Assembly: GCA_964439345.1 (NCBI GenBank)
Contig: CAYTNS010000002.1
Location: 26,797 to 90,796 of the forward strand
Origin: an uncultured Christensenella sp.
GTDB taxonomy: Bacteria > Bacillota > Clostridia > Christensenellales > UBA1242
Reading direction: 5' to 3'
Length of the DNA stretch: 64,000 nucleotides
Both the position numbers and the translations under genes were made by a program. The notes beneath the pieces are model-generated. The model had not been told where the DNA came from. It made no database searches and saw nothing but the letters and a program-made list of their open reading frames with translations. This document shows positions 1 through 64,000 of the stretch, one piece after another (position 1 is the first letter of the stretch; each line of letters opens with the position of its first letter).

Positions 1-2035
1 CTGCCTCTTTTTCACGATAGTAATCAAATACATTTTTGATAGTATTAACATCACAAACACCGGCTAGATTACCTAGAGTATTTGCCCCTGCCTGAGCCTC
101 AATAGCACCTATAAATTCCTCAGCGCTCTTTCCACTCTTTTTAAAGCCATCATATAGTTCAGCAACGAAATTATTGCCTTCCTCTAACATTGTGATTGCT
201 CTATCCTGCATAGCATAAGCTTCCATAGCACTCTCAAATGTCATATTATTTGGTAGTGCAACACCTAGCGAATAAGGGCCTACATCGGGAAGCATATCCA
301 CTTTAGCTACATGTTGTGCACCGTTTGAAGGTTCTTTTGGCTCATTTTGAGTTTCTTCTTTTTCAGCCTCTTCTTCTGGCTCTTCTTGCCCGGCAGTCTT
401 TTCCATCTCGCCCGACATAAATTTACTGAAATCTTCTTTTGTAAGCCAAGCCTCACCCTTGTCATCTACTAGGTCATCATTTAATATGAGTTCGCCATTT
501 TCAAATGAAATATGTTTTGCTAGTTCCTCATAGAATCGTTTGGAATTTAATTCGCCATTTAGTACATGAGGACATCTCATTTGAGCAGTCTTATTCTCTT
601 TTAGCGATTCATTAACTAAAGAATGTAATGCCTGATATTGAGTAAGCAATTCATTTTTCTTTTGCAATTCTGCTATGGACTTAGATAAACTAGCTGGAAT
701 TGCTTGTCTAGATTGCGTATAAAGGTTTGCTCTCTCCTGCAAAGAAGTAAGCATACCTTGATATTTATCACTTATAGCCTGTGCAGCATTTTCATTGGCA
801 TCAGCTAAATCTTGAGCCCTATCTACTACACTCTCGTGATAAGCCTCTATTTTGCCTACTCTTCTACGATTCATAAGAGTATTAGAAGCATCAGATGTTA
901 GCATTCCTGCATAATCTGGTACTTTTCTTAAATTGACAAATCCTCCCCTCTCCAATTCAGTGACATTTGCCTTAGCAACACTAGCAATTCTTAAATCATC
1001 AAGGAATAAATCTGGATTTCTAGACATATTGTAGGCTTCCCATTCTGGGGAATCTACACTAAATTGCCTTTGAGCTCTAAGCAATACTTCCTTATCCAAT
1101 CTTCTTTTTGAGGTATTGCCAATCAATTCTTTTTCTACAAAGTATGTAAATAGTCCCTTAGGAGTAATTGTTTGTGCTTTTTTAGTTTCAATCGCCGATT
1201 TTATTGATTCAATTTTCTTTTGTTGCTTAGCAATATCGCTCTCCGATGGAGCATACATTCCACCAGCCTTTAGGTTATCCCTCATATTGCCTAAGATTTC
1301 TTCGGCTTCGGCTAGTTCCCTTTCTTCCTTTTCGTAAGAAACGCCACCAGTACGAATGTAATTATTTATAAATGATGTAGTCGCCTCACGCGAAATTCTA
1401 GCATATTGAACTACACCACTAGCATCTTTGTATGGTAATCCACCATTAGGAACTTCCTTTACCTCAAAAGTGCCATCGGCTTTTTTAGTAATATCCATTC
1501 CCATATAGGCAAATGCCGATAACAAATCTTCATTTGGGTCTTTACTTATAGAAGGCTCAGGGACTTCGCTCTTTTTTACATCTTCATTAGCAAATGTAGC
1601 CATATGAAGAGCACTAGCCATTTTATCGAACCCTCTAAGGCCTTTTAACCAATCTTGATATTCGGCATTAAGGGAATTGTGTTCACCTTTTATACTCTTA
1701 AATTTAGATAGGTGCAAATCAAAAGACCTGATTAAATCGTCGTACGCTCTAGCTTGTGCTAGGTCTCCACCCATCGCTTTAAATCTTTCTATAGCTGATT
1801 CACTTGGGTGGGTAAGTCCTTTTAACCCATCAAAGATATTACGGTCTTCACCTGTTAACTGGTCTCCAACAGACTCATAGTGCAAATTAAGTCCACCCAT
1901 TATTGATTCTATCGTGTTACCACGAGCAGACATAATTTTATCGACCGATTCTTTTAGTTTATCTTTAGCCTTAACAAAAGCACCAGCCTTTTTTACTGAG
2001 GAGATATCTGCCATTTCTTCAAATATTTGTGCCAT
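1..2035 (-). CDS. Large hypothetical protein, truncated by the window edge (678 codons visible); last visible gene of the T4SS-like cluster
   Basis: Absent from the ORF track because its stop lies left of position 1. Manual minus-strand translation from the ATG at 2035-2033 (MAQIFEEMADISSVKKAGAFVKAKDKLKES...) met no stop down to position 1. An AGGAAGGA RBS sits at 2043-2050, 7 nt upstream. An acidic E-rich patch occurs near nt 330-420. No TM segment, signal peptide or catalytic motif was recognised. Confidence 0.7.
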   Translation of the reverse strand, partial: MAQIFEEMADISSVKKAGAFVKAKDKLKESVDKIMSARGNTIESIMGGLNLHYESVGDQLTGEDRNIFDGLKGLTHPSESAIERFKAMGGDLAQARAYDDLIRSFDLHLSKFKSIKGEHNSLNAEYQDWLKGLRGFDKMASALHMATFANEDVKKSEVPEPSISKDPNEDLLSAFAYMGMDITKKADGTFEVKEVPNGGLPYKDASGVVQYARISREATTSFINNYIRTGGVSYEKEERELAEAEEILGNMRDNLKAGGMYAPSESDIAKQQKKIESIKSAIETKKAQTITPKGLFTYFVEKELIGNTSKRRLDKEVLLRAQRQFSVDSPEWEAYNMSRNPDLFLDDLRIASVAKANVTELERGGFVNLRKVPDYAGMLTSDASNTLMNRRRVGKIEAYHESVVDRAQDLADANENAAQAISDKYQGMLTSLQERANLYTQSRQAIPASLSKSIAELQKKNELLTQYQALHSLVNESLKENKTAQMRCPHVLNGELNSKRFYEELAKHISFENGELILNDDLVDDKGEAWLTKEDFSKFMSGEMEKTAGQEEPEEEAEKEETQNEPKEPSNGAQHVAKVDMLPDVGPYSLGVALPNNMTFESAMEAYAMQDRAITMLEEGNNFVAELYDGFKKSGKSAEEFIGAIEAQAGANTLGNLAGVCDVNTIKNVFDYYREKEA

Positions 2036-2112
2036 AATATTATCCTTCCTAATTGTATATTTGTATTAGTAATCTAAAATGTTATAGCAAAATGTAATCT
2101 TAATACACTTAT

Positions 2113-2141
2113 ATTATATCATAAATACTACGCATTTTCAA
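2113..2141 (-). promoter_or_regulatory. Sigma-70-type promoter for the edge-truncated gene
   Basis: The minus strand reads TTGAAA (2141-2136), a 17-nt spacer, then TATAAT (2118-2113), inside the 129-bp gap after the 1645-aa gene. Confidence 0.5.
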
Positions 2142-2164
2142 GACCTACATTTTGCTAAAAACAC

Positions 2165-5100
2165 CTAAAATACTATTTGCTCCGACTTCTTCCTATCAAA
2201 GAACTTTATAAACATATCTTTGATATTAGATACGGCAGATTTGTAGAAACTATCACTATTTAATTTAGCATAAACATCTTCTACCGTTTTTGCACTCTTT
2301 AGCCCTTCTAAAACGGTCGATATGGTCTCACCTAATTCTAGATAAGTGCCATCATCGGAAAGGGTGGAGAATTGCATAATTAGGTTTACGCCCAATTCCT
2401 CCGAACTTAAGTCCAAAGCAACATCTTTTATATCTTTGGCAATTTCACCTAGGTGCTGAGTATTTTTAAGTTCATTTATAATGTAATCAAATGAATCGGT
2501 CTCCTCGCCCCTATTCATAATGGTTCTGAATATATATTGCTGTAATAATCCCTTGATATTACATCTAATAGTCTGTCCAATAGGCAATTTAATCTCAAAT
2601 GTACTTACATCTGCATCTTCACTGATATTTCCCACAATATCTAGTGCCTCTGCAATCCCCTTCATATCTTCTTTTAGCAGTACATCATCTTTGCTATCTA
2701 GCGCCTCGTAGAATCCCTGCCTAATTCCAGCATAGATGATATCTATATTGTGCACATCTGCACCTACTGATTTATCACTATAATGTTTTTCCTCAGGAGC
2801 ATCTACAAAGTCTACATTGTCTCTAGAATTTTCATCTACAACTATATCTAATTCAAAGTATCTAGCAGTCTCAATCTCGTAACCACTTAGTCTAGCACTA
2901 TCCTTTATCTTATCTATTAGATAGGTTCTCATATTTTTCTTGACTTCGTCAAATTCTTTGATAAATTCCTTAGTTGCAATCCTTTCATCTTTCTCAAATT
3001 CTGACATCATTTGAGTTAGAGCATAGAATCTAAACGAATTCATATACACATTAATCATCTTTCTAGGACTAGTAAGCTCGGGGTGAACTTCGCTATTATC
3101 TTCCGATTTGGCTATAAAATCGCCCTCAAGTTTATCTATAGCTGACCTCTTTTCCTCAGGATATCTAGATTCAAAATCAGATATCATATCTATTTCTTCT
3201 ACTATGTATAGCATCTTATTGGCATATATTAGATACTGCTTGTCCAATTTTTCCACAAAGTCTTCGTATCTATCCACCCTCTGGGTCATAATGCTCCTAA
3301 TAACCGATGTTATCATACTAATAGTATTCTCATCTAAGCCCTTGAAGAAATTATTGATTTTCTGCAAACTAAGCATATTATTATCATAAAAATCTTCTTT
3401 TAATTTGGTCTTATTAGGGTCAATGCCGTACTTTTTGCCAAATGCCAATTGCAAAGCATACTCTTTGGCTTTTTCCTTGCTGACTAAGAATCTTTTCCTT
3501 AAGAACCAAGTATCGTCCTCATAATCTGATGGTTGCATATCGTCACTAACTACGATATTTTCTGTTACTTTGCTATCTACCTTTTTAGTAGCACTAGCAT
3601 TGTAATCTAGCCTCAAGGCATCTACCATATTCTCCATAAATTTCACCCCACCCTTTAGTGGATTTGGCTTAATTCTTAGGAGAATTTTATTATTAGCACC
3701 ATTGAATGGATATAATGTTCCGAATAGATTGGTTACATCATTATCCAATTCATCAAATAATGCACTATTTCTCTTAGTAAGTAATAAATTTTGTTCGTAA
3801 GATAATGTTCTACCCAACCTTAATATCTCATCGGCTAATTCCTTTTGACCGAAGTACACATTCCTAGGATAAGAGGTTAATCCTCCATCGGTAGAATCGT
3901 TTTTATCAATAATAACATTTTGAGCTGAAATTGAGAAACTCAAATAGTCTAGCATTCTAGAGTAGATGGCATCACTATCTAGTTGTACCATAGGCAATTC
4001 TTTCGACTCTAATTTGCCTATAAGTGTATCAACATAATTTTGCTTCATCTTGCCCGAATACTTCTCGTAATTTCTAGCAGTTTGGGTATCTCCTGTAATA
4101 ATCTTGGCTAGACTGCCTAGCATATTAAGAGCGACCTCTAGTCCATCTCTGATACTCTCTGGCAACCCACTATCAATATCACCATTGATTCTATTTTCAA
4201 TAATTATCTTTAATAGGTCAAAATCAATGCTACCCATTATCTCATCAAAATCTGATGCCACTAGCGAACTAGCAGTCTTATCTATATGCCTCTCTAGTGC
4301 TGGGGCTATATTTTTATTTAGATCAATGCTAGATATTACACTATCGTCTACTGTTACATTTGACCTACCAAGGCTTACCTTTAATGCACGGCACTTTAGG
4401 TCGGAGATAATATCATCGGCTGTAGCCTTTGCCTCAATTTTACCCGTAATATACGCATTTAGTAGGTTCCCCTTGGTCTCTACTAGGTAACTATATCTTT
4501 CGTAAGTAGCGAATGCCTCTAGGCTATTGCCATATACATTCACACCATCTTTTTGATAAGCCACTAGATATGGGATAATAGATGGCTCTACCCCACCCAT
4601 ATCATTATCTGGCATATTTACATAGTTTGTATCAACTGGGAATATATCAATATTACTTGCCTTTTGCGATGGGGTCTCTTCCTCGTTAGTAGTGGTCTCA
4701 TCATCAATATCAAGAGAATCAATATCGGTAGTCTCCGTCTCCCCCTCATAACCTAGCATTTGAGAGAATATATCATCACCCTTAGCTGGAGCATCGGCTT
4801 TGGTAAAGGTAATATCTGCCTCGGGATTTTCCTCCTCAGCAGTAGTAAATACTACACCCTTTCTCCTCTCCAATTCCCTCTTTTTATCTTCCAAAAGCAA
4901 TTCAATTAATTCTCTGGTCAAATCATTATCTAAGCCCAATGAATTAGTATTACTGCCTTGTGGATAAACAGGGGTCGTTTGTGGATTTGCCACTTGTGGA
5001 TTCTGAACTTCTACTACATTAGGAGTTGCCACATTTTGCATAGGAGCTACTTGAGCACCACTAGCATTAGGAGTAGTAGCACTTAGTGCAGATAGATTAT

Positions 5101-7102
5101 CGGCAATTTTTTCTAGAACCTCGGGATTAATCTCCTTAGTTAGCTTAACTCCATTTGTAGGCTCAACTGTATCTGTAGCCCTAGAAGCATCTAATTTTCT
5201 TAGTTTCTTTTCGTAATCTTTTTGGACTTTTAATTTCTTTAATTCTCCCCTAATATCGCCAAAATCGCCATTAATTTCGTTTACAAGTTCGGCTTTGGAT
5301 TCTGATTTTTGCTCAGTCTTAGGGGTTTTATTTATATCCTCTGCGTGGGCATCTTGAGAATACTGCTCACTGCATAATTTCTCAATTTCTTTGTCTATCT
5401 CGATTAAAGTATATTGCTTTTTGATAGCCTTTTTATCTTCCACACCATTTAATTCTATCTTGCCTTTCTCAATCTTTAGGGTTGGCTCTACTACCTTAGA
5501 TAATGTCGCCTTAATAGAATTTACGATTTCCTCGGCAGGAATAGGTTTTTTAAGAAGTTTTGCCCTCTCCTTTTTAAGAGCTATATCGGTATCTAATAGA
5601 GTATCATAGTACTTAGATAAGCATAGTACACGCCTAAATTTATTCCTGCTGGATAAAAAGTCACTATTAGCCTTTTTGTACTCTTCCGAATTTAATTTAT
5701 CTTGAACTTTTTCTAGTTGCTTTTGATAAAATTTAATCTCTTTGGAATTATCAGCTGTGGTGTCTTTAGAAAGCCTAGCAATCTGACTCTCGTAGTCATT
5801 CTTCTTCTCTAAATATCCACCCCTTTGCTCGTCTAGAACTCTATGAATTTTACTCTTCTTCATATAATCCACAGCTAGTTCGTCGGTTACTTCACCCCTG
5901 TAGGATTTAAGCTCTTGCAAAGTGCTATGTAGTGCACTAATAGCTCTAAAGGATATATCTTCTAGCCCCTCTAGATACTTAGCCTCATCACCCAATTCAT
6001 TTAGGTCTACATCTAAGCCAAAATCTTTGGAGACATTTCCAGCCTTATAGTCAGGATTATTTATCTGCTCCTCACTTAGTACCCCGTTATCATTGACAAC
6101 ACCCGATAGCGATGAGCCTATAACCATCTTTTTGGCTAGTTCATTGTGAGTAACTTTATTTGTCTTTTTCTCTTCCTCTGGCTCGTGCTCTTTTTTGAAA
6201 GTCTGCCATTTTTTTGAGTGCCTACTGTAATTTTTGATTACATTCTTAAAGTACACAGTTGGGTCTTTGAAAGTTAGTGCCGAACCGAATAATTTCTTTA
6301 AGTCCTCCACACTGGCTGTAGATATGCCTAGGCTCTCCTCTGCTTCTCTAATATAATCGGCAAAGACCTGACTGGCTGTAATAAACTTTCTAGATTCAAT
6401 TGGCTTATTCAAAAATTCATTTATGTACTTATTGCAGGTCTTTTTAGATAAAGCAAAAGATTTCTCCGATTTACCCACAAAGTACTTAATGCCATTGCCA
6501 TTCCTATTTTTTACAATGCTATATGTGCCTAGGTCGTCTTTCTCGATAGTAACACCAACATAATTAAGAGCATTCACTATATCCCTATCCTGCTCGTCCT
6601 TACTTTTCTTGCCCTTAGTAGTAGACTTTTCTTCATCAGATGGCATTATAGCGCCCTCTATATCAGAGGCAGTGTGCAAGTCAATATGGCTAAGAGTTTC
6701 CTTGGTATTTAGAATTGGCAAATATTTCTTAAGAGCCTCGTTATAAGCCTCTACCTTCTTTATCTCAATAGACGCATCTTTGCCGTCAGATAGTAGAGAA
6801 GAAATAGTGTGTAGTAGATTGCCTCTCCTATTTAGAATTTTAACCACTAGCCTAATATCCTTAGGTAGCATACCCGTCATATATTTTAGCTCGGTTGGCA
6901 AAATTCTGTACGACCTATCTACGTTTTCTGGCTCGGCAGTTTTATCCGATTTTTTCTTCTTATCGTAATTTTTTATGTAATTCTTAATAAGCAAAAGAAG
7001 CCTATCCTTATCGGTAGGCCACGAAAACCAAGTATGTGAAAATAATTCACACCCTTTTTTACTTATTTTTTTTACTTCCATTTTTCTATTTTTTATAACC
7101 AC
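2165..7102 (-). CDS. Giant hypothetical protein (1645 aa), soluble, function unknown
   Basis: Uninterrupted ORF with a GTG start at 7102 and a GGAG RBS 6 nt upstream. The N-terminal half is K/E-rich and coiled-coil-like. A Q/P/N/V-rich stretch then a D/E/T-rich linker is encoded around nt 4660-5100. No Walker A, HExxH, relaxase His-triad, LPXTG, TM or signal peptide was seen by eye. Confidence 0.85.
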   Translation of the reverse strand: MVIKNRKMEVKKISKKGCELFSHTWFSWPTDKDRLLLLIKNYIKNYDKKKKSDKTAEPENVDRSYRILPTELKYMTGMLPKDIRLVVKILNRRGNLLHTISSLLSDGKDASIEIKKVEAYNEALKKYLPILNTKETLSHIDLHTASDIEGAIMPSDEEKSTTKGKKSKDEQDRDIVNALNYVGVTIEKDDLGTYSIVKNRNGNGIKYFVGKSEKSFALSKKTCNKYINEFLNKPIESRKFITASQVFADYIREAEESLGISTASVEDLKKLFGSALTFKDPTVYFKNVIKNYSRHSKKWQTFKKEHEPEEEKKTNKVTHNELAKKMVIGSSLSGVVNDNGVLSEEQINNPDYKAGNVSKDFGLDVDLNELGDEAKYLEGLEDISFRAISALHSTLQELKSYRGEVTDELAVDYMKKSKIHRVLDEQRGGYLEKKNDYESQIARLSKDTTADNSKEIKFYQKQLEKVQDKLNSEEYKKANSDFLSSRNKFRRVLCLSKYYDTLLDTDIALKKERAKLLKKPIPAEEIVNSIKATLSKVVEPTLKIEKGKIELNGVEDKKAIKKQYTLIEIDKEIEKLCSEQYSQDAHAEDINKTPKTEQKSESKAELVNEINGDFGDIRGELKKLKVQKDYEKKLRKLDASRATDTVEPTNGVKLTKEINPEVLEKIADNLSALSATTPNASGAQVAPMQNVATPNVVEVQNPQVANPQTTPVYPQGSNTNSLGLDNDLTRELIELLLEDKKRELERRKGVVFTTAEEENPEADITFTKADAPAKGDDIFSQMLGYEGETETTDIDSLDIDDETTTNEEETPSQKASNIDIFPVDTNYVNMPDNDMGGVEPSIIPYLVAYQKDGVNVYGNSLEAFATYERYSYLVETKGNLLNAYITGKIEAKATADDIISDLKCRALKVSLGRSNVTVDDSVISSIDLNKNIAPALERHIDKTASSLVASDFDEIMGSIDFDLLKIIIENRINGDIDSGLPESIRDGLEVALNMLGSLAKIITGDTQTARNYEKYSGKMKQNYVDTLIGKLESKELPMVQLDSDAIYSRMLDYLSFSISAQNVIIDKNDSTDGGLTSYPRNVYFGQKELADEILRLGRTLSYEQNLLLTKRNSALFDELDNDVTNLFGTLYPFNGANNKILLRIKPNPLKGGVKFMENMVDALRLDYNASATKKVDSKVTENIVVSDDMQPSDYEDDTWFLRKRFLVSKEKAKEYALQLAFGKKYGIDPNKTKLKEDFYDNNMLSLQKINNFFKGLDENTISMITSVIRSIMTQRVDRYEDFVEKLDKQYLIYANKMLYIVEEIDMISDFESRYPEEKRSAIDKLEGDFIAKSEDNSEVHPELTSPRKMINVYMNSFRFYALTQMMSEFEKDERIATKEFIKEFDEVKKNMRTYLIDKIKDSARLSGYEIETARYFELDIVVDENSRDNVDFVDAPEEKHYSDKSVGADVHNIDIIYAGIRQGFYEALDSKDDVLLKEDMKGIAEALDIVGNISEDADVSTFEIKLPIGQTIRCNIKGLLQQYIFRTIMNRGEETDSFDYIINELKNTQHLGEIAKDIKDVALDLSSEELGVNLIMQFSTLSDDGTYLELGETISTVLEGLKSAKTVEDVYAKLNSDSFYKSAVSNIKDMFIKFFDRKKSEQIVF

Positions 7103-7202
7103 AGTTTTCTCCGTAAATATAACAAATCAAATTTAATATACTCCCCTATATGAGGCTAAAATTTACACCTCATATAGTAGAATATCTTTATATTCAAACT
7201 AA

Positions 7203-9890
7203 TTAATATTCAGTTTGAAGTGCTTTTAAATAATTAGGGTTATTAAATAATTCCTTAGTTGTATTAAGTGCTTCTATCTGTACAGTTGTTCTATTCATAG
7301 GACCTGTAATCAAGAAACACTGACCACGACCGGCTGTAACTATGGAGTTCTGCTCCTCCTCATTTATACCACCGGCATTTCTATATAGAGTGATAAGGTC
7401 ATTGATATCGGCTGGGGCTAGTGACATTATTATAGAATACTGACAGGCATTGATAACGGCTGTAGATTGCTGAGCAATTTCTTCCGAACCAACGAAGTCT
7501 TTGATATTCTGTGTAATGATTATTAGCATTCCACTATATTTTCTTATACGTTTAGCCATCTGCGCCATAAAGTCTAGCGCTATTGGGAATTTCTTATTGA
7601 TAAATACGTGCGCCTCATCAACTGCACATATAACTCTACGCTTATCCTCTTCGGCAGCCTGTTCACCGATGTACTTTAGGTTAAAGTCACGGTTCTTGAT
7701 AATCTCGGCATCTAGGTACTTAAATACTAGTAACATCTGCGCATTAGCGATAATATCATTTCTATTGGAAATAAGTGTACGGAAGGAGAAACATATAAAG
7801 TTCTCATTGGTTTCAACAGATGTGTAACCATTCCATAGGTTGGAGTTACGACCACCTGTACCGAATTTCTCAATAAACATTCTAACTGTCTGCAAATTTT
7901 TGTAGTGATACTCATTGGTCTCCACCTCTAGCATATCATCAACCATTTGAATTAAATCATCAAATATTGGGAAATCACTAGGCTTTAGGTCGGCAACATT
8001 GACCGTACTATCTATGCCAAATTTTCTGTAAAGAGTAGCAATCAAGGAGTTCAACATCTCAAAGGCATCGGTATTGATACCCGGTAATATCAGTCTAAAG
8101 AATTGTTCCATAAACTGCAAGTGCTCATTGAAGGCATCGGTCGATTCACCCGTTTCTGCCTCAAGGGTTGCGTAAATATGGAAAGGATTAAAGATACCAT
8201 TGGTAGAGTTACCTACGTCAATTATCTTACCACCTAGGTTGTGACAAAGTATCTCGTACTCATTCTCGGGGTCAAGAATAAATACACGGGTATTATCTGC
8301 TGCGAAATTGGTAAGCAAGGTCTTGGTACAATACGATTTACCCGAACCAGATTTACCTATAACCATCATATTACTATTAACTCTTTCATTGTTTCTAGCA
8401 AAGAAATTTGCAAATACTGGATATTGATTGTATCCAATGTAAATACCTCTATCATCGTGCAAAGTGGTAGATACAAATGGGAAACATGCAGCAAGGGAAG
8501 ATGTGTGTATTCCTCTGCCATAAGGCTTAGCTAGGGTATCTAGTCTAGAAATATTACTAGATATAAATCCATCTACTTGTCTAGCGAAGTTCTCGGCGAA
8601 TTTGAAACCATTCTGTCTAAGAACTGCCCTAACCTCTTTTTTAACGGCATCTTTGGCTACAATATGAATAGTTGTATTGTAAAGCTGCTCATTTGAACCC
8701 TTGATACCTTTCAAAAGTTCTTTTAAGGTCTCAATGTGTTGCTCAACGTCAATCTTTTCGGAGCTACGCATATTTTTCTGTTGTTTAATCTCCATCTCCA
8801 TCAAAGATTTATCTAGGTCTTTTTCGGCCCTGTATCTATCTATAGGAGATATATTAACTACTACCCTACTCTCATCTAGAGCAAATAGTGGATATGCCCA
8901 CGCATTAGGTACTTCGATAGGATAATCGGTAATGGAGAATATTCTGTATTTCTCACCATCAATTTTGGTGGTCTTTAGGTCAAATCTAACTTCATCGGGA
9001 TAAGTCCACGCAGCCTTTTCGTTTAGGGAAAGAAGTTCAATCTCTCTTTCGTCAAAGTTACTGCAATAGGTAGACTTCATAAATACATATAGCTGGTCAC
9101 CTGTAACAATCTCGGTGTAAATAGGAGTAACCGAACTTTCAAGCGTACTAACTATACCATTTACAGTATTATTAAGTGCGTCTCTATCGGTATCGTAGAT
9201 AACCATATAGTAGTGGTCCTTAATAATCTTTTCGGTATCATTCATAAATTTAATAGCCTGTAACCTTTCGTCAAATACTGGGCTACGGCTATCTAGTTCG
9301 GCTGCCGAATAGAAACCTTTTTCGTACATATCATTTAGGACATTGAATCTATAGTCCTCGTACTTAGCCATATCATCTAGTACCATTGGCTTCTTTACCT
9401 TGACAATACTACACTGCTGATTTAGGTTAAGTCTCTGAATAGCTGTAGCAAAAGCATTGATAGTCATATCCTGCTTATCTTCGGTAAGCAATCCAAATGA
9501 CATAGGATATATCTCAATTACACTACCATAGTACTCACCGAATTTTAAGAATCTATCGGTATTGATATCATCGAATGGCATAATATTTTTAATATTCTTG
9601 CTACCAGTAGCTTTCTTGGAATAATACTTATTGTATGCCATAAATTTAAAGGATAGGAATAAGGCATTGTACATTCTTAAGTTATCGCCCATCTCCAAAA
9701 ATAACATAGCATAAGCACCAGCAAAGAATAGCGCTGCATAGATATTGTACCACATCTGACTAAACATATTGGTAGTGGCAATTAGCACTGCTATAGCTAG
9801 ACCTATCAAAATAAATATAGCATCTAGGATAGTGAAATTCCTAAATATTGTTACTTTAACTTTGGTCCTTCTAGGAATAAATCTCATCAT
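7203..9890 (-). CDS. VirB4/TraE/TcpF-type conjugal-transfer ATPase with an N-terminal VirB3-like two-helix membrane module
   Basis: Walker A is MVIGKSGSGKSY and the Walker B-like motif is ICAVDEAHVF. The 895-aa size is typical of VirB4. The N-terminus (KVKVTIFRNFTILDAIFILIGLAIAVLI...YAALFFAGAYAMLFL) resembles VirB3/PrgI/TcpE-type modules. Confidence 0.85.
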   Translation of the reverse strand: MMRFIPRRTKVKVTIFRNFTILDAIFILIGLAIAVLIATTNMFSQMWYNIYAALFFAGAYAMLFLEMGDNLRMYNALFLSFKFMAYNKYYSKKATGSKNIKNIMPFDDINTDRFLKFGEYYGSVIEIYPMSFGLLTEDKQDMTINAFATAIQRLNLNQQCSIVKVKKPMVLDDMAKYEDYRFNVLNDMYEKGFYSAAELDSRSPVFDERLQAIKFMNDTEKIIKDHYYMVIYDTDRDALNNTVNGIVSTLESSVTPIYTEIVTGDQLYVFMKSTYCSNFDEREIELLSLNEKAAWTYPDEVRFDLKTTKIDGEKYRIFSITDYPIEVPNAWAYPLFALDESRVVVNISPIDRYRAEKDLDKSLMEMEIKQQKNMRSSEKIDVEQHIETLKELLKGIKGSNEQLYNTTIHIVAKDAVKKEVRAVLRQNGFKFAENFARQVDGFISSNISRLDTLAKPYGRGIHTSSLAACFPFVSTTLHDDRGIYIGYNQYPVFANFFARNNERVNSNMMVIGKSGSGKSYCTKTLLTNFAADNTRVFILDPENEYEILCHNLGGKIIDVGNSTNGIFNPFHIYATLEAETGESTDAFNEHLQFMEQFFRLILPGINTDAFEMLNSLIATLYRKFGIDSTVNVADLKPSDFPIFDDLIQMVDDMLEVETNEYHYKNLQTVRMFIEKFGTGGRNSNLWNGYTSVETNENFICFSFRTLISNRNDIIANAQMLLVFKYLDAEIIKNRDFNLKYIGEQAAEEDKRRVICAVDEAHVFINKKFPIALDFMAQMAKRIRKYSGMLIIITQNIKDFVGSEEIAQQSTAVINACQYSIIMSLAPADINDLITLYRNAGGINEEEQNSIVTAGRGQCFLITGPMNRTTVQIEALNTTKELFNNPNYLKALQTEY

Positions 9891-10097
9891 AATCGTGTAT
9901 CTCCATTTTTCACATAATACATTTGCATCTAGTTATCTGCCCTAGCGCCTATAAAAATACTACAAGCACCTAGTAATTTTAATCATCAAACTCTTCTCAT
10001 TTATTTTTTGAAAAAAGTCCACAAATAATGCAAATATACACTTATATATTTTAGTATACTATAATCGCCCAAATTAACAAAATATTTTAGCCAAATT

Positions 10098-10300
10098 ATT
10101 TATAATTTATTATAAATAAAAATGAAGCGTAATTTATAATTGTTATAAATGAAAGCAAAAGTGGCGTTTATATTTGTTATAAATAAAGCAAAAGCAATGT
10201 TTACGGCGATTAAAGATAAAAATGTTAAAGATATTTATAATTATCAAAAACAAAAATAAAGACATTGTTTGTAGTTGTTATAGAAAAAAATAAAAGTCCT
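10098..10300. repeat. About six degenerate tandem repeats of 33-34 bp, three of which have a perfect or near-perfect palindromic core
   Basis: Units start at about 10099, 10133, 10167, 10200, 10234 and 10268. The cores are ATTTATAA-ttta-TTATAAAT (10098-10117), ATTTATAA-ttg-TTATAAAT (10132-10150) and gTTTATAt-ttg-TTATAAAT (10166-10184). Each core is followed by AAAGCAAAAG-like sequence. Confidence 0.7.
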
Positions 10301-10354
10301 GCACACACGAAAATATTCTCCCTCAAAATACCTACTAACTTACCCAATTGCATA

Positions 10355-18771: not shown

Positions 18772-18855
18772 ATCTCTAATTTAATTTATCTAGATATATC
18801 ACATTATATAGTTACTTAAAATCTATATATAGTTCTTGTATATTTAAGACACTCC

Positions 18856-19536
18856 CTAAATATTAGCCCTAATATCATCGATAACAGCATTAAAGATATC
18901 CTCGTGGATACTATCTATGCTCCTTAGTTCCCCTCCCTCGGTGCAAGGAATAGTAACCCAAGCATATTTATCTGCCACATACTTACCGGCCTCATAGCTC
19001 CTACGCAAGTGGTCGGGATTTAATTCGTGGATATCTTTTTTCTCCCCACTCTTCTGCTCATCTCTGGCTGAAGCAATTTTAAAACTAATATCTACTGGAA
19101 CATCTAAAAATATTGTTTTATTAGCCCTAGGTAATTTTAGGGTATCAAATTCTAGGATATCTAACCACTCTAGGAATTTATCTACCTTATCCCTGTCACT
19201 TATTTTACCTGCCTGATGAAGCATATTGGAGGATACATATCTATCAAAAAGGATTATGCCACCATCTTCGTAAAAATCTTTTAAATCTTTTAGATAAGTA
19301 CATAGCCTATCTACTGCATATAGTGTACTAGCCTGATATGGGTCAACCGACATATCTGTCGCTCCCAATTCGCCACCTAAGTACATTTTAACTGGTGCAG
19401 AAGATGGAGAATCGTAATTAGGGAAACTCTGCCTCATTACTTTATAGCCCATACCCTCTAGTCTTTCGTATAGTCTAGTAGTTTGGGTTTGTTTGCCACA
19501 GCCATCTGTGCCCTCAATAACTATAATGTATCCCAT
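18856..19536 (-). CDS. tmk: Thymidylate kinase
   Basis: P-loop IVIEGTDGCGKQTQ, the FPNYDSPSS...YLGGE pattern, and a size of about 226 aa. Confidence 0.8.
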   Translation of the reverse strand: MGYIIVIEGTDGCGKQTQTTRLYERLEGMGYKVMRQSFPNYDSPSSAPVKMYLGGELGATDMSVDPYQASTLYAVDRLCTYLKDLKDFYEDGGIILFDRYVSSNMLHQAGKISDRDKVDKFLEWLDILEFDTLKLPRANKTIFLDVPVDISFKIASARDEQKSGEKKDIHELNPDHLRRSYEAGKYVADKYAWVTIPCTEGGELRSIDSIHEDIFNAVIDDIRANI

Positions 19537-22259
19537 TAATTTTCCTCCGATATTTCTACTTCTACAGTTTCTTCTGTATTCTTTTTTGCTTTCTTTCTTC
19601 TGATAGTATACTCGATTAATTTCTGTATCTCTACTATAGGAATAATCGCTAATGCCGAACCTACTGCAATTGCTAGTTCGGTTAGACTCAATGTGGTTGT
19701 GCCAAAGAATGTCTGGAATGCTGGTACAAAGGTAAGTGCAGTTAGAGCAATACCAGCAAGGGTTGCTAGGTTTAATTTGCCATTGCCAAAAGGATTGGAG
19801 GCAAATAGCGAATGGGTCTGCGACCTAGTATTGTATGCGTGGAATAATTGAATAAGTGCTAGAGTTACAAATGCCATAGTCATAGCGACCGAGTGATTCA
19901 TAACGCCATCTTGGAGTACATATCCACCTATGCAGAAGGATAGCATAGTAAGTGCTGTTTGGAATGCACCTTGGATAAGTATATCTATTCCCGTTTTACC
20001 AGCAAATAGCGATGCTCCCGACTTTCTAGGAGGTTTATCCATTATATCCTTTTCTACTTTCTCTACACCCAGTGCGAGGGCAGGAAGGGAATCGGTTACT
20101 AGATTAATCCATAGTATCATTACTGCACTTAGAAAATCCACTTTTAAAAATATTGTTGTTATAAATAAGCATAATACTTCGGCAATATTGGCAGATAGTA
20201 GATATTGAACGGCTTTTTTGATATTTGAGTAAACCTTTCTACCCTCTTCTACTGCTGCAATAATTGTAGCGAAATTATCATCGGCTAGGACTATATCGGC
20301 AGCCCCCTTGCTAACATCTGTACCGGTAATACCCATACCTATGCCTATATCGGCAGTCTTTATAGATGGTGCATCGTTTACACCATCGCCCGTCATAGCG
20401 ACTATTATATTAAATTTCTTATAAGCATTGACTATTCTTACTTTATTCTCGGGGCTAACTCTAGCAAAGACTTTATAATGTCTTAAGTCTTTTAGGAATT
20501 GCTCCTCAGACATTTTATCTAGTTCAGCACCCGTAATAGCCTTGTCGCCCTTGCCAAATATACCTATTTGCTTAGCGATAGCCACAGCAGTATCTAGGTG
20601 GTCACCCGTAATCATTACGGCAGACATACCTGCTCTTTTGCATGTAGCGACGGCTTCTTTTACCTCTGCTCTAGGTGGGTCTATCATTCCCACTAATCCT
20701 ACAAATATTAGGTCTTCCTCTAATTTGTCGTGATTTTTAAGTCCCGTCTTTTTATATGCAAGAGCTAATACCCTTAGAGCCTCTTTACACATAGTAGCAT
20801 TGGCAGATTGTACTAAAGTTTTATCATCTTCGGTTATCTCTCTTACTTTGCCACCTACAAGTATCTTTGTGCAACGGCTAAGCATTACATCGACTGCACC
20901 CTTGGTATAAGATATCTTATTACCCTCGCTGTCTTCGTGCACGGTGGTCATTAGTTTCCTCTTGCTATCAAAGGGAATTTCGTCTATTCTAGGGTTTTCT
21001 TTCTTTATAGTCCTAGGAGCAAATTTAATAGTCCTAGCATAAGCCACTAGCGCTGTCTCGGTTGGGTCACCAACTAGTTTACCCTGAGCACCTTCCTGAG
21101 TATCATTACATAGCACTAGTCCCTCTACTAGCATTTTTTCTGCTCCGTCCTCGGGCTTCAATTCATCATAGTATAGTCCTTTATCTGGAGTATACAATTT
21201 TTGAACGGTCATTTGATTTAGGGTAAGTGTACCCGTTTTATCCGAACATATTACTTCGCAACAGCCTAAGGTTTCGACAGCAGGTAGATTTTTTACAATC
21301 GACTTTCTTTCGCTCATTCTCTTGACGCCTATTGCTAGTACTATAGTTACTACTGCTGGTAACCCCTCTGGGATAGCTGCCACTGCTATAGCTACTGCTA
21401 TCATAAAATTATCTATCACTGCCTCTAGTAGTGTTTGACTAGGGTCTCTATTTATAAGCCCTGCTACGAATATCACTCCAGCGATTGCTAGTACTATAAT
21501 AGATAGATACTTAGCAGTCTTTGCTAGTTGCTGAGACAAAGGAGTTTCATTTTTCTCTTGGTTATTAAGCATTCCAGCAATCTTACCAACCTCGGTATCC
21601 ATACCGGTAGCAACTACTATTCCACTACCCCTGCCGTACGATACTACTCCCGTACTATATGCCATAGTTTTTCTATCACCCAAAGGTGTCTTATCGTCCA
21701 ATTCGGCATTGCAATCTTTCTCGACTGGTACGCTCTCGCCCGTAAGAGTAGCCTCACCTATTTTTAATGACTTAGATGTAACTAATCTAATATCGGCAGG
21801 TACTACATCTCCTGCCTCCAAAATAACCATATCACCTACGACTAAGTCCTCACACTTGACTCTAGCCACTTCACCATCTCTAAGCACCTTGGCAAAAGGC
21901 TTATTCATCTTGGTAAGTTCCCTCATCGCCTCATCGGCTTTGGACTCCTGCACCGTACCCATAATGGCATTCACTACTACTATTAGTAATATTATTCCGG
22001 CATCAATTAGTTCGGTATAATGTCCCTGAACTATGGCAAGGATTGCCGATACACCGGCAGCGATTAATAGCACTATTATCATTAGATCCTTCATCTGTGA
22101 AAAGAATCTACTTATCCACGACTTTGGTTTACCCTCGGCTAGAGCATTCTTGCCATTCCTACCTAGCCTCTGTGTAGCCTCTTCGCTACTTAGTCCCTGC
22201 TCGGTGGTATTATACTTTTTGTAAACATCGTCCAATTTTAAATTGTAATCTTGTTTCAA
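19536..22259 (-). CDS. P-type ATPase, Ca2+-transporting (P2A-like)
   Basis: DKTGTLT phosphorylation motif, PEGLP, TGDGVNDAP, and 10-TM-type hydrophobic segments. 907 aa. Confidence 0.9.
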   Translation of the reverse strand: MKQDYNLKLDDVYKKYNTTEQGLSSEEATQRLGRNGKNALAEGKPKSWISRFFSQMKDLMIIVLLIAAGVSAILAIVQGHYTELIDAGIILLIVVVNAIMGTVQESKADEAMRELTKMNKPFAKVLRDGEVARVKCEDLVVGDMVILEAGDVVPADIRLVTSKSLKIGEATLTGESVPVEKDCNAELDDKTPLGDRKTMAYSTGVVSYGRGSGIVVATGMDTEVGKIAGMLNNQEKNETPLSQQLAKTAKYLSIIVLAIAGVIFVAGLINRDPSQTLLEAVIDNFMIAVAIAVAAIPEGLPAVVTIVLAIGVKRMSERKSIVKNLPAVETLGCCEVICSDKTGTLTLNQMTVQKLYTPDKGLYYDELKPEDGAEKMLVEGLVLCNDTQEGAQGKLVGDPTETALVAYARTIKFAPRTIKKENPRIDEIPFDSKRKLMTTVHEDSEGNKISYTKGAVDVMLSRCTKILVGGKVREITEDDKTLVQSANATMCKEALRVLALAYKKTGLKNHDKLEEDLIFVGLVGMIDPPRAEVKEAVATCKRAGMSAVMITGDHLDTAVAIAKQIGIFGKGDKAITGAELDKMSEEQFLKDLRHYKVFARVSPENKVRIVNAYKKFNIIVAMTGDGVNDAPSIKTADIGIGMGITGTDVSKGAADIVLADDNFATIIAAVEEGRKVYSNIKKAVQYLLSANIAEVLCLFITTIFLKVDFLSAVMILWINLVTDSLPALALGVEKVEKDIMDKPPRKSGASLFAGKTGIDILIQGAFQTALTMLSFCIGGYVLQDGVMNHSVAMTMAFVTLALIQLFHAYNTRSQTHSLFASNPFGNGKLNLATLAGIALTALTFVPAFQTFFGTTTLSLTELAIAVGSALAIIPIVEIQKLIEYTIRRKKAKKNTEETVEVEISEEN

Positions 22260-22375
22260 TGTCTTACTCCTTTTTACTTACTAAAGTAAGTATACCAAAC
22301 GGCAATATTTTTGTTAATTAAAAATAATCAATTTTTTGAAATGACAAATACTAGATAATCTGCTATACTTTAATT

Positions 22376-23065
22376 ATGAAAATATCTGGAATACAAAAAT
22401 TATCAATGGTAGATTATGATGGACATATAGCGTGTACCATCTTTACGACTGGCTGTAATTTCGCCTGTCCTTTTTGTCATAATTCGGGACTAGTCACAAA
22501 GATTGATGGGGGTACTCTTATCCCCACTGAGGAGGTCATAGCCCACCTAAAAAAGAGAAAGGGAATAATAGATGCTATAGTAATATCTGGTGGAGAACCC
22601 ACGTTGCAACCCGACCTAGTAGACTTTATACGAATTTTAAGAAAATTGGATATCTCCATTAAACTAGATACCAATGGAACTAACCTACCAGTACTCAAAG
22701 AATTAGTAGAAAATAAACTAATAGATTATGTGGCTATGGATATAAAAAATTCTATAGAAAAGTATCCACTAACTATAAATAAAGAGGTAGAAAAAAATAC
22801 AATCCTAGACACCATAAAATACATAATGACATCTGGAATAGATTATGAATTTAGAACAACTTTGGTTAAAGAATTTCATAGTATATCCGATATAAAAGAT
22901 ATCGCAAAGATGATAAAAGGTGCAAAGAAATACTGCCTACAAAAATTTGTAGATAACGATAATTGCATAGCTGGTGGCTTACACGAAGTGCCTAAATCGG
23001 AAGCCAAAGAAATGCTAGAGATAATAAAAGAAGATATACCTAATACCATCTTAAGAGGATATTAA
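22376..23065 (+). CDS. nrdG: Anaerobic ribonucleoside-triphosphate reductase activating protein (radical SAM)
   Basis: The N-terminal CNFACPFCHN motif (CxxxCxxC), GGEPT, a size of about 229 aa, and proximity to nrdD. Confidence 0.85.
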   Translation: MKISGIQKLSMVDYDGHIACTIFTTGCNFACPFCHNSGLVTKIDGGTLIPTEEVIAHLKKRKGIIDAIVISGGEPTLQPDLVDFIRILRKLDISIKLDTNGTNLPVLKELVENKLIDYVAMDIKNSIEKYPLTINKEVEKNTILDTIKYIMTSGIDYEFRTTLVKEFHSISDIKDIAKMIKGAKKYCLQKFVDNDNCIAGGLHEVPKSEAKEMLEIIKEDIPNTILRGY

Positions 23066-23094
23066 TTAGCACTGCAAATAAATACATAAAAAAC

Positions 23095-23137
23095 AATTCA
23101 TATAGAAATCAAAATCTATATGAATTTTTCTTTTTTA
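23095..23137 (+). terminator. Rho-independent terminator after nrdG
   Basis: AATTCATATAG / CTATATGAATT stem followed by a T-rich run. Confidence 0.6.
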
Positions 23138-23259
23138 TCCACAATTGTGCATTATTTGTCAATAAGTAGTATACAATTGTCAGTAATATACACACTACAA
23201 ACAAAAAGTCATTGTAATAATGTATAGATATATTCTTACACATCACAATAACTATATAT

Positions 23260-24165
23260 TTATAATGTATTTAGATAATTACAAGCACTAGTTCCAGCTA
23301 CAGCGCCATCGCCAATTGCAGTAGTCACTTGTCTAACACTCTTTCTCCTACAATCCCCTGCAACGAATAAGCCTGAGGTCTTAGTAGCAGTACTCTCATC
23401 GCTATCGAAATAACCCCACTTATCTAGGTCGGCAAGGTTAGCAAATCTAGCATTATCAGGCACTTGACCAATGGCTACAAATAGTGGAGTATTCTCTATT
23501 ACAAAGGTAGACTTATCGTCCCTCTCAAATTTGATACCTTTCAATTCCTTATCGCCTATTAGTTCGATAGTTTTTGCATTCCTAGTAATAATGATATTAT
23601 CTCTCTTCTCAACTGCACTAACTAGTGCACCATCGCCAAAGAATTTATCAAACATTATAACTAGATTTACCTTGCTACATATATCGCTAAGTAGCAACGC
23701 ATATTGCAAAGCCGTATTGCCATCGCCTATTAAAGTGACCTCTTTGCCAGTGTAGAATGGTCCATCACATAGTGCACAATAGTACACTCCGTGACCTATT
23801 AGGTCGTCCTCATTAGGTAGTCTTAGTTTTCTGTGTTTTACACCCGTTGCTATTATTACAGCCTTTGACTGATACTCGCCAAATTCACCCTTTAGAGTAA
23901 ATACATTATCCTTTTTTTCGATAGACTCGATTTTATCAAATTCAAAGTCTACACCTAGGTCGGATATTTGGTCAAATAAGTCTTCGCTAAGTTTTGCACC
24001 CGAAGTTTGCTTGATAGTTGGATAGTTTTCTACCTTTGGGCTTTGGGCTATTTGACCACCCACCGATTCGCCCTCAATTAGTAGCACTTTCTTTCCATTT
24101 CTTAAGGAATAGAGTGCCGAAGTCATTCCCGACACTCCCCCTCCGATTACTATAATATCGTACAT
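23260..24165 (-). CDS. Thioredoxin-reductase-family flavoprotein lacking the canonical NADPH 2'-phosphate motif
   Basis: FAD site IIVIGGGVSGMTSA and redox-active YYCALCDG (about 23762-23785). The second nucleotide site reads GDGNTA...LVIMFDKFFGDG where canonical TrxB has GGGNSA...HRRDxFRA. The ATG overlaps the nrdD stop (TAATG at 24163-24167). Confidence 0.8.
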   Translation of the reverse strand: MYDIIVIGGGVSGMTSALYSLRNGKKVLLIEGESVGGQIAQSPKVENYPTIKQTSGAKLSEDLFDQISDLGVDFEFDKIESIEKKDNVFTLKGEFGEYQSKAVIIATGVKHRKLRLPNEDDLIGHGVYYCALCDGPFYTGKEVTLIGDGNTALQYALLLSDICSKVNLVIMFDKFFGDGALVSAVEKRDNIIITRNAKTIELIGDKELKGIKFERDDKSTFVIENTPLFVAIGQVPDNARFANLADLDKWGYFDSDESTATKTSGLFVAGDCRRKSVRQVTTAIGDGAVAGTSACNYLNTL

Positions 24166-26537
24166 TATTTTTTACTCTCTTCTATGTATCTTCTTATCTC
24201 ACTAGCATTATCATAATATCTAATGCCTTCAGCAGTAGGAACTAGTAGAGTTGGTGCTTTTTTAACACCGAATTTATTTGTAAGTTCGGCATTCTCCTCG
24301 GCATCAATTACAGTATAGCTCATACCAGCTTTGTCTAGTAGCATTTTCGCCATCTTGCAATTAGGGCAAGTCTTGGTAGCAAATAAAGTCAATTTATCTA
24401 GAACTAAATCGCTAGGGTTGTTAGTGCCCTCTTCACACTTACACTCCTCTGCTTTACGCATTTTGCTAGTAGCGATATTGTATGTTTTTCTTTCTTTAAA
24501 CTCTTGTGATTTTCCATCATTCCAGTTTTGAACTGGTCTATAGTATCCAGTTATTCTACTATAAACTTCCGTTCTTGCACCACACTCTGGGCACTCATAG
24601 TGCTCTCCTGCTATATATCCGTGAGTCTTGCATACAGAATATGTAGGAGACATAGTATAGTATGGTAATTTATAATTTTCTGCAATCTTTCTAACTAGAT
24701 TCATAGTAGCCTTCCAATCCTCTAGTTTCTCGCCTAGGAATGCGTGGAATACTGTACCACTAGTATATAGAGTTTGCAATTTATCTTGAATATCTAGAGC
24801 CTCAAATATATCATCGGTAAAGCCTACTGGTAAGTGAGAACTATTAGTGTAATATGGAACATTATCATCGCTAGATGCAGTGATAATATCTGGATATCTC
24901 TCCCTATCGTGTTTAGCTAGTCTATAAGAAGTACTCTCAGCTGGAGTAGCCTCTAGGTTGTATAGGTCACCATATTTTTCTTGGTAATCACTTAATCTAT
25001 TTCTCATATGATTTAATACTTTAGCAGTAAAGTCTTGAGCCTCTTTATTGGTCAAATCTTTACCTAACCAAATAGCATTTAGACAAGCCTCGTTCATACC
25101 CACTAAACCAATAGTGCTAAAATGGTTATTGAATGAACCCAAGTATCTCTTTGTATATGGATATAATCCAACCTCTAGTAATTTAGTGATAACTTCTCTC
25201 TTGGTTTTTAGTGACCTAGCAGAAATATCCATCATCTTGTCTAGTCTCTCAAAGAACTCTTCCTCAGTCTTAGATAGATATGCAATTCTAGGCATATTGA
25301 TAGTAACTACACCTACACTACCAGTGCTTTCGCCCGAACCAAAGTAACCACCAGATTTCTTTCTAAGTTCTCTTAGGTCTAGTCTTAGTCTACAACACAT
25401 ACTTCTAACATCACTAGGCTCCATATCTGAATTGATGTAATTGGAGAAATATGGAGTACCGTACTTAGTAGTCATCTCAAATAATAATTTATTATTCTCT
25501 GTCTCGCTCCAGTCAAAGTCTCTAGTAATTGAGTAAGTTGGGATAGGATATTGGAATCCTCTACCATTAGCATCACCCTCTATCATAAGCTCGATAAAAG
25601 CCTTATTAACCATAGCCATTTCTTTTGCACAATCTTTGTATTTAAAGTTTTGCTCCTTGCCACCAACTATAGCATTAAGCTCGGCTAAGTCATTAGGAAC
25701 TACCCAGTCTAGAGTGATATTTGTAAATGGTGCTTGTGTTCCCCATCTAGATGGAGTATTAACGCCATAAATAAAGCTTTGGATACATTGTTTAACTTCC
25801 TTATAAGATAGGTTATCTACCTTAACAAATGGTGCTAGATAGGTATCAAAAGATGAGAAAGCCTGTGCTCCTGCCCATTCATTTTGCATAATGCCTAGGA
25901 AATTAACCATTTGGTTACATAGAGTGGATAAGTGACTAGCAGGAGTAGATGTAATCTTGCCAACAACACCACCTAAACCCTCTTGGATTAATTGTTTCAA
26001 AGACCAACCAGCACAATAGCCAGTAAGCATAGATAGGTCGTGGATATGGATATCGGCATTTTTATGAGCCTGTTCTATCTCTTTATCATATACTTCACTT
26101 AGCCAGTAATTAGCAGTAATTGCACCCGAGTTGCTAAGGATTAATCCACCTACCGAATATGTAACGGTTGAATTTTCTTTAACTCTCCAGTCGGCTAGAT
26201 TTAAGTATTTATCTACTGTGGACTTATAATCCATTACTGTCTCGTGGATATGTCTTACCTTTTCGTGGTCCTTTCTATATATAATGTATGCTTTGGCTAC
26301 ATTTTCGTATCCATTAGTCATTAGAACATTTTCTACAATATCCTGAACATCTTCTACAGATGGGACTTTGTCTTCAAATTTCTCTACCAAGTTTAGTTCG
26401 GTAATCTTTGCCATCTTCTTACAGTCTTTAATTTCTCCATCTCCTAGAGCAATCATTGCCTTAGCGATAGCATTCTCAATCTTGCCTATATCGTAGTCTA
26501 CTAATCTACCATCTCTCTTTCTAATTTTGGTAATCAT
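24165..26537 (-). CDS. nrdD: Anaerobic (class III) ribonucleoside-triphosphate reductase with an N-terminal ATP-cone and a C-terminal fused glutaredoxin/NrdH-like redoxin domain
   Basis: ATP-cone KRDGRLVDYDIGKIENAI, SMCCRLRLD loop, Zn-ribbon CKTHGY...CPECG, and glycyl-radical motif SRITGYY (about 24541-24561). About 90 extra residues follow, with LFATKTCPNCKMAK and a thioredoxin-fold pattern (about 24168-24430). The start is set at the ATG at 26537 (AAGGAG RBS) rather than the track start at 26594. Confidence 0.9.
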   Translation of the reverse strand: MITKIRKRDGRLVDYDIGKIENAIAKAMIALGDGEIKDCKKMAKITELNLVEKFEDKVPSVEDVQDIVENVLMTNGYENVAKAYIIYRKDHEKVRHIHETVMDYKSTVDKYLNLADWRVKENSTVTYSVGGLILSNSGAITANYWLSEVYDKEIEQAHKNADIHIHDLSMLTGYCAGWSLKQLIQEGLGGVVGKITSTPASHLSTLCNQMVNFLGIMQNEWAGAQAFSSFDTYLAPFVKVDNLSYKEVKQCIQSFIYGVNTPSRWGTQAPFTNITLDWVVPNDLAELNAIVGGKEQNFKYKDCAKEMAMVNKAFIELMIEGDANGRGFQYPIPTYSITRDFDWSETENNKLLFEMTTKYGTPYFSNYINSDMEPSDVRSMCCRLRLDLRELRKKSGGYFGSGESTGSVGVVTINMPRIAYLSKTEEEFFERLDKMMDISARSLKTKREVITKLLEVGLYPYTKRYLGSFNNHFSTIGLVGMNEACLNAIWLGKDLTNKEAQDFTAKVLNHMRNRLSDYQEKYGDLYNLEATPAESTSYRLAKHDRERYPDIITASSDDNVPYYTNSSHLPVGFTDDIFEALDIQDKLQTLYTSGTVFHAFLGEKLEDWKATMNLVRKIAENYKLPYYTMSPTYSVCKTHGYIAGEHYECPECGARTEVYSRITGYYRPVQNWNDGKSQEFKERKTYNIATSKMRKAEECKCEEGTNNPSDLVLDKLTLFATKTCPNCKMAKMLLDKAGMSYTVIDAEENAELTNKFGVKKAPTLLVPTAEGIRYYDNASEIRRYIEESKK

Positions 26538-26585
26538 TTTTAAAAATCTCCTTATAACTATATATTGTATTTCTGCAACCCTAAA

Positions 26586-26640
26586 AACATACATCTTGTG
26601 GTTGTCAAATACATCTTATCACTATATCTTGTGGTTCGTC
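26586..26640 (-). promoter_or_regulatory. Duplicated promoter/operator element upstream of nrdD (NrdR-box-like)
   Basis: The minus strand carries TTGACGAACCACAAGATATAGTGA and TTGACAACCACAAGATGTATGTT, 33 bp apart. CACTATATCTTGTG (26620-26633) is a good partial palindrome resembling the NrdR box consensus; the second copy is degenerate. Confidence 0.4.
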
Positions 26641-26988
26641 AAACAATTTAACCCATATTTGCAAACTTAATTTTTTTATAAAATTTTGCATAATTTATTC
26701 AATTTCACTTAAATTTCCTTGACTAATCCCCTTTCCTCCTTCCCACCCAAATCACCTTATATTATCTTTCTGTCAAAAAACCTATTCTCTTCGTCCAAAA
26801 GACTACCCAAGTACATAAATCACCCTGCCCACATAATACTTTGATTACTCAAACAAAAGGATTTTTTATTAAATATTAGTCAAAGATTTTTATAATTTTT
26901 TTGGTTATAAATCCATAATCCCATAAAAAAGAGTGACCATCGTCACCACCTCTAGATATAGAAGTTGTAACTTTAATCACCCTAAAAA

Positions 26989-27903
26989 CTATTCAAATAG
27001 TACTGCTCCTGCTAGTATTCCAGCATCTCCACCAAGTGAAGCCACTCTAATATCCACTTTAGGAGCACCCCTGTATCCATAATCCAATTTTTCTGCCTTT
27101 TCTATAGCCCTAGCTATTATATTGGGTGCGTGAGTTAGTCCCCCACCTACTACTATTACATCTGGTCTAAATATATTGCAATATGCCGTAAAGGCTTGAG
27201 CAAGTCTACTAGAATATTCCTCTACTATCCTACCTGCCACCTCATCACCTAGCATATATGCTCTATCTATCTCCGATGCAGGTATAATATCTTTGCTCTC
27301 TAGTATACTTTTTTCGCTAGTTCCTAGCATTTCTTTAGCAAGTGTGGATAGTGAAGTACAAGATACATATCTTTCCATACAGCCCCTATTGCCACAACCA
27401 CATTCCTCTCCTCCATATACAAATGGAATATGTCCTAGCTCTGCCGAGCCACCTTGTCCCTCGTACAAGCGACCATTTATCACTATGCCACCACCGACAC
27501 CCGTGCCGAATATTAGCATTATCATATTATTAGAGCCCTTTCCTGCACCTAGATGATATTCGGCAAGGGTTGCCATATCGCCATCATTTTTTACAAATAC
27601 GGGCAGACTAGTGATTTTAGCCATCTCGTCATACAGATTAACACCTTTCAAATTAAGATTAGCGCTGGATAAAACTACGCCATTTTGTATAATCCCTGGG
27701 CAACCTAAAGATATTCCTTTAATTTCGCTAGGCTTAATATTCCCATTTGACATTATTTCGTGCATAACCTTAGCCACACCCTTCATAACATCATTTTTAT
27801 CGGTCTTTATATCCACTCTATCTATTATCTTATTATCTTTTATTAGCCCTGCCTTTGTGGTAGTGCCACCTATATCTATTCCTATTGTATACATTATATC
27901 CAT
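26989..27903 (-). CDS. ROK-family glucokinase
   Basis: N-terminal GIDIGGTTTK, the ROK signature with the CGCGNRGCMERY zinc motif, and 304 aa. Confidence 0.8.
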   Translation of the reverse strand: MDIMYTIGIDIGGTTTKAGLIKDNKIIDRVDIKTDKNDVMKGVAKVMHEIMSNGNIKPSEIKGISLGCPGIIQNGVVLSSANLNLKGVNLYDEMAKITSLPVFVKNDGDMATLAEYHLGAGKGSNNMIMLIFGTGVGGGIVINGRLYEGQGGSAELGHIPFVYGGEECGCGNRGCMERYVSCTSLSTLAKEMLGTSEKSILESKDIIPASEIDRAYMLGDEVAGRIVEEYSSRLAQAFTAYCNIFRPDVIVVGGGLTHAPNIIARAIEKAEKLDYGYRGAPKVDIRVASLGGDAGILAGAVLFE

Positions 27904-27911
27904 TCCTTATA

Positions 27912-29159
27912 TTATGCTACAGCATATTCTTTCTTATCAAAGATAATATCTATACGCCATATTCCAGTCTTTTCTACCTTTACCCCTGGGGTGAAATTAT
28001 TGCTAGTATCTGCTTCTTCCATAGTAAATTCCATTCCCATTGCATTGATAGTTAAAACGATATTTCCGTTATTATCTGTCCTATATACTATCATATTACT
28101 ATCGTAAGTGGATAATATATCTAGAGTCTCCTTGTGTGGGTGACCATATTTATTATTTGTGCCACATTGAATAATAGCATACTCAGGGTCTACAGCCTCG
28201 ATAAATTCTCTAGTCGTAGCATTATTACTGCCGTGATGTCCAACTTTTAATACATCAACATTATATGTGTCTCCATATACGCTAACATATTCGCCTAGGT
28301 TCTCTAGCTCTGCATCACCCGTAAATAGTATCCTATTGCCTAAGTATTCTAGTAACATAATAGGCGAATAATTATTAGGGTCGCCATAAGATATAGTATC
28401 TAGCGTTGGGGTTAGAAAATCAAATGTGTAGGTATAAGTTTTATCTCCACAAATTATGGTATTTGTAAAATCGCTATTTTTATTGAATACCTCTACAGGG
28501 CAATTTTCATTATATGCCGAGACCATAAAATTAGCATAAATTTGAGTAGTACTAGCATATCCATTGCCATAATTAAAGCTATCCGGCAGACTGCTAGACT
28601 TAGCATTATTTGAGTAATTATTAGGTCTAAAAATGTATTTAATATCATAGGTATCAATTACCCACGACATATTACCTGCGTGGTCAGAATCTTGGTGAGT
28701 AAGTAGTAAATAATCAAAAGAGTCAATATTATTAGCTGTAGTAAATTCGGTTATAGCCTCTTTATTATCGTTTCTTTTCTCCCCACTATCTATTATCATA
28801 TTCTTGCCATCGGGCAATTCTATTATAATACAATCCCCCTGTCCTACATCTATAAAGTTTACCTTTAAGTCTTCTAAAGTTGTTACAGTAGTGGTAACAT
28901 TTTTGTATAAACTAGGGTCGTAATTTAGATTTCCACCACTTGAGCCTGTATCCCCATCGGTATCTTCTATGCCGGGGTCATTTGGTGGCATAGGCCTAAA
29001 ATACATATCTATTAACCTATCTAGTGTGCCCGTAAAATATAGTATAGTAAAGGTAATCACTACACAAATTAAAATTATTAGTATCGGCTTCCAATAGCTT
29101 CTAACTATTCTCTCTGCCTCTTTCTTTTGTTTCTTTGTATACTTCCTTTTAGTTGCCAT
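27912..29159 (-). CDS. Membrane-anchored metallo-beta-lactamase-fold protein, ComEC C-terminal-domain-like
   Basis: A single N-terminal TM segment (WKPILIILICVVITFTILYF) followed by LLLTHQDSDHAGN, FTGDAE and KVGHHGS motifs, as in the ComEC/Rec2 MBL domain. No competence-channel domain is present. Confidence 0.7.
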   Translation of the reverse strand: MATKRKYTKKQKKEAERIVRSYWKPILIILICVVITFTILYFTGTLDRLIDMYFRPMPPNDPGIEDTDGDTGSSGGNLNYDPSLYKNVTTTVTTLEDLKVNFIDVGQGDCIIIELPDGKNMIIDSGEKRNDNKEAITEFTTANNIDSFDYLLLTHQDSDHAGNMSWVIDTYDIKYIFRPNNYSNNAKSSSLPDSFNYGNGYASTTQIYANFMVSAYNENCPVEVFNKNSDFTNTIICGDKTYTYTFDFLTPTLDTISYGDPNNYSPIMLLEYLGNRILFTGDAELENLGEYVSVYGDTYNVDVLKVGHHGSNNATTREFIEAVDPEYAIIQCGTNNKYGHPHKETLDILSTYDSNMIVYRTDNNGNIVLTINAMGMEFTMEEADTSNNFTPGVKVEKTGIWRIDIIFDKKEYAVA

Positions 29160-29423
29160 TTTTCACTCTCCCATTTCCCATATTATTTATTTTATTTTAT
29201 TTCCAGTATTTTTGTCAACCAAAGCAATGGCTACTATCAAGATAATTACATATTCACATCTAAACATATTTAGATATGTATATGTGTTCATAGGGGAATA
29301 TTTTCAGCCACTTTACCCTATATTATCCACTACACACGGGGATTTTTATAGCAAAAATACTTTATTTTTAAATAAAATAATTGTATACTATTAATTATCC
29401 ATTCATAAAAGAGGTTAATATTT

Positions 29424-30332
29424 ATGAGAAAGAGAAATGTAATACTAGATGTAGACACAGGAATTGACGATGCAGTCGCTATCGCCATGGCTACATATTC
29501 AAATAAACTTAATATTAAATTAATAACCACTATTGCAGGTAACCTATCGGTCAATGCTGTAACTAAAAATACACTTAATTTTTTACAAGCGATAGGCAAG
29601 AGAAATATCCCTGTAGCAGTGGGTGCAGATAAGCCTATGGAGAGGGAAAAAGATAATTCCATTCAAGCACATGGCAAGAGAGGTCTAGGCAAGTATAAAT
29701 TCCCTGCCCTAGAATTATCTCCCCTAAAAACTCCTGCCATAGATAAGATGTATGAGGTTATCAAAAAATCTAAAGAAAAGGTTACAATTGTAGCCCTAGG
29801 ACCACTTACAAATGTGGCAGAATTGCTAATCAAGTATCCCGATGTAAATGAGAATATCGACTATATCCTTATTAGCAGTGGCTTACTATATGACAATAAG
29901 AAAAACCCATATCTTAGTTTCAATGTAATGCAAGACCCAGAAGCTGCTAGATATGTACTTAAACTAGCAGACAAAGTAGTCATTTGCCCTAGCAACCACG
30001 GACATTCGGCATTCTTAACACCCGAAGAAGTAGAGCAAACTAGAGTCACAAATAAAACGGGTGAAATGCTAGAATTTATATTCAGAAGTTACAAAGATAG
30101 GCATGTAAAAGTGGGAATTGCCACTCACGACCCTTGTGCAGTAGTATATGCAGCACACCCAGAATATTTTGAAACTGAGGGAATGTATGTACATATTAGA
30201 TTCTTACAAAAACAAGGTACTGGCGTTATGGACTTTGATACCGATAGAGAGCCTAATGTAAAAGTAGCAACTAAAATCAATATCAAGAAATTTAAAAAAT
30301 TATACTTCAAGACTCTTAAAAAGATGCCTTAA
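29424..30332 (+). CDS. Nucleoside hydrolase (IU-NH family)
   Basis: N-terminal DVDTGIDDAVAI aspartate cluster, a THDP-type C-terminal motif, and 302 aa. Confidence 0.85.
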   Translation: MRKRNVILDVDTGIDDAVAIAMATYSNKLNIKLITTIAGNLSVNAVTKNTLNFLQAIGKRNIPVAVGADKPMEREKDNSIQAHGKRGLGKYKFPALELSPLKTPAIDKMYEVIKKSKEKVTIVALGPLTNVAELLIKYPDVNENIDYILISSGLLYDNKKNPYLSFNVMQDPEAARYVLKLADKVVICPSNHGHSAFLTPEEVEQTRVTNKTGEMLEFIFRSYKDRHVKVGIATHDPCAVVYAAHPEYFETEGMYVHIRFLQKQGTGVMDFDTDREPNVKVATKINIKKFKKLYFKTLKKMP

Positions 30333-30450
30333 AAAGATGATTATATATAATAAAAAGGTTAGAGATTTCTATTTTCTCTAACCTTTTTATTTGAGTATTT
30401 ATTTAACCAATTTATCTCACATTTACTAAATTCTATTCCCAAACGGGTTT

Positions 30451-30505
30451 AAAAAAAAGATATTTTCGATTAAAACATTATCCTTGTCCGAAAATATCTT
30501 TTTTA
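30451..30505 (-). terminator. Terminator after pheT (bidirectional hairpin)
   Basis: 12-bp stem AAGATATTTTCG / CGAAAATATCTT flanked by A8 and T6. Confidence 0.6.
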
Positions 30506-30510
30506 CTTAG

Positions 30511-32880
30511 TTATTCACTCTTTAGGTTAATTCCCTTACTAGCAAATGTGTCTATTACTAATTTATGGAAATTCTCGATATCTGCACTAGATAGAGTGTG
30601 CTCCATACTAGTTACATAGTATCTAACTGTATAACTCTTTGTATCACTCTCTTCATTATAGAAGATATCCAAAAGTTCGTATTTGTAAGTTAGGTCAGTC
30701 TTTAATGTTCCTGCGACATCATCTATCTTTGAATACAATTCGTCACTATTTAGAATGAAATTAAAGTCTAGTGTAGTTACAGGATATTTGGAAACCTGCT
30801 CAACTTTAGTTTGCCTAGAATCAATAGTTTCTAATCTGGTTGTATTAATCTCTGCTATAACTACATATTTATCTTTATCTATCTTATGCTCAATTGCTGG
30901 GTGAACTACGCCTATTCTACCTAGTTTAGTCTCCCCCGAATATACCTCGTAGTAATTGACTGGTGCTAAGTAATTTTCCTTTGGAGTGCTATAAATCAAT
31001 TTAACTGGAATACCTAGAACATAATCAAATAAGTAATGAATTATATCTTTTACATTAATTAATTTATCAGCTAGTTTTGCCTTATCTACTATCCAGCCCA
31101 TTCCCAAGGCTTTTTCTTCTATTGCTAGATTTTCACTATTTTTGCCAGTTACAATGTGTCCTACCTCAAATAGTCCAAATTCATCGCTATATCTTTTATT
31201 CTGAGCAACTGCCCTAATGATAGTTGGAAGCATTGTAGACCTAATGTAATCGTTATCTTTTTGTAATGAATTAATTAGTCTAATATATGACTCAGTCTCA
31301 ATTCCTAAGTCTTTATTAGCCTCAGCATCTTCCCAAATATAACTATGAATTTCGTGCATATTATATTTATCTGCTAGAGCAAATTTGATATCATAATCTC
31401 TTACAATATCTCTGCCTAGTCTAGTAAGTCCTACTGGTTGAATTATTGGTTTTGCCTCGATATTATCATAACCATACACTCTAGTAATTTCTTCTACTAT
31501 ATCGGCTTTAATAGAAATATCTTTTGTAGCTCTATACGATGGAACATCTACAGTGAATTTGTCGCCATCTACTTTTACACCAAAGCCTAGTGAAGTTAGT
31601 ATTTCCACCATCTTTTCTTTAGCAATAGAAATTCCTGCATATCTATCAATATATGCTTTATCTATCTCGATAGTAATCTTTGGATATTTATACTTATAAA
31701 CATCGGTTAAATTGCTTACTACTTTTGCACCATCATCTATGCCCTTTAATAAATAAGCATATCTTCTAAGTGCTGTCTCTGTCATTTCTGGGTCAAGGCT
31801 CTTTTCGTATCTAGCACTAGATTCACTCCTTAGTCCCAATGCTGTAGCAGTCTTTCTAACCTTGACTGCATCGAAATTGGCACTCTCTAAAAATACCGAT
31901 GTAGTATCGCTCTCTATCTCGCTACTTAATCCACCCATTACTCCGGCAATAGCACCTATCTCGCTATTTAGGTCAATAACCATTGTTCCTGCCGGTAATA
32001 CTCTTTTTGTTTCATCTAGTGTTACAAATTCAGTATCTTTATCTACATCTCTAACTAAAATACTATCTACCTTTCTACCATCAAAACTGTGCATAGGCTG
32101 ACCTAATTCTAGCATAATGTAATTGGTCAAATCGGCTAGTAGAGATATAGGCCTCATTCCACAGTAATATAGTCTAATCTGCATTTCCATAGGGCTAGTA
32201 TTTTTAGATACCCCCTCCATTCTAAGTGCAGAATATCTATAACAACTATCACTCTTAACTTCTATCTTTAGGTCAGGATTTTTTGAGTAATCGGCAGAGT
32301 CTACAGTGTACTCTTTTAATTTTCTACCAGTTATGGCAGCGATTTCTCTAGCTATGCCATAATGTCCCCAAGCATCAGGTCTATTAGTAAGTGACTTATT
32401 ATCTATCTCAATAATAGTATCTTCAATTGGGTATAACTTCTTTAAATCTACACCAATTTGAGTATCATCGCCTAAATCCATAATGCCACTATTGTCGTCA
32501 GTAATGCCTAATTCTTTTGCACTACAACACATTCCGTAACTCTCGACACCTACAAGTTTTGCCTTGCCAATAGTAATATCTCCTATCTTTGCACCCAAGG
32601 TTGCTAGAGCTGTAACCATTCCCACTCTTACATTTGGTGCACCACAAACTATCTGGATTACTTCGCTACCAGTATTAACTTTTAATATATGTAATTTCTT
32701 GCTCTCGGGGTGATTTTCTACACTCTCAATTCTAGCAGAAATTACTCCACTAATATCTTTACCCTTCTCAGTAACACCCTCGATTTCGGCACAAGACAAA
32801 GTAAATTTATTAGTAATATCCTCTATATCTAGACCATCTAGGTCTACAAAATCTTTAATCCAATTTAATGAAATATACAT
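30511..32880 (-). CDS. pheT: Phenylalanine--tRNA ligase beta subunit
   Basis: 789 aa. It has an N-terminal tRNA-binding domain, B3/4 and B5 regions, lies directly downstream of pheS, and begins with the typical MYISLNWIKDFV. Confidence 0.95.
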   Translation of the reverse strand: MYISLNWIKDFVDLDGLDIEDITNKFTLSCAEIEGVTEKGKDISGVISARIESVENHPESKKLHILKVNTGSEVIQIVCGAPNVRVGMVTALATLGAKIGDITIGKAKLVGVESYGMCCSAKELGITDDNSGIMDLGDDTQIGVDLKKLYPIEDTIIEIDNKSLTNRPDAWGHYGIAREIAAITGRKLKEYTVDSADYSKNPDLKIEVKSDSCYRYSALRMEGVSKNTSPMEMQIRLYYCGMRPISLLADLTNYIMLELGQPMHSFDGRKVDSILVRDVDKDTEFVTLDETKRVLPAGTMVIDLNSEIGAIAGVMGGLSSEIESDTTSVFLESANFDAVKVRKTATALGLRSESSARYEKSLDPEMTETALRRYAYLLKGIDDGAKVVSNLTDVYKYKYPKITIEIDKAYIDRYAGISIAKEKMVEILTSLGFGVKVDGDKFTVDVPSYRATKDISIKADIVEEITRVYGYDNIEAKPIIQPVGLTRLGRDIVRDYDIKFALADKYNMHEIHSYIWEDAEANKDLGIETESYIRLINSLQKDNDYIRSTMLPTIIRAVAQNKRYSDEFGLFEVGHIVTGKNSENLAIEEKALGMGWIVDKAKLADKLINVKDIIHYLFDYVLGIPVKLIYSTPKENYLAPVNYYEVYSGETKLGRIGVVHPAIEHKIDKDKYVVIAEINTTRLETIDSRQTKVEQVSKYPVTTLDFNFILNSDELYSKIDDVAGTLKTDLTYKYELLDIFYNEESDTKSYTVRYYVTSMEHTLSSADIENFHKLVIDTFASKGINLKSE

Positions 32881-32892
32881 ATCTTTTCTCCC

Positions 32893-33918
32893 TTATTTAA
32901 TCTTTGTCTGTTCCAAAACTTTTAGGTCTTTGCCATTCAAATTTCTAATATCTGTAAAGCCATAGGTCATCATAACTAGCCTACTTAGTCCTAGTCCGAA
33001 TGCAAAGCCCTGATACTCCTCAGGGTCTACTCCACCCATAGAAAGAACATTAGGGTGAATCATTCCACATGGACATAATTCTATCCAGCCACTATGCTTA
33101 CATACTCTACAGCCCTCACCTCCACAATATGGACAAGAGCAATCCAATTCAAAACCTGGTTCTACAAATGGGAAAAATCCCGGTCTCAATCTAACATTAA
33201 CTTCCCTCTCAAAGACTTCCGATAGCATCTTTTTCATAAAGTAAATAAGGTTACTAATAGAAACATTTTTATCTATCATTATGCCTTCCATCTGGAAGAA
33301 TGTATTTTCGTGACTGGCGTCTAGCTCCTCATTTCTAAAGCATCTACCTGGGAAGATAACCTTAAGTGGAGCACCATACTTTCTAATAATTCTATTTTGA
33401 CTAGCCGAAGTATGGGTCTTAAGAACCTCACCATTATCTAGATAAAAGGTATCCTGCATATCTCTAGCTGGGTGGAATTTAGGAATATTAACAGCCTCGA
33501 AGTTATTGTATTCAGTCTCAACCTCATTACCATCTTCTACTGCAAAACCCATTCCTCTAAAGATATTAATTAGTCTTTCTTGGATAATAGTTACTGGGTG
33601 AAGACTACCCTTTTTGTCTCCACTAGCTATAGTTAAATCCACCTTAGGCATAGAATTAAGTTCTTTTGTCAGTTCGGCATTTTTTAATTCCTCAGTTTTT
33701 TCTTCAATACCCTTTAAAACCTCTGCCTTTAATTCATTTACAGATACGCCAAAGACTTTCTTTTCCTCATTACTTAAGTCTTTAATCAATTTCATACACT
33801 GGGTCAAATGTCCATTCTTTCCTAGATAATTAACTCTAACATTATTTAGGTCGTCTAGCGAAGAAACGGCTGACATCTCTTTTAGATAACTCTCTTTAAT
33901 ACTATCTAATTCTTTCAT
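32893..33918 (-). CDS. pheS: Phenylalanine--tRNA ligase alpha subunit
   Basis: Class II motifs (FRNEELDASHENTFFQMEG, GFAFGLGLSRLVMM) and 341 aa. Confidence 0.95.
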   Translation of the reverse strand: MKELDSIKESYLKEMSAVSSLDDLNNVRVNYLGKNGHLTQCMKLIKDLSNEEKKVFGVSVNELKAEVLKGIEEKTEELKNAELTKELNSMPKVDLTIASGDKKGSLHPVTIIQERLINIFRGMGFAVEDGNEVETEYNNFEAVNIPKFHPARDMQDTFYLDNGEVLKTHTSASQNRIIRKYGAPLKVIFPGRCFRNEELDASHENTFFQMEGIMIDKNVSISNLIYFMKKMLSEVFEREVNVRLRPGFFPFVEPGFELDCSCPYCGGEGCRVCKHSGWIELCPCGMIHPNVLSMGGVDPEEYQGFAFGLGLSRLVMMTYGFTDIRNLNGKDLKVLEQTKIK

Positions 33919-33955
33919 TTTTATCTCCTTTTGCTTTTAGGGGTAAGTAGAATTT

Positions 33956-34225
33956 AAAAAAAGCCCTATGCCTTGGATTATTCCAAAGCATAGGGACGAA
34001 TTTTAACTCGTGGTACCACCCTATTTTAAAAATGCAGGTGCATTTTACTTAATTATAGTTTATATTACGTCAAACCACTCCGGCTGGTCATTTCCTACCA
34101 ACAGCTCTTATGTCCGAAATTCGGCGATTAATTTATCTTTTGTGAAACTCTCAGCTAATAATTTCACCTCTCTGTAAAGAACTTTAATCCCTACTAATAA
34201 CATAGTCATTGCCTTTATTCAACTG
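33956..34225 (-). promoter_or_regulatory. T-box riboswitch leader controlling pheST
   Basis: The minus strand reads AGAGAGGTGAAA (stem I distal motifs), GAAUUUCGG (offers Phe codons UUU/UUC, 34114-34124), and the T-box sequence AGGGTGGTACCACG (34009-34022). A terminator CCCTATGCTTTGG...CCAAGGCATAGGG with U7 follows (33956-33995). Confidence 0.85.
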
Positions 34226-34231
34226 TAGGTT

Positions 34232-34260
34232 AGTTTAGCACCAAAAGAAATATTTGTCAA
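34232..34260 (-). promoter_or_regulatory. Promoter of the pheST T-box leader
   Basis: The minus strand reads TTGACA (34260-34255), a 17-nt spacer, then TAAACT (34237-34232). Confidence 0.5.
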
Positions 34261-34264
34261 TGGA

Positions 34265-35941
34265 TTACATTGCATTAGGTGCATTGATGCCTAATAATTT
34301 TAATCCATCGTATAGTCTATCTTTAGTAGCTTTCACTAATTTTAATCTATATTTATTTACCTTGCCATCGTCAATTATTCTATAGTTATTGTAGAATTTA
34401 TTGAAATATCCACATAGATTAATTAGATATCTACTGATATAGCAAGGCTCGTAATCTAAGGCCGACTCTATAACACTTCTATCAAAGTCATTTAAGTGTT
34501 TAACTAGTTCGAATGTATCGCTATTATTTATATCCTCATACTCGCCAGATTCACCCAGTCCAGAAGCCTTGGATATAATGCTATTACATCTAGCAAAAGT
34601 ATACTGGATATATGGGCTGGTCTCACCATCAAAATTTAAACTAGCCTCTAGGTCAAATACGCAGTCTTTGATTCTCTCCGTCTTAAGTACACCAAATTTA
34701 ACTGCACCTATTCCTATATCCTCAGCCAATTTATCTATATCGTCTACCTTAGTTCCCCTAGTAGTTACTATCTCTTTTGCCTTGGATATAGATTGCTCTA
34801 ACATATCCTTTACTAGTGCTTGTTTGCCAAATCTACTACCAATCTTGCCTGTAGGCAAACTATATGTGCCGTATGAAATATGTTTAAGATTTTTTGCATA
34901 GTCTTTGCCCATTAATTCAAGGACCTTGAACCATCTCTCAAAGTGCAATTTTTGCTGTACACTAGTAACATATAGTCCCAAATCAAAGTGATATCTATCG
35001 TATCTATCTATAGCAGTGGCTAAATCTCTAGTTGCATACAAACTAGCACCATCGCTCTTTTGAATCATACATACACCTAGGTTATATTTCTCTAGGTCTA
35101 CTATCTTTGCACCCTCGCTAGTAATAAGCATTTTCTTTGCATCTAGTTCATCTAGCACAGGCTTCATTTTATCATTGTAATAAGCCTCACCTATCCAGCT
35201 ATCGAAGGTAATGCCTAGTATATCGCATAGCCTTTTAGCTTCAGCAATAGACACTTTAATAATCCTAGTGTATATATCCATAGCCTCAGGGTCTTTATTC
35301 TCAATCTTTACAAACCACTCTCTAGCCTCGGGATTTAATGTCTCGTCATTATCTGCCTCAACATTGAATTTAACATACATATCTTGGATATAGTCTACAC
35401 CCTTAGCCTCGATATCTTCAACCTTTCCCCATCTTTTGATAGCGCAAATCATCTTGCCAAATGGAGTGCCATAGTCGCCTACATAATTTAGTCTAACTAC
35501 ATTGTATCCCAAAAATTCGTATACATTAGATATTACACTACCTATTACTGTGGTAGACAAGTGTCCTATATGCATATATTTGGCAAGGTTCAAGCTACTG
35601 AAATCCAAAAAGACTGTCTTGCCCTTGCCAATAGGTGTAGGAGTGTATCCCTCCATCTCTTTCATAACAATATCATATATAGCCACTTTGTTTAGATAAA
35701 AATTAAGATATCCATTCACAGCATCGACTTTATCGAAAATCTCATCACTGCACTTGCCCTTTATATCCTCGGCTATCATCACTGGGCTCTTCCTTAAAAC
35801 TTTCGCCAAAGAAAAACAAGGAAGAGAAATATCTCCCATCTTGCTATCCGAAGTATATGTTAGCAATGAATACAAATTTTCCACATCGCTAAGCACATCT
35901 ATATTTTTAATCTTTTCAAATACTAAATTCTTTAAATCCAT
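34265..35941 (-). CDS. argS: Arginine--tRNA ligase
   Basis: Class I HIGH motif (AKYMHIGHL), the ArgRS N-terminal add-on, a DALR-type C-terminus, and 558 aa. Confidence 0.9.
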   Translation of the reverse strand: MDLKNLVFEKIKNIDVLSDVENLYSLLTYTSDSKMGDISLPCFSLAKVLRKSPVMIAEDIKGKCSDEIFDKVDAVNGYLNFYLNKVAIYDIVMKEMEGYTPTPIGKGKTVFLDFSSLNLAKYMHIGHLSTTVIGSVISNVYEFLGYNVVRLNYVGDYGTPFGKMICAIKRWGKVEDIEAKGVDYIQDMYVKFNVEADNDETLNPEAREWFVKIENKDPEAMDIYTRIIKVSIAEAKRLCDILGITFDSWIGEAYYNDKMKPVLDELDAKKMLITSEGAKIVDLEKYNLGVCMIQKSDGASLYATRDLATAIDRYDRYHFDLGLYVTSVQQKLHFERWFKVLELMGKDYAKNLKHISYGTYSLPTGKIGSRFGKQALVKDMLEQSISKAKEIVTTRGTKVDDIDKLAEDIGIGAVKFGVLKTERIKDCVFDLEASLNFDGETSPYIQYTFARCNSIISKASGLGESGEYEDINNSDTFELVKHLNDFDRSVIESALDYEPCYISRYLINLCGYFNKFYNNYRIIDDGKVNKYRLKLVKATKDRLYDGLKLLGINAPNAM

Positions 35942-36130
35942 ATATAAACCTTTCTAATTTTTTTAAGCAGTAATAGGTTAACACAATTTAAGCATTTTAG
36001 CAAGGAATAAGTCTAGATTGGGCCAAGAGTATTTTAAAATTACCAGTGTACTTATATATACCCCCTCACACATTGCAAATATATCACATATAGTGTACTG
36101 GGCAGTAAAATAGAAAAATAGGAGAGGATT

Positions 36131-36298
36131 ATGTGTTGTAATAGAAATTATAGAAGATGCAATAATACTTGCAGGTGCAACTGTAGTTGTGCAAACCCCT
36201 TTGTAAATATATGCAACTCAAATAACTGCTGTAATAGAACAATAATTAGGGTGGTATCGGGCGAGATTGCTACCGATGAACCCGAAAGCGATATCTAA
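36131..36298 (+). CDS. Small Cys/Asn/Arg-rich protein (55 aa), unknown function
   Basis: Below the track's size cut-off. GGAGAGG RBS, then the ATG at 36131. The product is MCCNRNYRRCNNTCRCNCSCANPFVNICNSNNCCNRTIIRVVSGEIATDEPESDI, with 10 Cys in the first 34 residues. A strong terminator follows. Confidence 0.5.
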   Translation: MCCNRNYRRCNNTCRCNCSCANPFVNICNSNNCCNRTIIRVVSGEIATDEPESDI

Positions 36299-36306
36299 TA
36301 AACTTT

Positions 36307-36339
36307 ATGCCATATTAAAAAATATAATATGGCATTTTA
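36307..36339 (+). terminator. Rho-independent terminator after the Cys-rich ORF
   Basis: ATGCCATATTA / TAATATGGCAT stem followed by TTTT. Confidence 0.65.
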
Positions 36340-36441
36340 CTTATTTAGACATATTATTAAAGTTAAAAGCATATAACATAATATGTCAAAAACCAACAAA
36401 AAAATTTTAGAAAAAATTTTATTTGGATATAAAAAATTTGC

Positions 36442-36470
36442 TTGACAACATTCGACATATAACTTATACT
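36442..36470 (+). promoter_or_regulatory. Promoter for the small membrane protein gene
   Basis: TTGACA (36442-36447), a 17-nt spacer, then TATACT (36465-36470). Confidence 0.5.
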
Positions 36471-36534
36471 TTTTATACTAAAACTTAATTTTTTAAATTT
36501 TGTTGGTTTATTAAAAAAGGAGAATGGAAAGTTT

Positions 36535-36756
36535 ATGGCAAAAAGTTCAGATTACTTTGGACTAGGATATCTTGTAAGTGTTATTCTTGCAATTATCCCT
36601 GTAACTGCTTGGATTTTAGGTGCTCTTACTAGATTTTCTGAGGGCAAAATCGTAGCAGGTCTCATCAGATTGATATTCGGTTTCACTATTGTTTGGGTTA
36701 TCGACCTTATCATGATGATCTTAAGCAAACACATTTGGCGTTTACTTAACATATAA
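36535..36756 (+). CDS. Small integral membrane protein (73 aa)
   Basis: AAGGAG RBS, two hydrophobic helices, and a terminator downstream (about 36766-36800). The antisense ORF at 36552-36752 has no RBS. Confidence 0.6.
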   Translation: MAKSSDYFGLGYLVSVILAIIPVTAWILGALTRFSEGKIVAGLIRLIFGFTIVWVIDLIMMILSKHIWRLLNI

Positions 36757-36932
36757 TTTGAAAAAAACTAGCCTATCCTAAGGTTAGTTTTTTATTTTTG
36801 TCTATTAAATCAAAACCAACATTTATTTATAAAGCCTTTATTTGTTAAGTACACACAAAGATGGTTCCCCAAATAGCAACCAAACAAAGAAAAAAACTAA
36901 GGTACTAATTAATTGCCTTAGTTTTTATTTTT

Positions 36933-38183
36933 TTAATTTATAAATAAGAAGAAATCTTCCACCATAAAAAGTAATGTAAATATAATAATAGGTACGCTTA
37001 TCGCCTTGCCTAATTTAATTCCCCTTCTTCTCATATTCCTAATTAGCACTACCATTACAGCAATGTAAATAGCTATGCCTATTATGCCTAGATTGTATAG
37101 TGCTGTTATAAAGAAATTGTGTGTGCTATTGATAGTAACCTTTCCAGCGCCTAGACCAGCGCCATATAGTATTATGCTAGGATTTTCACCAATATATCTA
37201 AGGGTATCTACCCACAAATCATATCTATATGTGGTCAAATAATTGAGTTTGTCCTCGATATCCAAAGCAAAGAAATCATCACCAATAAATCGGTTTAAAT
37301 ATCTAACAATAAAGTCACTCTTAATAATGACCATACATAGTATGAGCATTGCACCCACTGTAACCCAAAGTAGAGTTTTAAAAGAATCAATCCTAAAGCA
37401 GTGAATGATTAAAACTAGCATTAGCACCATATAGAGTATAAAATATGTCTTTGATAGAGTGGTAAAACCTATTACGGAAAATATTGCAAAAGCAAAATAA
37501 TCCCCTTTGGAAGTCTCCCTCCTTACAATAAAATACATAAGTAAAGATAAACTAATCTCACATATCATCGCCAATTGATTAACGGTACTACATAGTGCAC
37601 CAAATCTCATTGAGCCATCGCTAAACGACATTGTCACCGAAAATAAATCCCTTAGATATGGCGATACAAAGTAAAATAAGCAATATACTACAGATAGTAG
37701 TAGTGAACCAGATAAAATCCTTAAATTACGCCTAAGTTCTAAATCCTTTGGATAATATGTAAATAGAGTAAATAGAGATATTATAGTAAGGAATGCACAT
37801 AGTTTTATAACCCAATTGGCATTGTACTCACCTATAGGCAAAGCACAGAATATTACAAATATGGCCGTAGTTATAAGGAGTGCTTTGCTAGGCTTAATCT
37901 TATCTATAAAATACGCTATTATAAAATGCTTCACCTCATAAGCCACTATACACGCAAAGTATAGCCCCACACTAAGTGGCACAGAGAGGCTAACAAATGG
38001 AATAGTAAATACAATTAATGTAAAGCCATTCTGTCTATTTTCACTAAGAACTAGTGCTAGTAGACCTATATAGGCAATATAAGCCCCCTCATAAAAGAAG
38101 CAATTAAAAACAAAAAGAATTGCAAGTAATATGCAATCAAATTTTACCCTATTATTTATATACAATTCTTTTATTTTATTCAT
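36933..38183 (-). CDS. O-antigen ligase/polymerase-family membrane protein (Wzy-like)
   Basis: About 10 or more TM helices. The C-terminal pattern YGAGLGAGKVTINSTHNFFITALYNLGIIGIAIYI is typical of the Wzy_C family. Confidence 0.6.
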   Translation of the reverse strand: MNKIKELYINNRVKFDCILLAILFVFNCFFYEGAYIAYIGLLALVLSENRQNGFTLIVFTIPFVSLSVPLSVGLYFACIVAYEVKHFIIAYFIDKIKPSKALLITTAIFVIFCALPIGEYNANWVIKLCAFLTIISLFTLFTYYPKDLELRRNLRILSGSLLLSVVYCLFYFVSPYLRDLFSVTMSFSDGSMRFGALCSTVNQLAMICEISLSLLMYFIVRRETSKGDYFAFAIFSVIGFTTLSKTYFILYMVLMLVLIIHCFRIDSFKTLLWVTVGAMLILCMVIIKSDFIVRYLNRFIGDDFFALDIEDKLNYLTTYRYDLWVDTLRYIGENPSIILYGAGLGAGKVTINSTHNFFITALYNLGIIGIAIYIAVMVVLIRNMRRRGIKLGKAISVPIIIFTLLFMVEDFFLFIN

Positions 38184-38211
38184 TTTAATCTTCTTTAATA
38201 ATGCAAATAGT

Positions 38212-38913
38212 TTACTCTTTTATAGCGCCAAATCTTCTATCCCTACTCTGGAATACCTTTAATGCTGTAAGCAAATCCCTTTTATTGAAGCTAGGCCAAT
38301 GAACCTTTGGGAAATAAAGTTCGGAATAAGCTAATTGCCATAGCATAAAATTGCTTAGCCTATTTTCCCCACTGGTCCTAATGCAAAAATCTAGTGGTGG
38401 TTGACCTTTTGTATACAAGTGATTATCTATATCTTCAGGGGTAATATCTTTTAGCCCCTCTTTAGCCATCTCATTAAATGCTCTAGTCAATTCAGATTTT
38501 CCACTATAATTAAGTCCTAGATTTAGAGTAAACTCGGTATTATCCTTGGTCTCTTCCATTATTCTAACACAAGCGTCAGACAAATCTTTATCAAATCTAG
38601 TGTGGTCGCCCATAATATTGAGTTTGACCCCAGGATATTTATCCTTAAAATCTTCACTGACACACTGTCTAAATATTTTCATTAGATAGTCCACCTCTTG
38701 CTGTGGTCTATTCCAATTTTCGGTAGAGAAAGCATAAATACTAACAACATTTATTCCGTATGTATAAAAGCATTCCTTACATATTTTCTCTAAATTTTTA
38801 AATCCTGCCCTATGTCCCATCGACCTAGTCAGCCCTCTTTCTTTTGCCCATCTGCCATTGCCATCTATAATAAACGCTATATGCTTAGGCAGTTTTTTTA
38901 ATCCTTTTACCAT
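38212..38913 (-). CDS. uppS: Undecaprenyl (isoprenyl) diphosphate synthase
   Basis: HIAFIIDGNGRWA, FSTENWNRP and RTSGENRLSNFMLWQ motifs. Confidence 0.9.
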   Translation of the reverse strand: MVKGLKKLPKHIAFIIDGNGRWAKERGLTRSMGHRAGFKNLEKICKECFYTYGINVVSIYAFSTENWNRPQQEVDYLMKIFRQCVSEDFKDKYPGVKLNIMGDHTRFDKDLSDACVRIMEETKDNTEFTLNLGLNYSGKSELTRAFNEMAKEGLKDITPEDIDNHLYTKGQPPLDFCIRTSGENRLSNFMLWQLAYSELYFPKVHWPSFNKRDLLTALKVFQSRDRRFGAIKE

Positions 38914-38975
38914 ACTTTCTCCTCATATTTTAGTCGTGAAGATAAACCAAACTTAGTTTATCAATTAAATATTCA

Positions 38976-40658
38976 TTAGTCAATATTTTTGTGAGTACTT
39001 TGACTCTCTTTATTTTCATTATTTTCTATTTCGTTATTAGATAGCTCTTCCTCGTTTTGGCTTTCATTTATTTTTTCAATCGTCTCGCTGGGTGCATTAT
39101 CGCTAGTAGCCTCGTCCACAACTTTTTTATTTTTCTTAAATAATTTAATTAGTATCCCCTTGCCAAAAGCAAAGCATTTCTTAAAGTCCCGAGTTGGTAA
39201 ATATGCAAGTAGCAAAAGTACTCCAGCAAGGACTATACACACGGCAAACTTAAGTATCAGTAACCACACTCCACTATCGGGAATAAGTCCACACACTAGG
39301 GAAGTAATAGTACAAGATATAGCCATAATAGCAAAGTCTCTTATGTATCTAATAAAGTACTCTTTTACTGGTTTTTTGAAATAATACTTGTAAAGCACCA
39401 TAGGCTCCCACCAAAGTGGCGCTACCACAGTACTAATAATTGTGCCTATAAATATGCCATTAATACCCATAAATTTTGCAAGGATAATAGAAACAACTAG
39501 ATTGATAACCGATTCAATAATTGGTTGCCATCTATTCTGCCAGTACAAACCAGCCGAATCCTTAAAAATACTAACAGCCGTTCTCATTCTCATTAGATAA
39601 AAACTAATACAGATAATAATAACAGTGGACATCTCGAGTAGATACTCTCCCCCACCCGTCCATAACTTAATAAACGGCTGAAATAGTGTAACTAAACATA
39701 TAGTACAAAAGGCAGAAAGACAAGAAAATATAAAACTAATTAATCTAAATTTATCATACACATATTCCGAATCGCTAGATGCTATCAAATTGCCTACACT
39801 AGCTAGTAACGCATTGCTAAGTAGAGTAAAGACGGAAATCAAAGAAGATATAATCAAGTAGTAATTTGAATATGCTCCCAGTAGCACCACACCAAAGAAT
39901 GTAGATATTAGGATATTATCGGTAGAATATACTACAGCACTGCCAATCTTGTGCATACTAAGGGCAGTAACATTTTTGGTTATTTCCTTCTTTGTGGCGT
40001 CATCTATTGCCCCAGCCTTTCCCTTAATTTCTGGAAACATTTTATTTGCAACCATACGAATTAAAATACACTCAATTAGAGTAAATAATATGCTTACAGC
40101 AAAATATAGATAGTAATTTTTGAAAACCATTAAAACGATTATTTGTATAATAGTCATTCCAATAATGCAAATAGTCTTAATCTTATTCTCTACATCATTC
40201 CTCTGATAAGCAAATAATAGCGACCTTTTGTGTGCTGCGAAGTACCCAATAAGAGTGTAAACTAGATACATAATGTATAGCACATAAATATTAATATCAA
40301 CCGTTACCCCACCACTAATAAAGTACTTAATAAATGGGGTGATTATGAGTCCAATGCCCCCAACAACTAGGGCTATTATCATATAAAATTTTTTGTAAAG
40401 GTGTTCAAGAGCTTTCACCTTTTCGGTGTCGCCATCGGCAATAGGCTTGTACATACTGAATACTATTGCACTACCTATGCCTAGTTCGGCTAAATTTAAA
40501 AAACTAAATATATTAGTAAATAATCCATTCAGTCCTAAGTACTCAGCACCCATATAATAAATAAGCACTGTACGCAACAAAAACTGTAACAAAAGATTAG
40601 TTACATATTTTATCATATTAGATATTAAATTTTTCTTAATATTCTGTGTTCTAGTCAT
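38976..40658 (-). CDS. Wzx-type polysaccharide flippase (MOP superfamily) with an acidic N/E-rich C-terminal tail
   Basis: About 12-14 TM helices, a typical N-terminus (KNLISNMIKYVTNLLLQFLLRTVLIYYMGAEYLGLNGLF), and 560 aa. Confidence 0.8.
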   Translation of the reverse strand: MTRTQNIKKNLISNMIKYVTNLLLQFLLRTVLIYYMGAEYLGLNGLFTNIFSFLNLAELGIGSAIVFSMYKPIADGDTEKVKALEHLYKKFYMIIALVVGGIGLIITPFIKYFISGGVTVDINIYVLYIMYLVYTLIGYFAAHKRSLLFAYQRNDVENKIKTICIIGMTIIQIIVLMVFKNYYLYFAVSILFTLIECILIRMVANKMFPEIKGKAGAIDDATKKEITKNVTALSMHKIGSAVVYSTDNILISTFFGVVLLGAYSNYYLIISSLISVFTLLSNALLASVGNLIASSDSEYVYDKFRLISFIFSCLSAFCTICLVTLFQPFIKLWTGGGEYLLEMSTVIIICISFYLMRMRTAVSIFKDSAGLYWQNRWQPIIESVINLVVSIILAKFMGINGIFIGTIISTVVAPLWWEPMVLYKYYFKKPVKEYFIRYIRDFAIMAISCTITSLVCGLIPDSGVWLLILKFAVCIVLAGVLLLLAYLPTRDFKKCFAFGKGILIKLFKKNKKVVDEATSDNAPSETIEKINESQNEEELSNNEIENNENKESQSTHKNID

Positions 40659-40691
40659 AATAGTGCTTAATTTTTATTTACCTATTTACTT

Positions 40692-41660
40692 TTATTTTTT
40701 ATAGATACTATACAATAACTTATATATCCACAATAATTTATGTCTAAATAAATATGCTTTTATTTTTGCATTTCTAGTATTGCAATTATTATAATACTTC
40801 TTATAATTTGCCTTAGTGTTTAATTTTTTATATTCCTTGTATACACCTTTAAATCCTGCCAAGTATGCACTACAAGCAACCATATAGATATCAAAAGAAC
40901 TTATAGCAAAAACCTTATCATTATCAGCAAATTCTTTTCTGCATTCCATAAGTCCTGCAATTTCATTTGTAAAACGAGATACTTTAATATCTTTATTATT
41001 CATCACAGAACAATCGTTTACAAAGTAATAATACAAGCAATCGTCTACACAACTAATTTTAGTAGCTTTTTTCATCGCCTGAATTACGAATAAAAAGTCT
41101 TCGGCAATTTTTAAATTAGAATCAAATCTAATATCTTTTATAGTATCCCTTGAATATAATACTGAACAAGAACTCCTGTGACTAATCTTTCCTCCCCAGA
41201 AAACGGAAAAATCTTTATTGACTACTCTTTCACATTCTCCTCTAGCGCAATCAGAACGAAGTTCGATTATCTTATCGCCATACACCTTGTAATATCCCGA
41301 GGCAACAACCATATCCGAATTGTTTTCGTTTGCAGGAGATATCAATCTTTCTACCATATCTTCTCTCACATAGTCATCACTATCCACAAAGCAAATATAA
41401 TCGCCTTTGGCACTATCTATGCCCGTATTCCTAGCCTCGGATACTCCAGCATTTTCTTTATGAATTACTCTAATCCTGCTATCCCTACTAGCATACTCAT
41501 CACATATCTTAGGTGAATTATCTGGACTACCATCATCAACTAGGATTATCTCAATATTTTTATATGTTTGATTAATTAAACTATCTACACATCTAGATAG
41601 ATACTTTTCTACCTTGTATACCGGCACTATTATCGAGACTAGACTTTCACTCTTATCCAT
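40692..41660 (-). CDS. Family 2 glycosyltransferase
   Basis: VSIIVPVYKVEKYLSRCVDSLINQTYKNIEIILVDDGSPD, plus DSDD. Confidence 0.85.
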   Translation of the reverse strand: MDKSESLVSIIVPVYKVEKYLSRCVDSLINQTYKNIEIILVDDGSPDNSPKICDEYASRDSRIRVIHKENAGVSEARNTGIDSAKGDYICFVDSDDYVREDMVERLISPANENNSDMVVASGYYKVYGDKIIELRSDCARGECERVVNKDFSVFWGGKISHRSSCSVLYSRDTIKDIRFDSNLKIAEDFLFVIQAMKKATKISCVDDCLYYYFVNDCSVMNNKDIKVSRFTNEIAGLMECRKEFADNDKVFAISSFDIYMVACSAYLAGFKGVYKEYKKLNTKANYKKYYNNCNTRNAKIKAYLFRHKLLWIYKLLYSIYKK

Positions 41661-41677
41661 ATTGTATCCTACATTTT

Positions 41678-44183
41678 TTAATTTGTTTTCTTTTTACTCA
41701 AATCTTTTATAGCATTATACACTCTTTCACAATTGTGATTATCTGCATATTCAAAGTACTCATCGTATTTTTTATCGTCCATTTTTTCGGGGTCGCTAGA
41801 TAATGTTTCTTCTAGATTTTTCAATAAATCATCTAGATTATCCGACCACTTACCCAAGCCATTATTCCTATAACTAAAATACCCCTCACTATACTGATAC
41901 TTTCTAAATTTTTCTTCATCAAATTGATAGAATAATACAGGCTTCTTCATATACCAAAAATCAAAGAAAACACTTGAGTAATCAGTTATCATAATACTAG
42001 CTTTCTTTAGCACTTCTTGAATATCGTTATTTTCCCAATTACAAATAGTTATGTTCTCGCTCTTCGCCTCAAAACTAGATATATATTTTTGCATATTTCT
42101 ATGAGGATAGAATAGCAATTTTTTATTATACTTTTTAAGTATCTTATCTAGTTTATCAGATTTTAAAAATTCTGACCAGCCTTTGTAGTAGTCAGTATCT
42201 TCAAATTTTTCACTTCCCTCGATATCCCTAGTCTCCACACCTTTTGCAATCCATTGCCTCCATGTAGGCATAACTAGGATAGTATCTTTATCTAAAATAT
42301 CGTTATTTAAGTTATCAAATCTAGGAAATCCTAGTAACTGCACATTACCCTCTGGATATCCAAATCTACCTTTAATAAATTCATATTCTGGACGAGTTGC
42401 AGTTACAAAAAGCCTCATATTAGTATTTTTGTAATACAGCCAATCGGTATCATCTTTAGTAACACCGTGTTGCAAAAACACCCTATTATTCTTTCTAAGT
42501 TTCAAAACTACTTCTAAAAAATAGCATACTGCAGCATTCGGTTTGCCACCCTTTTGGCTACTAATATTTTTATCTGCCACAAAGTACCAGAACCAATGAG
42601 CAAAGCCGCCATAATTAATTATCTTACCCAAATCCTTAACTTTTGCATAATCGGGAGAATTTTTATTTATAGCATAAGCACATTTTTGCTTAGGTTTATT
42701 TTCTTTTACATATTTAAAGAACCAATAGCCATTATCTCTAGCTTCATTTTTATCTTCACAAATTAGCCAAAAATCTCTTACAAAGATTTTAGTAATCATG
42801 GCAGGAATAAATGCAAGACACATAGGGATTAGGGATAAGATATCCTTCATTTTTATAAACTTTAGTTTTTGACCAATCATATCAGACTCCTCACTCTCAG
42901 TGTCATCTTCTTTATACAAAACTAGAGACAATACCCATATAAATAGTAACCTATTACCCAGCAATGATTCCTCTATCCCTAGCACACAGAACATAAATAA
43001 TGGAATAAGATTGTACATATTAAAAGTATACTTATCTTTCTTCATTTCTAGGAAGTACACTGTGATAGTTGCACATATTAACATACAACCAATTATGCCG
43101 TAATTGTATAGTAGCCCTATATACGTACTATGTGGTGCTTTTCCCCAAATATTAGGTGCAAATACCCCACAGCCAAAAATAATAGTATATACACTACTAG
43201 ACCAAACCTCTATATATTTTTTCCAAATAGAATATCTACCAGTTAAGATTACATCTAAAATATTATCATATCCATAATCTACTGTAAATCTATTTAGGAT
43301 ATCTAAAATCTTTTCTCTAAAAATTAGACAAAATATAATACCTATTATCGCACAGGCAGAAAAGAAGCTCCAACCCTGCACTTTATTTTTCTTAATATAA
43401 AAGATTGAAAATATAATTAGTAAAATTATTAGGCAAAGTAGGAAGGCTTTTGACATAGTAAAAACCCCACCTATTGCTATTATAGCTGAGGATACAGAAA
43501 ACCTTAAATTTCCTACCCCCCCTCAAAAAGTGTAACATTCCGATAGATAAAGTAATGATAGTATAGACAGCTAGAGAATTGGGATTTGAGAAAAACCCCA
43601 TAAATCTACCCTCAGTAATAAATGTCCCTCTAAGGCTAGGAAATACACACAAAAATCCAGCCAGTAAGATATTAATAATTAATCCTATTGAAGCATAATC
43701 AAAAAGGCTCTCCCTGCTAACACTATCTCTATAAACAAAGAAAATGTAAATAGAGGCAATAAGCGTAATATTGCCTAGGAAGGTAATCATATCAAATTTC
43801 TTAAAATCAATAAGGCTATAAAGGATTAATAAGATACTAAGTATCAAAGGTAGCAAAGATATTTTTTCTTCTTTTTTACATACTTTGATTAAATACTTAA
43901 CTCCAAATACAACCATTGTAATACGAAGCATAAAGGAATCAAAAGAAAAATTCCATCTTTTAAATTCCAATATGGGTAGTGCCATTAAAAATAGAAGAAC
44001 ACACACAGATTTTTCAAAGGATATAAAAAGACTTGTTGCCAACCAACAAATTAGCAATAAGAACAATAAAAAATCCATATTAATATTAAAAATTTTTGTT
44101 ACAAACCCTACTAAAAGTAAAAGTGCCATCAGCACTTTTAGGAAGACTGCATTATCAACAAATTTTTCTATTTTTTTAATCAT
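41678..44183 (-). pseudogene. O-antigen-ligase-like membrane domain fused to a TagF-like CDP-glycerol glycerophosphotransferase; split into 263-aa and 592-aa ORFs by a frameshift at a G7 tract
   Basis: The upstream ORF (43392-44183) ends in the Wzy_C lead-in TEGRFMGFFSNPNSLAVYTI. The downstream ORF (41678-43456) continues the same domain (TGRYSIWKKY...GCGVFAP...APHSTYIGLLYNYGIIGC) and then carries a Glyphos_transf-type domain (VMPTWRQW, ITDYSSVFFDFWYMKKPVLFY). Removing one G at 43516-43522 fuses them in frame. Confidence 0.75.
43516..43522 (-). repeat. Homopolymeric G7 tract (C7 on the + strand) at the frameshift point
   Basis: The + strand reads tcctaCCCCCCCtcaaaaag. In the upstream ORF it is read as HFLRGGRKF. 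Confidence 0.9.
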
Positions 44184-44244
44184 TGAAAATTTATCCTATT
44201 TATTTTATGTGTTTTTCATTTTTACTTAAAATGGAGAATCAAAA

Positions 44245-45060
44245 CTATCCCCTCAATTTCTTTTCGTAAAATTTTTGTCTTAGTTTATTAGGCATTAATA
44301 CTTGAACTACAAATCTAGTCGCTAGTATTTTTAAGTAAGTAAATAGCCCTATAAATTTAGTTTTCTTCATATACTTAAAGAGCTCTTTTTGACTCTTGAA
44401 ATATTTGTATCCACCACGCCTAGCATACAAATCTTTTGACACTCTCATTTTCACAAGGACTTCGGAGTGGTTGTCCATCTTACAGCCGTGCTCTAGCATT
44501 CTAATCCAAAGGAAATAATCCTCGCAAAGTTTCATATCCTGATAATCGCCCGATTCTAATACTTTGGATTTTTTAAACACAACCGATGGGTGGCAAAAGG
44601 GATTTCTTTGCTTAGCAAATTTTAGGATATTATCCCTGCCCACAGGCACCGAATGTGTAGACACAATATTATCTATATCGTCTATAAATTCTGCCACCTG
44701 CGACCCCACTAGGTCTAGGTCATTTTCTTCCATTAATTGCAATTCTTTTTCCATTCTATCTGGCAAAGAATAATCGTCACTATCCATTCTAGCAACTATC
44801 TCATTTGAGCATAATGCCAAGCCTTTTTTCATAGATAGGCCTAATCCTAAATTTACTTCATTTGGATATACTTTTATCTCTTTATTTTCTTTTGCCAAAC
44901 TAGATATTTTTTCATTTAATTCACTAGATATTTCGCCATCTATTATTAGTACGACCTCATCTGGTCTGATAGTCTGATTAAGCATACTATTTATAGCCAC
45001 TTCCACCCAATCAGGTCTATCCTTTTTGTATACAGATATTAGTACGGAATATTTTTCCAT
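44245..45060 (-). CDS. Family 2 glycosyltransferase
   Basis: YSVLISVYKKDRPDWVEVAINSMLNQT and RMDSDD motifs. The start is set at the ATG at 45060 (AAGGGAG RBS, 2 nt after the upstream stop) rather than the track start at 45096. Confidence 0.85.
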   Translation of the reverse strand: MEKYSVLISVYKKDRPDWVEVAINSMLNQTIRPDEVVLIIDGEISSELNEKISSLAKENKEIKVYPNEVNLGLGLSMKKGLALCSNEIVARMDSDDYSLPDRMEKELQLMEENDLDLVGSQVAEFIDDIDNIVSTHSVPVGRDNILKFAKQRNPFCHPSVVFKKSKVLESGDYQDMKLCEDYFLWIRMLEHGCKMDNHSEVLVKMRVSKDLYARRGGYKYFKSQKELFKYMKKTKFIGLFTYLKILATRFVVQVLMPNKLRQKFYEKKLRG

Positions 45061-45061
45061 T

Positions 45062-45823
45062 TTATTCTCCCTTAGTTCCTTGCAACTTTTCATCATACTC
45101 GATAGTTGCTCTTTTCTCTTTTGTTAGCCTATCTGCCTTAGCTAAACCCTCTTTGTATTGCTCCTTTGTAATTACATTATCTTTAAGCAATTGGTCGGGA
45201 TAGTAATATTCTCTTTTATTTTTATCTTCACTAGCACCCTCGGCACTGCCACCTTTAAATACGGCTAAAAATGTGCCAAAGAATAATTTAATATCTGTCC
45301 AAAGAGACACATTATTTGCATACCATATATCTCTGGCAAATACACTCTCCCAACTAAGTTCGCTATTTCTATCGTAAACCTGAGCAGGGCCTGTAAGACC
45401 TGGTCTAACGGTATTTGCTTTTAGTACCTCTTCGCTATAGAATACTTGGTCTTTTATTAGCCTTGGTCTAGGGCCAACTATACTCATATGTCCTAGTAAG
45501 ATATTAAAAAGTTGTGGCAATTCATCTAGGCTAGTTTTACGCAAAATCTTTCCCCAAGTAGTTATCCTATCTTTATCTGGAAGTGGATTGCCATCTTTAT
45601 CCTTTTTATTGCTCATACTACGGAATTTGTACAAAGGGAAGATTTTATTATTCCTACCCGGTCTATACTGCTTAAAAATTGGGTTACCCCTAAGAATGAT
45701 TGCAGATAGTATGTATATTAGCAGGATTAAGGGACTCAAAACGATTATCGCTATTAGAGATATTAAAAAGTCCATTACTCTTTTAAAAAATCTATTATAT
45801 ATTCCATCACTTTTATTTTTCAT
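45062..45823 (-). CDS. Monotopic phosphoglycosyl transferase (bacterial sugar transferase family; initiating enzyme)
   Basis: FKRVMDFLISLIAIIVLSPL, PIFKQYRPGRNNKIFPLYKFRSM, DELPQLFNILLGHMSIVGPRP. Confidence 0.85.
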   Translation of the reverse strand: MKNKSDGIYNRFFKRVMDFLISLIAIIVLSPLILLIYILSAIILRGNPIFKQYRPGRNNKIFPLYKFRSMSNKKDKDGNPLPDKDRITTWGKILRKTSLDELPQLFNILLGHMSIVGPRPRLIKDQVFYSEEVLKANTVRPGLTGPAQVYDRNSELSWESVFARDIWYANNVSLWTDIKLFFGTFLAVFKGGSAEGASEDKNKREYYYPDQLLKDNVITKEQYKEGLAKADRLTKEKRATIEYDEKLQGTKGE

Positions 45824-46061
45824 AATTTTGCCTTTTGTATTTTAAAAAAATTACTTTTACTCACACCGGCATAAATACATATATTTAATAATATATTTAT
45901 TTAAAGTGCCAAGACTGGGGATATTATAGCACCCCAACCCCAAATCGGTCAAACGAATGAAATGTGTAGATATAGAAATATACATACTCACACTAATGTA
46001 TTTCCAAACCCGAATGGGTACTACATATTGGGGCAATAATAAAGGAAAAGGTGGTGGAATT

Positions 46062-46379
46062 ATGAGGCGAAAAGAAAAAGAGAAATTAATAGAAGATTAT
46101 GTAACCATCTATAGACTAATGGTGGTATACAAAAAGTACACTCTAGATAGCATATCTCCCTTAGACAAGATGTACAATCTCACCCTAAAACTAAAAGACC
46201 GGATAGAGGAAATAATTTTTTCAAAAAAACTAAATGACACCTCTTATCTAGTGCTAAAAGAGCAATTGGATTTTTGCCTAAAAGATTACAATAGCAGTAC
46301 ACTACAATACGACGAAGAAAAGTATATAGAGACGCTAATATCCATAGGCGAAAATTTGCAAAAGTATGCCAAGGTATAA
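46062..46379 (+). CDS. Hypothetical small helical protein (105 aa)
   Basis: The ATG at 46062 is preceded by AAAGGAAAAGGTGGTGG. The track's longer start at 45957 has no RBS. Confidence 0.5.
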   Translation: MRRKEKEKLIEDYVTIYRLMVVYKKYTLDSISPLDKMYNLTLKLKDRIEEIIFSKKLNDTSYLVLKEQLDFCLKDYNSSTLQYDEEKYIETLISIGENLQKYAKV

Positions 46380-46474
46380 TTAGACAATAAAAAGTAGTCA
46401 CAGGTGTGGAGTATAACAATATATCATCACACCACTAGTGGCTACTTTTTTTTACACGTGCACATATCTACATA

Positions 46475-47332
46475 TTAATATTTCTTAGGCTCTATCCCTA
46501 CTCTTTTTTCGGCAGACATAACGGTCTGAAGCATTAGGGAATTAATGGTCATTGGTCCTACTCCACCGGGTACAGGCGTATACGCATACGACCTATCCTT
46601 AGCGCCATCGACATCTATATCCCCTACATTACCGGCATTGTATCCAGCATCAATTATGGTAACACCATCTTTTAGCCAATCAGCCTCTATAAATTTAGGC
46701 TTACCCACAGCGCCCACTACAATATCTGCTTTCTTTACAATCTCTTTTAGGTTCTCTGTTTTAGAGTGACAAATAGTCACTGTGCAATTTTCATTGAGTA
46801 GTAGCATTGCCACTGGTTTACCAAGGATTGCACTCCTGCCAACCACAACAGCCTCCTTGCCCGACAAAGGAATATTGTATGCCTTAAGCAATCTAATAAT
46901 GCCATAAGGTGTTGCCGAGGAATAAGCCTCTCTACCCATAGACATTAGTCCAAAGGATAGCGAATTGACTCCGTCCACATCTTTTTCTACCGAAATCCTA
47001 TCGAAGCATAACCTTTCATCAATAGTTTTTGGAACGGGGTGCTGAAGTAGTATTCCCACTACCCTCTCATCTGCATTGAGTTCGTCTATTACAGATAATA
47101 ATTCTTCGGTTGTTGTTTCTTTAGGAAGAGTAATTGACCTAGACTCTATGCCAATTCTCTCACATGCACGGCCTTTCATATTTACATAGGTAATACTAGC
47201 CGAATTGTCCCCCACTAGGATAGTTGCAAGGACGGGAGTATATCCCAATTTTTCTTTAACTACCTTAACCCTCTCAATTAGGTCACCCTCAGTTTTACTA
47301 GCCAGTACTTTTCCATTTAATTCTATCGCCAT
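46475..47332 (-). CDS. folD: Bifunctional methylenetetrahydrofolate dehydrogenase/cyclohydrolase
   Basis: ATILVGDNSASITYVNMK, GRSAILGKPVAMLL, TPVPGGVGPMT. Confidence 0.95.
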   Translation of the reverse strand: MAIELNGKVLASKTEGDLIERVKVVKEKLGYTPVLATILVGDNSASITYVNMKGRACERIGIESRSITLPKETTTEELLSVIDELNADERVVGILLQHPVPKTIDERLCFDRISVEKDVDGVNSLSFGLMSMGREAYSSATPYGIIRLLKAYNIPLSGKEAVVVGRSAILGKPVAMLLLNENCTVTICHSKTENLKEIVKKADIVVGAVGKPKFIEADWLKDGVTIIDAGYNAGNVGDIDVDGAKDRSYAYTPVPGGVGPMTINSLMLQTVMSAEKRVGIEPKKY

Positions 47333-47539
47333 AATATAACTCCTTTGTGTGATGTGCAGTCTCTCTTAGCACCTTACATACCAGTATGTATTTTACCAAA
47401 TGTCAGACTTCCGAGCAAATAATTACACACCCTACCCAAAAATATTTTTGCCTTGATAGAATAATAGACTTACAAATTAAGCAAACTATCTATAGTAACA
47501 TTTTACTCAAAATCCATATCTAAAAAAGAGGGATCTGCT

Positions 47540-48349
47540 ATGGAAAAGAAAGCAACAATATTTTCTTTAATATTTGTATCCACCGTGGTGCTATCCAGTG
47601 TAGCACTAATAATATTTTTAGGGATAACAGCTAGAGAGTACAATTATGTTTTGCTAGAGATTAATCCCCGAGTGGAATTCATTGTGGATAAAGATTTTAG
47701 GGTAGTCTCCTACGCACCCATCAATGACGAGGCAAGAGTGATACTAGCTGGAGAAAACCTAAAAGGAATGGATATTGATGATGCCTGTGTAAAATTTATA
47801 GATGTATGTGCTAGGACGGGATATATAGATGTAGATGGTGAAGACAACGCCATTAATCTAACAATAATAGACGGACTGACTCAAGCACTAGATACTCATA
47901 TATGCGAGGGTGTATATGGCTATCTAAAAGATAACGAAATAATGGGAGTACTTATGGAGAACCAGAACGACAGACACTCATTTGAAGAGAAAAAGAAAAA
48001 TCAATTATGTTGTTCAAACAAGTATAAACTAATATCTACTATTTGTGAAAAAGATGGGAGTCAAAACTTTGATGAGCTTAAAAAATTAAGCGAAATAGAA
48101 CTAATAGATATAGTTACAAATATCCACTCAACCAAGCACTTTAAAGTAACCAATGAAGACATAGAGAACAAGAACAATTTACTAGAGAAAAATCTAGATA
48201 AATACGAAAAACATATAGCAAATATTAATAAAGACACCCAAAAGAAATTTGCCGAGGACTTTGAAAAATTCCAAAAGAAGAATATAGATAAGTATCAATC
48301 AAACTATAGAGAAAGATATAATAACTGGCAAAAAGATATATCTTTATGA
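47540..48349 (+). CDS. Membrane-anchored hypothetical protein; its extracytoplasmic domain resembles the post-TM domain of RsgI-type anti-sigma factors (from memory)
   Basis: An N-terminal TM helix, then YNYVLLEINPRVEFIVDKDFRVVSYAPINDEARVIL...GYIDV, and a K/N/E-rich tail. Confidence 0.55.
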   Translation: MEKKATIFSLIFVSTVVLSSVALIIFLGITAREYNYVLLEINPRVEFIVDKDFRVVSYAPINDEARVILAGENLKGMDIDDACVKFIDVCARTGYIDVDGEDNAINLTIIDGLTQALDTHICEGVYGYLKDNEIMGVLMENQNDRHSFEEKKKNQLCCSNKYKLISTICEKDGSQNFDELKKLSEIELIDIVTNIHSTKHFKVTNEDIENKNNLLEKNLDKYEKHIANINKDTQKKFAEDFEKFQKKNIDKYQSNYRERYNNWQKDISL

Positions 48350-48572
48350 CAATATCTAATAATTTATTAGCAATATATCCTTAACTCACTAAGCAATATT
48401 TACTCACACACAATAAAGGATATTGGGTGCAAATATAATCACTTTTCCATCATATACAAATGCAATCTATCCACAATTTCACATATGTCTATCCTTTAAT
48501 TGAGCATAAAAAATAGTCGGGAGGAAATGGGTCTATCCTATCTTAATCCCGACTATTTTTCATATTATATTT

Positions 48573-50360
48573 TTACTTTAATTTTAATAAACTTTCCAAT
48601 TCATCTAGTGCCCATTTTAATTCTTTTTCCACCACTTTATAAGGCTCGGAGGTAAGCAAATCTACTCCTGCATTTTTTAGAATATTAATAGAATAATCTT
48701 TAGTTCCACTCTTTAAAAATTCTAAGTATTTCTCTTTTGCTTCGCTATCACCACTAGATATTTTAATAGCGAAATTAATAGCCGATGTCATTCCAGTAGC
48801 ATACTTATATACATAATATGCTCTATAAAAATGTGGCACTCTCATCCAGCCCTCGCCTATATCTTCTTTCAAAAATTTCATAGACTTGCCATAGTATTCT
48901 TTTAGTAATGACTTATACTTAGCATTCAAAATATCCTTAGATATAGGCTCACCCTTTTCAATAATTGTATGAGCAAAATACTCGTATTCACTATACATTG
49001 CTTGGGTATAAATAGTTGCAATAATATTGCCAATATATTTTTCTAATCTACTAATTTTCTCATTCTTGCTAGTAGCATTTTTGTACATATATTTAAAGAG
49101 CAATACTTCATTTACAGTACTAGCAATTTCGGCTAGGAATATGGTGTGGTCATAATTTTCAAATGGTTGGTTTTTGCTACTTAAATACCCGTGCATAGCG
49201 TGACCTAATTCGTGAGCAAGAGTACTAATAGATGAACTATCGTCTACAGTATTTAGCAAGATATATGGGTGTGGGGTATACATACTACAGCAGAATCCTC
49301 CACCCTCTTTACCCTCACAAGGATATACATCTATCCATCTATTATCTCTAGCTAATTTTAATCCCTCCACATACTCTTCGCCCAGTACACTCATAGCATT
49401 TATAACTATATCAAAATTTTCTTCGTAAGATTTTTTTGAATTAAAATTAGTAATAGGCACTAGTCTATCATAAAAATAAAAGTCTTTATATCCTAATGCG
49501 CGTTTCTTTATATCGTAAAATCTATGCACCATCTTAACGGTAGATTTAACACTATTTATAAGATTGGTATAAACATCTTTTGGAATATTTTCTCCAAACA
49601 AACTCATATCTAGAGTACTAGGGTATTTATACGCATCGGCTACAAACCAATCCCCCTCCAGTGAGCCTATGTAGTTAGTTGCTATAGTATTGCTAAGGCT
49701 ATGGTATCCGGCAGTAAAGGATTCTAGTGCAGACTTTCTAAGAGTCCTATCCTTACTCTCTAGTAGCATAGCATAATTATGGTCATTTACTTCGTGCTCT
49801 TTTCCTTTGCTATCTAGGGCTGGTTTAAATTTAAGGTCGAGGGTATCAATATTATCAAAGACATCGCTATAGCCACCTAGTGCTTTTGAAGCCTTGCTAA
49901 TTAGTTTCTCCTGCTCCTCTGGCAAAACGTGTTCTGCTCCCCTAATGAAATCTTGCAATGCTAGTTTGTATTCGGCAAATCTACTATCACAACATAATTT
50001 ATTTAGATACTTAGTGCCATAGCCTATTAGTTCGGACTCTTCAAAAGATGTGGCTATGGAAATCTCTCTATCTATACTTCCCAAAACACTCTGTAATTCT
50101 ATAAAAGTGGAATCTTCTAGATTCTCAGCTAGTTTAAGTCCAACATAAACTCCCACCTTTTCGCTAATTTTGCCTAGCTCTGTATTTAATTTGAAATATT
50201 CCAAGCATTTATCTTTCTTGCCTAGTTTTCCCTTGTAACTAGCTAGTTTCTCAGGATAAGACCTAAGCAACTCCATATCGGCTTTTAATTCGTCTACGCT
50301 AGAATATATATCATCTAGATTCCATTTGTATTTATCCTTTATTTGGCTTCTCTTCTTCAT
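48573..50360 (-). CDS. pepF: Oligoendopeptidase F (M3B)
   Basis: HELGHAMH zinc motif and about 595 aa. The start is set at the ATG at 50360 (GGGAG RBS, 5-nt spacing). Confidence 0.9.
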   Translation of the reverse strand: MKKRSQIKDKYKWNLDDIYSSVDELKADMELLRSYPEKLASYKGKLGKKDKCLEYFKLNTELGKISEKVGVYVGLKLAENLEDSTFIELQSVLGSIDREISIATSFEESELIGYGTKYLNKLCCDSRFAEYKLALQDFIRGAEHVLPEEQEKLISKASKALGGYSDVFDNIDTLDLKFKPALDSKGKEHEVNDHNYAMLLESKDRTLRKSALESFTAGYHSLSNTIATNYIGSLEGDWFVADAYKYPSTLDMSLFGENIPKDVYTNLINSVKSTVKMVHRFYDIKKRALGYKDFYFYDRLVPITNFNSKKSYEENFDIVINAMSVLGEEYVEGLKLARDNRWIDVYPCEGKEGGGFCCSMYTPHPYILLNTVDDSSSISTLAHELGHAMHGYLSSKNQPFENYDHTIFLAEIASTVNEVLLFKYMYKNATSKNEKISRLEKYIGNIIATIYTQAMYSEYEYFAHTIIEKGEPISKDILNAKYKSLLKEYYGKSMKFLKEDIGEGWMRVPHFYRAYYVYKYATGMTSAINFAIKISSGDSEAKEKYLEFLKSGTKDYSINILKNAGVDLLTSEPYKVVEKELKWALDELESLLKLK

Positions 50361-50594
50361 AGTAACTCCCATAAATATATTATGTAGATATTTTACCCCC
50401 GACCAAGCCCCTTCGTCAAGAATTTAAAAGGCTATAAAAAATATACATCATATATTCGACATTTATTTATCTTTATAGAAAGATACACAATTAATTTTAC
50501 ATTTTGGATATTGACAATTTTAATATCTTGTAATATACTATTTATGATTTAAAAAACAACATCATTAGATGCGCATATATGAATATAATGGGAG

Positions 50595-50807
50595 ATGGTA
50601 AGTAAAATGACTAAAAAGACACTAAATGTAATAATCTCAATAATGGTTGCATTCTTTGTGCTATTCTTCGCTGGATCACTAGCTTATGAGACATATTCTA
50701 GAAACAAAAGCGATAGAGATTCTCAAACACAATGGGAGCAAGAACAAGCAAAGAGAGAGGAAGAAAATTCTTCTGGTCCAACTCTAGACGAGAGCAAAGA
50801 TAAATAA
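50595..50807 (+). CDS. Small membrane-anchored protein
   Basis: One TM helix with a charged tail, and a strong terminator at 50812-50845. The start is ambiguous (50595 or 50607). Confidence 0.5.
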   Translation: MVSKMTKKTLNVIISIMVAFFVLFFAGSLAYETYSRNKSDRDSQTQWEQEQAKREEENSSGPTLDESKDK

Positions 50808-50811
50808 TATA

Positions 50812-50845
50812 AGTCCACAGGGTTCTAAGCCTGTGGACTTTTTCT
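50812..50845 (+). terminator. Rho-independent terminator
   Basis: AGTCCACAGG / CCTGTGGACT stem followed by a T-run. Confidence 0.7.
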
Positions 50846-50923
50846 TTATCCCCAATTATAGAAAAAACTAGCAGATAAAAGTAGCCTTAATTTTTAAGCC
50901 CCTAATTTCTGCTAGTCTTTTTA

Positions 50924-51838
50924 TTATCCTAGGAATCCTTTAATTATTAAATCTTCCGATTCTTTCTCGGTTAATCCCATAGTCATAAGTTTAATTAATT
51001 GCTCTCCAGCAATCTTGCCAATCGCTGCCTCGTGAACAAGAGTTGCCTCAGTACACTCTGCTAGTATCTCTGGAGTGGATTGTATAATGGAATTATCCAT
51101 AAGAATTGCATCACATTCTACATGTCCAAAACATCTATTCTTGCCCACAACCTTGCTATAGAATTTTTGTCTGCTATTATCCTTTGCAACTGACCTACTA
51201 ATAACATCGACCGAGGAATCTTTTCCCTCTAGTGACACATCAAACTTTGTTTCAGCTATCTGGTTTTCGCTAGTTAGTATTTTTTCCTTAATAAGCAATT
51301 TCGCTCTATCTCTTAATACTCCATTAGTCGACCTAATAGATGACGATACACCACCTAATTGAGTAGTCTCCATTATTAATTCGGCGTCTTTGCCTAATTC
51401 CACATTGGTAACAGGATTTAGTATCTTGCCACCTTTATTACCTACCCCCAAGTGTTTCTCTACATATCTAACCTTAGAGCCGTCGCCCACATAAAAGGAA
51501 TGTATGCCATTGTGTTCACTATCTCCCATACCGGTATTGTGAATACCACAACCGGCAACTATTAGAATATCGCAATTCTTGCCAATATGGAAATCGTTGT
51601 AAACAAGCTCCTTTATCCCTGCCTTTGTAATAATAACGGGAATATGTAGGCTCTCGTTTTTTGTGCCATCTTTTACATAAATATCTATGCCCTTTCCCTC
51701 AGGCTTTGGAACTATCTCGATATTCTCGGTGCTATGCTTGTCTATAGCCTTGCCATTTTCCCTAATATTGTATGCTCCACTAGGAATGCTGTGTAGGTCA
51801 GATACTGCTAGTAATAAATCTTTTTCTATCTTATCCAT
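50924..51838 (-). CDS. SufB/SufD-family Fe-S cluster scaffold protein (short, 304 aa)
   Basis: C-terminal VHEAAIGKIAGEQLIKLMTMGLTEKESEDLIIKGF is typical of SufB/D. The gene overlaps sufC by 8 nt. Confidence 0.8.
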   Translation of the reverse strand: MDKIEKDLLLAVSDLHSIPSGAYNIRENGKAIDKHSTENIEIVPKPEGKGIDIYVKDGTKNESLHIPVIITKAGIKELVYNDFHIGKNCDILIVAGCGIHNTGMGDSEHNGIHSFYVGDGSKVRYVEKHLGVGNKGGKILNPVTNVELGKDAELIMETTQLGGVSSSIRSTNGVLRDRAKLLIKEKILTSENQIAETKFDVSLEGKDSSVDVISRSVAKDNSRQKFYSKVVGKNRCFGHVECDAILMDNSIIQSTPEILAECTEATLVHEAAIGKIAGEQLIKLMTMGLTEKESEDLIIKGFLG

Positions 51839-52562
51839 AGTAATCCCTCTTTAGCATTCCACACTTAGTACCCGATGTCTTAATACTTGGCAATATCTCC
51901 GACTTAGTTCCGAATTTTTCTATCCTAGTGCCATTTAAAACAAGTATCTTATCTGCTATCTCTAGTATTTTTTCTTGGTGAGAAATAATAATATTAGTTC
52001 CACCAAATTTCTTTTTGTTTTCATCAAAAGCAGATATTAGTCCATCGAAACTCCATAGGTCTATTCCAGCCTCGGGCTCATCAAAGATATTAAGTTTAGC
52101 TCCTCTAGCAAGAGTGGTTGCTATCTCAATCCTTTTTAATTCTCCACCAGATAGTTTGTCATCTAATTCCCTATCTATATAGTCTCTAGCACAAAGTCCC
52201 ACTTTGGATAGATAATTGCAAACCTCCATAACCACACTATTAGTTTTTTGCGCTGTAGTTATTAGGTCTCTAACCTTTAAACCCTTAAATCTAACGGGGG
52301 TTTGGAAGGCATAAGCCATTCCTAATTTTGCCCTATCCGTAATAGACATATTAGTTATATCTACATTATTAAAATATATTTTACCAGAGGATACTGGGTA
52401 TATGCCCATAATAACCTTCATAAGCGAAGTCTTGCCACTGCCGTTATGACCAGTCACCACTATCGTTTCACCAGCCTCAATCTCTAGGTTTATATCTTTC
52501 AAAATGTCTTTTTTCTTACCCGACTCTTCTACAGAGTAACAAACATTTTCTAATTTTAACAT
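51831..52562 (-). CDS. sufC: Fe-S cluster assembly ATPase SufC
   Basis: Walker A GHNGSGKTS, ABC signature LSGGELKR, and Walker B LNIFDEPEAGID. Confidence 0.9.
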   Translation of the reverse strand: MLKLENVCYSVEESGKKKDILKDINLEIEAGETIVVTGHNGSGKTSLMKVIMGIYPVSSGKIYFNNVDITNMSITDRAKLGMAYAFQTPVRFKGLKVRDLITTAQKTNSVVMEVCNYLSKVGLCARDYIDRELDDKLSGGELKRIEIATTLARGAKLNIFDEPEAGIDLWSFDGLISAFDENKKKFGGTNIIISHQEKILEIADKILVLNGTRIEKFGTKSEILPSIKTSGTKCGMLKRDYYG

Positions 52563-52715
52563 TTTTTCTCCTAAATAAAATTTCGTGAAATTTTTTCACA
52601 CATAGAGTATACACCAAAAGTAACAAATTTACTAGTATTTTTTTATTACTAATTTCTTGCTTTTAAAAAAATATTAATTGTGCTATCATATTAGCATAAA
52701 TGAGGTTAATTAAGT

Positions 52716-53564
52716 ATGGATATCATTGTAAATAAAAAAGAAAGTTTAATTAAAACAATCATTCACTCCGTTCAAGGTGTTAGTTTTGGCTCGGCACAAA
52801 AAATGCTAAGAAAGGGAGATATCAAAGTAAATGGCAAGAGAGTAAAACAAAATATTGATGTGGAAAAGGGCGATACAATATCTATTTACACCCCTGCCAC
52901 CAAGTCTATGCCCAAAGTAGATATAATCTATGAAGACGAAAATATATTAATTGTAAATAAACCAGCAGGAATAGAGTGCGCAACTAGGGATAAAAGTAGC
53001 GAAAACACCTATTCCCTAGAGGAAATTTTTGCCTCGCACGATGCAATAGTTGTACATAGACTAGATAGGCTTACCGAGGGTTTAGTATTACTAGCAAAAA
53101 GCAAAGAAAATGCCATAAAATTCGAAAAAATCTTTAGGGGCAAAGAAATAGAGAAATCTTACAAAGCATTAACTTTGGGTCACCTAAAAGTTTCGGAAGA
53201 AATAAGGGCATATCTATACAAAGATAGCAAAAATTCTAAAGTAGAAATATCCGATACCCCTTTAGATGGTTACAAGGAAATAATCACAGTATTTAATGTT
53301 CTAGAAGATAGAGGCAATTATTCCCTAGTAGATATCAACCTAAAAACGGGCAGAACACATCAAATAAGGGCACAACTAGCTCACCTTGACACACCAATAT
53401 TAAACGATAGCAAATACGGTCTACCTCTAAAAAATAGCCCTCACAAGGGCTACTTCTTAACTGCCTACAAACTATCCTTTAATATCTCCGACCCCTCGCT
53501 CCAATACCTCAACGAAAAATCCTTCGAAATCACCCCCAGCTGGATAGCATTTGATATTGCTTAA
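52716..53564 (+). CDS. RluA-family pseudouridine synthase with an S4-like N-terminus
   Basis: The HRLDRLTEG catalytic motif, GRTHQIRAQLA, and an N-terminal KGDIKVNGKRVK. Confidence 0.85.
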   Translation: MDIIVNKKESLIKTIIHSVQGVSFGSAQKMLRKGDIKVNGKRVKQNIDVEKGDTISIYTPATKSMPKVDIIYEDENILIVNKPAGIECATRDKSSENTYSLEEIFASHDAIVVHRLDRLTEGLVLLAKSKENAIKFEKIFRGKEIEKSYKALTLGHLKVSEEIRAYLYKDSKNSKVEISDTPLDGYKEIITVFNVLEDRGNYSLVDINLKTGRTHQIRAQLAHLDTPILNDSKYGLPLKNSPHKGYFLTAYKLSFNISDPSLQYLNEKSFEITPSWIAFDIA

Positions 53565-53829
53565 AATTGTAAATAAACAATATATAAGATATATTCAAAA
53601 GGTGTAATGCCGAATGATATTTCTAAAGCAATGAATTAATCAATAAAAAAAGATAATCACGGAGCGATGGCTATTAGCTACCACAGGATTATCTTTTTAT
53701 TATCATACTCAAACTTTCTCAAAATTCAGGTAATTACAGAAAGTTCTAGTTCCCTATTTAATTTTGGTATGGCACATCAATTTCCCCCGTCTTTCATTAC
53801 AAAAGAATTTCATATCAAATGCCTAAACC

Positions 53830-54360
53830 TTAAAAATTATACACATCTCTCATTTTGTCGAAGGCAAGGAGGATTTCCTTGGACTTTACTTGTGCTAGGG
53901 TATTATTTTCACTAGCTATAAAATCATTTAGAGTACCAATTAGTTCACTTCTTTTAATTACCTCCATAGGTAATTTTTTATTAAGTTCCATTTGGGTTAG
54001 TTTCAATTTCTTTAAGTTTGGTAATTTATCTGATTTTACCAAAAAATACACAGTATCTGATAATCTATTAATACCAGTATTCATATAATCCCTGCTATAA
54101 TATCTGGTCTCAAAAAATGGTTCAATGGCATCTTTATTGTCTAGAGAAATACCAGTTTCATTATATATTTCATTGACCATAGCTGTAGTGATATCGTCCT
54201 TTGCACTCACAGCAGTTTCAATCAATTTGTACCCCTCATCGTCTCTGCCTATAAGCATATTATATTTACTAGACATAATAAAGGCTTTTGCCCTAGTAAC
54301 TACTTGGTCAATCTCATCATCTTTTAATCCTGTATCGTTATATACTAAAATCTCAACCAT
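53830..54360 (-). CDS. Hypothetical protein, possibly a Nudix fold with a degenerate Nudix box
   Basis: LIETAVSAKDDITTAMVNEIYNETGISL aligns loosely to GX5EX7REUXEEXGU, but RE is replaced by NE and EE by NE. Confidence 0.35.
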   Translation of the reverse strand: MVEILVYNDTGLKDDEIDQVVTRAKAFIMSSKYNMLIGRDDEGYKLIETAVSAKDDITTAMVNEIYNETGISLDNKDAIEPFFETRYYSRDYMNTGINRLSDTVYFLVKSDKLPNLKKLKLTQMELNKKLPMEVIKRSELIGTLNDFIASENNTLAQVKSKEILLAFDKMRDVYNF

Positions 54361-54381
54361 TTTTATCCTCCAAATTATTTA

Positions 54382-55356
54382 TTATAATTTACATAATCCA
54401 TGCAATGTTCTTAGGTCGTTTACCATATCTATTCTAAATTCTTGCAATACATTTTCTACTTCGATTAGTGGGCAGGAGAAAATTTTATCGTTCTTTACAC
54501 CAACGGCTAGATTTGTTAAATCTTGTCTAAGCATATCTACAGCGAGAACTCCCCATCTAACGGCTAACATTCTGTCGTAGTAGGTAGGTTCTCCACCCCT
54601 TTGAAGATAACCTATCTCAATTCCTCTAGTGGTCAAATGTGCTTGAGATTGAATCTCAAAAACCAATTCGTCCATATCTATAGAGCTACCCTCACTCATT
54701 ACAACTATAGGGGAAGTAATGCCGTGTTTAAGAGCATTTTTAACATCTCTAACAACCTCGGCTACACTATATCCTATTTCATTTACTGCAAAAGAATCTG
54801 CTTCGGTTGCCACAGCTGCATGTAGAGCTATATCTCCACAATGTCTACCCATACACTTAAATACTACAGCTCTATCGTTTGCATACATAGTTTGCTTGAT
54901 ATCTGTAATAGTATTTACAGCCTGTTGTACAGCTGTATCGAAACCTAAAGACCTCTCGGTATAGAAAAGGTCGTTATCTATAGTTCCCGGTATTCCAATG
55001 ACTTTTACTCCGGCATTAACTAGGTCTCTACAGCCTCTAAATGAGCCGTTTCCACCTATAACTATTAACCCCTCAATATTATTTTCCTTTAAATTTGCTA
55101 CAGCCTGTTTAAAACCATTCTCGGTCATAAATTCAGTGCTTCTGCTAGTTTTAATAATAGTTCCTGCAATAGTCTCGATATTAGCAACATCTAGTATTCC
55201 TAGTTCTCTAGTATCGTTCTCTATAAGTCCCTGAAATCCTCTATTGATTCCTACTACACTAATATCATTAGATATAGCAGTATTTACAACTGCCTTGATT
55301 GCGGCATTCATTCCTGGACAATCTCCACCACTGCACAAAATTCCTATTCTTCTCAT
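54382..55356 (-). CDS. pfkA: ATP-dependent 6-phosphofructokinase
   Basis: RIGILCSGGDCPGMNAAI, GIPGTIDND and MGRHCGD motifs. The start is set at the ATG at 55356 (AAAGGAAA RBS) rather than the track start at 55389. Confidence 0.9.
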   Translation of the reverse strand: MRRIGILCSGGDCPGMNAAIKAVVNTAISNDISVVGINRGFQGLIENDTRELGILDVANIETIAGTIIKTSRSTEFMTENGFKQAVANLKENNIEGLIVIGGNGSFRGCRDLVNAGVKVIGIPGTIDNDLFYTERSLGFDTAVQQAVNTITDIKQTMYANDRAVVFKCMGRHCGDIALHAAVATEADSFAVNEIGYSVAEVVRDVKNALKHGITSPIVVMSEGSSIDMDELVFEIQSQAHLTTRGIEIGYLQRGGEPTYYDRMLAVRWGVLAVDMLRQDLTNLAVGVKNDKIFSCPLIEVENVLQEFRIDMVNDLRTLHGLCKL

Positions 55357-55477
55357 AATTTCCTTTTTCCCTCTACATTTTAAGCCCACCCTATTTATTC
55401 AAATAGAGTTTGCCTTGTATTCTTAGTTTAATTTACCACATTTACACTTTTGTTTCAAACAAAATGACATACTTATA

Positions 55478-58400
55478 TTATATTACCCTAATATAATCGT
55501 CCTCAATGTATGCGTGTAATTCATTTATTAGGAAGCCCTTGGCATTAACCGTTACAGATAGTTTAAAAGGCTTCTTCTGCTTACTACATTTAACTATTAC
55601 TGGACTCTCGCCTGGGTTTGCCTTAAGCAATGCGAATATTTCCTTGGATAGATTTTCATCGGTTAGGTCGTACATTAAGTACAATTTAGGCACAACCTTT
55701 TCTTCCTTTTTCTCCTCCACTACAGGAGTAGAACTATCCATAGGCGAGATATCCTCCACCCTAACACATACACCCCTATCGTTAATGCTTAATTTACCCC
55801 TAATTTTAACTATGGCATCTACCGATAATAAATCTTTATTCATTGCATAAACTTTGGAGAATAGCATTGCATCGAAAGAGCCATACATATCTTCCAATTT
55901 GATTATAGCCATTTCGCTACCATCTTTTTTGGTGTATAATTTCTTCATTTCGGTAATTATTCCACCACAAGTAACTTCTTGACCATCTTGCAATCCATTG
56001 TATTTATCTATTTCTTCTTGCTCTTCTTCATTGACATTTTCGATATCTTCTTCCGTCTGAAGCATTCCACCATTAAAGGTAAAGTTCTTGGTCTGGTCTC
56101 CAAATTTAGCTAGTGGGTGACCAGATACATATATTCCTGCTACCTGTTTTTCTAATGCTAATTTAGTTTGCTCATCATACTCTGGAATATTAGGCATTGA
56201 GATAGTATTGGTAGCATCATCTTTTAATAAATCCCCAAATAAACTAAATTGACCACTGGCTTGATGTTTTCTATCCGATACGGCCTTTTCAATCATCTGT
56301 GGATATACAGCCATCATCTGACTACGCGTAGCACCGAAACAATCGAATGCACCCGACAAAATTAAACTCTCCACACATCTTTTATTAAGAAGTGCAGTAT
56401 CTAGCCTATTTACAAAGTCATTAAGGTCTTTGTAATCTCCATGCTCTTTCCTCTCTTGGATTATCTGCTCAACTACACCAACACCAACATTTTTAAGAGC
56501 GGCTATACCAAATCTAATTTGGTTATTTTTTACTGTAAAGAAAGTCTCACTCTTATTGATATCTGGAGGAAGAACCTCTATTTTTTCTTCTTTAGCATAA
56601 GTAATATAGTTTTTGATTTCATCAGAGTTAGTAATTCTATCGTTAATAACGGCAGTTAAGAACTCTGGTTCATAGTATGTTTTTAAATAAGCAGTTTGAT
56701 AAGTAACTAGGCTATATGCTGCAGCGTGAGATTTATTAAAGGCGTACTTTGCAAAGTCCTCCATCTCAGCCCAAATAGATATAGCGACATCTTCGGGAAC
56801 ACCCCTCTTGATAGCACCATCAATAGCAGTATTAAATTTACCATCTCTATCTGTAAAGGCCTCTCTACCATGCAAAAAGATTTCCCTCTCTTTCTGCATT
56901 TTTTCTACCTGCTTTTTACCCATCATACGCCTAACCATATCTGCTTGACCTAGGGTATATCCAGCCATATCCTGAACAATTCTCATAACCTGCTCTTGAT
57001 ATACTATACAACCATAGGTAGCCTTTAGTATAGGCTCTAGGATTGGGTGAGCATAGGTGATTTTGTCTGGATTATGTTTATTGTATACGAATCTAGGTAT
57101 AGCATTCATAGGTCCCGGACGATACATCGAAACGGCAGCGACGATATCTTCTATACAGGTTGGTCTAAGTTCTCTTAAGAACTGCTGGAAGCCCGGACTT
57201 TCTATCTGGAAGATAGCCTTGGTATTGCCAGTGGAAATTAGTTTATATACTTCTGGGTCGTCATAATTACTTTTATCAAAATCTATTTCAACCCCATAAT
57301 TTTCCTTAATATATCCCAAACACAATTTAATATCTGTTAAGTTTCTTAGTCCCAAAAAGTCCATTTTTAGGTGTCCTAAGTGTTCCATCTCAACACCGAC
57401 ATACTGAGTGGTTATATCGTCACCATTTCTAGATAGAGGAATAAACTTTTGAAGGTCGTCTTTGCCTATAATTACACCACAAGCGTGAATACCCGTTTGT
57501 CTAGGTGCGTCCTCTAATTTCATAGCAATATCTACTACTTTTTTGATATCTGGGTTTTCATTGTACATAGCAACTAGTTCTGGTACAGAATAATCTACGC
57601 CATAATCTTTTGCACCCTCTTTTGGTTTGTAAAAACCGAAACATTTCATTATAATATTCGGTCTTTTTATCTCTATTTCCTTGCCATCTTTAGTAATCTT
57701 GGTTGGCATAGCCTTGGTTACTTTATCCAATTGGCTATAAGGGACTTTTAGCACTCTACCTACATCTTTTATAGCATTCTTAGCAGCCATTGTACCGAAA
57801 GTCACTATCTTAGCAACTCTTTCTTCACCATATTTCTTCCTAACATAGCCAATAACTTCTTGTCTACGGCAATCCTCAAAGTCTATATCAAAGTCGGGTG
57901 CAGAAACTCTCTCGGTATGCAAGAATCTTTCGAAAATTAGGTCAAATTTAAGTGGGTCAATATTAGTAATACCTATAAGGTATGCAACTATAGAACCAGC
58001 ACCACTACCTCTACCTGGGCCTACAGATATACCCATACTTCTAGCAGCATTGATATAATCCCAAACGATTAGGAAATATTCAACGAAACCTTGCTTGGTA
58101 ATAACGCCCAATTCCCTCTCAATTCTTTCGGTTATTTCATCGGTATAACCACCGTACTTTTTCTTAACACCAGCATCAATTAGTCCCCTTAAATATGTTA
58201 ATGGGTCTTCCCCTGTCACTGGAGTATATTTAGGGAATAAGTAATGTCCATAGGTGTGTTTGTAATTACACTTATTAGCAATCTCAATAGTATTGGAAAT
58301 AGCCTCGGGGTGGTCGGGGAAAAGTGCCAACATTTCATCACCCGTTCTAAAGTAAAATTCGTTACCTGGTAGTCTAAGTCTATCGGGGTCATCGATGGTT

Positions 58401-64000: not shown

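Follow-up and report, generated by a model that had tools for sequence, protein, structure and literature searches.

The use of Gram-positive type IV secretion systems (T4SSs) as dedicated protein translocators is described as a question that has long stood open (PMC12857230). Chromosomal examples without a relaxase have so far been discussed from Patescibacteria only, where such systems are thought to export proteins, and SspA-1 provides a precedent for protein export by a Gram-positive T4SS (PMC12857230, PMC10633639). For Southlakia epibionticum, the T4SS has been proposed to be an exporter of proteins, not DNA (PMC10633639, PMC12102498), and the genes after virB4 have been described as peptidase and lysozyme homologs (PMC12102498). 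The parts described for MICE are VirB4, an eight-TM VirB6-like protein, a small pilin/VirB3-like protein and a VirD4 coupling protein (PMC12857230). In mycoplasma ICEs, the Mbov_0395 pilin-like and Mbov_0396 eight-TM proteins precede an Mbov_0397-type VirB4, which is directly followed by the giant, fast-evolving protein CDS19 (Mbov_0399), in the same order in M. hyopneumoniae and M. hyorhinis; CDS19 is required for conjugation in M. agalactiae (PMC6030558).

The locus described here shares this gene order, including a giant, fast-evolving protein directly after VirB4. It lies in the window, by which we mean the whole 64-kb stretch of DNA that was analysed, and contains the following features.

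1-2035, minus strand: gene C, N-terminal 678 of about 1155 aa (translation; full-length ortholog in locus L001)
2043-2141, minus strand: internal promoter and ribosome-binding site (RBS) of gene C (consensus scan; conservation in five loci)
2165-7102, minus strand: gene B, 1645 aa, directly downstream of virB4 (open reading frame and translation)
2183-4603, minus strand: C module of B, aa 834-1640, predominantly helical and multi-domain (AF2 model)
3614-3724, minus strand: signature motif, B aa 1127-1163, FGTLYPFNGANNKILLRIKPNPLKGGVKFMENMVDAL (BLASTP of B against C; both family alignments)
4604-5242, minus strand: linker of B, aa 621-833, Q/P/N/V-rich and then D/E/T-rich (without consensus in the family alignment)
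5243-7021, minus strand: N module of B, aa 28-620 (family alignment and AF2 model)
6338-6610, minus strand: most conserved core of the N module, aa ~165-255 (dense run of invariant B-family columns)
7203-9890, minus strand: VirB4 ATPase, Mycoplasma-ICE type, with a hydrophobic hairpin at the N-terminus (NF045975 and Pfam)
10471-13122, minus strand: VirB6-like polytopic protein (NF045848, NF045889 and TM scan)
13700-14014, minus strand: pilin-like protein of the Mbov_0395 family (NF045849, 45 bits, cut-off 40; PF18895)
15886-16215, minus strand: second pilin-like protein (PF18895, E 6.9e-5; NF045849, 33.5 bits, below the cut-off of 40)
16621-18690, plus strand: VirD4-type coupling protein, divergently transcribed (PF02534, E 1.7e-54)

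The gene cluster is a Mycoplasma-ICE-type (MPF-FATA) T4SS, because the Mbov_0395, Mbov_0396 and Mbov_0397 models all pass their curated cut-offs. VirB4 matches NF045975 (Mbov_0397 family) over its full length with 614 bits (cut-off 590), together with Pfam P-loop_TraG and DUF87, and the VirB6-like protein scores 120 bits with NF045848 (cut-off 90) and 85 bits with NF045889 (Mbov_0396; cut-off 70). The latter protein carries 8 TM segments in aa 1-386, followed by an A/K/E-rich hydrophilic, coiled-coil-like tail of ~480 aa. The coupling protein reaches 307 bits with NF045973 (CD1115 family; cut-off 250) and is present at 73-92% identity in 14/14 related loci that extend far enough upstream. Similar to the Southlakia epibionticum cluster (SEML1_0006-0019), the locus is a chromosomal, monoderm-type T4SS with PF18895 pilin-like genes, without a relaxase nearby and with a large protein (~1100 aa in Southlakia) right after virB4. 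In contrast to that cluster, in which no VirD4 coupling protein was recognised (PMC10633639), one is adjacent here; moreover, B and C lack a hydrolase signature, and the hosts are not Patescibacteria but gut MAGs labelled Clostridia or Christensenella.

An earlier note on this DNA had reported two giant ORFs after a VirB4-like ATPase and had placed them in a transfer operon. Both ORFs are confirmed, on the minus strand, and the operon is indeed one of type IV secretion, but it is a vertically inherited, fixed chromosomal locus and not the transfer operon of a mobile element. The T4SS lies upstream of mnmA in 19/19 loci examined, and beside tmk where loci reach that far, and the identity of VirB4 between loci follows that of mnmA. 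Neither the 64-kb window nor the called genes of related loci yielded a relaxase or integrase, and no transposase was found among the scanned ORFs of the window. Carriage by a mobile element of the kind that has a DDE transposase (CDS22) and variable insertion sites was rejected, as the locus is fixed at mnmA and the scanned ORFs of the window include neither transposase nor integrase. Synteny with VirB4 homologs, to which the earlier note had pointed, is conserved throughout: B directly follows virB4 in all 19 loci examined and strictly co-occurs with the T4SS.

The product of gene B is a soluble, acidic, mostly helical orphan protein, with a pI of 5.1 (4.8 for C) and a K+E content of 19.4% (18.8% for C). 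Averaged over 19 residues, Kyte-Doolittle hydrophobicity peaks at 0.94 in B and at 0.88 in C, relative to a TM threshold of 1.6, and the hydrophobicity scan, which included full-length C for values >1.6, detected no TM segment, signal peptide or N-terminal hydrophobic stretch in either protein. A pattern scan of B for Walker A, HExxH, HxH and CxxC gave zero matches. These scans are in line with the earlier description of both proteins as devoid of TM segments, signal peptide, HExxH and relaxase motifs; the statement that they have no P-loop holds for B, but C has a single Walker-A-like sequence at aa 630, GFKKSGKS. Only the closest relatives retain it, and we therefore reject it as a real P-loop and regard it as a chance match.

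The proposed division of B into two large modules around a low-complexity linker is borne out by the family alignment and by dN/dS values of 0.047 for the N module, 0.060 for the C module and 0.19 for the linker. The linker is of variable length, poorly conserved, of low pLDDT at the edges of both models and probably disordered. The AF2 model of the N module (m519c1556ef00; pLDDT 77.3) contains 65% helix and 6% strand and is predicted to form a helical bundle with only two small sheets, a four-stranded sheet at aa 185-216 and a beta element at aa 541-565, and a long coiled-coil hairpin (H373-446 and H473-517). The C module is likewise modelled as predominantly helical (me9e1a6131e9a; pLDDT 81.3). 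The conserved core of the N module, with the consensus ...QD.DIV.AL.YVG....D..G.Y......NG.GI.Y...K.F.LS......F...FLN.P...RK..T...VF..YI, also aligns better than any other stretch when the B and C families are compared, and the core of the signature motif in the C module, K-x-x-K-P-[YFN]-x-x-K-x-G-x-K-F, is common to B, C and a third partial copy of 334 aa, which lies downstream of C in close relatives and was gained and lost among loci. Gly, aromatic, Pro and Lys residues make up the invariant positions of the C family and the motifs that it shares with B, and are of a structural and not a catalytic type.

By profile alignment, B and C are ancient paralogs from end to end. Comparison of the two families with hhalign gave a probability of 98.7-99.2% and E-values down to 8e-20, and the modules match separately (N-N, E 4.5e-17; C-C, E 1.3e-9), with cross controls at 0.1-0.2% probability. 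The N and C modules of B show no similarity to each other by hhalign, so B has no internal duplication, and the tail of the VirB6-like protein was negative against both B and C. Together with the 334-aa copy, B and C thus form a lineage-restricted family of tandemly duplicated two-module helical proteins. This paralogy, the Mycoplasma-ICE type of the system and its vertical chromosomal inheritance are new beyond the earlier note.

Gene C starts at an ATG at 2035, behind the RBS AGGAAGGA at 2050-2043, and crosses the window edge; the portion in the window comprises the N module, a short acidic linker (aa ~540-575) and the beginning of the C module, and the full-length protein has 1155 aa in the 92% ortholog locus L001. 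The near-consensus promoter that the earlier note had placed at 2113-2141 is present on the minus strand as TTGAAA-17-TATAAT with an upstream TG, with the -35 hexamer TTGAAA at 2141-2136 and the extended -10 TGATATAAT ending at 2113. The region holds no more promoter-like sites than shuffled sequence, and the site alone means little, but the -35 hexamer, most of the extended -10 and the RBS are conserved in five loci in which the neighbouring intergenic DNA has diverged.

Neither sequence nor structure comparisons connected this family to a described one. Pfam (E up to 0.01-0.05), NCBIfam, PHROGs and PADLOC gave no match for B, C, the 334-aa copy or divergent orthologs, and the 36 full-length B homologs are all unnamed and free of Pfam domains. 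When all PDB sequences were searched with a profile built from 34 B homologs, the best E was a meaningless 0.09, and tblastn of B against 72,556 plasmids yielded zero matches. An exhaustive profile search of 1.84 billion proteins (representatives) returned three full-length clusters only, an exhaustive HMM search with the N-module profile returned 11 matches, all of the same family, while missing the C paralogs, and a word-indexed search with the family profile added no further relatives. In the literature, we found no description of the B/C family or of such a T4SS in Clostridia. Foldseek comparisons of both modules with the PDB, a collection in which cell-wall hydrolase folds are abundant, and of the N module with BFVD gave nothing at E up to 1e-3, with a TM score relative to the query of at most 0.17. 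As modelled, the folds of both B modules are confidently predicted and unmatched by solved structures. The earlier note had held that confident matches to T4SS accessory domains would make these proteins ordinary; none emerged, either from the profile searches or from structure prediction followed by Foldseek. The weak top Foldseek matches of the N module were alpha pore-forming toxins of the XaxA, AhlC and ClyA type (E 0.6-1.1, probability 0.28-0.38, TM <=0.32), a candidate that we rejected on these scores and because B has no hydrophobic membrane-inserting segment. VirB1-like hydrolases such as PrgK, CwlT or TcpG were likewise rejected: B, C and divergent orthologs contain no SLT/lysozyme, CHAP, NlpC/P60 or glucosaminidase Pfam domain, there is no TM segment in either B or C, and the modelled modules of B have no Foldseek match in the PDB.

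B and C evolve at about 5 times the rate of the ATPases. Where mnmA and VirB4 are 92% and 94% identical, identity is 62% for B and 35% for C, and where both are at ~80% it falls to 36% and ~21%, respectively; the VirB6-like protein diverges as fast as B. Nevertheless, orthologs of B and C are under purifying selection, with a dN/dS of 0.072 for B against L001 and of 0.25 for C. The earlier note had named frameshifts or stops in orthologs as a sign of decay, which we reject, since dN/dS is well below 1 and all copies but one are intact; in this single strain (L023), a nonsense codon in the linker divides B into genes of 891 and 846 aa.

In our view, the best reading, with a probability of roughly 40%, is that B and C are non-enzymatic proteins exported by the T4SS. 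The family would work with the chromosomally fixed Mycoplasma-ICE-type machine as follows: B and C, which carry no Sec signal, would be synthesized as cytoplasmic proteins. VirB4 and the conserved VirD4 coupling protein would recruit them for passage through the VirB6-like channel, and once outside they would act on the cell surface or within a neighbouring cell. They may be cargo, that is effectors, or a distal exported part of the machine, in which case their task would be the one assumed for CDS19/Mbov_0399, the membrane-anchored surface protein of mycoplasma ICEs. Being exposed to a partner cell could account for the roughly fivefold faster evolution, and the conserved promoter of C would make its supply independent of the machine genes. 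The coupling protein is kept at 73-92% identity in 14 loci, which therefore suggests that a cytoplasmic substrate is still coupled. We also count in favor of export the position after virB4, the missing Sec signal and enzyme profile, the high rate, the tandem duplication of B and C and its partial repetition, the separate promoter and the purifying selection. Effector and surface-protein families often show tandem duplication and partial re-duplication. The C-terminal tails of B and C are mildly basic only, and no recognisable T4SS secretion signal was found in either protein. Helical and coiled-coil scaffolds evolve fast as well, so that a high rate does not single out exported proteins; in addition, the VirB6-like protein is as fast-diverging as B. 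The stronger conservation of B relative to C, and its co-transcription with virB4, would fit a subunit of the machine as well. A bolder form of the export hypothesis, which we consider unlikely, is that a domesticated Mycoplasma-ICE-type machine has become a permanent organelle of this clade of uncultured mammalian-gut Clostridia that no longer moves an element and instead delivers a fast-evolving family of giant helical proteins of new fold (B, C and the 334-aa copy) to the surface or interior of neighbouring cells. If true, this would be a Gram-positive effector-translocating T4SS, with a contact-dependent lifestyle parallel to that of Patescibacteria.

CagA is reportedly a large, signal-less, predominantly helical orphan effector encoded in a T4SS island. 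It combines structured modules with a disordered variable region, evolves fast and occurs in a narrow lineage. B and C share with CagA-type effectors the large, signal-less helical build, the encoding in a T4SS locus, the modules with a variable region, the fast evolution and the narrow lineage, but they have no sequence or structural similarity to CagA, and the system here is of the Gram-positive type. The polyvalent proteins of Iyer et al. 2017 are giant multi-module proteins of transfer operons that are said to be delivered to the recipient. They resemble B and C in size, modularity and operon context, but are mosaics of recognisable enzymatic and LPD domains, and we rejected this candidate as B and C match no Pfam family.

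The main rival to export, which is possible but somewhat doubtful, is that B and C remain in the cytoplasm and build a helical platform beneath the T4SS, attached to VirB4, VirD4 or the VirB6-like tail. Such a platform would position the machine or recruit the true substrate, DNA or protein, in a role like that of coiled-coil positioning proteins or of the adaptor complexes that bind the Legionella coupling protein. Consistent with such a scaffold, B and C lack signal peptides, TM segments and conserved catalytic residues, their architecture is multi-domain and helical with a long coiled-coil hairpin, and the coiled-coil-like tail of the VirB6-like protein is a possible partner. Moreover, B, whose start lies 101 nt past the VirB4 stop, is co-transcribed with virB4, the gap being very short in some loci, and its modules are under strong purifying selection (dN/dS ~0.05). 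However, to our knowledge the T4SS cytoplasmic adaptors are small and none is of comparable size, C retains only 35% identity where VirB4 retains 94%, which is unusual for a subunit that has to fit highly conserved ATPases, and the promoter of C together with the gain and loss of the third copy resemble cargo more than core parts.

It is highly unlikely that B and/or C process or accompany DNA, as a non-canonical relaxase, primase, DNA-coating or antirestriction protein of a locus still engaged in a conjugation-like process or in DNA uptake. The retained coupling protein, the lack of a canonical relaxase nearby, so that an unrecognised protein would be needed, and the homologous minimal cluster that adjoins dprA in two Mesomycoplasma species and hints at DNA traffic would agree with this role, and fast evolution would fit an arms race with recipient restriction systems. 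Nonetheless, profiles for HUH, Rep_trans, TOPRIM, primase, ArdC, SNF2 and methylase found no match in B, C or divergent orthologs, HxH, HExxH and a conserved P-loop are absent, the residues conserved across the paralogs are of a structural type, and a pI of 4.8-5.1 is unfavourable for coating DNA. In addition, the helical content of both modelled modules of B leaves no place for alpha/beta enzyme cores, and helical models with two small sheets in the N module could not hold beta-rich or Rossmann-type cores. A conjugative relaxase (MOB, HUH, Rep_trans) was thus rejected, with no HxH in B or the window's C, no profile match and helical models, and the enzymatic options of the earlier note (primase, antirestriction, non-canonical relaxase, SNF2, methylase, NlpC/P60) find neither a profile match nor, in the models, room for an alpha/beta core.

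That B and C are diverged equivalents of CDS19 is scarcely credible: the position after the Mbov_0395-0396-0397 series agrees, CDS19 is essential for transfer (PMC6030558), of a similar size class (1210-1356 aa in mycoplasma proteins, 1821 aa in ICEHo-II) and itself very fast-evolving (14-21% identity between ICE types; PMC7648426), but homology is rejected at the sequence level, as the NCBIfam Mbov_0399 model is unmatched by B and C at E up to 0.1 (up to 1 for 17 C-family members) and two Mbov_0399 proteins gave BLASTP E >0.6 and hhalign probabilities <=0.8%, and the topology differs, both Mbov_0399 proteins ending in a C-terminal TM anchor and that of M. hyopneumoniae having a signal-like hydrophobic N-terminus, whereas B and C are soluble, signal-less, helical tandem paralogs.

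The slot after VirB4 that CDS19 occupies in mycoplasma ICEs can thus be filled by an unrelated protein of different topology, which bears on the role of this slot. Moreover, the locus adds to the Patescibacteria an independent case in gut Clostridia-labelled genomes, on the Mycoplasma-ICE machine type, and names a duplicated giant-protein family as concrete candidate substrates or exported parts. If B and C are exported, they would offer a handle on protein export by monoderm T4SSs and on the cell-cell interactions of an uncultured gut lineage.

Finally, the string GGAG-N6-GTG-GTT-ATA-AAA-AAT is invariant in four loci at the beginning of gene B, and we therefore take this GTG to be its true start codon; the NCBI gene model starts 7 codons downstream of it.

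B and C are a new, lineage-restricted family of accessory or substrate proteins of a known type of machine, found in an unusual domesticated setting. Every gene within the first 16 kb of the window lies on the minus strand, and the features that matter here are as follows.

2165-7102, minus strand: gene B, encoding 1645 aa
Start at 2035, minus strand: gene C, whose translation leaves the window after 678 codons
7203-9890, minus strand: VirB4 (NCBIfam Mbov_0397, 614 against a 590-bit cut-off)
10471-13122, minus strand: VirB6-like protein, 883 aa (NCBIfam MMCAP2_0566 and Mbov_0396, above curated cut-offs)
Upstream of B, minus strand: two small pilin-like proteins (one in NCBIfam Mbov_0395, above cut-off)
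Divergently transcribed: VirD4 coupling protein (NCBIfam CD1115 family, above cut-off)

The genes upstream of B make up a type IV secretion system (T4SS) cluster. NCBIfam assigns its genes to families of Mycoplasma integrative-conjugative elements (ICEs), each over the curated cut-off, and the closest relatives of VirB4 among plasmids come from Mesomycoplasma and Spiroplasma (24-30% identity). The first 386 aa of the VirB6-like protein contain eight transmembrane segments, and the remainder is a hydrophilic A/K/E-rich tail of about 480 aa. VirB4 carries an N-terminal hydrophobic hairpin (aa ~11-65), possibly a fused VirB3-like membrane anchor. The remaining window holds housekeeping genes (tmk, a P-type ATPase gene, nrdD, pheST, argS, uppS, teichoic-acid-type transferase genes, folD, sufBD, pfk, dnaE and whiA), with no relaxase or integrase among the scanned ORFs of its 64 kb.

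The earlier note had described two giant motif-less proteins after VirB4, and our analysis confirms and extends this picture. B starts at the GTG at 7102 (minus strand), since GGAGAAAACTGTGGTTATAAAAAAT is invariant across four loci; the public model (P0001, 1638 aa) begins seven codons late, at an internal ATG (window 7081-7102, minus strand), and the conservation of GGAG-N6-GTG and of the first residues supports the GTG as the true start. Neither protein has a hydrophobic segment (maximal 19-residue Kyte-Doolittle score 0.94 for B and 0.88 for C), nor does the full-length C ortholog, which has 1155 aa in L001, a related locus whose B is 92% identical to that of the window. Both are K- and E-rich, as had been noted, and also acidic. 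A pattern search of B found no Walker A, HExxH, HxH or CxxC pattern, in agreement with the reported lack of P-loop and HExxH, and C holds a single Walker-like string, conserved in its nearest relatives only. The low-complexity linker said to split B into modules is real: aa 621-833 lack a consensus and vary in length in the family alignment. From this alignment, AlphaFold2, which the earlier note had proposed, gave confident models of both flanking modules. The N module (aa 28-620; pLDDT 77.3, 65% helix) combines a bundle of helices with a small sheet of four strands, a long coiled-coil hairpin and an element of three strands, and the C module (aa 834-1640; pLDDT 81.3) is mostly helical and multi-domain.

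Profile searches set the family apart, as Pfam, PHROGs, NCBIfam and PADLOC returned nothing for the B and C proteins. A word-indexed search with B recovered 36 full-length homologs, with identity down to 36% and none beyond; repeating it with a family profile brought in a single further, incomplete sequence. When 1.84 billion cluster representatives were searched exhaustively by HMM, the N-module profile yielded 11 proteins (three full-length clusters, the others fragments), and of the sequences looked up in cluster tables none bore a name.

B and C themselves are paralogs. BLASTP aligned them in three weak, colinear stretches, and profile-profile comparison (34 B homologs, 17 C orthologs) gave 98.7% probability (E 4e-16); at a lower alignment threshold, B 19-1628 aligns end to end with C 21-1138 (E 8e-20). 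The modules match in register (N-N, E 4.5e-17; C-C, E 1.3e-9), whereas N-versus-C comparisons, our negative control, reached 0.1-0.2% probability. Moreover, a gene of 334-350 aa after C (L001 17579-18583, L002 18746-19780, L005 and L006) is a third, partial copy in the closer subclade, with 34% identity to C aa 607-891 (E 8e-43); more distant species have no ORF of this size there. The motif K-x-x-K-P-[YFN]-x-x-K-x-G-x-K-F is common to B, C and this copy.

With one genome scanned per GTDB species, the B family occurs in 14 species, all gut metagenome-assembled genomes labelled Clostridia, Clostridiales or Christensenella. The order pilin-like genes, VirB6-like, VirB4, B, C, in some loci the ~340-aa gene, then an ~81-aa gene, an ~156-aa TM2-domain gene and mnmA is kept in 19/19 loci. 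Because this order is constant up to mnmA, VirB4 identity follows that of mnmA (94 and 92%; about 80 and 80%) and each of the 14 related loci reaching far enough upstream retains the coupling protein (73-92% identity), the locus is chromosomal and vertically inherited rather than a mobile element.

Relative to L001, dN/dS is 0.022 for VirB4, 0.072 for B (about 0.05 in the modules, 0.19 in the linker), 0.25 for C and 0.27 for the VirB6-like protein. Across species, where mnmA is 92% identical, B is 62% and C 35% identical; at about 80%, these values are 36% and about 21%. All copies are intact except in one strain, where one CAA codon of the linker has become TAA (L023 ~12676; compare L009 ~2785) and so splits B exactly between its modules into genes of 891 and 846 aa; the DNA around it matches an intact copy at 99% identity, and the split may be a real fission or a sequencing error. 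The dN/dS values and the intact copies argue against gene decay, which the earlier note had considered, and the genes B and C are functional and constrained but evolve unusually fast. The VirB6-like protein diverges overall as fast as B (33-57% identity where VirB4 has 78-94%). Synonymous divergence between window 1-14014 and L001 spans a roughly four-fold range within one operon (pilin 0.20, VirB4 0.26, B 0.49, C 0.68, VirB6-like 0.89), which suggests a mosaic history or strain-to-strain recombination of the variable genes.

The position of B recalls CDS19, the gene after VirB4 in mycoplasma ICEs (Mbov_0399 family at NCBI), a large and conserved gene without an assigned function that evolves fast and is essential for conjugation (PMC6030558, PMC7648426). 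Two Mesomycoplasma chromosomal loci encoding Mbov_0399 proteins share the gene order of the B locus. Both proteins end in a C-terminal membrane anchor, unlike B and C, and that of M. hyopneumoniae also opens with a signal-like hydrophobic segment. Neither resembles B or C (BLASTP E > 0.6, hhalign probability <= 0.8%); B therefore holds the CDS19 slot from outside that family. The two loci (L019 9251-18119, M. hyopneumoniae; L021 6486-15652, M. hyorhinis) contain a minimal dprA - Mbov_0395 - Mbov_0396 - Mbov_0397 - Mbov_0399 cluster flanked by housekeeping genes, with no further ICE genes within about 10 kb, and are apparently another domesticated copy of the machine, beside a DNA-uptake gene (dprA).

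The roles proposed in the earlier note can be narrowed to two readings. We favour, with a probability of roughly 0.4, a reading in which the T4SS exports B and C, either as its cargo or as a distal part of the machine. Our reasons are that a coupling protein is strictly kept where no relaxase is seen, that the locus has no other large signal-less products, and that B and C resemble interface proteins in how they evolve and effectors in how they duplicate. A further reason is the promoter predicted for C, whose -35 hexamer and most of whose extended -10 persist in five loci, as does the ribosome-binding site, within a spacer that otherwise diverges; its consensus match by itself means little, since shuffled DNA holds promoter-like sites as often as this region. 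The main rival, judged somewhat less likely, keeps B and C in the cytoplasm, as a scaffold on the ATPases or the VirB6-like tail; their coiled-coil architecture fits this equally well, as does the co-transcription of B with virB4. Coiled-coil scaffolds drift quickly too, so fast evolution alone cannot separate the two. Enzymatic roles (relaxase, primase, antirestriction enzyme, hydrolase) found no support, and neither the helical models nor the acidic pI nor the structural-type residues conserved between the paralogs agree well with them.

Two further observations concern the cluster itself. Between the two pilin-like genes lies an AAA_14/DUF4143 gene (14162-15508, minus strand) that matches PDC-S01, a candidate defence system in PADLOC (E 1e-153). 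The window and L001 have this gene whereas L002 and L015 lack it, and it is therefore a recent insertion. In addition, the virB4-B spacer (7103-7202) contains a 64-nt insert with a perfect 10-bp hairpin, CTATATGAGG...CCTCATATAG (7146-7177, minus strand; spacer RNA minimum free energy -24.6 kcal/mol, z -3.7). Confined to the window and L001, whose copies have the same stems and different loops, this hairpin could attenuate transcription or stabilise the transcript between virB4 and B.

Follow-up and report, generated by a model that had tools for sequence, protein, structure and literature searches.

The question raised by this locus is what a tandem array of AT-rich inverted repeats does between two genes of a type IV secretion system (T4SS) cluster. 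The preliminary description had offered an operator, a plasmid-type centromere, a set of replication iterons or an oriT-accessory region, and had proposed cooperative binding of a protein along regularly phased sites. We examined these possibilities in the whole 64-kb stretch of DNA in which the array lies (hereafter, the window) and in the equivalent regions of related genomes.

The array occupies part of a 580-bp gap (9891-10470) that is indeed non-coding, as no credible ORF was found in it. This gap does separate a membrane-protein gene from the virB4-like gene, but its description needed to be corrected for orientation: the flanking genes are all on the minus strand, and the array is downstream of a terminator and upstream of the virB4 promoter. 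Along the direction of transcription, the order is 883-aa gene, terminator, array, promoter, leader and virB4, with the following elements:

10471-13122, minus strand: gene for a fast-evolving polytopic membrane and coiled-coil protein (883 aa) that fits no Pfam family
10358-10395, minus strand: strong intrinsic terminator of the 883-aa membrane-protein gene, with 18-nt arms, bounding the array distally
10053-10080, minus strand: sigma-A-type virB4 promoter, with -35 TTGTTA (10080-10075), a 16-nt spacer and -10 TATACT (10058-10053)
10023-10038, minus strand: box TATATTTG(C/T)ATTATTT, located 15-30 nt past the -10 in the inferred leader of virB4
9911-9900, minus strand: virB4 ribosome-binding site GAAAAATGGAGA, invariant in the four-taxon alignment described below
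7203-9890, minus strand: virB4-like ATPase gene (895 aa; Pfam TraG P-loop, DUF87 and AAA_10), the first gene after the promoter

The terminator RNA folded with -21.1 kcal/mol (z = -5.9) and is followed by a U-run. The arrangement TTGTTA-N16-TATACT had a single match in the 64-kb window, and its -35 is sub-consensus (4/6 matches). With the start site set 7 nt past the -10, transcription of virB4 would begin at about 10046, which would place the array at about -52 to -254 and the centre of its proximal palindrome at about -61.5, and would leave about 155 nt for the leader, at the end of which is the ribosome-binding site. In the leader box, the TATATT and ATTATTT runs were invariant in the window and in three sister loci (L001, L002 and L135), and the box might act as another operator or as an RNA element of the leader; searches of the window for Rfam RNA families and tRNAs were negative. 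The virB4 leader of the window also contains an insertion of about 70 nt (9905-9975) that is not in L001, L002 or L135. The virD4 promoter of the same cluster (16468-16496, plus strand) displays a perfect consensus, TTGACA-17-TATAAT, unlike the sub-consensus virB4 promoter, and sits in a block, about 60 nt long, without variation among the window, L001 and L002. A near-dyad at 16488-16505 was considered as a second member of a regulon and rejected, since it corresponds to the -10 box of this virD4 promoter within the conserved block.

The array was confirmed as a real succession of six tandem units of 33-34 bp at 10098-10300, in a region with 19% G+C (about 35% for the window). Autocorrelation at lag 34 gave z = 5.4 over 10098-10300, a value that none of 500 dinucleotide-preserving shuffles reached, and the periodicity was present in each half separately (10098-10199, z = 4.9; 10200-10300, z = 4.3, P = 0.006). 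TRF, for its part, reported a period of 34 with 84% matches at 10133-10203. A coding origin of this periodicity was rejected, because 34 is not divisible by 3 and the region holds junk ORFs only. The dyad motif, ATTTATAA-N3/4-TTATAAAT, is carried by units 1 to 3 and decayed in units 4 to 6, as detailed here:

10096-10119, minus strand: promoter-proximal 24-bp palindrome TTATTTATAAT-NN-ATTATAAATAA, with 11-bp arms that are 100% complementary and a 2-nt centre
10098-10131, minus strand: unit 1, with a perfect dyad at 10098-10117 (4-nt spacer)
10132-10165, minus strand: unit 2, with a dyad at 10132-10150 (perfect 8-bp arms, 3-nt spacer) centred at about -95
10166-10199, minus strand: unit 3, with a dyad at 10166-10184 (14/16 arm positions, 3-nt spacer) centred at about -129
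10200-10300, minus strand: units 4 to 6 (starts at 10200, 10233 and 10267), decayed copies of the 34-bp unit

Of the three dyads that had been placed in the array, the first two are perfect, but the third has two mismatches, both in the left arm (one mismatch to a 7-bp-arm pattern). The first one, described as an inverted repeat with 8-bp arms, actually belongs to the 11-bp-arm palindrome at 10096-10119. The other three units had rightly been called degenerate: units 4 and 6 are so, and unit 5 retains the left arm only. A purine-rich tail, AAAAATRAAG or AAAGCAAAAG, is common to all six units, which indicates that the entire 34-bp unit was duplicated and not the dyad alone.

When the units were compared with one another, units 1 and 2 were identical at 16/16 arm positions and at 9/19 of the remainder (Fisher p = 0.0005), which suggests that the second site has been maintained. 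For units 1 and 3 the figures were 14/16 and 10/19 (p = 0.03), and in units 5 and 6 the arms were kept no better than the non-arm positions (unit 4, too degenerate, was left out of this comparison). On these grounds, unit 2 is likely to be a maintained auxiliary site and unit 3 is possibly functional, and the array reads as two, perhaps three, putatively maintained sites plus three relics. The 34-bp period amounts to 3.2 helical turns, so that successive sites face different ways, and the spacer of the distal dyads has 3 nt, as against 4 nt in the ancestral, conserved form. This period and the shorter distal spacers, together with the decay of units 4 to 6 and the presence of a single dyad in the sister loci, speak against the phased cooperative binding along the array that had been proposed.

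An AT-rich dyad might simply be a frequent word in AT-rich DNA, a possibility that the preliminary description had raised against itself. The 8-mer half-site was not over-represented in the whole window (22 observed versus 19 expected), and 6 of the 22 copies were inside 10098-10240. The full dyad, with at most one mismatch in total over the 8-bp arms, occurred nowhere in the 64-kb window other than in the array, and in 1.89 Mb of related AT-rich loci the perfect dyad was found solely at the corresponding position of L001, L002 and L135. Being thus confined to one equivalent site, the dyad is not a common AT-rich word. It does count against the operator model that chance occurrences of 8-bp palindromes are none too rare in pure A/T sequence. 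The 19 IMG/VR matches to the 24-bp palindrome, mostly in giant-virus MAGs, were taken as chance in AT-rich DNA, and the occurrences of the half-site words in the literature were chance primer matches only. A reading of the palindrome as a dif or recombinase core site was also rejected (no skew switch and too short a central region).

VirB4 relatives were obtained from at least 210 confirmed stretches of uncultured gut Clostridia (Christensenellales-type) MAGs, of which 80 loci were kept, and further ones from metagenomes and a large protein collection. No VirB4 above 94% identity was found by exact-protein look-up or in GTDB, JGI/ENA metagenomes and a 5.8-billion-protein collection, the best match being 81% in the JGI/ENA metagenomes and 92% in the protein collection. 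The sister loci L001, L002 and L135 (VirB4 identity to the window of 94%, 93% and 92%, respectively) had no array and carried one dyad each, at the position of unit 1 of the window; to judge from these sequences, the array itself is lineage-specific. Comparison of the homologous intergenic regions therefore had a double outcome for the preliminary description, since the proximal dyad turned out to be conserved but the array did not.

Both 11-nt arms of the palindrome were invariant in the window, L001, L002 and L135, and the centre varied (AA, GA or TT). In the four-taxon alignment, only the ribosome-binding site surpassed the arms as an invariant non-coding run (8 nt for the -10 and 6 nt for the -35). 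At 4-fold degenerate virB4 sites, the window was 55-59% identical to the three sister loci. With silent sites near saturation, the invariance of 22 positions in four lineages is incompatible with neutrality, and the alignment clearly shows that purifying selection acts on the arms of the proximal palindrome. Between the dyad and the -35 there were 17 nt in the window, as opposed to 27 nt in L001, L002 and L135, in which the centre of the palindrome would be at -71.5 from the inferred start. The shift is thus of exactly 10 bp, that is, one helical turn, so that the same face of the helix is kept.

The promoter was more widely distributed: its -10 core, GTATACT, was invariant in eight relatives, and the TTGTTA-N16/17-TATACT architecture was also found upstream of virB4 in more distant loci. 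In L003, L134 and L136 (VirB4 90-92%) the promoter was kept and the dyad of the window was absent. These three loci displayed another AT palindrome at about the same place upstream of the -35, and a further one was found in L137 (VirB4 84%):

L003 at about 640-665, L134 at 208-230 and L136 at 842-865: palindrome ATTAAAAT-N2/3-ATTTTAAT
L137 at 2176-2197: palindrome TTAAATATAT-TT-ATATATTTAA, at the position of the dyad upstream of the -35

Differing palindromes among sister clades imply either that the element turns over fast or that AT palindromes generally matter; accordingly, they could stem from turnover of the operator along with a regulator that co-evolves with it, or from a generic preference for palindromes of this AT type. 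In much of the clade with about 80% identity (L004-L007, L009 and L012), virB4 came directly after the upstream gene, without a promoter. A G+C-richer repeat family with GTCATTCTGA[AG]...GAAGAATCTAGAAC-like motifs filled the region upstream of virB4 in several relatives (L003, 1-560; L134, 1-180; L136, 350-800; L010, upstream of virB4), and may represent mobile elements of small size or repeated palindromic ones. Upstream of virB4, the density of TRF arrays of period 25-45 was about 3-fold that of the remaining non-coding DNA, a result that varied with the strand searched. In the recurrent arrays of other lineages the dyad of the window was not found, the repeats being unrelated low-complexity AT repeats, and because of this and of the strand-dependent TRF detection we gave little weight to upstream arrays as a conserved feature.

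We believe that the proximal dyad is very probably a functional protein-binding site, and we lean towards the view that it is an operator for a dimeric regulator of the virB4 promoter, amplified by tandem duplication. Its symmetry, its distance to the promoter (from an inferred start site) and the conservation of the arms over the spacer are all those expected of an operator. Thus, the operator of the preliminary description seems right for the promoter-proximal dyad, a palindrome under selection in four lineages and held at a phase-keeping distance, but not for the array as a whole. According to this model, a dimeric sequence-specific protein would bind the palindrome at 10096-10119 and would, once bound, control the sigma-A-type promoter of the virB4 operon. 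The regulator would more likely activate from upstream, in a class-I-like manner, than repress by steric hindrance; activation is favoured because the site is wholly upstream of a weak -35, lies at class I distances and keeps its helical phase over a 10-bp indel. In the lineage of the window, the operator-bearing 34-bp segment would have been tandemly duplicated to six units, in which unit 2, and perhaps unit 3, would retain intact half-sites as auxiliary or reservoir sites that add occupancy, units 4 to 6 being presumably decaying relics. We infer the start site, the binding of a protein to the palindrome, the sign of the regulation and any function of the distal units from the features described above. 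No gene for a small HTH or RHH regulator was found by Pfam in the cluster or in the 64-kb window, in which WhiA, a ROK protein and an RsgI-like protein were the only regulator-type proteins.

It is possible, if somewhat doubtful, that the proximal palindrome alone matters and that the array is a neutral by-product of replication slippage or unequal recombination in a very AT-rich spacer, functionless as an array. The single copy in the sister species would agree with this, as would the decay of units 4 to 6, with arms in units 5 and 6 no better than the tails, and the fact that the same cluster has other lineage-specific repeat expansions and long spacers (15587-15688 and 13385-13420). Moreover, unrelated lineages commonly have arrays of period 25-45 in the AT-rich DNA that precedes virB4, and the ones examined were either dyad-less (L038 and L015) or accompanied by unrelated AT palindromes elsewhere in the spacer. 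The arms of unit 2, however, with all their positions kept beside a remainder that has lost about half of them, are hard to explain without selection, unless a gene conversion limited to the arms is invoked.

We consider it unlikely that the AT palindromes work through DNA structure or non-specific architectural proteins instead of a sequence-specific regulator, and the same holds for the candidates that could be named for such a role, namely UP-element-like contacts of the RNA polymerase alpha subunit, intrinsic bending, and HU/IHF-like or nucleoid proteins. The low G+C of the region would suit them, the AT palindrome at a similar distance from the -35 is a different one in each of three sister clades, and there is a TATAAT-like hexamer in each arm. 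Nevertheless, elements of this kind tolerate substitutions, whereas 22/24 positions are invariant here despite near-saturated silent sites. In addition, the dyad was displaced by one exact turn instead of holding the UP position, and the UP-element stretch (-40 to -60) is filled in the relatives by another AT-rich sequence, which argues for a protein site dependent on the helix face and not for an UP element.

The remaining readings depend on the nature of the cluster, which spans positions 1-18690 and runs off the left end of the window. It looks like a chromosomal T4SS without a detectable relaxase, and comprises a divergent virD4, two PF18895 pilin genes, the gene of the 883-aa membrane protein and virB4, with further proteins of 1645, about 1190 and about 350 aa that belong to no Pfam family. 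On the right of virD4 there are housekeeping genes (tmk, a P-type ATPase gene, nrdD, pheST, argS and cell-envelope genes, and also sufBC, pfk, dnaE, whiA and murB). With these housekeeping neighbours, and with no integrase detected by Pfam in the 64-kb window, the locus is chromosomal and not on a mobile element. The cluster has a parallel in the recently described Patescibacteria T4SS with PF18895 pilins (PMC12102498), and our search of the literature found no paper that describes this T4SS in these Clostridia, nor any on its regulation or role.

VirB4 and VirD4 were 90-94% identical to those of the closest relatives (L001 and L002). The genes that diverge from L001 and L002 are at 2165-7102, 10471-13122, 13700-14014 and 15886-16215 of the window; identity was 54-59% for the 1645-aa and 883-aa proteins (54-56% for the latter) and 73-80% for the pilins, and the putative surface parts of the machine thus appear to evolve very fast. 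A second, unrelated array at 15587-15688 (period 32, 3.2 copies, core ACTGGAATTTTGTGAT on the minus strand) lies just upstream of a DUF4143/AAA_14 ATPase gene (14162-15508, minus strand). This gene is between the two pilin genes in the window only; L001 and L002 do not have it, and it would thus seem to be a lineage-specific insertion, with a repeated motif of its own upstream. The spacer between the gene of pilin A and the 883-aa gene (13123-13699) measures 577 nt (about 190 nt in L001), and an 11-nt repeat occurs in it at 13385-13420. As far as these alignments go, the non-coding DNA of the cluster seems generally expanded in the lineage of the window.

With a T4SS that appears chromosomal and relaxase-less, the array could be imagined as its dedicated DNA recognition platform, where a putative protein bound to the repeated dyads would link this DNA, or the expression state of the machine, to the secretion apparatus. 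We regard this as very improbable; if true, it would make the array the functional counterpart of oriT or of a centromere in a lineage of uncultured gut Clostridia. A milder reading is more likely, namely that the amplification of the activator site would be a lineage-specific tuning of a fast-evolving, surface-exposed T4SS.

The weakest reading is that of an oriT or oriT-accessory region for the T4SS, a sopC/parC-like centromere or a set of iterons. It draws on the position of the array within a T4SS cluster that encodes a VirD4 coupling protein and on the likeness of dyad-bearing tandem direct repeats to sopC of plasmid F and to some oriT accessory sites; tandem repeats with dyads are present indeed (six units, dyads in three). 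Against it, no relaxase was found by Pfam among the window ORFs or the proteins of the fuller L135 cluster, even at E <= 1, although a highly divergent relaxase may have escaped this search, and no integrase, Rep, ParA or ParB family was found in either; a weak CbiA match fell inside the P-loop region of VirB4, and the 64-kb window had no parA/parB or parM/parR genes. The context is one of chromosomal housekeeping genes, and relatives of this virB4 are spread over the at least 210 gut Clostridia MAG stretches. The array is not conserved in the closest relatives, as L001, L002 and L135 have one dyad and L003, L134 and L136 none. The single-stranded fold of 10090-10300 was ordinary (z = -0.97, weak A/T hairpins only), the cumulative GC skew was monotonic over the window, with no inflection or switch, no DnaA box was seen on reading 9891-10470 by eye, and the whole spacer, used as the query of a blastn search in distant mode, had no match in a plasmid collection. 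OriT, centromere and iterons each fail in their defining features, so that these proposals of the preliminary description are not supported and we hold them to be barely credible.

Operators and tandem amplification are already known, and what is new here is an uncharacterised instance in an uncultured lineage. The array is probably just an amplified operator, of modest general significance, and the surrounding T4SS is arguably more interesting than the array. Being conserved and set at a defined distance to the promoter, the 24-bp palindrome provides a concrete bait for the regulator of virB4 and a handle on when the T4SS machine is expressed.

Several known systems can be compared with this locus. 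The sopC centromere of plasmid F is built of twelve direct repeats of 43 bp, in each of which SopB binds an inverted repeat with 7-bp arms, and it shares with the array, as parC/parS arrays do, the formal layout of tandem repeats of tens of bp with a short dyad. In contrast to sopC, the array of the window is chromosomal, lies between a terminator and a promoter without partition genes, is not conserved in sisters and has half of its units decayed. Lrp/AsnC-type nucleoprotein arrays, such as those of ilvIH and pap, comprise a number of palindromic AT-rich sites spaced by about three turns of the helix, and AT-rich dyads every 30-34 bp or so upstream of a promoter are also what is seen here; the differences are that the window has no Lrp/AsnC gene, that the motif is unlike the published Lrp consensus and that the repetition is lineage-specific. 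Multi-site operator arrays are also known at conjugation or T4SS promoters of Gram-positive elements, bound by Rco of pLS20, PrgX of pCF10 and ImmR of ICEBs1, regulators whose genes lie on mobile elements beside the operators and which for the most part repress, frequently through looping. Like these, the window has repeated sites upstream of the main T4SS operon promoter, but it has no adjacent regulator gene, a single ancestral site, and a chromosomal T4SS without a detectable relaxase. The proximal site can also be likened to class I activator sites upstream of sigma-70 promoters, for example the CRP site at -61.5 of lac, CRP being also active from -71.5, -82.5 and -92.5. The palindrome differs from these in a sequence unrelated to the CRP/FNR box, in a host known from low-G+C Clostridia MAGs, in a start site that is inferred in the window, and in extra copies that are out of helical phase. 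It has in common with them a palindrome suited to a dimer, placed wholly upstream of a sub-consensus -35 and centred at -61.5 or -71.5, and a one-turn displacement between species that preserves the helical face.

Follow-up and report, generated by a model that had tools for sequence, protein, structure and literature searches.

In an uncultured Christensenella sp., the gene that overlaps the stop codon of nrdD specifies a protein homologous to low-Mr thioredoxin reductase (TrxR), with FAD and a CxxC disulfide. Its nucleotide site has lost the canonical NADPH-binding form and carries instead a conserved signature rich in Asp, Tyr and Phe. Because of this remodelling NADPH is most likely not the electron donor, and uncultured gut Clostridia, in which the NADPH pocket is replaced by another conserved motif, probably feed DNA-precursor synthesis without it. 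The locus is a compact, widely conserved module of uncultured gut and rumen Clostridia, in which NrdD bears a fused redoxin domain and has a TrxR of its own that would be co-translated with it. NrdD, NrdG and the TrxR-like enzyme, three proteins in all, make up this small system.

Background

To our knowledge, few class III ribonucleotide reductases (RNRs) have a firmly established source of reducing equivalents. The enzymes of E. coli, phage T4 and L. lactis use formate, that of N. bacilliformis a Trx/TrxR/NADPH chain, and that of M. barkeri a ferredoxin-FDR-NrdH chain.

The sites that define NADPH-dependent TrxRs (NTRs) are the GGGxxAxE loop and the VxxxHRRDx[F/L]R motif (PMC5627308, PMC10880999). 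Ferredoxin-driven flavin TrxRs without HRR (FFTRs) occur in Clostridia and cyanobacteria (PMC10880999, PMC12796991), the absence of NAD(P)H motifs serving as their operational criterion (PMC10880999), and the DvTRi enzyme does not react with NAD(P)H (PMC5627308). For the RNR itself, the criteria of Wei et al., as summarised in PMC4493059, assign thioredoxin-using enzymes with a third finger-loop Cys and an active-site Glu to NrdD2, whose reductant is a protein disulfide, instead of or besides formate (PMC4493059, PMC9669993).

The nrdD locus

The window, by which we mean the whole 64-kb stretch of DNA analysed, carries nrdD on the minus strand (24165..26537), encoding an ATP-cone, a class III RNR core, a Zn ribbon and a C-terminal redoxin domain (Pfam ATP-cone, NRDD and Glutaredoxin); its product scores 1137 bits with NF006126. 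The listed ORF has 809 aa from 26594, and the start codon is most likely the ATG at 26537, 8 nt downstream of AAGGAG, which gives a predicted protein of 790 aa. The TrxR-like gene follows on the same strand (23260..24165; 301 aa; TAA stop at 23260-23262). In the minus-strand sequence the two genes meet in a TAATG junction (24163..24167), in which the nrdD TAA (24167-24165) and the TrxR-like ATG (24165-24163) overlap by 1 nt as the sequence-only reading had described, and the identical junction is seen in L001, L002, L007-L009 and L014. Coupled in this way through stop and start, NrdD and the TrxR-like protein are predicted to be made from one mRNA.

The redoxin domain fused to NrdD is glutaredoxin/NrdH-like (24168..24392, minus strand, with CPNC at 24357-24368) and matches PF00462 with 34.4 bits against a cut-off of 22.9 bits, whereas the NCBIfam YruB, NrdH, Grx3 and MJ0307-type models all remain below their cut-offs; most linked NrdDs preserve the CPxC. 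This match and the TAATG overlap uphold the earlier proposal that the TrxR-like gene is translationally coupled to an NrdD with a fused redoxin domain.

Judged by its catalytic residue set, the partner NrdD is predicted to be of the thioredoxin type (NrdD2). The set comprises Cys175 (Tyr-Cys on strand A), the finger-loop MCCR, with its double Cys and Met (25389..25400, minus strand), and the Glu of NLEATPAE, typical of the active site of thioredoxin-type enzymes (24936..24959, minus strand), so that both the third finger-loop Cys and the active-site Glu of NrdD2 are present. In the alignment, MCCR stands opposite the SCCR of T. maritima NrdD and NLEATPAE opposite its NIEQVPAE (Glu495); the P. 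copri NrdD reads SILATPAE at the latter site. MCCR occurs in all linked NrdDs in which the translation covers the loop, and the NLE glutamate is conserved across the linked loci. The glycyl-radical motif RITGYY was located by alignment and motif position at 24540..24557 (minus strand).

The activase gene nrdG (22376..23065, plus strand; TIGR02495 NrdG2, 214 bits against a cut-off of 131) converges on nrdD and the TrxR-like gene. A sequence scan revealed three NrdR-box-like 16-mers in front of nrdD (26555..26634), spaced at about 32 bp; with a window-wide count of 6 such 16-mers against 3.0 expected, they are suggestive only. Promoter and terminator scans gave nothing above shuffled sequence. 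Rfam returned for 22000-27200 a single sub-threshold match inside nrdD (DUF805 RNA, 29.8 bits against a threshold of 51.1), which was dismissed as chance. Searches for ferredoxin, flavodoxin and Trx genes near the module found nothing consistent in the 64-kb window or in 27 nrdD-linked loci; since the locus has no gene for the first electron donor, the description of the system as 'self-contained' in the sequence-only reading was too strong.

The TrxR-like protein and its nucleotide site

The TrxR-like protein has the two-domain FAD/NAD(P)-type fold (N-terminal GxGxxG and C-terminal GD motif) and is covered over its full length by Pfam Pyr_redox_2 (1-291/291). Its FAD site and redox centre are intact, as had been noted: the FAD-binding GGGVSG lies at residues 8-13 (24127..24144, minus strand), the second FAD motif GLFVAGD at residues 265-271, and the redox-active CALC with its Asp, located by HMMER alignment and motif position, at residues 130-134 (23764..23778, minus strand). 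Both Cys and the Asp of CxxC-Asp are 100% conserved across the classes described below, the exception being the Asp of the phage-like set (87%). An AF2 model (pLDDT 86) adopts the NTR-like FO conformation and retrieves low-Mr TrxRs in Foldseek at TM 0.88-0.91. With TIGR01292, the equivalog model of NADPH-dependent TrxB, the protein scores 282.3 bits, below the cut-off of 343.45 bits, and HRR-type nrdD-linked relatives score 320-357 bits. The Trx-contact positions are divergent, with GHG for the canonical G(R/K)G and CDGPF for CDG(F/A)F. Genes of this kind are labelled by NCBI as 'FAD-dependent oxidoreductase' only.

An HMMER alignment to five solved NADPH-dependent TrxRs bears out the earlier observation that the NADPH 2'-phosphate motif is missing. 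At residues 147-155 (23701..23727, minus strand) GDGNTALQY replaces the GGGxxAxE(E/D) of the pyrophosphate loop, GGG(N/D)SA standing opposite GDGNTA, and at residues 166-178 (23632..23670, minus strand) VNLVIMFDKFFGD replaces the VxxxHRRDxFRAE of the 2'-phosphate site, 'lvhrrd' standing opposite 'lvimfd'. None of the four basic residues of VxxxHRRDxFR is kept (His to Ile, Arg to Met, Arg to Phe and Arg to Phe), and the NTR motifs GGGxxAxE and VxxxHRRDx[F/L]R are absent, with GDGNTALQ and VNLVIMFDKFF in their places. The window copy formally keeps GxGxxA (as GDGNTA), has no HRRxxxR, and retains a full-length Rossmann domain.

Among 120 homologues with identities of 75% or more, GDGNTA is invariant (120/120) and VN[LM]VIMFD[KRH]FFG[DE] almost so, and the signature of this GD type is still discernible at 40-57% identity. 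Such invariance, extending in discernible form to about 40% identity, argues for purifying selection on the altered signature and not for decay or chance. Within the GD clade Asp148, Gln154 and Tyr155 are 100% conserved and Asn150 and Ala152 are conserved in the loop, while half of the nrdD-linked members have Ala for the central Gly of the pyrophosphate loop (GDANxA).

Distribution and linkage

Of the 80 best genome loci, 25, from as many species genomes, show nrdD-redoxin followed by TrxR, with nrdG nearby; in most of them nrdD and the TrxR gene are separated by -1 to about 27 nt. By their nucleotide sites these 25 TrxRs fall into a canonical HRR class (5), a Thermosipho-like QNL class (7), the GD/TLFD or GD-type class (12) and one outlier. 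All 12 GD-type genes of species genomes lie directly after nrdD, as do the metagenomic genes P0121, P0122, P0125, P0133 and P0200, which places all the cellular GD-type TrxRs examined beside nrdD. With the motif columns masked, the GD clade is monophyletic in only 42 of 100 neighbour-joining bootstrap replicates, and L016, which is nested inside it, reads GGGNSG. Remoter GD-type relatives reside on large phage contigs; they were found in a scan of viral sequences with P0171 as the query, whereas the same scan with the clade alignment returned distant TrxRs only.

A proposed relay to NrdD and its electron donor

The relay from TrxR through the redoxin domain to NrdD that was proposed from the sequence fits the NrdD2 residue set, the occurrence of the pair in 25 species genomes, and the nrdD linkage of all cellular GD-type TrxRs examined. 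An external donor would reduce the FAD of the TrxR-like protein, from which electrons would pass to the CALC disulfide (Cys130/Cys133), then to the CPNC of the C-terminal domain of NrdD, and from there to the active-site disulfide formed by Cys175 with Cys381 or Cys382, allowing NrdD to reduce NTPs. On these grounds the TrxR-like protein probably reduces the fused domain, which in turn would serve NrdD, and the motif replacements make a donor other than NADPH probable. A reduced low-potential protein, ferredoxin or flavodoxin, acting as in FFTRs but recruited by independent evolution, is our tentative candidate for that donor, suggested by analogy; the complete chain, this donor included, is put forward with the same reserve. 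The analogy is weakened by the position of the protein outside the FFTR clades, and the module itself is not tied to a low-potential donor, since sister operons carry HRR-type or QNL-type TrxRs.

The same dedicated relay could instead be driven by NADH at the remodelled site, which we consider a serious though somewhat less likely alternative. The GxGxxA of the window copy, its conserved Asn150 and Ala152, its undeleted Rossmann domain and the GGGNSG of L016 inside the clade would all suit a dinucleotide. Loss of HRR is compatible with NADH, because QNL-type TrxRs of equivalent operons have neither the basic residues nor an acidic one at the strand end, and their relatives among the Thermotogae include the T. 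maritima TR, for which a preference for NADH is reported (cited in PMC5627308), so that the T. maritima TR/Grx-like system offers an NADH-preferring precedent; NADH-dependent TrxR-like/Grx-like pairs of Clostridium, such as Cp34/Cp9 of C. pasteurianum, are mentioned as well (Reynolds 2002, as relayed in PMC3720550). The GDANxA of half of the nrdD-linked clade speaks against NADH, as the Ala should clash with the dinucleotide pyrophosphate, and so does the invariant Asp adjoining the pyrophosphate loop. It also counts against NADH that the TrxR-like protein has no acidic residue at the end of strand 2, where AhpF-type NADH enzymes have a Glu. That the protein is an ordinary NADPH-dependent TrxR tolerating its motif changes is very improbable, even though its closest overall matches are such enzymes (4zn0, 3e-54) and its model takes their conformation: the 2'-phosphate-binding residues are all replaced by hydrophobic ones, TIGR01292 gives 282 bits under a 343-bit cut-off, and sister genes in equivalent operons retain HRR, which suggests that the motif is maintained where it is needed; presumably those operons do use NADPH. 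Published surveys, moreover, define non-NTR enzymes operationally by the loss of these motifs (PMC10880999, PMC5627308).

Two further readings would detach the protein from the fused domain. It could be a general housekeeping TrxR that merely adjoins nrdD, the fused domain being reduced otherwise or NrdD using formate, a chemistry made possible by the retained finger-loop Met (PMC9669993); the stop/start overlap, the strict adjacency in every cellular GD-type gene examined and the departure of GHG and CDGPF from the canonical Trx-contact residues leave this improbable. Least credible of all is a ferredoxin/flavodoxin reductase that feeds the NrdG activase, comparable to YumC/TrxB2 of Lactococcus. 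The adjacent nrdG would suit it, and a TrxR-like flavoprotein serving ribonucleotide reduction via flavodoxin is known (PMC4626851), but YumC-type enzymes have no CxxC (PMC5627308), CxxC-Asp is almost invariant in the TrxR-like family, for which reason a YumC-like flavodoxin reductase was rejected, and the protein encoded upstream carries a redoxin domain as a fused substrate.

The three main nucleotide-site forms in otherwise equivalent operons amount to a natural experiment in which an essential enzyme has its electron donor switched. Should the GD/TLFD form be independent of NAD(P)H, it would be a new lineage among atypical thioredoxin reductases, would link DNA-precursor supply to ferredoxin-based energy metabolism, and would explain the NCBI name 'FAD-dependent oxidoreductase'. 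On the most far-reaching view, the GD/TLFD proteins could be a third, independently evolved lineage of flavin TrxRs without pyridine nucleotides. Each would serve one class III RNR with a fused redoxin as its own reductase and so connect dNTP synthesis directly to the ferredoxin/flavodoxin pool in gut Clostridia, and large phages would have borrowed them for their own nucleotide reduction.

Comparison with known systems

The low-Mr NTRs (TrxB, TIGR01292; E. coli 1TDE, S. aureus 4GCM, M. mazei 4ZN0) resemble the GD-type proteins in fold, both FAD motifs, CxxC-Asp, length and domain order. They differ in that GD-type proteins have GD(G/A)NxAxQY and (T/I)(L/M)FDKFFG(D/E) for GGGxxAxE and HRRDxFR, and in that the GD-type gene, among the cellular genes examined, always follows nrdD. 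Ordinary NTRs are also the best matches of the TrxR-like protein (140-187 bits; 4zn0 at 3e-54), ahead of the FFTRs (6gna 117, 6gnc 114 and 5j60 111 bits) and DvTRi (5NII, 90 bits). FFTRs were not retrieved even at E <= 10 with the former NADPH region as the query, and none is among the top 50 Foldseek matches of the model. Placed by bit scores and not by a tree, the protein appears to lie outside the characterised FFTR/DTR clades and closer to ordinary TrxRs.

Like the TrxR-like protein, the FFTRs (C. acetobutylicum 6GNA/6GNC, G. violaceus 5J60/6XTF) are TrxR-derived, carry FAD and CxxC without the NADPH motifs, and occur in anaerobic Firmicutes (PMC10880999, PMC12796991). In contrast, at 111-117 bits the TrxR-like protein is no nearer to them than an ordinary TrxR, the clostridial FFTR entries (288-294 residues) are about 20 residues shorter over the aligned span, their C-terminal Trp tail is missing from the TrxR-like protein, and the ferredoxin donor, demonstrated for FFTRs, would apply to the latter by analogy only. 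DvTRi (Desulfovibrio vulgaris and some Clostridia; 5NII) is likewise NTR-derived, has lost HRR and is confined to anaerobes (PMC5627308), but its HRRD is replaced by TQ/NGK, its pyrophosphate loop is degenerate, its gene is monocistronic, and its substrate is Trx1.

The NrdD3-NrdH-FDR system of M. barkeri comes close to the present module in that a class III RNR has its own reductant chain encoded in the operon, although the ferredoxin drive is M. barkeri's. Its reductase is reportedly of the iron-sulfur FTR type and not a flavin TrxR, its NrdH is said to be a separate protein, and its NrdD3 to have no Glu. As far as PMC9176816 relays it, electrons in that operon pass from ferredoxin through FDR and NrdH to NrdD (Wei et al. 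2015). In F. ignava a glutaredoxin-like domain is also fused to an RNR component as its reductant, but it is glutathione-linked and N-terminal on NrdB. One nrdD-glutaredoxin fusion has already been noted, with no dedicated reductase gene described for it (PMC6187632), and nrdD-redoxin-TrxR neighbourhoods may have been noted in Wei 2014. The NrdD2 enzymes of N. bacilliformis and T. maritima share the third finger-loop Cys and the active-site Glu (PMC4493059, PMC9669993). Their finger loop reads SCCR where MCCR is found here, and their redoxin and reductase are separate, general and NADPH-linked, whereas the present module has its redoxin as a domain of NrdD and a reductase that would be co-translated with NrdD.

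The TrxR-like gene and its nrdD partner

The TrxR-like ORF comprises 301 codons on the minus strand, from the ATG at 24165-24163 to the TAA at 23262-23260. Bases 24167..24163 read TAATG, where the nrdD stop codon (TAA) and the TrxR-like start overlap by one base, as the sequence-only reading had reported. The encoded protein covers the Pfam Pyr_redox_2 model end to end, and its AlphaFold model (pLDDT 86) matches solved low-Mr TrxRs with TM scores of 0.88-0.91. The FAD site and redox centre, described earlier as intact, were all located: GGGVSG at residues 8-13, GLFVAGD at residues 265-271, and CALC followed by Asp at residues 130-134. The best NCBIfam match is TIGR01292 (thioredoxin-disulfide reductase) at 282 bits, below the 343-bit cut-off, which is why the source names of close homologues read 'FAD-dependent oxidoreductase'.

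The upstream ORF encodes a class III RNR (NF006126, 1137 bits; ATP-cone and NRDD domains) with a C-terminal glutaredoxin-like domain bearing CPNC; its true start is most likely the ATG at 26537, preceded 8 nt upstream by AAGGAG. The redoxin domain takes up about residues 716-790. In alignment with T. maritima NrdD, the window NrdD has Tyr-Cys of strand A, Cys175, together with MCCR (with Cys381 and Cys382) in place of SCCR, and NLE (with Glu529) in place of NIE (Glu495), the P. copri enzyme having SIL. A third Cys and the Glu, sometimes plus Met, characterize the NrdD2 subtype of Wei et al. (PMC4493059), which is the thioredoxin-using subtype (PMC9176816); for double-Cys enzymes with M, both formate and thioredoxin are noted as conceivable reductants (PMC9669993). 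The nrdG activase gene (22376-23065) is convergent with nrdD and the TrxR-like gene.

Upstream of the likely nrdD start there is a series of three 16-mers resembling NrdR boxes, at 26619-26634, 26587-26602 (a weaker one) and 26555-26570, with a spacing of about 32 bp; the first two of them double as a 17-nt direct repeat, AACCACAAGAT.TA. The whole window holds 6 matches to the NrdR-box consensus against 3.0 expected, a count that alone is not significant. A sub-threshold Rfam match to DUF805 RNA within the nrdD coding region (24491-24555, minus strand) was taken as chance; it scores 29.8 bits, where the gathering score is 51.1.

A conserved signature at the nucleotide site

HMMER alignments with five NADPH-dependent TrxRs place 'lvimfd' of the query opposite 'lvhrrd' and GDGNTA opposite GGG(N/D)SA, in agreement with the earlier account of a replaced NADPH motif. 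All of the 120 nearest homologues in the database, which share 75-100% identity with the query, read GDGNTA, and VN[LM]VIMFD[KRH]FFG[DE] is nearly invariant across them. A wider set, compiled from one-per-50%-identity representatives plus species genomes and at 39-57% identity to the query, has two motifs in common, G-D-[GA]-N-[ST]-A-x-Q-Y and [TI]-[LM]-[FT]-D-K-[FL]-F-[GAC]-[DE]. Judged from these alignments, the site has acquired a new signature that is conserved, and has not decayed.

Positions were compared with the E. coli TrxR sequence, whose 44-residue NADPH-site stretch, spanning every compared position, matches the search alignment. Relative to it, every member of the signature set (100%) has Asp for the second Gly of GGG, and half of the nrdD-linked members have Ala for the third. 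The Glu-Glu following the loop is replaced by Gln-Tyr (Tyr in 100%), His175 by Thr/Ile, Arg176 by Leu/Met, Arg177 by Phe/Thr and Arg181 by Phe; the query has Asp148, Tyr155 and Phe176 at the corresponding places. NADPH-dependent enzymes have been defined by GGGxxAxE plus VxxxHRRDx[F/L]R (PMC5627308) or, alternatively, by GxGxxA plus HRRxxxR (PMC10880999); the TrxR-like protein conforms to neither definition, so by its sequence it is to be placed outside the NADPH-dependent TrxRs (NTRs) under both.

An nrdD-redoxin/TrxR module in Clostridia

A profile scan of one genome per species was run with the clade alignment as query, and the best 80 loci were kept. In 25 of these, the gene immediately preceding the TrxR-like one is an nrdD with a fused CPxC domain, in most cases with a gap between -1 (the same TAATG) and about 27 nt to the TrxR start. 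MCCR and NLEATPAE occur in all linked NrdDs whose translation spanned those sites. Identity to the window's proteins is 73-85% for the NrdD cores and only 41-57% for the TrxRs. The hosts are mostly uncultured Clostridia, with MAG labels including Christensenella/Christensenellaceae, Acutalibacteraceae, Oscillospiraceae, Faecalibacterium and Subdoligranulum; a few module-bearing MAGs are labelled Bacilli. The L022 locus is from an uncultured Christensenella MAG.

The linked TrxRs differ in nucleotide-site signature. The GD/TLFD class, to which the window's protein belongs, accounts for 12 loci (GD[GA]N[ST]A ... TLFDKFFG[DE]), the QNL class for 7 (GGGNSA ... VQNLxYLTGE, as in T. africanus TrxR 7JYP) and the HRR class for 5 (canonical GGGxxA ... 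HRRDxFR), the remaining locus being an outlier, L016 (GGGNSG ... VSGNKFSGE). L001 and L013 are examples of orthologues with GDANTA, L034 of the HRR type and L024 of the QNL type. As to the co-occurrence with redoxin-fused NrdD that the sequence-only reading had proposed to examine, all 12 GD-type genes among the best 80 species-genome loci are nrdD-linked, as are five GD-type metagenome representatives (P0121, P0122, P0125, P0133 and P0200). TIGR01292 scores descend by class, from 320-357 bits (HRR-type) and 324-329 (QNL-type) to 282-287 (GD-type). When the motif columns are masked, a neighbour-joining tree gives the QNL group a bootstrap of 79/100 and clusters the GD proteins with L016 at just 42/100.

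The L016 TrxR (L016:6001-6897), nested among GD-type proteins in the tree, presents a fourth site variant, GGGNSG ... VNIFVSGNKFSGE, with a GxGxxG loop and neither HRR nor TLFD motif. Contigs L001-L004 encode an identical TrxR-like protein, and their NrdDs (L003:1350-3713 and L004:947-3310 compared with L001 and L002) are either redoxin-fused (787 aa) or 706 aa long; in L003 the gene calls then place a separate 57-aa ORF ahead of the TrxR gene. The difference is either a natural fission or an assembly/frameshift artefact.

Distant GD-type genes, 39-43% identical to the query, occur in phage-like contexts (L010-L012, L093-L095, L118-L128) beside genes for ClpP, PhoH, RecD2/UvrD helicases, DNA ligase, dUTPase and homing endonucleases, and no nrdD or redoxin gene was found in their examined flanks. 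One representative, P0171, was found on eleven IMG/VR contigs (94-148 kb), where it adjoins ClpP, PhoH and RecD2-like genes and has no nrdD within 10 kb. Window 23263-24165, P0171 and P0174 match PHROG 6397, a phage protein family that bears the label 'ribonucleotide reductase large subunit', the match spanning profile positions 3-321 of 473; either this family is mislabelled or it includes a TrxR-RNR-associated fusion.

A conjugative/type IV secretion gene set at 7203-18690 of the window, including a TraG/VirB4-like ATPase (7203-9890), a T4SS pilin (13700-14014) and a VirD4-type coupling protein (16621-18690), adjoins housekeeping genes and is probably an integrated conjugative element.

Proposed relay and electron donor

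Retention of the CxxC-Asp centre, fusion of the redoxin substrate, the NrdD2 residue set, coupled translation and strict synteny together argue that the NrdD redoxin domain very probably has the flavoprotein as its private reductase and would in turn re-reduce the NrdD active-site disulfide.

The identity of the donor to this putative private reductase is a more tentative matter. The new surface, rich in Asp, Tyr and Phe, could dock ferredoxin or flavodoxin, and such a donor is the leading candidate, held tentatively; no ferredoxin or flavodoxin donor gene is encoded in the window or the neighbourhoods examined. NADH is a somewhat less likely donor. It is compatible with the GxGxxA retained in the window copy, and the QNL-type TrxRs also lack the basic and acidic specificity residues, a Thermotogae relative, T. 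maritima TR, reportedly preferring NADH (PMC5627308); Clostridium, moreover, is cited in PMC3720550 as having NADH-dependent pairs of TrxR-like and Grx-like proteins (Cp34/Cp9). The GDANxA variants, however, count against any canonically bound dinucleotide, NADH included. NADPH is very improbable, because every phosphate-binding residue is gone from the GD-type protein, yet sister operons retain them.

Comparison with known systems

The query scores 140-187 bits against solved NADPH-dependent TrxRs, but 117, 114 and 112 bits against the clostridial ferredoxin-dependent flavin TrxRs (FFTRs) 6GNA, 6GNC and 6GND, 111 bits against G. violaceus FFTR/DTR (5J60) and 90 bits against DvTRi, the NAD(P)H-independent TrxR of Desulfovibrio vulgaris (5NII). 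Scores of 110-138 bits with these FFTRs are also reached by L057, an unrelated TrxR-like protein, so the query shows no special affinity to them. No FFTR is among its 50 best fold matches, and its 55-residue ex-NADPH region retrieves NTRs and ferredoxin-NADP reductases and no FFTR/DTR even at E <= 10. On the evidence of these bit scores, fold matches and the region search, the loss of HRR in the query appears independent of the FFTR lineages.

In the searchable literature, which excluded Wei 2014, Wei 2015 and Buey 2018, we found no description of the co-translated nrdD-redoxin/TrxR module, of its three-way nucleotide-site variation or of the GD/TLFD signature. Already known are thioredoxin-dependent NrdD2, a dedicated ferredoxin-driven chain with an Fe-S reductase in M. 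barkeri, flavin TrxRs without HRR in Clostridia, and one previously noted grx::nrdD fusion (PMC6187632).

Follow-up and report, generated by a model that had tools for sequence, protein, structure and literature searches.

In Neisseria meningitidis, a poly-C tract in the polysialyltransferase gene siaD serves to switch the capsule (Hammerschmidt et al. 1996, ref. 24 of PMC3723569); a change of one base reportedly ends translation early, so that the polymer is lost, and slippage can reverse it. In Mycobacterium tuberculosis, frameshift variants arise in the 7C tract of glpK and revert by -1 or +2/+3 (10.1101/717272). Poly-G contingency loci are found in the capsule and LOS gene clusters of Campylobacter jejuni (PMC3025981), and promoter homopolymers have been described for opc and porA of N. 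meningitidis (PMC3447861; Sarkari et al. 1994, cited there).

The 64-kb stretch of DNA analysed here (the window) contains a G7 run within a putative glycopolymer gene. As in siaD, a short intragenic G/C homopolymer lies in a gene for a surface-polysaccharide polymerase, here a putative one; the siaD tract reportedly has a length of 7. Unlike siaD, for which tract variation and switching were reportedly shown experimentally and whose tract is reportedly stable in the species, the present tract is lineage-specific and known from one sequence; moreover, its host belongs to a Gram-positive-type uncultured Clostridia lineage and the enzyme families are unrelated. The likeness to glpK is a 7-nt G/C run within an otherwise conserved gene, although glpK is a metabolic gene in which reversion was measured. 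M. tuberculosis, in addition, lacks mismatch repair. With C. jejuni, the locus shares poly-G in an AT-rich genome, the location in surface-glycan genes and putative on/off switching; however, C. jejuni has dozens of tracts, usually G8 or longer, versus a single G7 in 64 kb.

A single gene divided near a G7 run

The plus strand reads TTCCTACCCCCCCTCAAAAAG, with C7 at 43516-43522, corresponding to the G7 homopolymer of the original prediction on the coding (minus) strand. Two further elements of that prediction were borne out: with G7, the frame stops at 43392, giving a 263-aa ORF (43392-44183, minus strand) that ends ...MLHFLRGGRKFKVF...NLLY and a stop codon; with G6, the frame joins that of the 592-aa ORF, giving an 834-aa ORF that reads ...MLHFLRGVGNLRFSVSSAIIAIGGVFTMSKAF.... 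When the ORF was recomputed with altered tract lengths, G9 likewise restored the frame (835 aa). Tract length thus decides the frame, G6 and G9 being in frame, G7 out, and G8 out by arithmetic. The reconstituted single gene (41678-44183, minus strand; 834 or 835 aa for G6 and G9, respectively) encodes a Wzy-like/TagF-like fusion; once repaired it has no internal stops, and the one frameshift is the only lesion of this kind in its 2.5 kb.

In the downstream frame, a TGA at 43525-43523 lies directly 5′ of the tract, and homology is unambiguous from TCC TCA at 43492 onward; the frame change is therefore confined to the 30 nt at 43522-43493 (43493-43525, minus strand, if the TGA is included). The tract occupies 7 of these 30 nt. 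The homopolymer had been placed exactly at the frameshift, and it does lie inside this interval, although the coincidence is not proven to base level. In the AlphaFold model of the orthologue P0003, the interval corresponds to a short loop between two predicted TM helices (200-219 and 225-240).

The 5′ fragment, called separately as P0017 in the source record, consists of about 222 residues, representing the N-terminal half of a Wzy-like multi-pass membrane domain, and a 41-residue out-of-frame tail. The 3′ fragment (592 aa; 41678-43456, minus strand, from ATG 43456, in a frame open from 43522) contains the rest of the Wzy-like domain, one further TM helix, and, in full, a CDP-glycerol glycerophosphotransferase domain of the TagF-like type; its start in the source record is GTG 43381, which gives the 567-aa protein P0005. 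Since GGTGGGG is present 8 nt upstream of ATG 43456, independent translation of the 3′ fragment would be possible. For annotation purposes, the two called "proteins", P0017 and P0005, should be regarded as one enzyme. That the two ORFs are one gene, as originally proposed, is supported by orthologues that are 823-847 aa long, occupy one uninterrupted frame, and share the gene order; these intact orthologues, found in the same operon in relatives, share 44-85% identity.

Conserved residues flank the break, with R193 and the NPN-motif residue N202 preceding it and G315/R316, G337/G339, H351, and G362/G365 following it, in agreement with the proposal that an O-antigen-ligase-type domain is split. 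The match of the repaired protein to Pfam PF04932 (Wzy_C), however, begins after the break (residues 232-369) and is sub-threshold (29.1 bits, the cut-off being 31.7; E 1e-6), so that "O-antigen-ligase-type" is a likely label for the N-terminal domain and not a clean family call. Most orthologues have precomputed PF04932 matches, graded "weak"; the positions at which Arg, His, and Gly are conserved agree with the Wzy_C family, and the assignment as a multi-pass membrane domain fits the Kyte-Doolittle hydrophobicity peaks as well as the orthologue model, with its long helices. A Foldseek search with this model and a profile search found no solved-structure match for the N-terminal domain.

The C-terminal domain belongs to Pfam PF04464 (Glyphos_transf; 117.5 bits versus a threshold of 22.1, residues 472-825). 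Foldseek matched the orthologue model to TagF, TarL, and Cps3D, with superposition on TagF at a probability of 1.0 and a TM of 0.61 normalised to TagF; the profile search matched 8va1, 8qoy, and 3l7i. The likeness to TagF, TarL, and the TagF-like capsule polymerase Cps3D (3l7i, 8va1, 8qoy) is limited to the C-terminal 400 residues; unlike them, the fusion adds a Wzy-like membrane domain of about 440 residues. This architecture was present in 3 of the 150 best representative clusters, stand-alone proteins of about 400 aa being a common form of TagF-like domains.

The dN/dS ratio spanned 0.06-0.28 across three parts of the gene, with 0.21-0.28, 0.13-0.20, and 0.06-0.09 for the individual parts. 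The several lesions and relaxed constraint of a decaying pseudogene were therefore not observed, and further accumulated lesions, which had been named as the sign of a plain pseudogene, are absent from the gene. Since the rest of the gene is undamaged, the frameshift must have arisen recently, be reversible, or be artefactual.

The G7 is the sole G/C run of at least 6 nt in 64 kb (126 runs of length 4, 21 of 5, none of 6, and 1 of 7), and in this respect it stands out as predicted; however, dinucleotide-preserving shuffles contained a mean of 2.6 G7/C7 per 64 kb, with at least one in 80 out of 100 shuffles, and the occurrence of a G7 is by itself not improbable. The real sequence avoids G/C runs, with 2 matches to a G6 pattern versus 11.8 expected. 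That the only run of at least 6 nt falls in the 30-nt frameshift interval is far beyond chance (about 30/64000), and the split gene was the only one noticed among the long ORFs of the window. The codons of the tract are rare, GGG representing 6.7% of Gly codons and AGG-GGG being found in none of the 41 other Arg-Gly pairs. A/T runs within long ORFs (10 of at least 7 nt and 88 of at least 6 nt) were all in frame.

The tract site in relatives and the operon promoter

In the close relatives aligned at the tract site (L001-L005, L008, and L012), the tract is missing, the gene contains no G run of at least 6 nt, and the site reads GGGGATTGGGG, AAAAATGATTTTGGC, or similar. The proposed comparison of tract length thus yielded no close relative with a tract, and retention in related strains or species was not observed. 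Given this absence, nothing indicates that the tract is maintained by selection. Moreover, the window is 2 nt shorter than each of these intact relatives, so that G9 would give the orthologous length and G6 one codon fewer; G6 is not the obvious ancestral state. Removing "AT" from a conserved GAT codon (4 out of 5 close relatives) yields the exact window sequence with G7, which suggests that the tract may be the product of the lesion and not its cause.

Two candidates for informative alleles were rejected. P0016 (834 aa) is not an intact G6 allele, as it has a normal KGDLG at the site and an N-terminus one residue shorter; relatives with 773-aa proteins are not 5′-truncated, as their reading frames extend upstream without a stop as far as the shared MIKKIEKF start, and the short calls therefore reflect the choice of the gene caller and not a lesion. 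Twelve neighbouring genes were equal in length to those of L008, and the two glycosyltransferases beside the split gene differed. The closest relative found (L019; 97.5% nucleotide identity; a member of this lineage present in SRR10277274) ends about 80 nt after the Bac_transf gene, short of the fusion gene; all four indels between it and the window are in homopolymers. When metagenome contigs were scanned for the exact pattern of the tract and its flanks, there were no matches; a protein-guided scan of metagenome contigs found no relatives, and a scan of genome representatives, a species set that lacks the source genome, returned only two distant MAGs (54% and 63%). Exact look-ups found no record of the window proteins and, in the collection, no G6-repaired protein; in all collections searched, the G7 allele is represented by one sequence only.

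The genes of the operon are all on the minus strand. The first encodes a Bac_transf initiating sugar-phosphate transferase (253 aa; 45062-45823). A GT2 glycosyltransferase gene (283 aa; 44245-45096) and, starting 17 nt past the stop of the fusion gene, a second one (322 aa; 40692-41660) were also identified, as well as genes for a 560-aa hydrophobic protein (38976-40658), an undecaprenyl-diphosphate synthase (Prenyltransf; 233 aa; 38212-38913), and a second, stand-alone Wzy_C protein (416 aa; 36933-38183; 32.6 bits, above threshold). The 560-aa protein has no Pfam match and is kept in all related loci; its position makes it a candidate flippase.

The promoter of the operon (45923-45952, minus strand) is composed of TTGACC, an 18-nt spacer, and TATAAT with a TG extended -10, and with 11 out of 12 matches it outscored every other candidate in the region. 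Since it is not flanked by convincing inverted repeats, a switch of the inverton type was rejected. Scans of the 64-kb window with Rfam and for tRNAs were empty. The spacer contains GGGGTTGGGG (45932-45941, minus strand), the interrupted counterpart of an uninterrupted homopolymer that sister lineages carry between -35 and -10. There, the tract was G9, G10, G11, or G12 and varied within lineages between sequences with identical flanks (110 out of 110 nt upstream and 999-1000 out of 1000 nt downstream), that is, its length differs among near-identical sequences; 4 out of 16 contigs break inside it. As described for opc and porA in the source cited above, a G/C homopolymer between -35 and -10 sets the spacer, which in sister lineages measures 17 nt with G9, 18 with G10, 19 with G11, and 20 with G12; unlike in those promoters, the extended -10 may buffer the effect of length. 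Because the tract is interrupted in the window strain, the spacer-switch mechanism is probably disabled there. The sister-lineage promoter tract is the better-supported result of this work and points to homopolymer contingency loci in Clostridia.

Explanations for the G7 allele

We tentatively favour the reading, with a probability of about 0.37, that G7 is the real OFF state of a reversible slipped-strand site in the glycopolymer gene. A length change at the G run would put the fusion gene out of frame within an operon that appears to be lipid-carrier-based and to make a teichoic-acid-like surface glycopolymer, and loss of one G (G6) or gain of two (G9) would bring back the protein of about 835 aa. 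The G7 form would cut the membrane domain after residue 222, in the inter-helix loop; this truncation should abolish or alter the polymer, although the TagF-like part might still arise from the internal start. The operon would be a target of on/off selection in the group, which sister lineages may regulate through the promoter-spacer poly-G, and since that tract is interrupted in the window lineage, the intragenic G7 is proposed to be the remaining mutable site. All of this presumes that the assembly is correct at G7, that the run would revert at a useful rate, and that its reversion would have a phenotype.

Several observations argue for reversible switching: the single-frame orthologues in a kept gene order, with the frame restored by both G6 and G9; the presence of the tract in the frame-change interval; the position of the break in a variable inter-helix loop, where the model suggests that a change of one residue would likely be tolerated; the lesion-free remainder of the 2.5 kb, with low dN/dS in its three parts; the in-frame A/T runs and matching neighbouring gene lengths, which speak against an error-prone assembly; the rare codons of the tract in a sequence that elsewhere avoids G/C runs; indirectly, the variable promoter tract with identical flanks in sister lineages; and the confinement of indels versus L019 to homopolymers. 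Seven-nucleotide G/C switches also have precedents in glpK and siaD. Against it, the tract is missing from every close relative aligned at the site, may derive from the 2-nt deletion and not from slippage, and is known from a single sequence of probably metagenome-derived origin; it is also short compared with the G9-G12 promoter tracts, so that its switching rate would probably be much lower. Finally, a tendency to avoid simple repeats characterises the Firmicutes as a group (PMC3315296).

Doubtful, but the foremost alternative, is a one-off real loss of function, in which slippage by +1 or the deletion of 2 nt, perhaps favoured by pressure from phages or the host, produced a young pseudogene allele with no meaningful switching back, the G run being a mere hotspot or a by-product of the deletion. 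This would account for the absence of the tract from the relatives examined at the site, for the exact reproduction of the window sequence by "AT" loss, and for a tract that is short and single in 64 kb; moreover, the stand-alone Wzy_C gene of the operon could make the domain dispensable. However, the gene carries no further lesion and does not look relaxed in its constraint, so that the inactivation could only have happened very recently. Recurrent on/off selection, of which the operon bears a clear signature in sister lineages, also speaks against it, and a G7, whatever its origin, can revert by -1 or +2.

It is rather unlikely that the G7 is a consensus or assembly error at a site that is truly in frame (G6, G9, GGGGGGATG, or similar) in an intact gene. 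Homopolymers are the classic sites of indel errors, the gene is perfect elsewhere, and the source is likely metagenome-derived, every named relative being a MAG; the only G/C run of at least 6 nt also leaves no other examples by which to judge the error rate of the assembly. On the other hand, the in-frame A/T runs and the 12 neighbouring genes matching orthologue lengths suggest that the assembly is not prone to homopolymer errors, and homopolymers of seven are normally called correctly both by short reads and by polished long reads. If G7 were such an error, the finding would shrink to an annotation fix.

Recoding, by which full-length protein would be made from the G7 template through +1 ribosomal frameshifting on G GGG GGU or transcriptional slippage, is very improbable: the run permits re-pairing of tRNA-Gly in the +1 frame and is preceded by a Shine-Dalgarno-like GAGG, but the orthologues are single-frame and have no slippery site, so that neither this site nor a two-frame layout is conserved, the A site holds no slow or stop codon, and efficient RNA polymerase slippage is known for runs longer than G7. 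Two truly separate genes acting as a split enzyme are hardly credible, for although the source annotation has two proteins, the internal ATG has a weak Shine-Dalgarno-like motif, and TagF-like domains commonly stand alone at about 400 aa, the break lies inside a membrane domain between conserved residues, the out-of-frame tail of the 5′ ORF overlaps the 3′ ORF, and no relative has the same split.

Implications for surface glycan variation

An extension of the slipped-strand reading, which we consider speculative and unlikely as a whole, is a two-level poly-G contingency system on one glycan operon, with the G9-G12 promoter tract in most lineages and, in the window lineage, a promoter locked as GGGGTTGGGG and switching through the new intragenic G7. 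If true, switching of the Wzy-like half could change the structure of the polymer and not only its amount. Known examples of surface-glycan phase variation in Clostridia use DNA inversion; the two-level system would represent repeat-based phase variation of a surface glycan in this class. Should the G7 prove real and reversible, simple slippage would allow an uncultured anaerobe of the gut to switch its surface glycopolymer on and off or to remodel it, which would be relevant to resistance against phages, recognition by the immune system, and the dynamics of gut strains.

A glycopolymer gene divided at a G7 tract

On the minus strand, a 5' ORF of 263 aa (43392-44183) passed through a run of seven G residues (G7; 43522-43516, read as CACTTTTTGAGGGGGGGTAGGAAATTTAAGG) and stopped 41 codons beyond it; a 3' ORF of 592 aa (41678-43456) lay in the frame reached with one G removed. 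Taking one G out of the tract (G6) joined the two ORFs into one of 834 aa, in agreement with the original prediction, and adding two (G9) gave 835 aa. Since a TGA of the downstream frame (43525-43523) abuts the tract on its 5' side, and alignment to relatives gave unambiguous downstream-frame homology for codons from 43492 on, the frame change is confined to 43522-43493, an interval that includes the G7, which had been placed exactly at the frameshift.

Runs of G/C numbered 126 of length 4, 21 of length 5 and none of length 6 in the window, the G7 being the only run of at least six. Dinucleotide shuffles of the window yielded 2.6 G/C 7-mers on average, so the existence of a G7 is not significant by itself; with 2 overlapping G6 matches observed versus 11.8 expected, this genome clearly avoids G/C runs. 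It is made of rare codons (GGG represents 6.7% of Gly codons), and AGG-GGG was found at none of the 41 other Arg-Gly pairs. Chance does not explain why it coincides with the sole split gene seen in the window. Full-length single-frame orthologues and residues conserved on both sides of the break bear out the proposal that the two ORFs are one gene; it is certain, or nearly so, that they form a single gene, broken within 30 nt that contain the window's only G/C homopolymer.

The fusion protein and its operon

The rejoined gene (41678-44183, minus strand) encodes a Wzy-like membrane domain fused to a TagF-like glycerophosphotransferase domain. The latter (Glyphos_transf) spanned residues 472-825 of the repaired protein (117.5 bits), and a Wzy_C match at residues 232-369 was sub-threshold (29.1 versus 31.7 bits). 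Hydrophobicity peaks extended over residues 1 to ~380, and a further one lay at ~448-466. The AlphaFold model of an orthologue, P0003, had a mean pLDDT of 74 (mostly 75-91 per 10-residue block over the first ~300 residues), and the break mapped to a short loop between its helices 200-219 and 225-240. The C-terminal half matched TagF, TarL and the Cps3D capsule polymerase by Foldseek, in concordance with the profile search.

Full-length single-frame orthologues included P0003 and P0004 (835 aa, 75-76% identity), P0016 (834 aa), and P0006-P0010 (823-847 aa, 44-54% identity). The closest, P0001 and P0002 (85% identity), were called at 773 aa from an internal Met (L001:1765-1950 and L003:3995-4180); as both ORFs are open back to a MIKKIEKF start, like the window gene, this truncation is an annotation artefact. 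This pairing of domains is an uncommon architecture, with full-length matches in only 3 of the 150 best representative clusters; the TagF-like part is common as proteins of ~400 aa. Among relatives, the TagF half was far more conserved than the membrane half.

Gene order was conserved: FolD, a small divergent ORF, Bac_transf, GT2, GT-D in some, the fusion gene, GT2, a 560-aa membrane protein, UppS, and a second Wzy_C protein. This domain content suggests a Wzy-type pathway on an undecaprenyl carrier, which would make a teichoic-acid-like polymer that contains glycerol phosphate. The GT-D glycosyltransferase gene, directly upstream of the fusion gene, was present in the contigs L002 (5118-5987), L004 (5118-5987), L005, L008 (9118-9987), L012, and L013, and absent from the window (44183-44245), L001, and L003, a polymorphism which indicates that polymer structure is diverse among lineages. 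The conserved small ORF (45957-46379, plus strand; L002:2919-3236 and equivalents; ~105 aa in relatives), without a Pfam match, diverges from the operon at its promoter and may encode a regulator of these genes.

Elsewhere, the left part of the window (2165-18690) looks like a conjugative element, with a TraG/VirB4-type ATPase (7203-9890), an AAA/DUF4143 protein (14162-15508), a type IV coupling protein (16621-18690), and two very large ORFs (1645 and 883 aa) without a Pfam match. In many Firmicutes, argS and pheST are preceded by T-box leaders; here both had upstream gaps of 350-990 nt, yet neither Rfam families at the gathering threshold nor tRNAs were found in the 64 kb.

A promoter poly-G tract in sister lineages

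Every close relative carried a long poly-G tract, hypervariable in length, ~120 nt upstream of Bac_transf, within a near-consensus promoter (TTGACT-ATTCT-G(n)-TGC-TATAAT) with a TG extended -10, in which G9 gives a 17-nt spacer between -35 and -10. Across 16 contigs of relatives, the tract was G9 in five, G10 in four, G11 in one and G12 in two; these tracts lie at L002:3366, L003:2232, L004:3368, L008:7371, L009:881, L010:116, L011:100, L012:5878, L013:4880, L014:2878, L015:2878, and L018:62, and L001, L005, L016, and L017 start inside the tract. Lengths of 11, 9, 10, and 9 occurred among contigs with identical flanks (110/110 nt upstream, 999-1000/1000 nt downstream), and two further lineages differed within themselves (9 versus 10; 12 versus 9). 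Apart from one G6 in L013, this was the sole G/C run of at least six in each relative locus. Such variation is what characterises a homopolymer switch in a promoter spacer, similar to that of meningococcal opc (PMC3447861); the alternative is short-read assembly noise at long G runs.

The operon promoter of the window (45952-45923, minus strand; 11/12 matches, the best in the region) has an 18-nt spacer, and its counterpart of the G9-G12 tract (45932-45941) is interrupted, reading GGGGTTGGGG. The closest relative found, L019 (SRR10277274; 97.5% identity), has GGGTTGGGG at L019:1340-1360 with a 17-nt spacer, versus GGGGTTGGGG at 45929-45946. Thus, this lineage lost the uninterrupted promoter tract and has the intragenic G7 instead. 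The window and L019 differed by four indels, every one of them in a homopolymer (A8/A6, T6/T5, G3/G4, and T8/T7); the L019 contig stops before the fusion gene.

Origin and meaning of the split

Comparison of tract length among related strains, as the original prediction had proposed, revealed that the G7 run is absent at this site from all close relatives aligned (L001-L005, L008, and L012), each of which is 2 nt longer there. L008 reads TTA AAG GGG GAT TTG GGG ATT GTA and L001 TTA AAA GGG GAT TGG GGA CTT GTA, versus TTG AGG GGG G.. GTA GGA AAT TTA in the window. Three histories would account for this: one G gained by a G6 allele that is one codon shorter; two G lost from G9; or deletion of 'AT' from AGG GGG GAT GTA, which gives exactly the present G7 and retains an Asp codon found in four of the five close relatives. 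Under this last history, the G run is the product of the lesion, not its cause; irrespective of origin, the G7 could revert by slippage. The exact allele was found once in the protein collection, and metagenome and genome collections scanned at the DNA and protein level gave no further copy. The organism belongs to an uncultured lineage of Clostridia; its nearest named relatives were MAGs labelled Christensenellales or Clostridia (ArgS identity at most 76%).

We give a probability of about 0.37 to the tentative reading of the split as a reversible OFF state. It gains indirect support because sister lineages have the promoter tract, and loses support because the G7 is absent in relatives and short. 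A young dead-end mutation is somewhat less probable. The further lesions of a plain pseudogene, which the original prediction had considered, were not found in the gene besides the frameshift, and dN/dS against three relatives was 0.21-0.28, 0.13-0.20, and 0.06-0.09 for residues 1-221, 223-440, and 441-834, respectively; being otherwise unharmed, the gene must have been disrupted recently, reversibly or artefactually.

An error in the consensus is slightly less probable still. The two glycosyltransferases adjoining the split gene differed in length from their L008 counterparts. Twelve neighbouring genes had the exact length of their L008 orthologues, and none of the A/T runs within long ORFs (10 of at least seven, 88 of at least six) broke the frame; homopolymer errors are thus not a general trait of this assembly. 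Recoding or a natural split of a gene that orthologues carry in one frame is, taken together, highly improbable.

For a reversible OFF state there are precedents. The switch tract of siaD is reportedly seven bases long. Switching at G/C tracts is described for glpK, also with seven bases (10.1101/717272), and for siaD, in work that PMC3723569 cites. If the split does reflect phase variation, a known kind of mechanism would be acting in a host and a gene family that are new for it.
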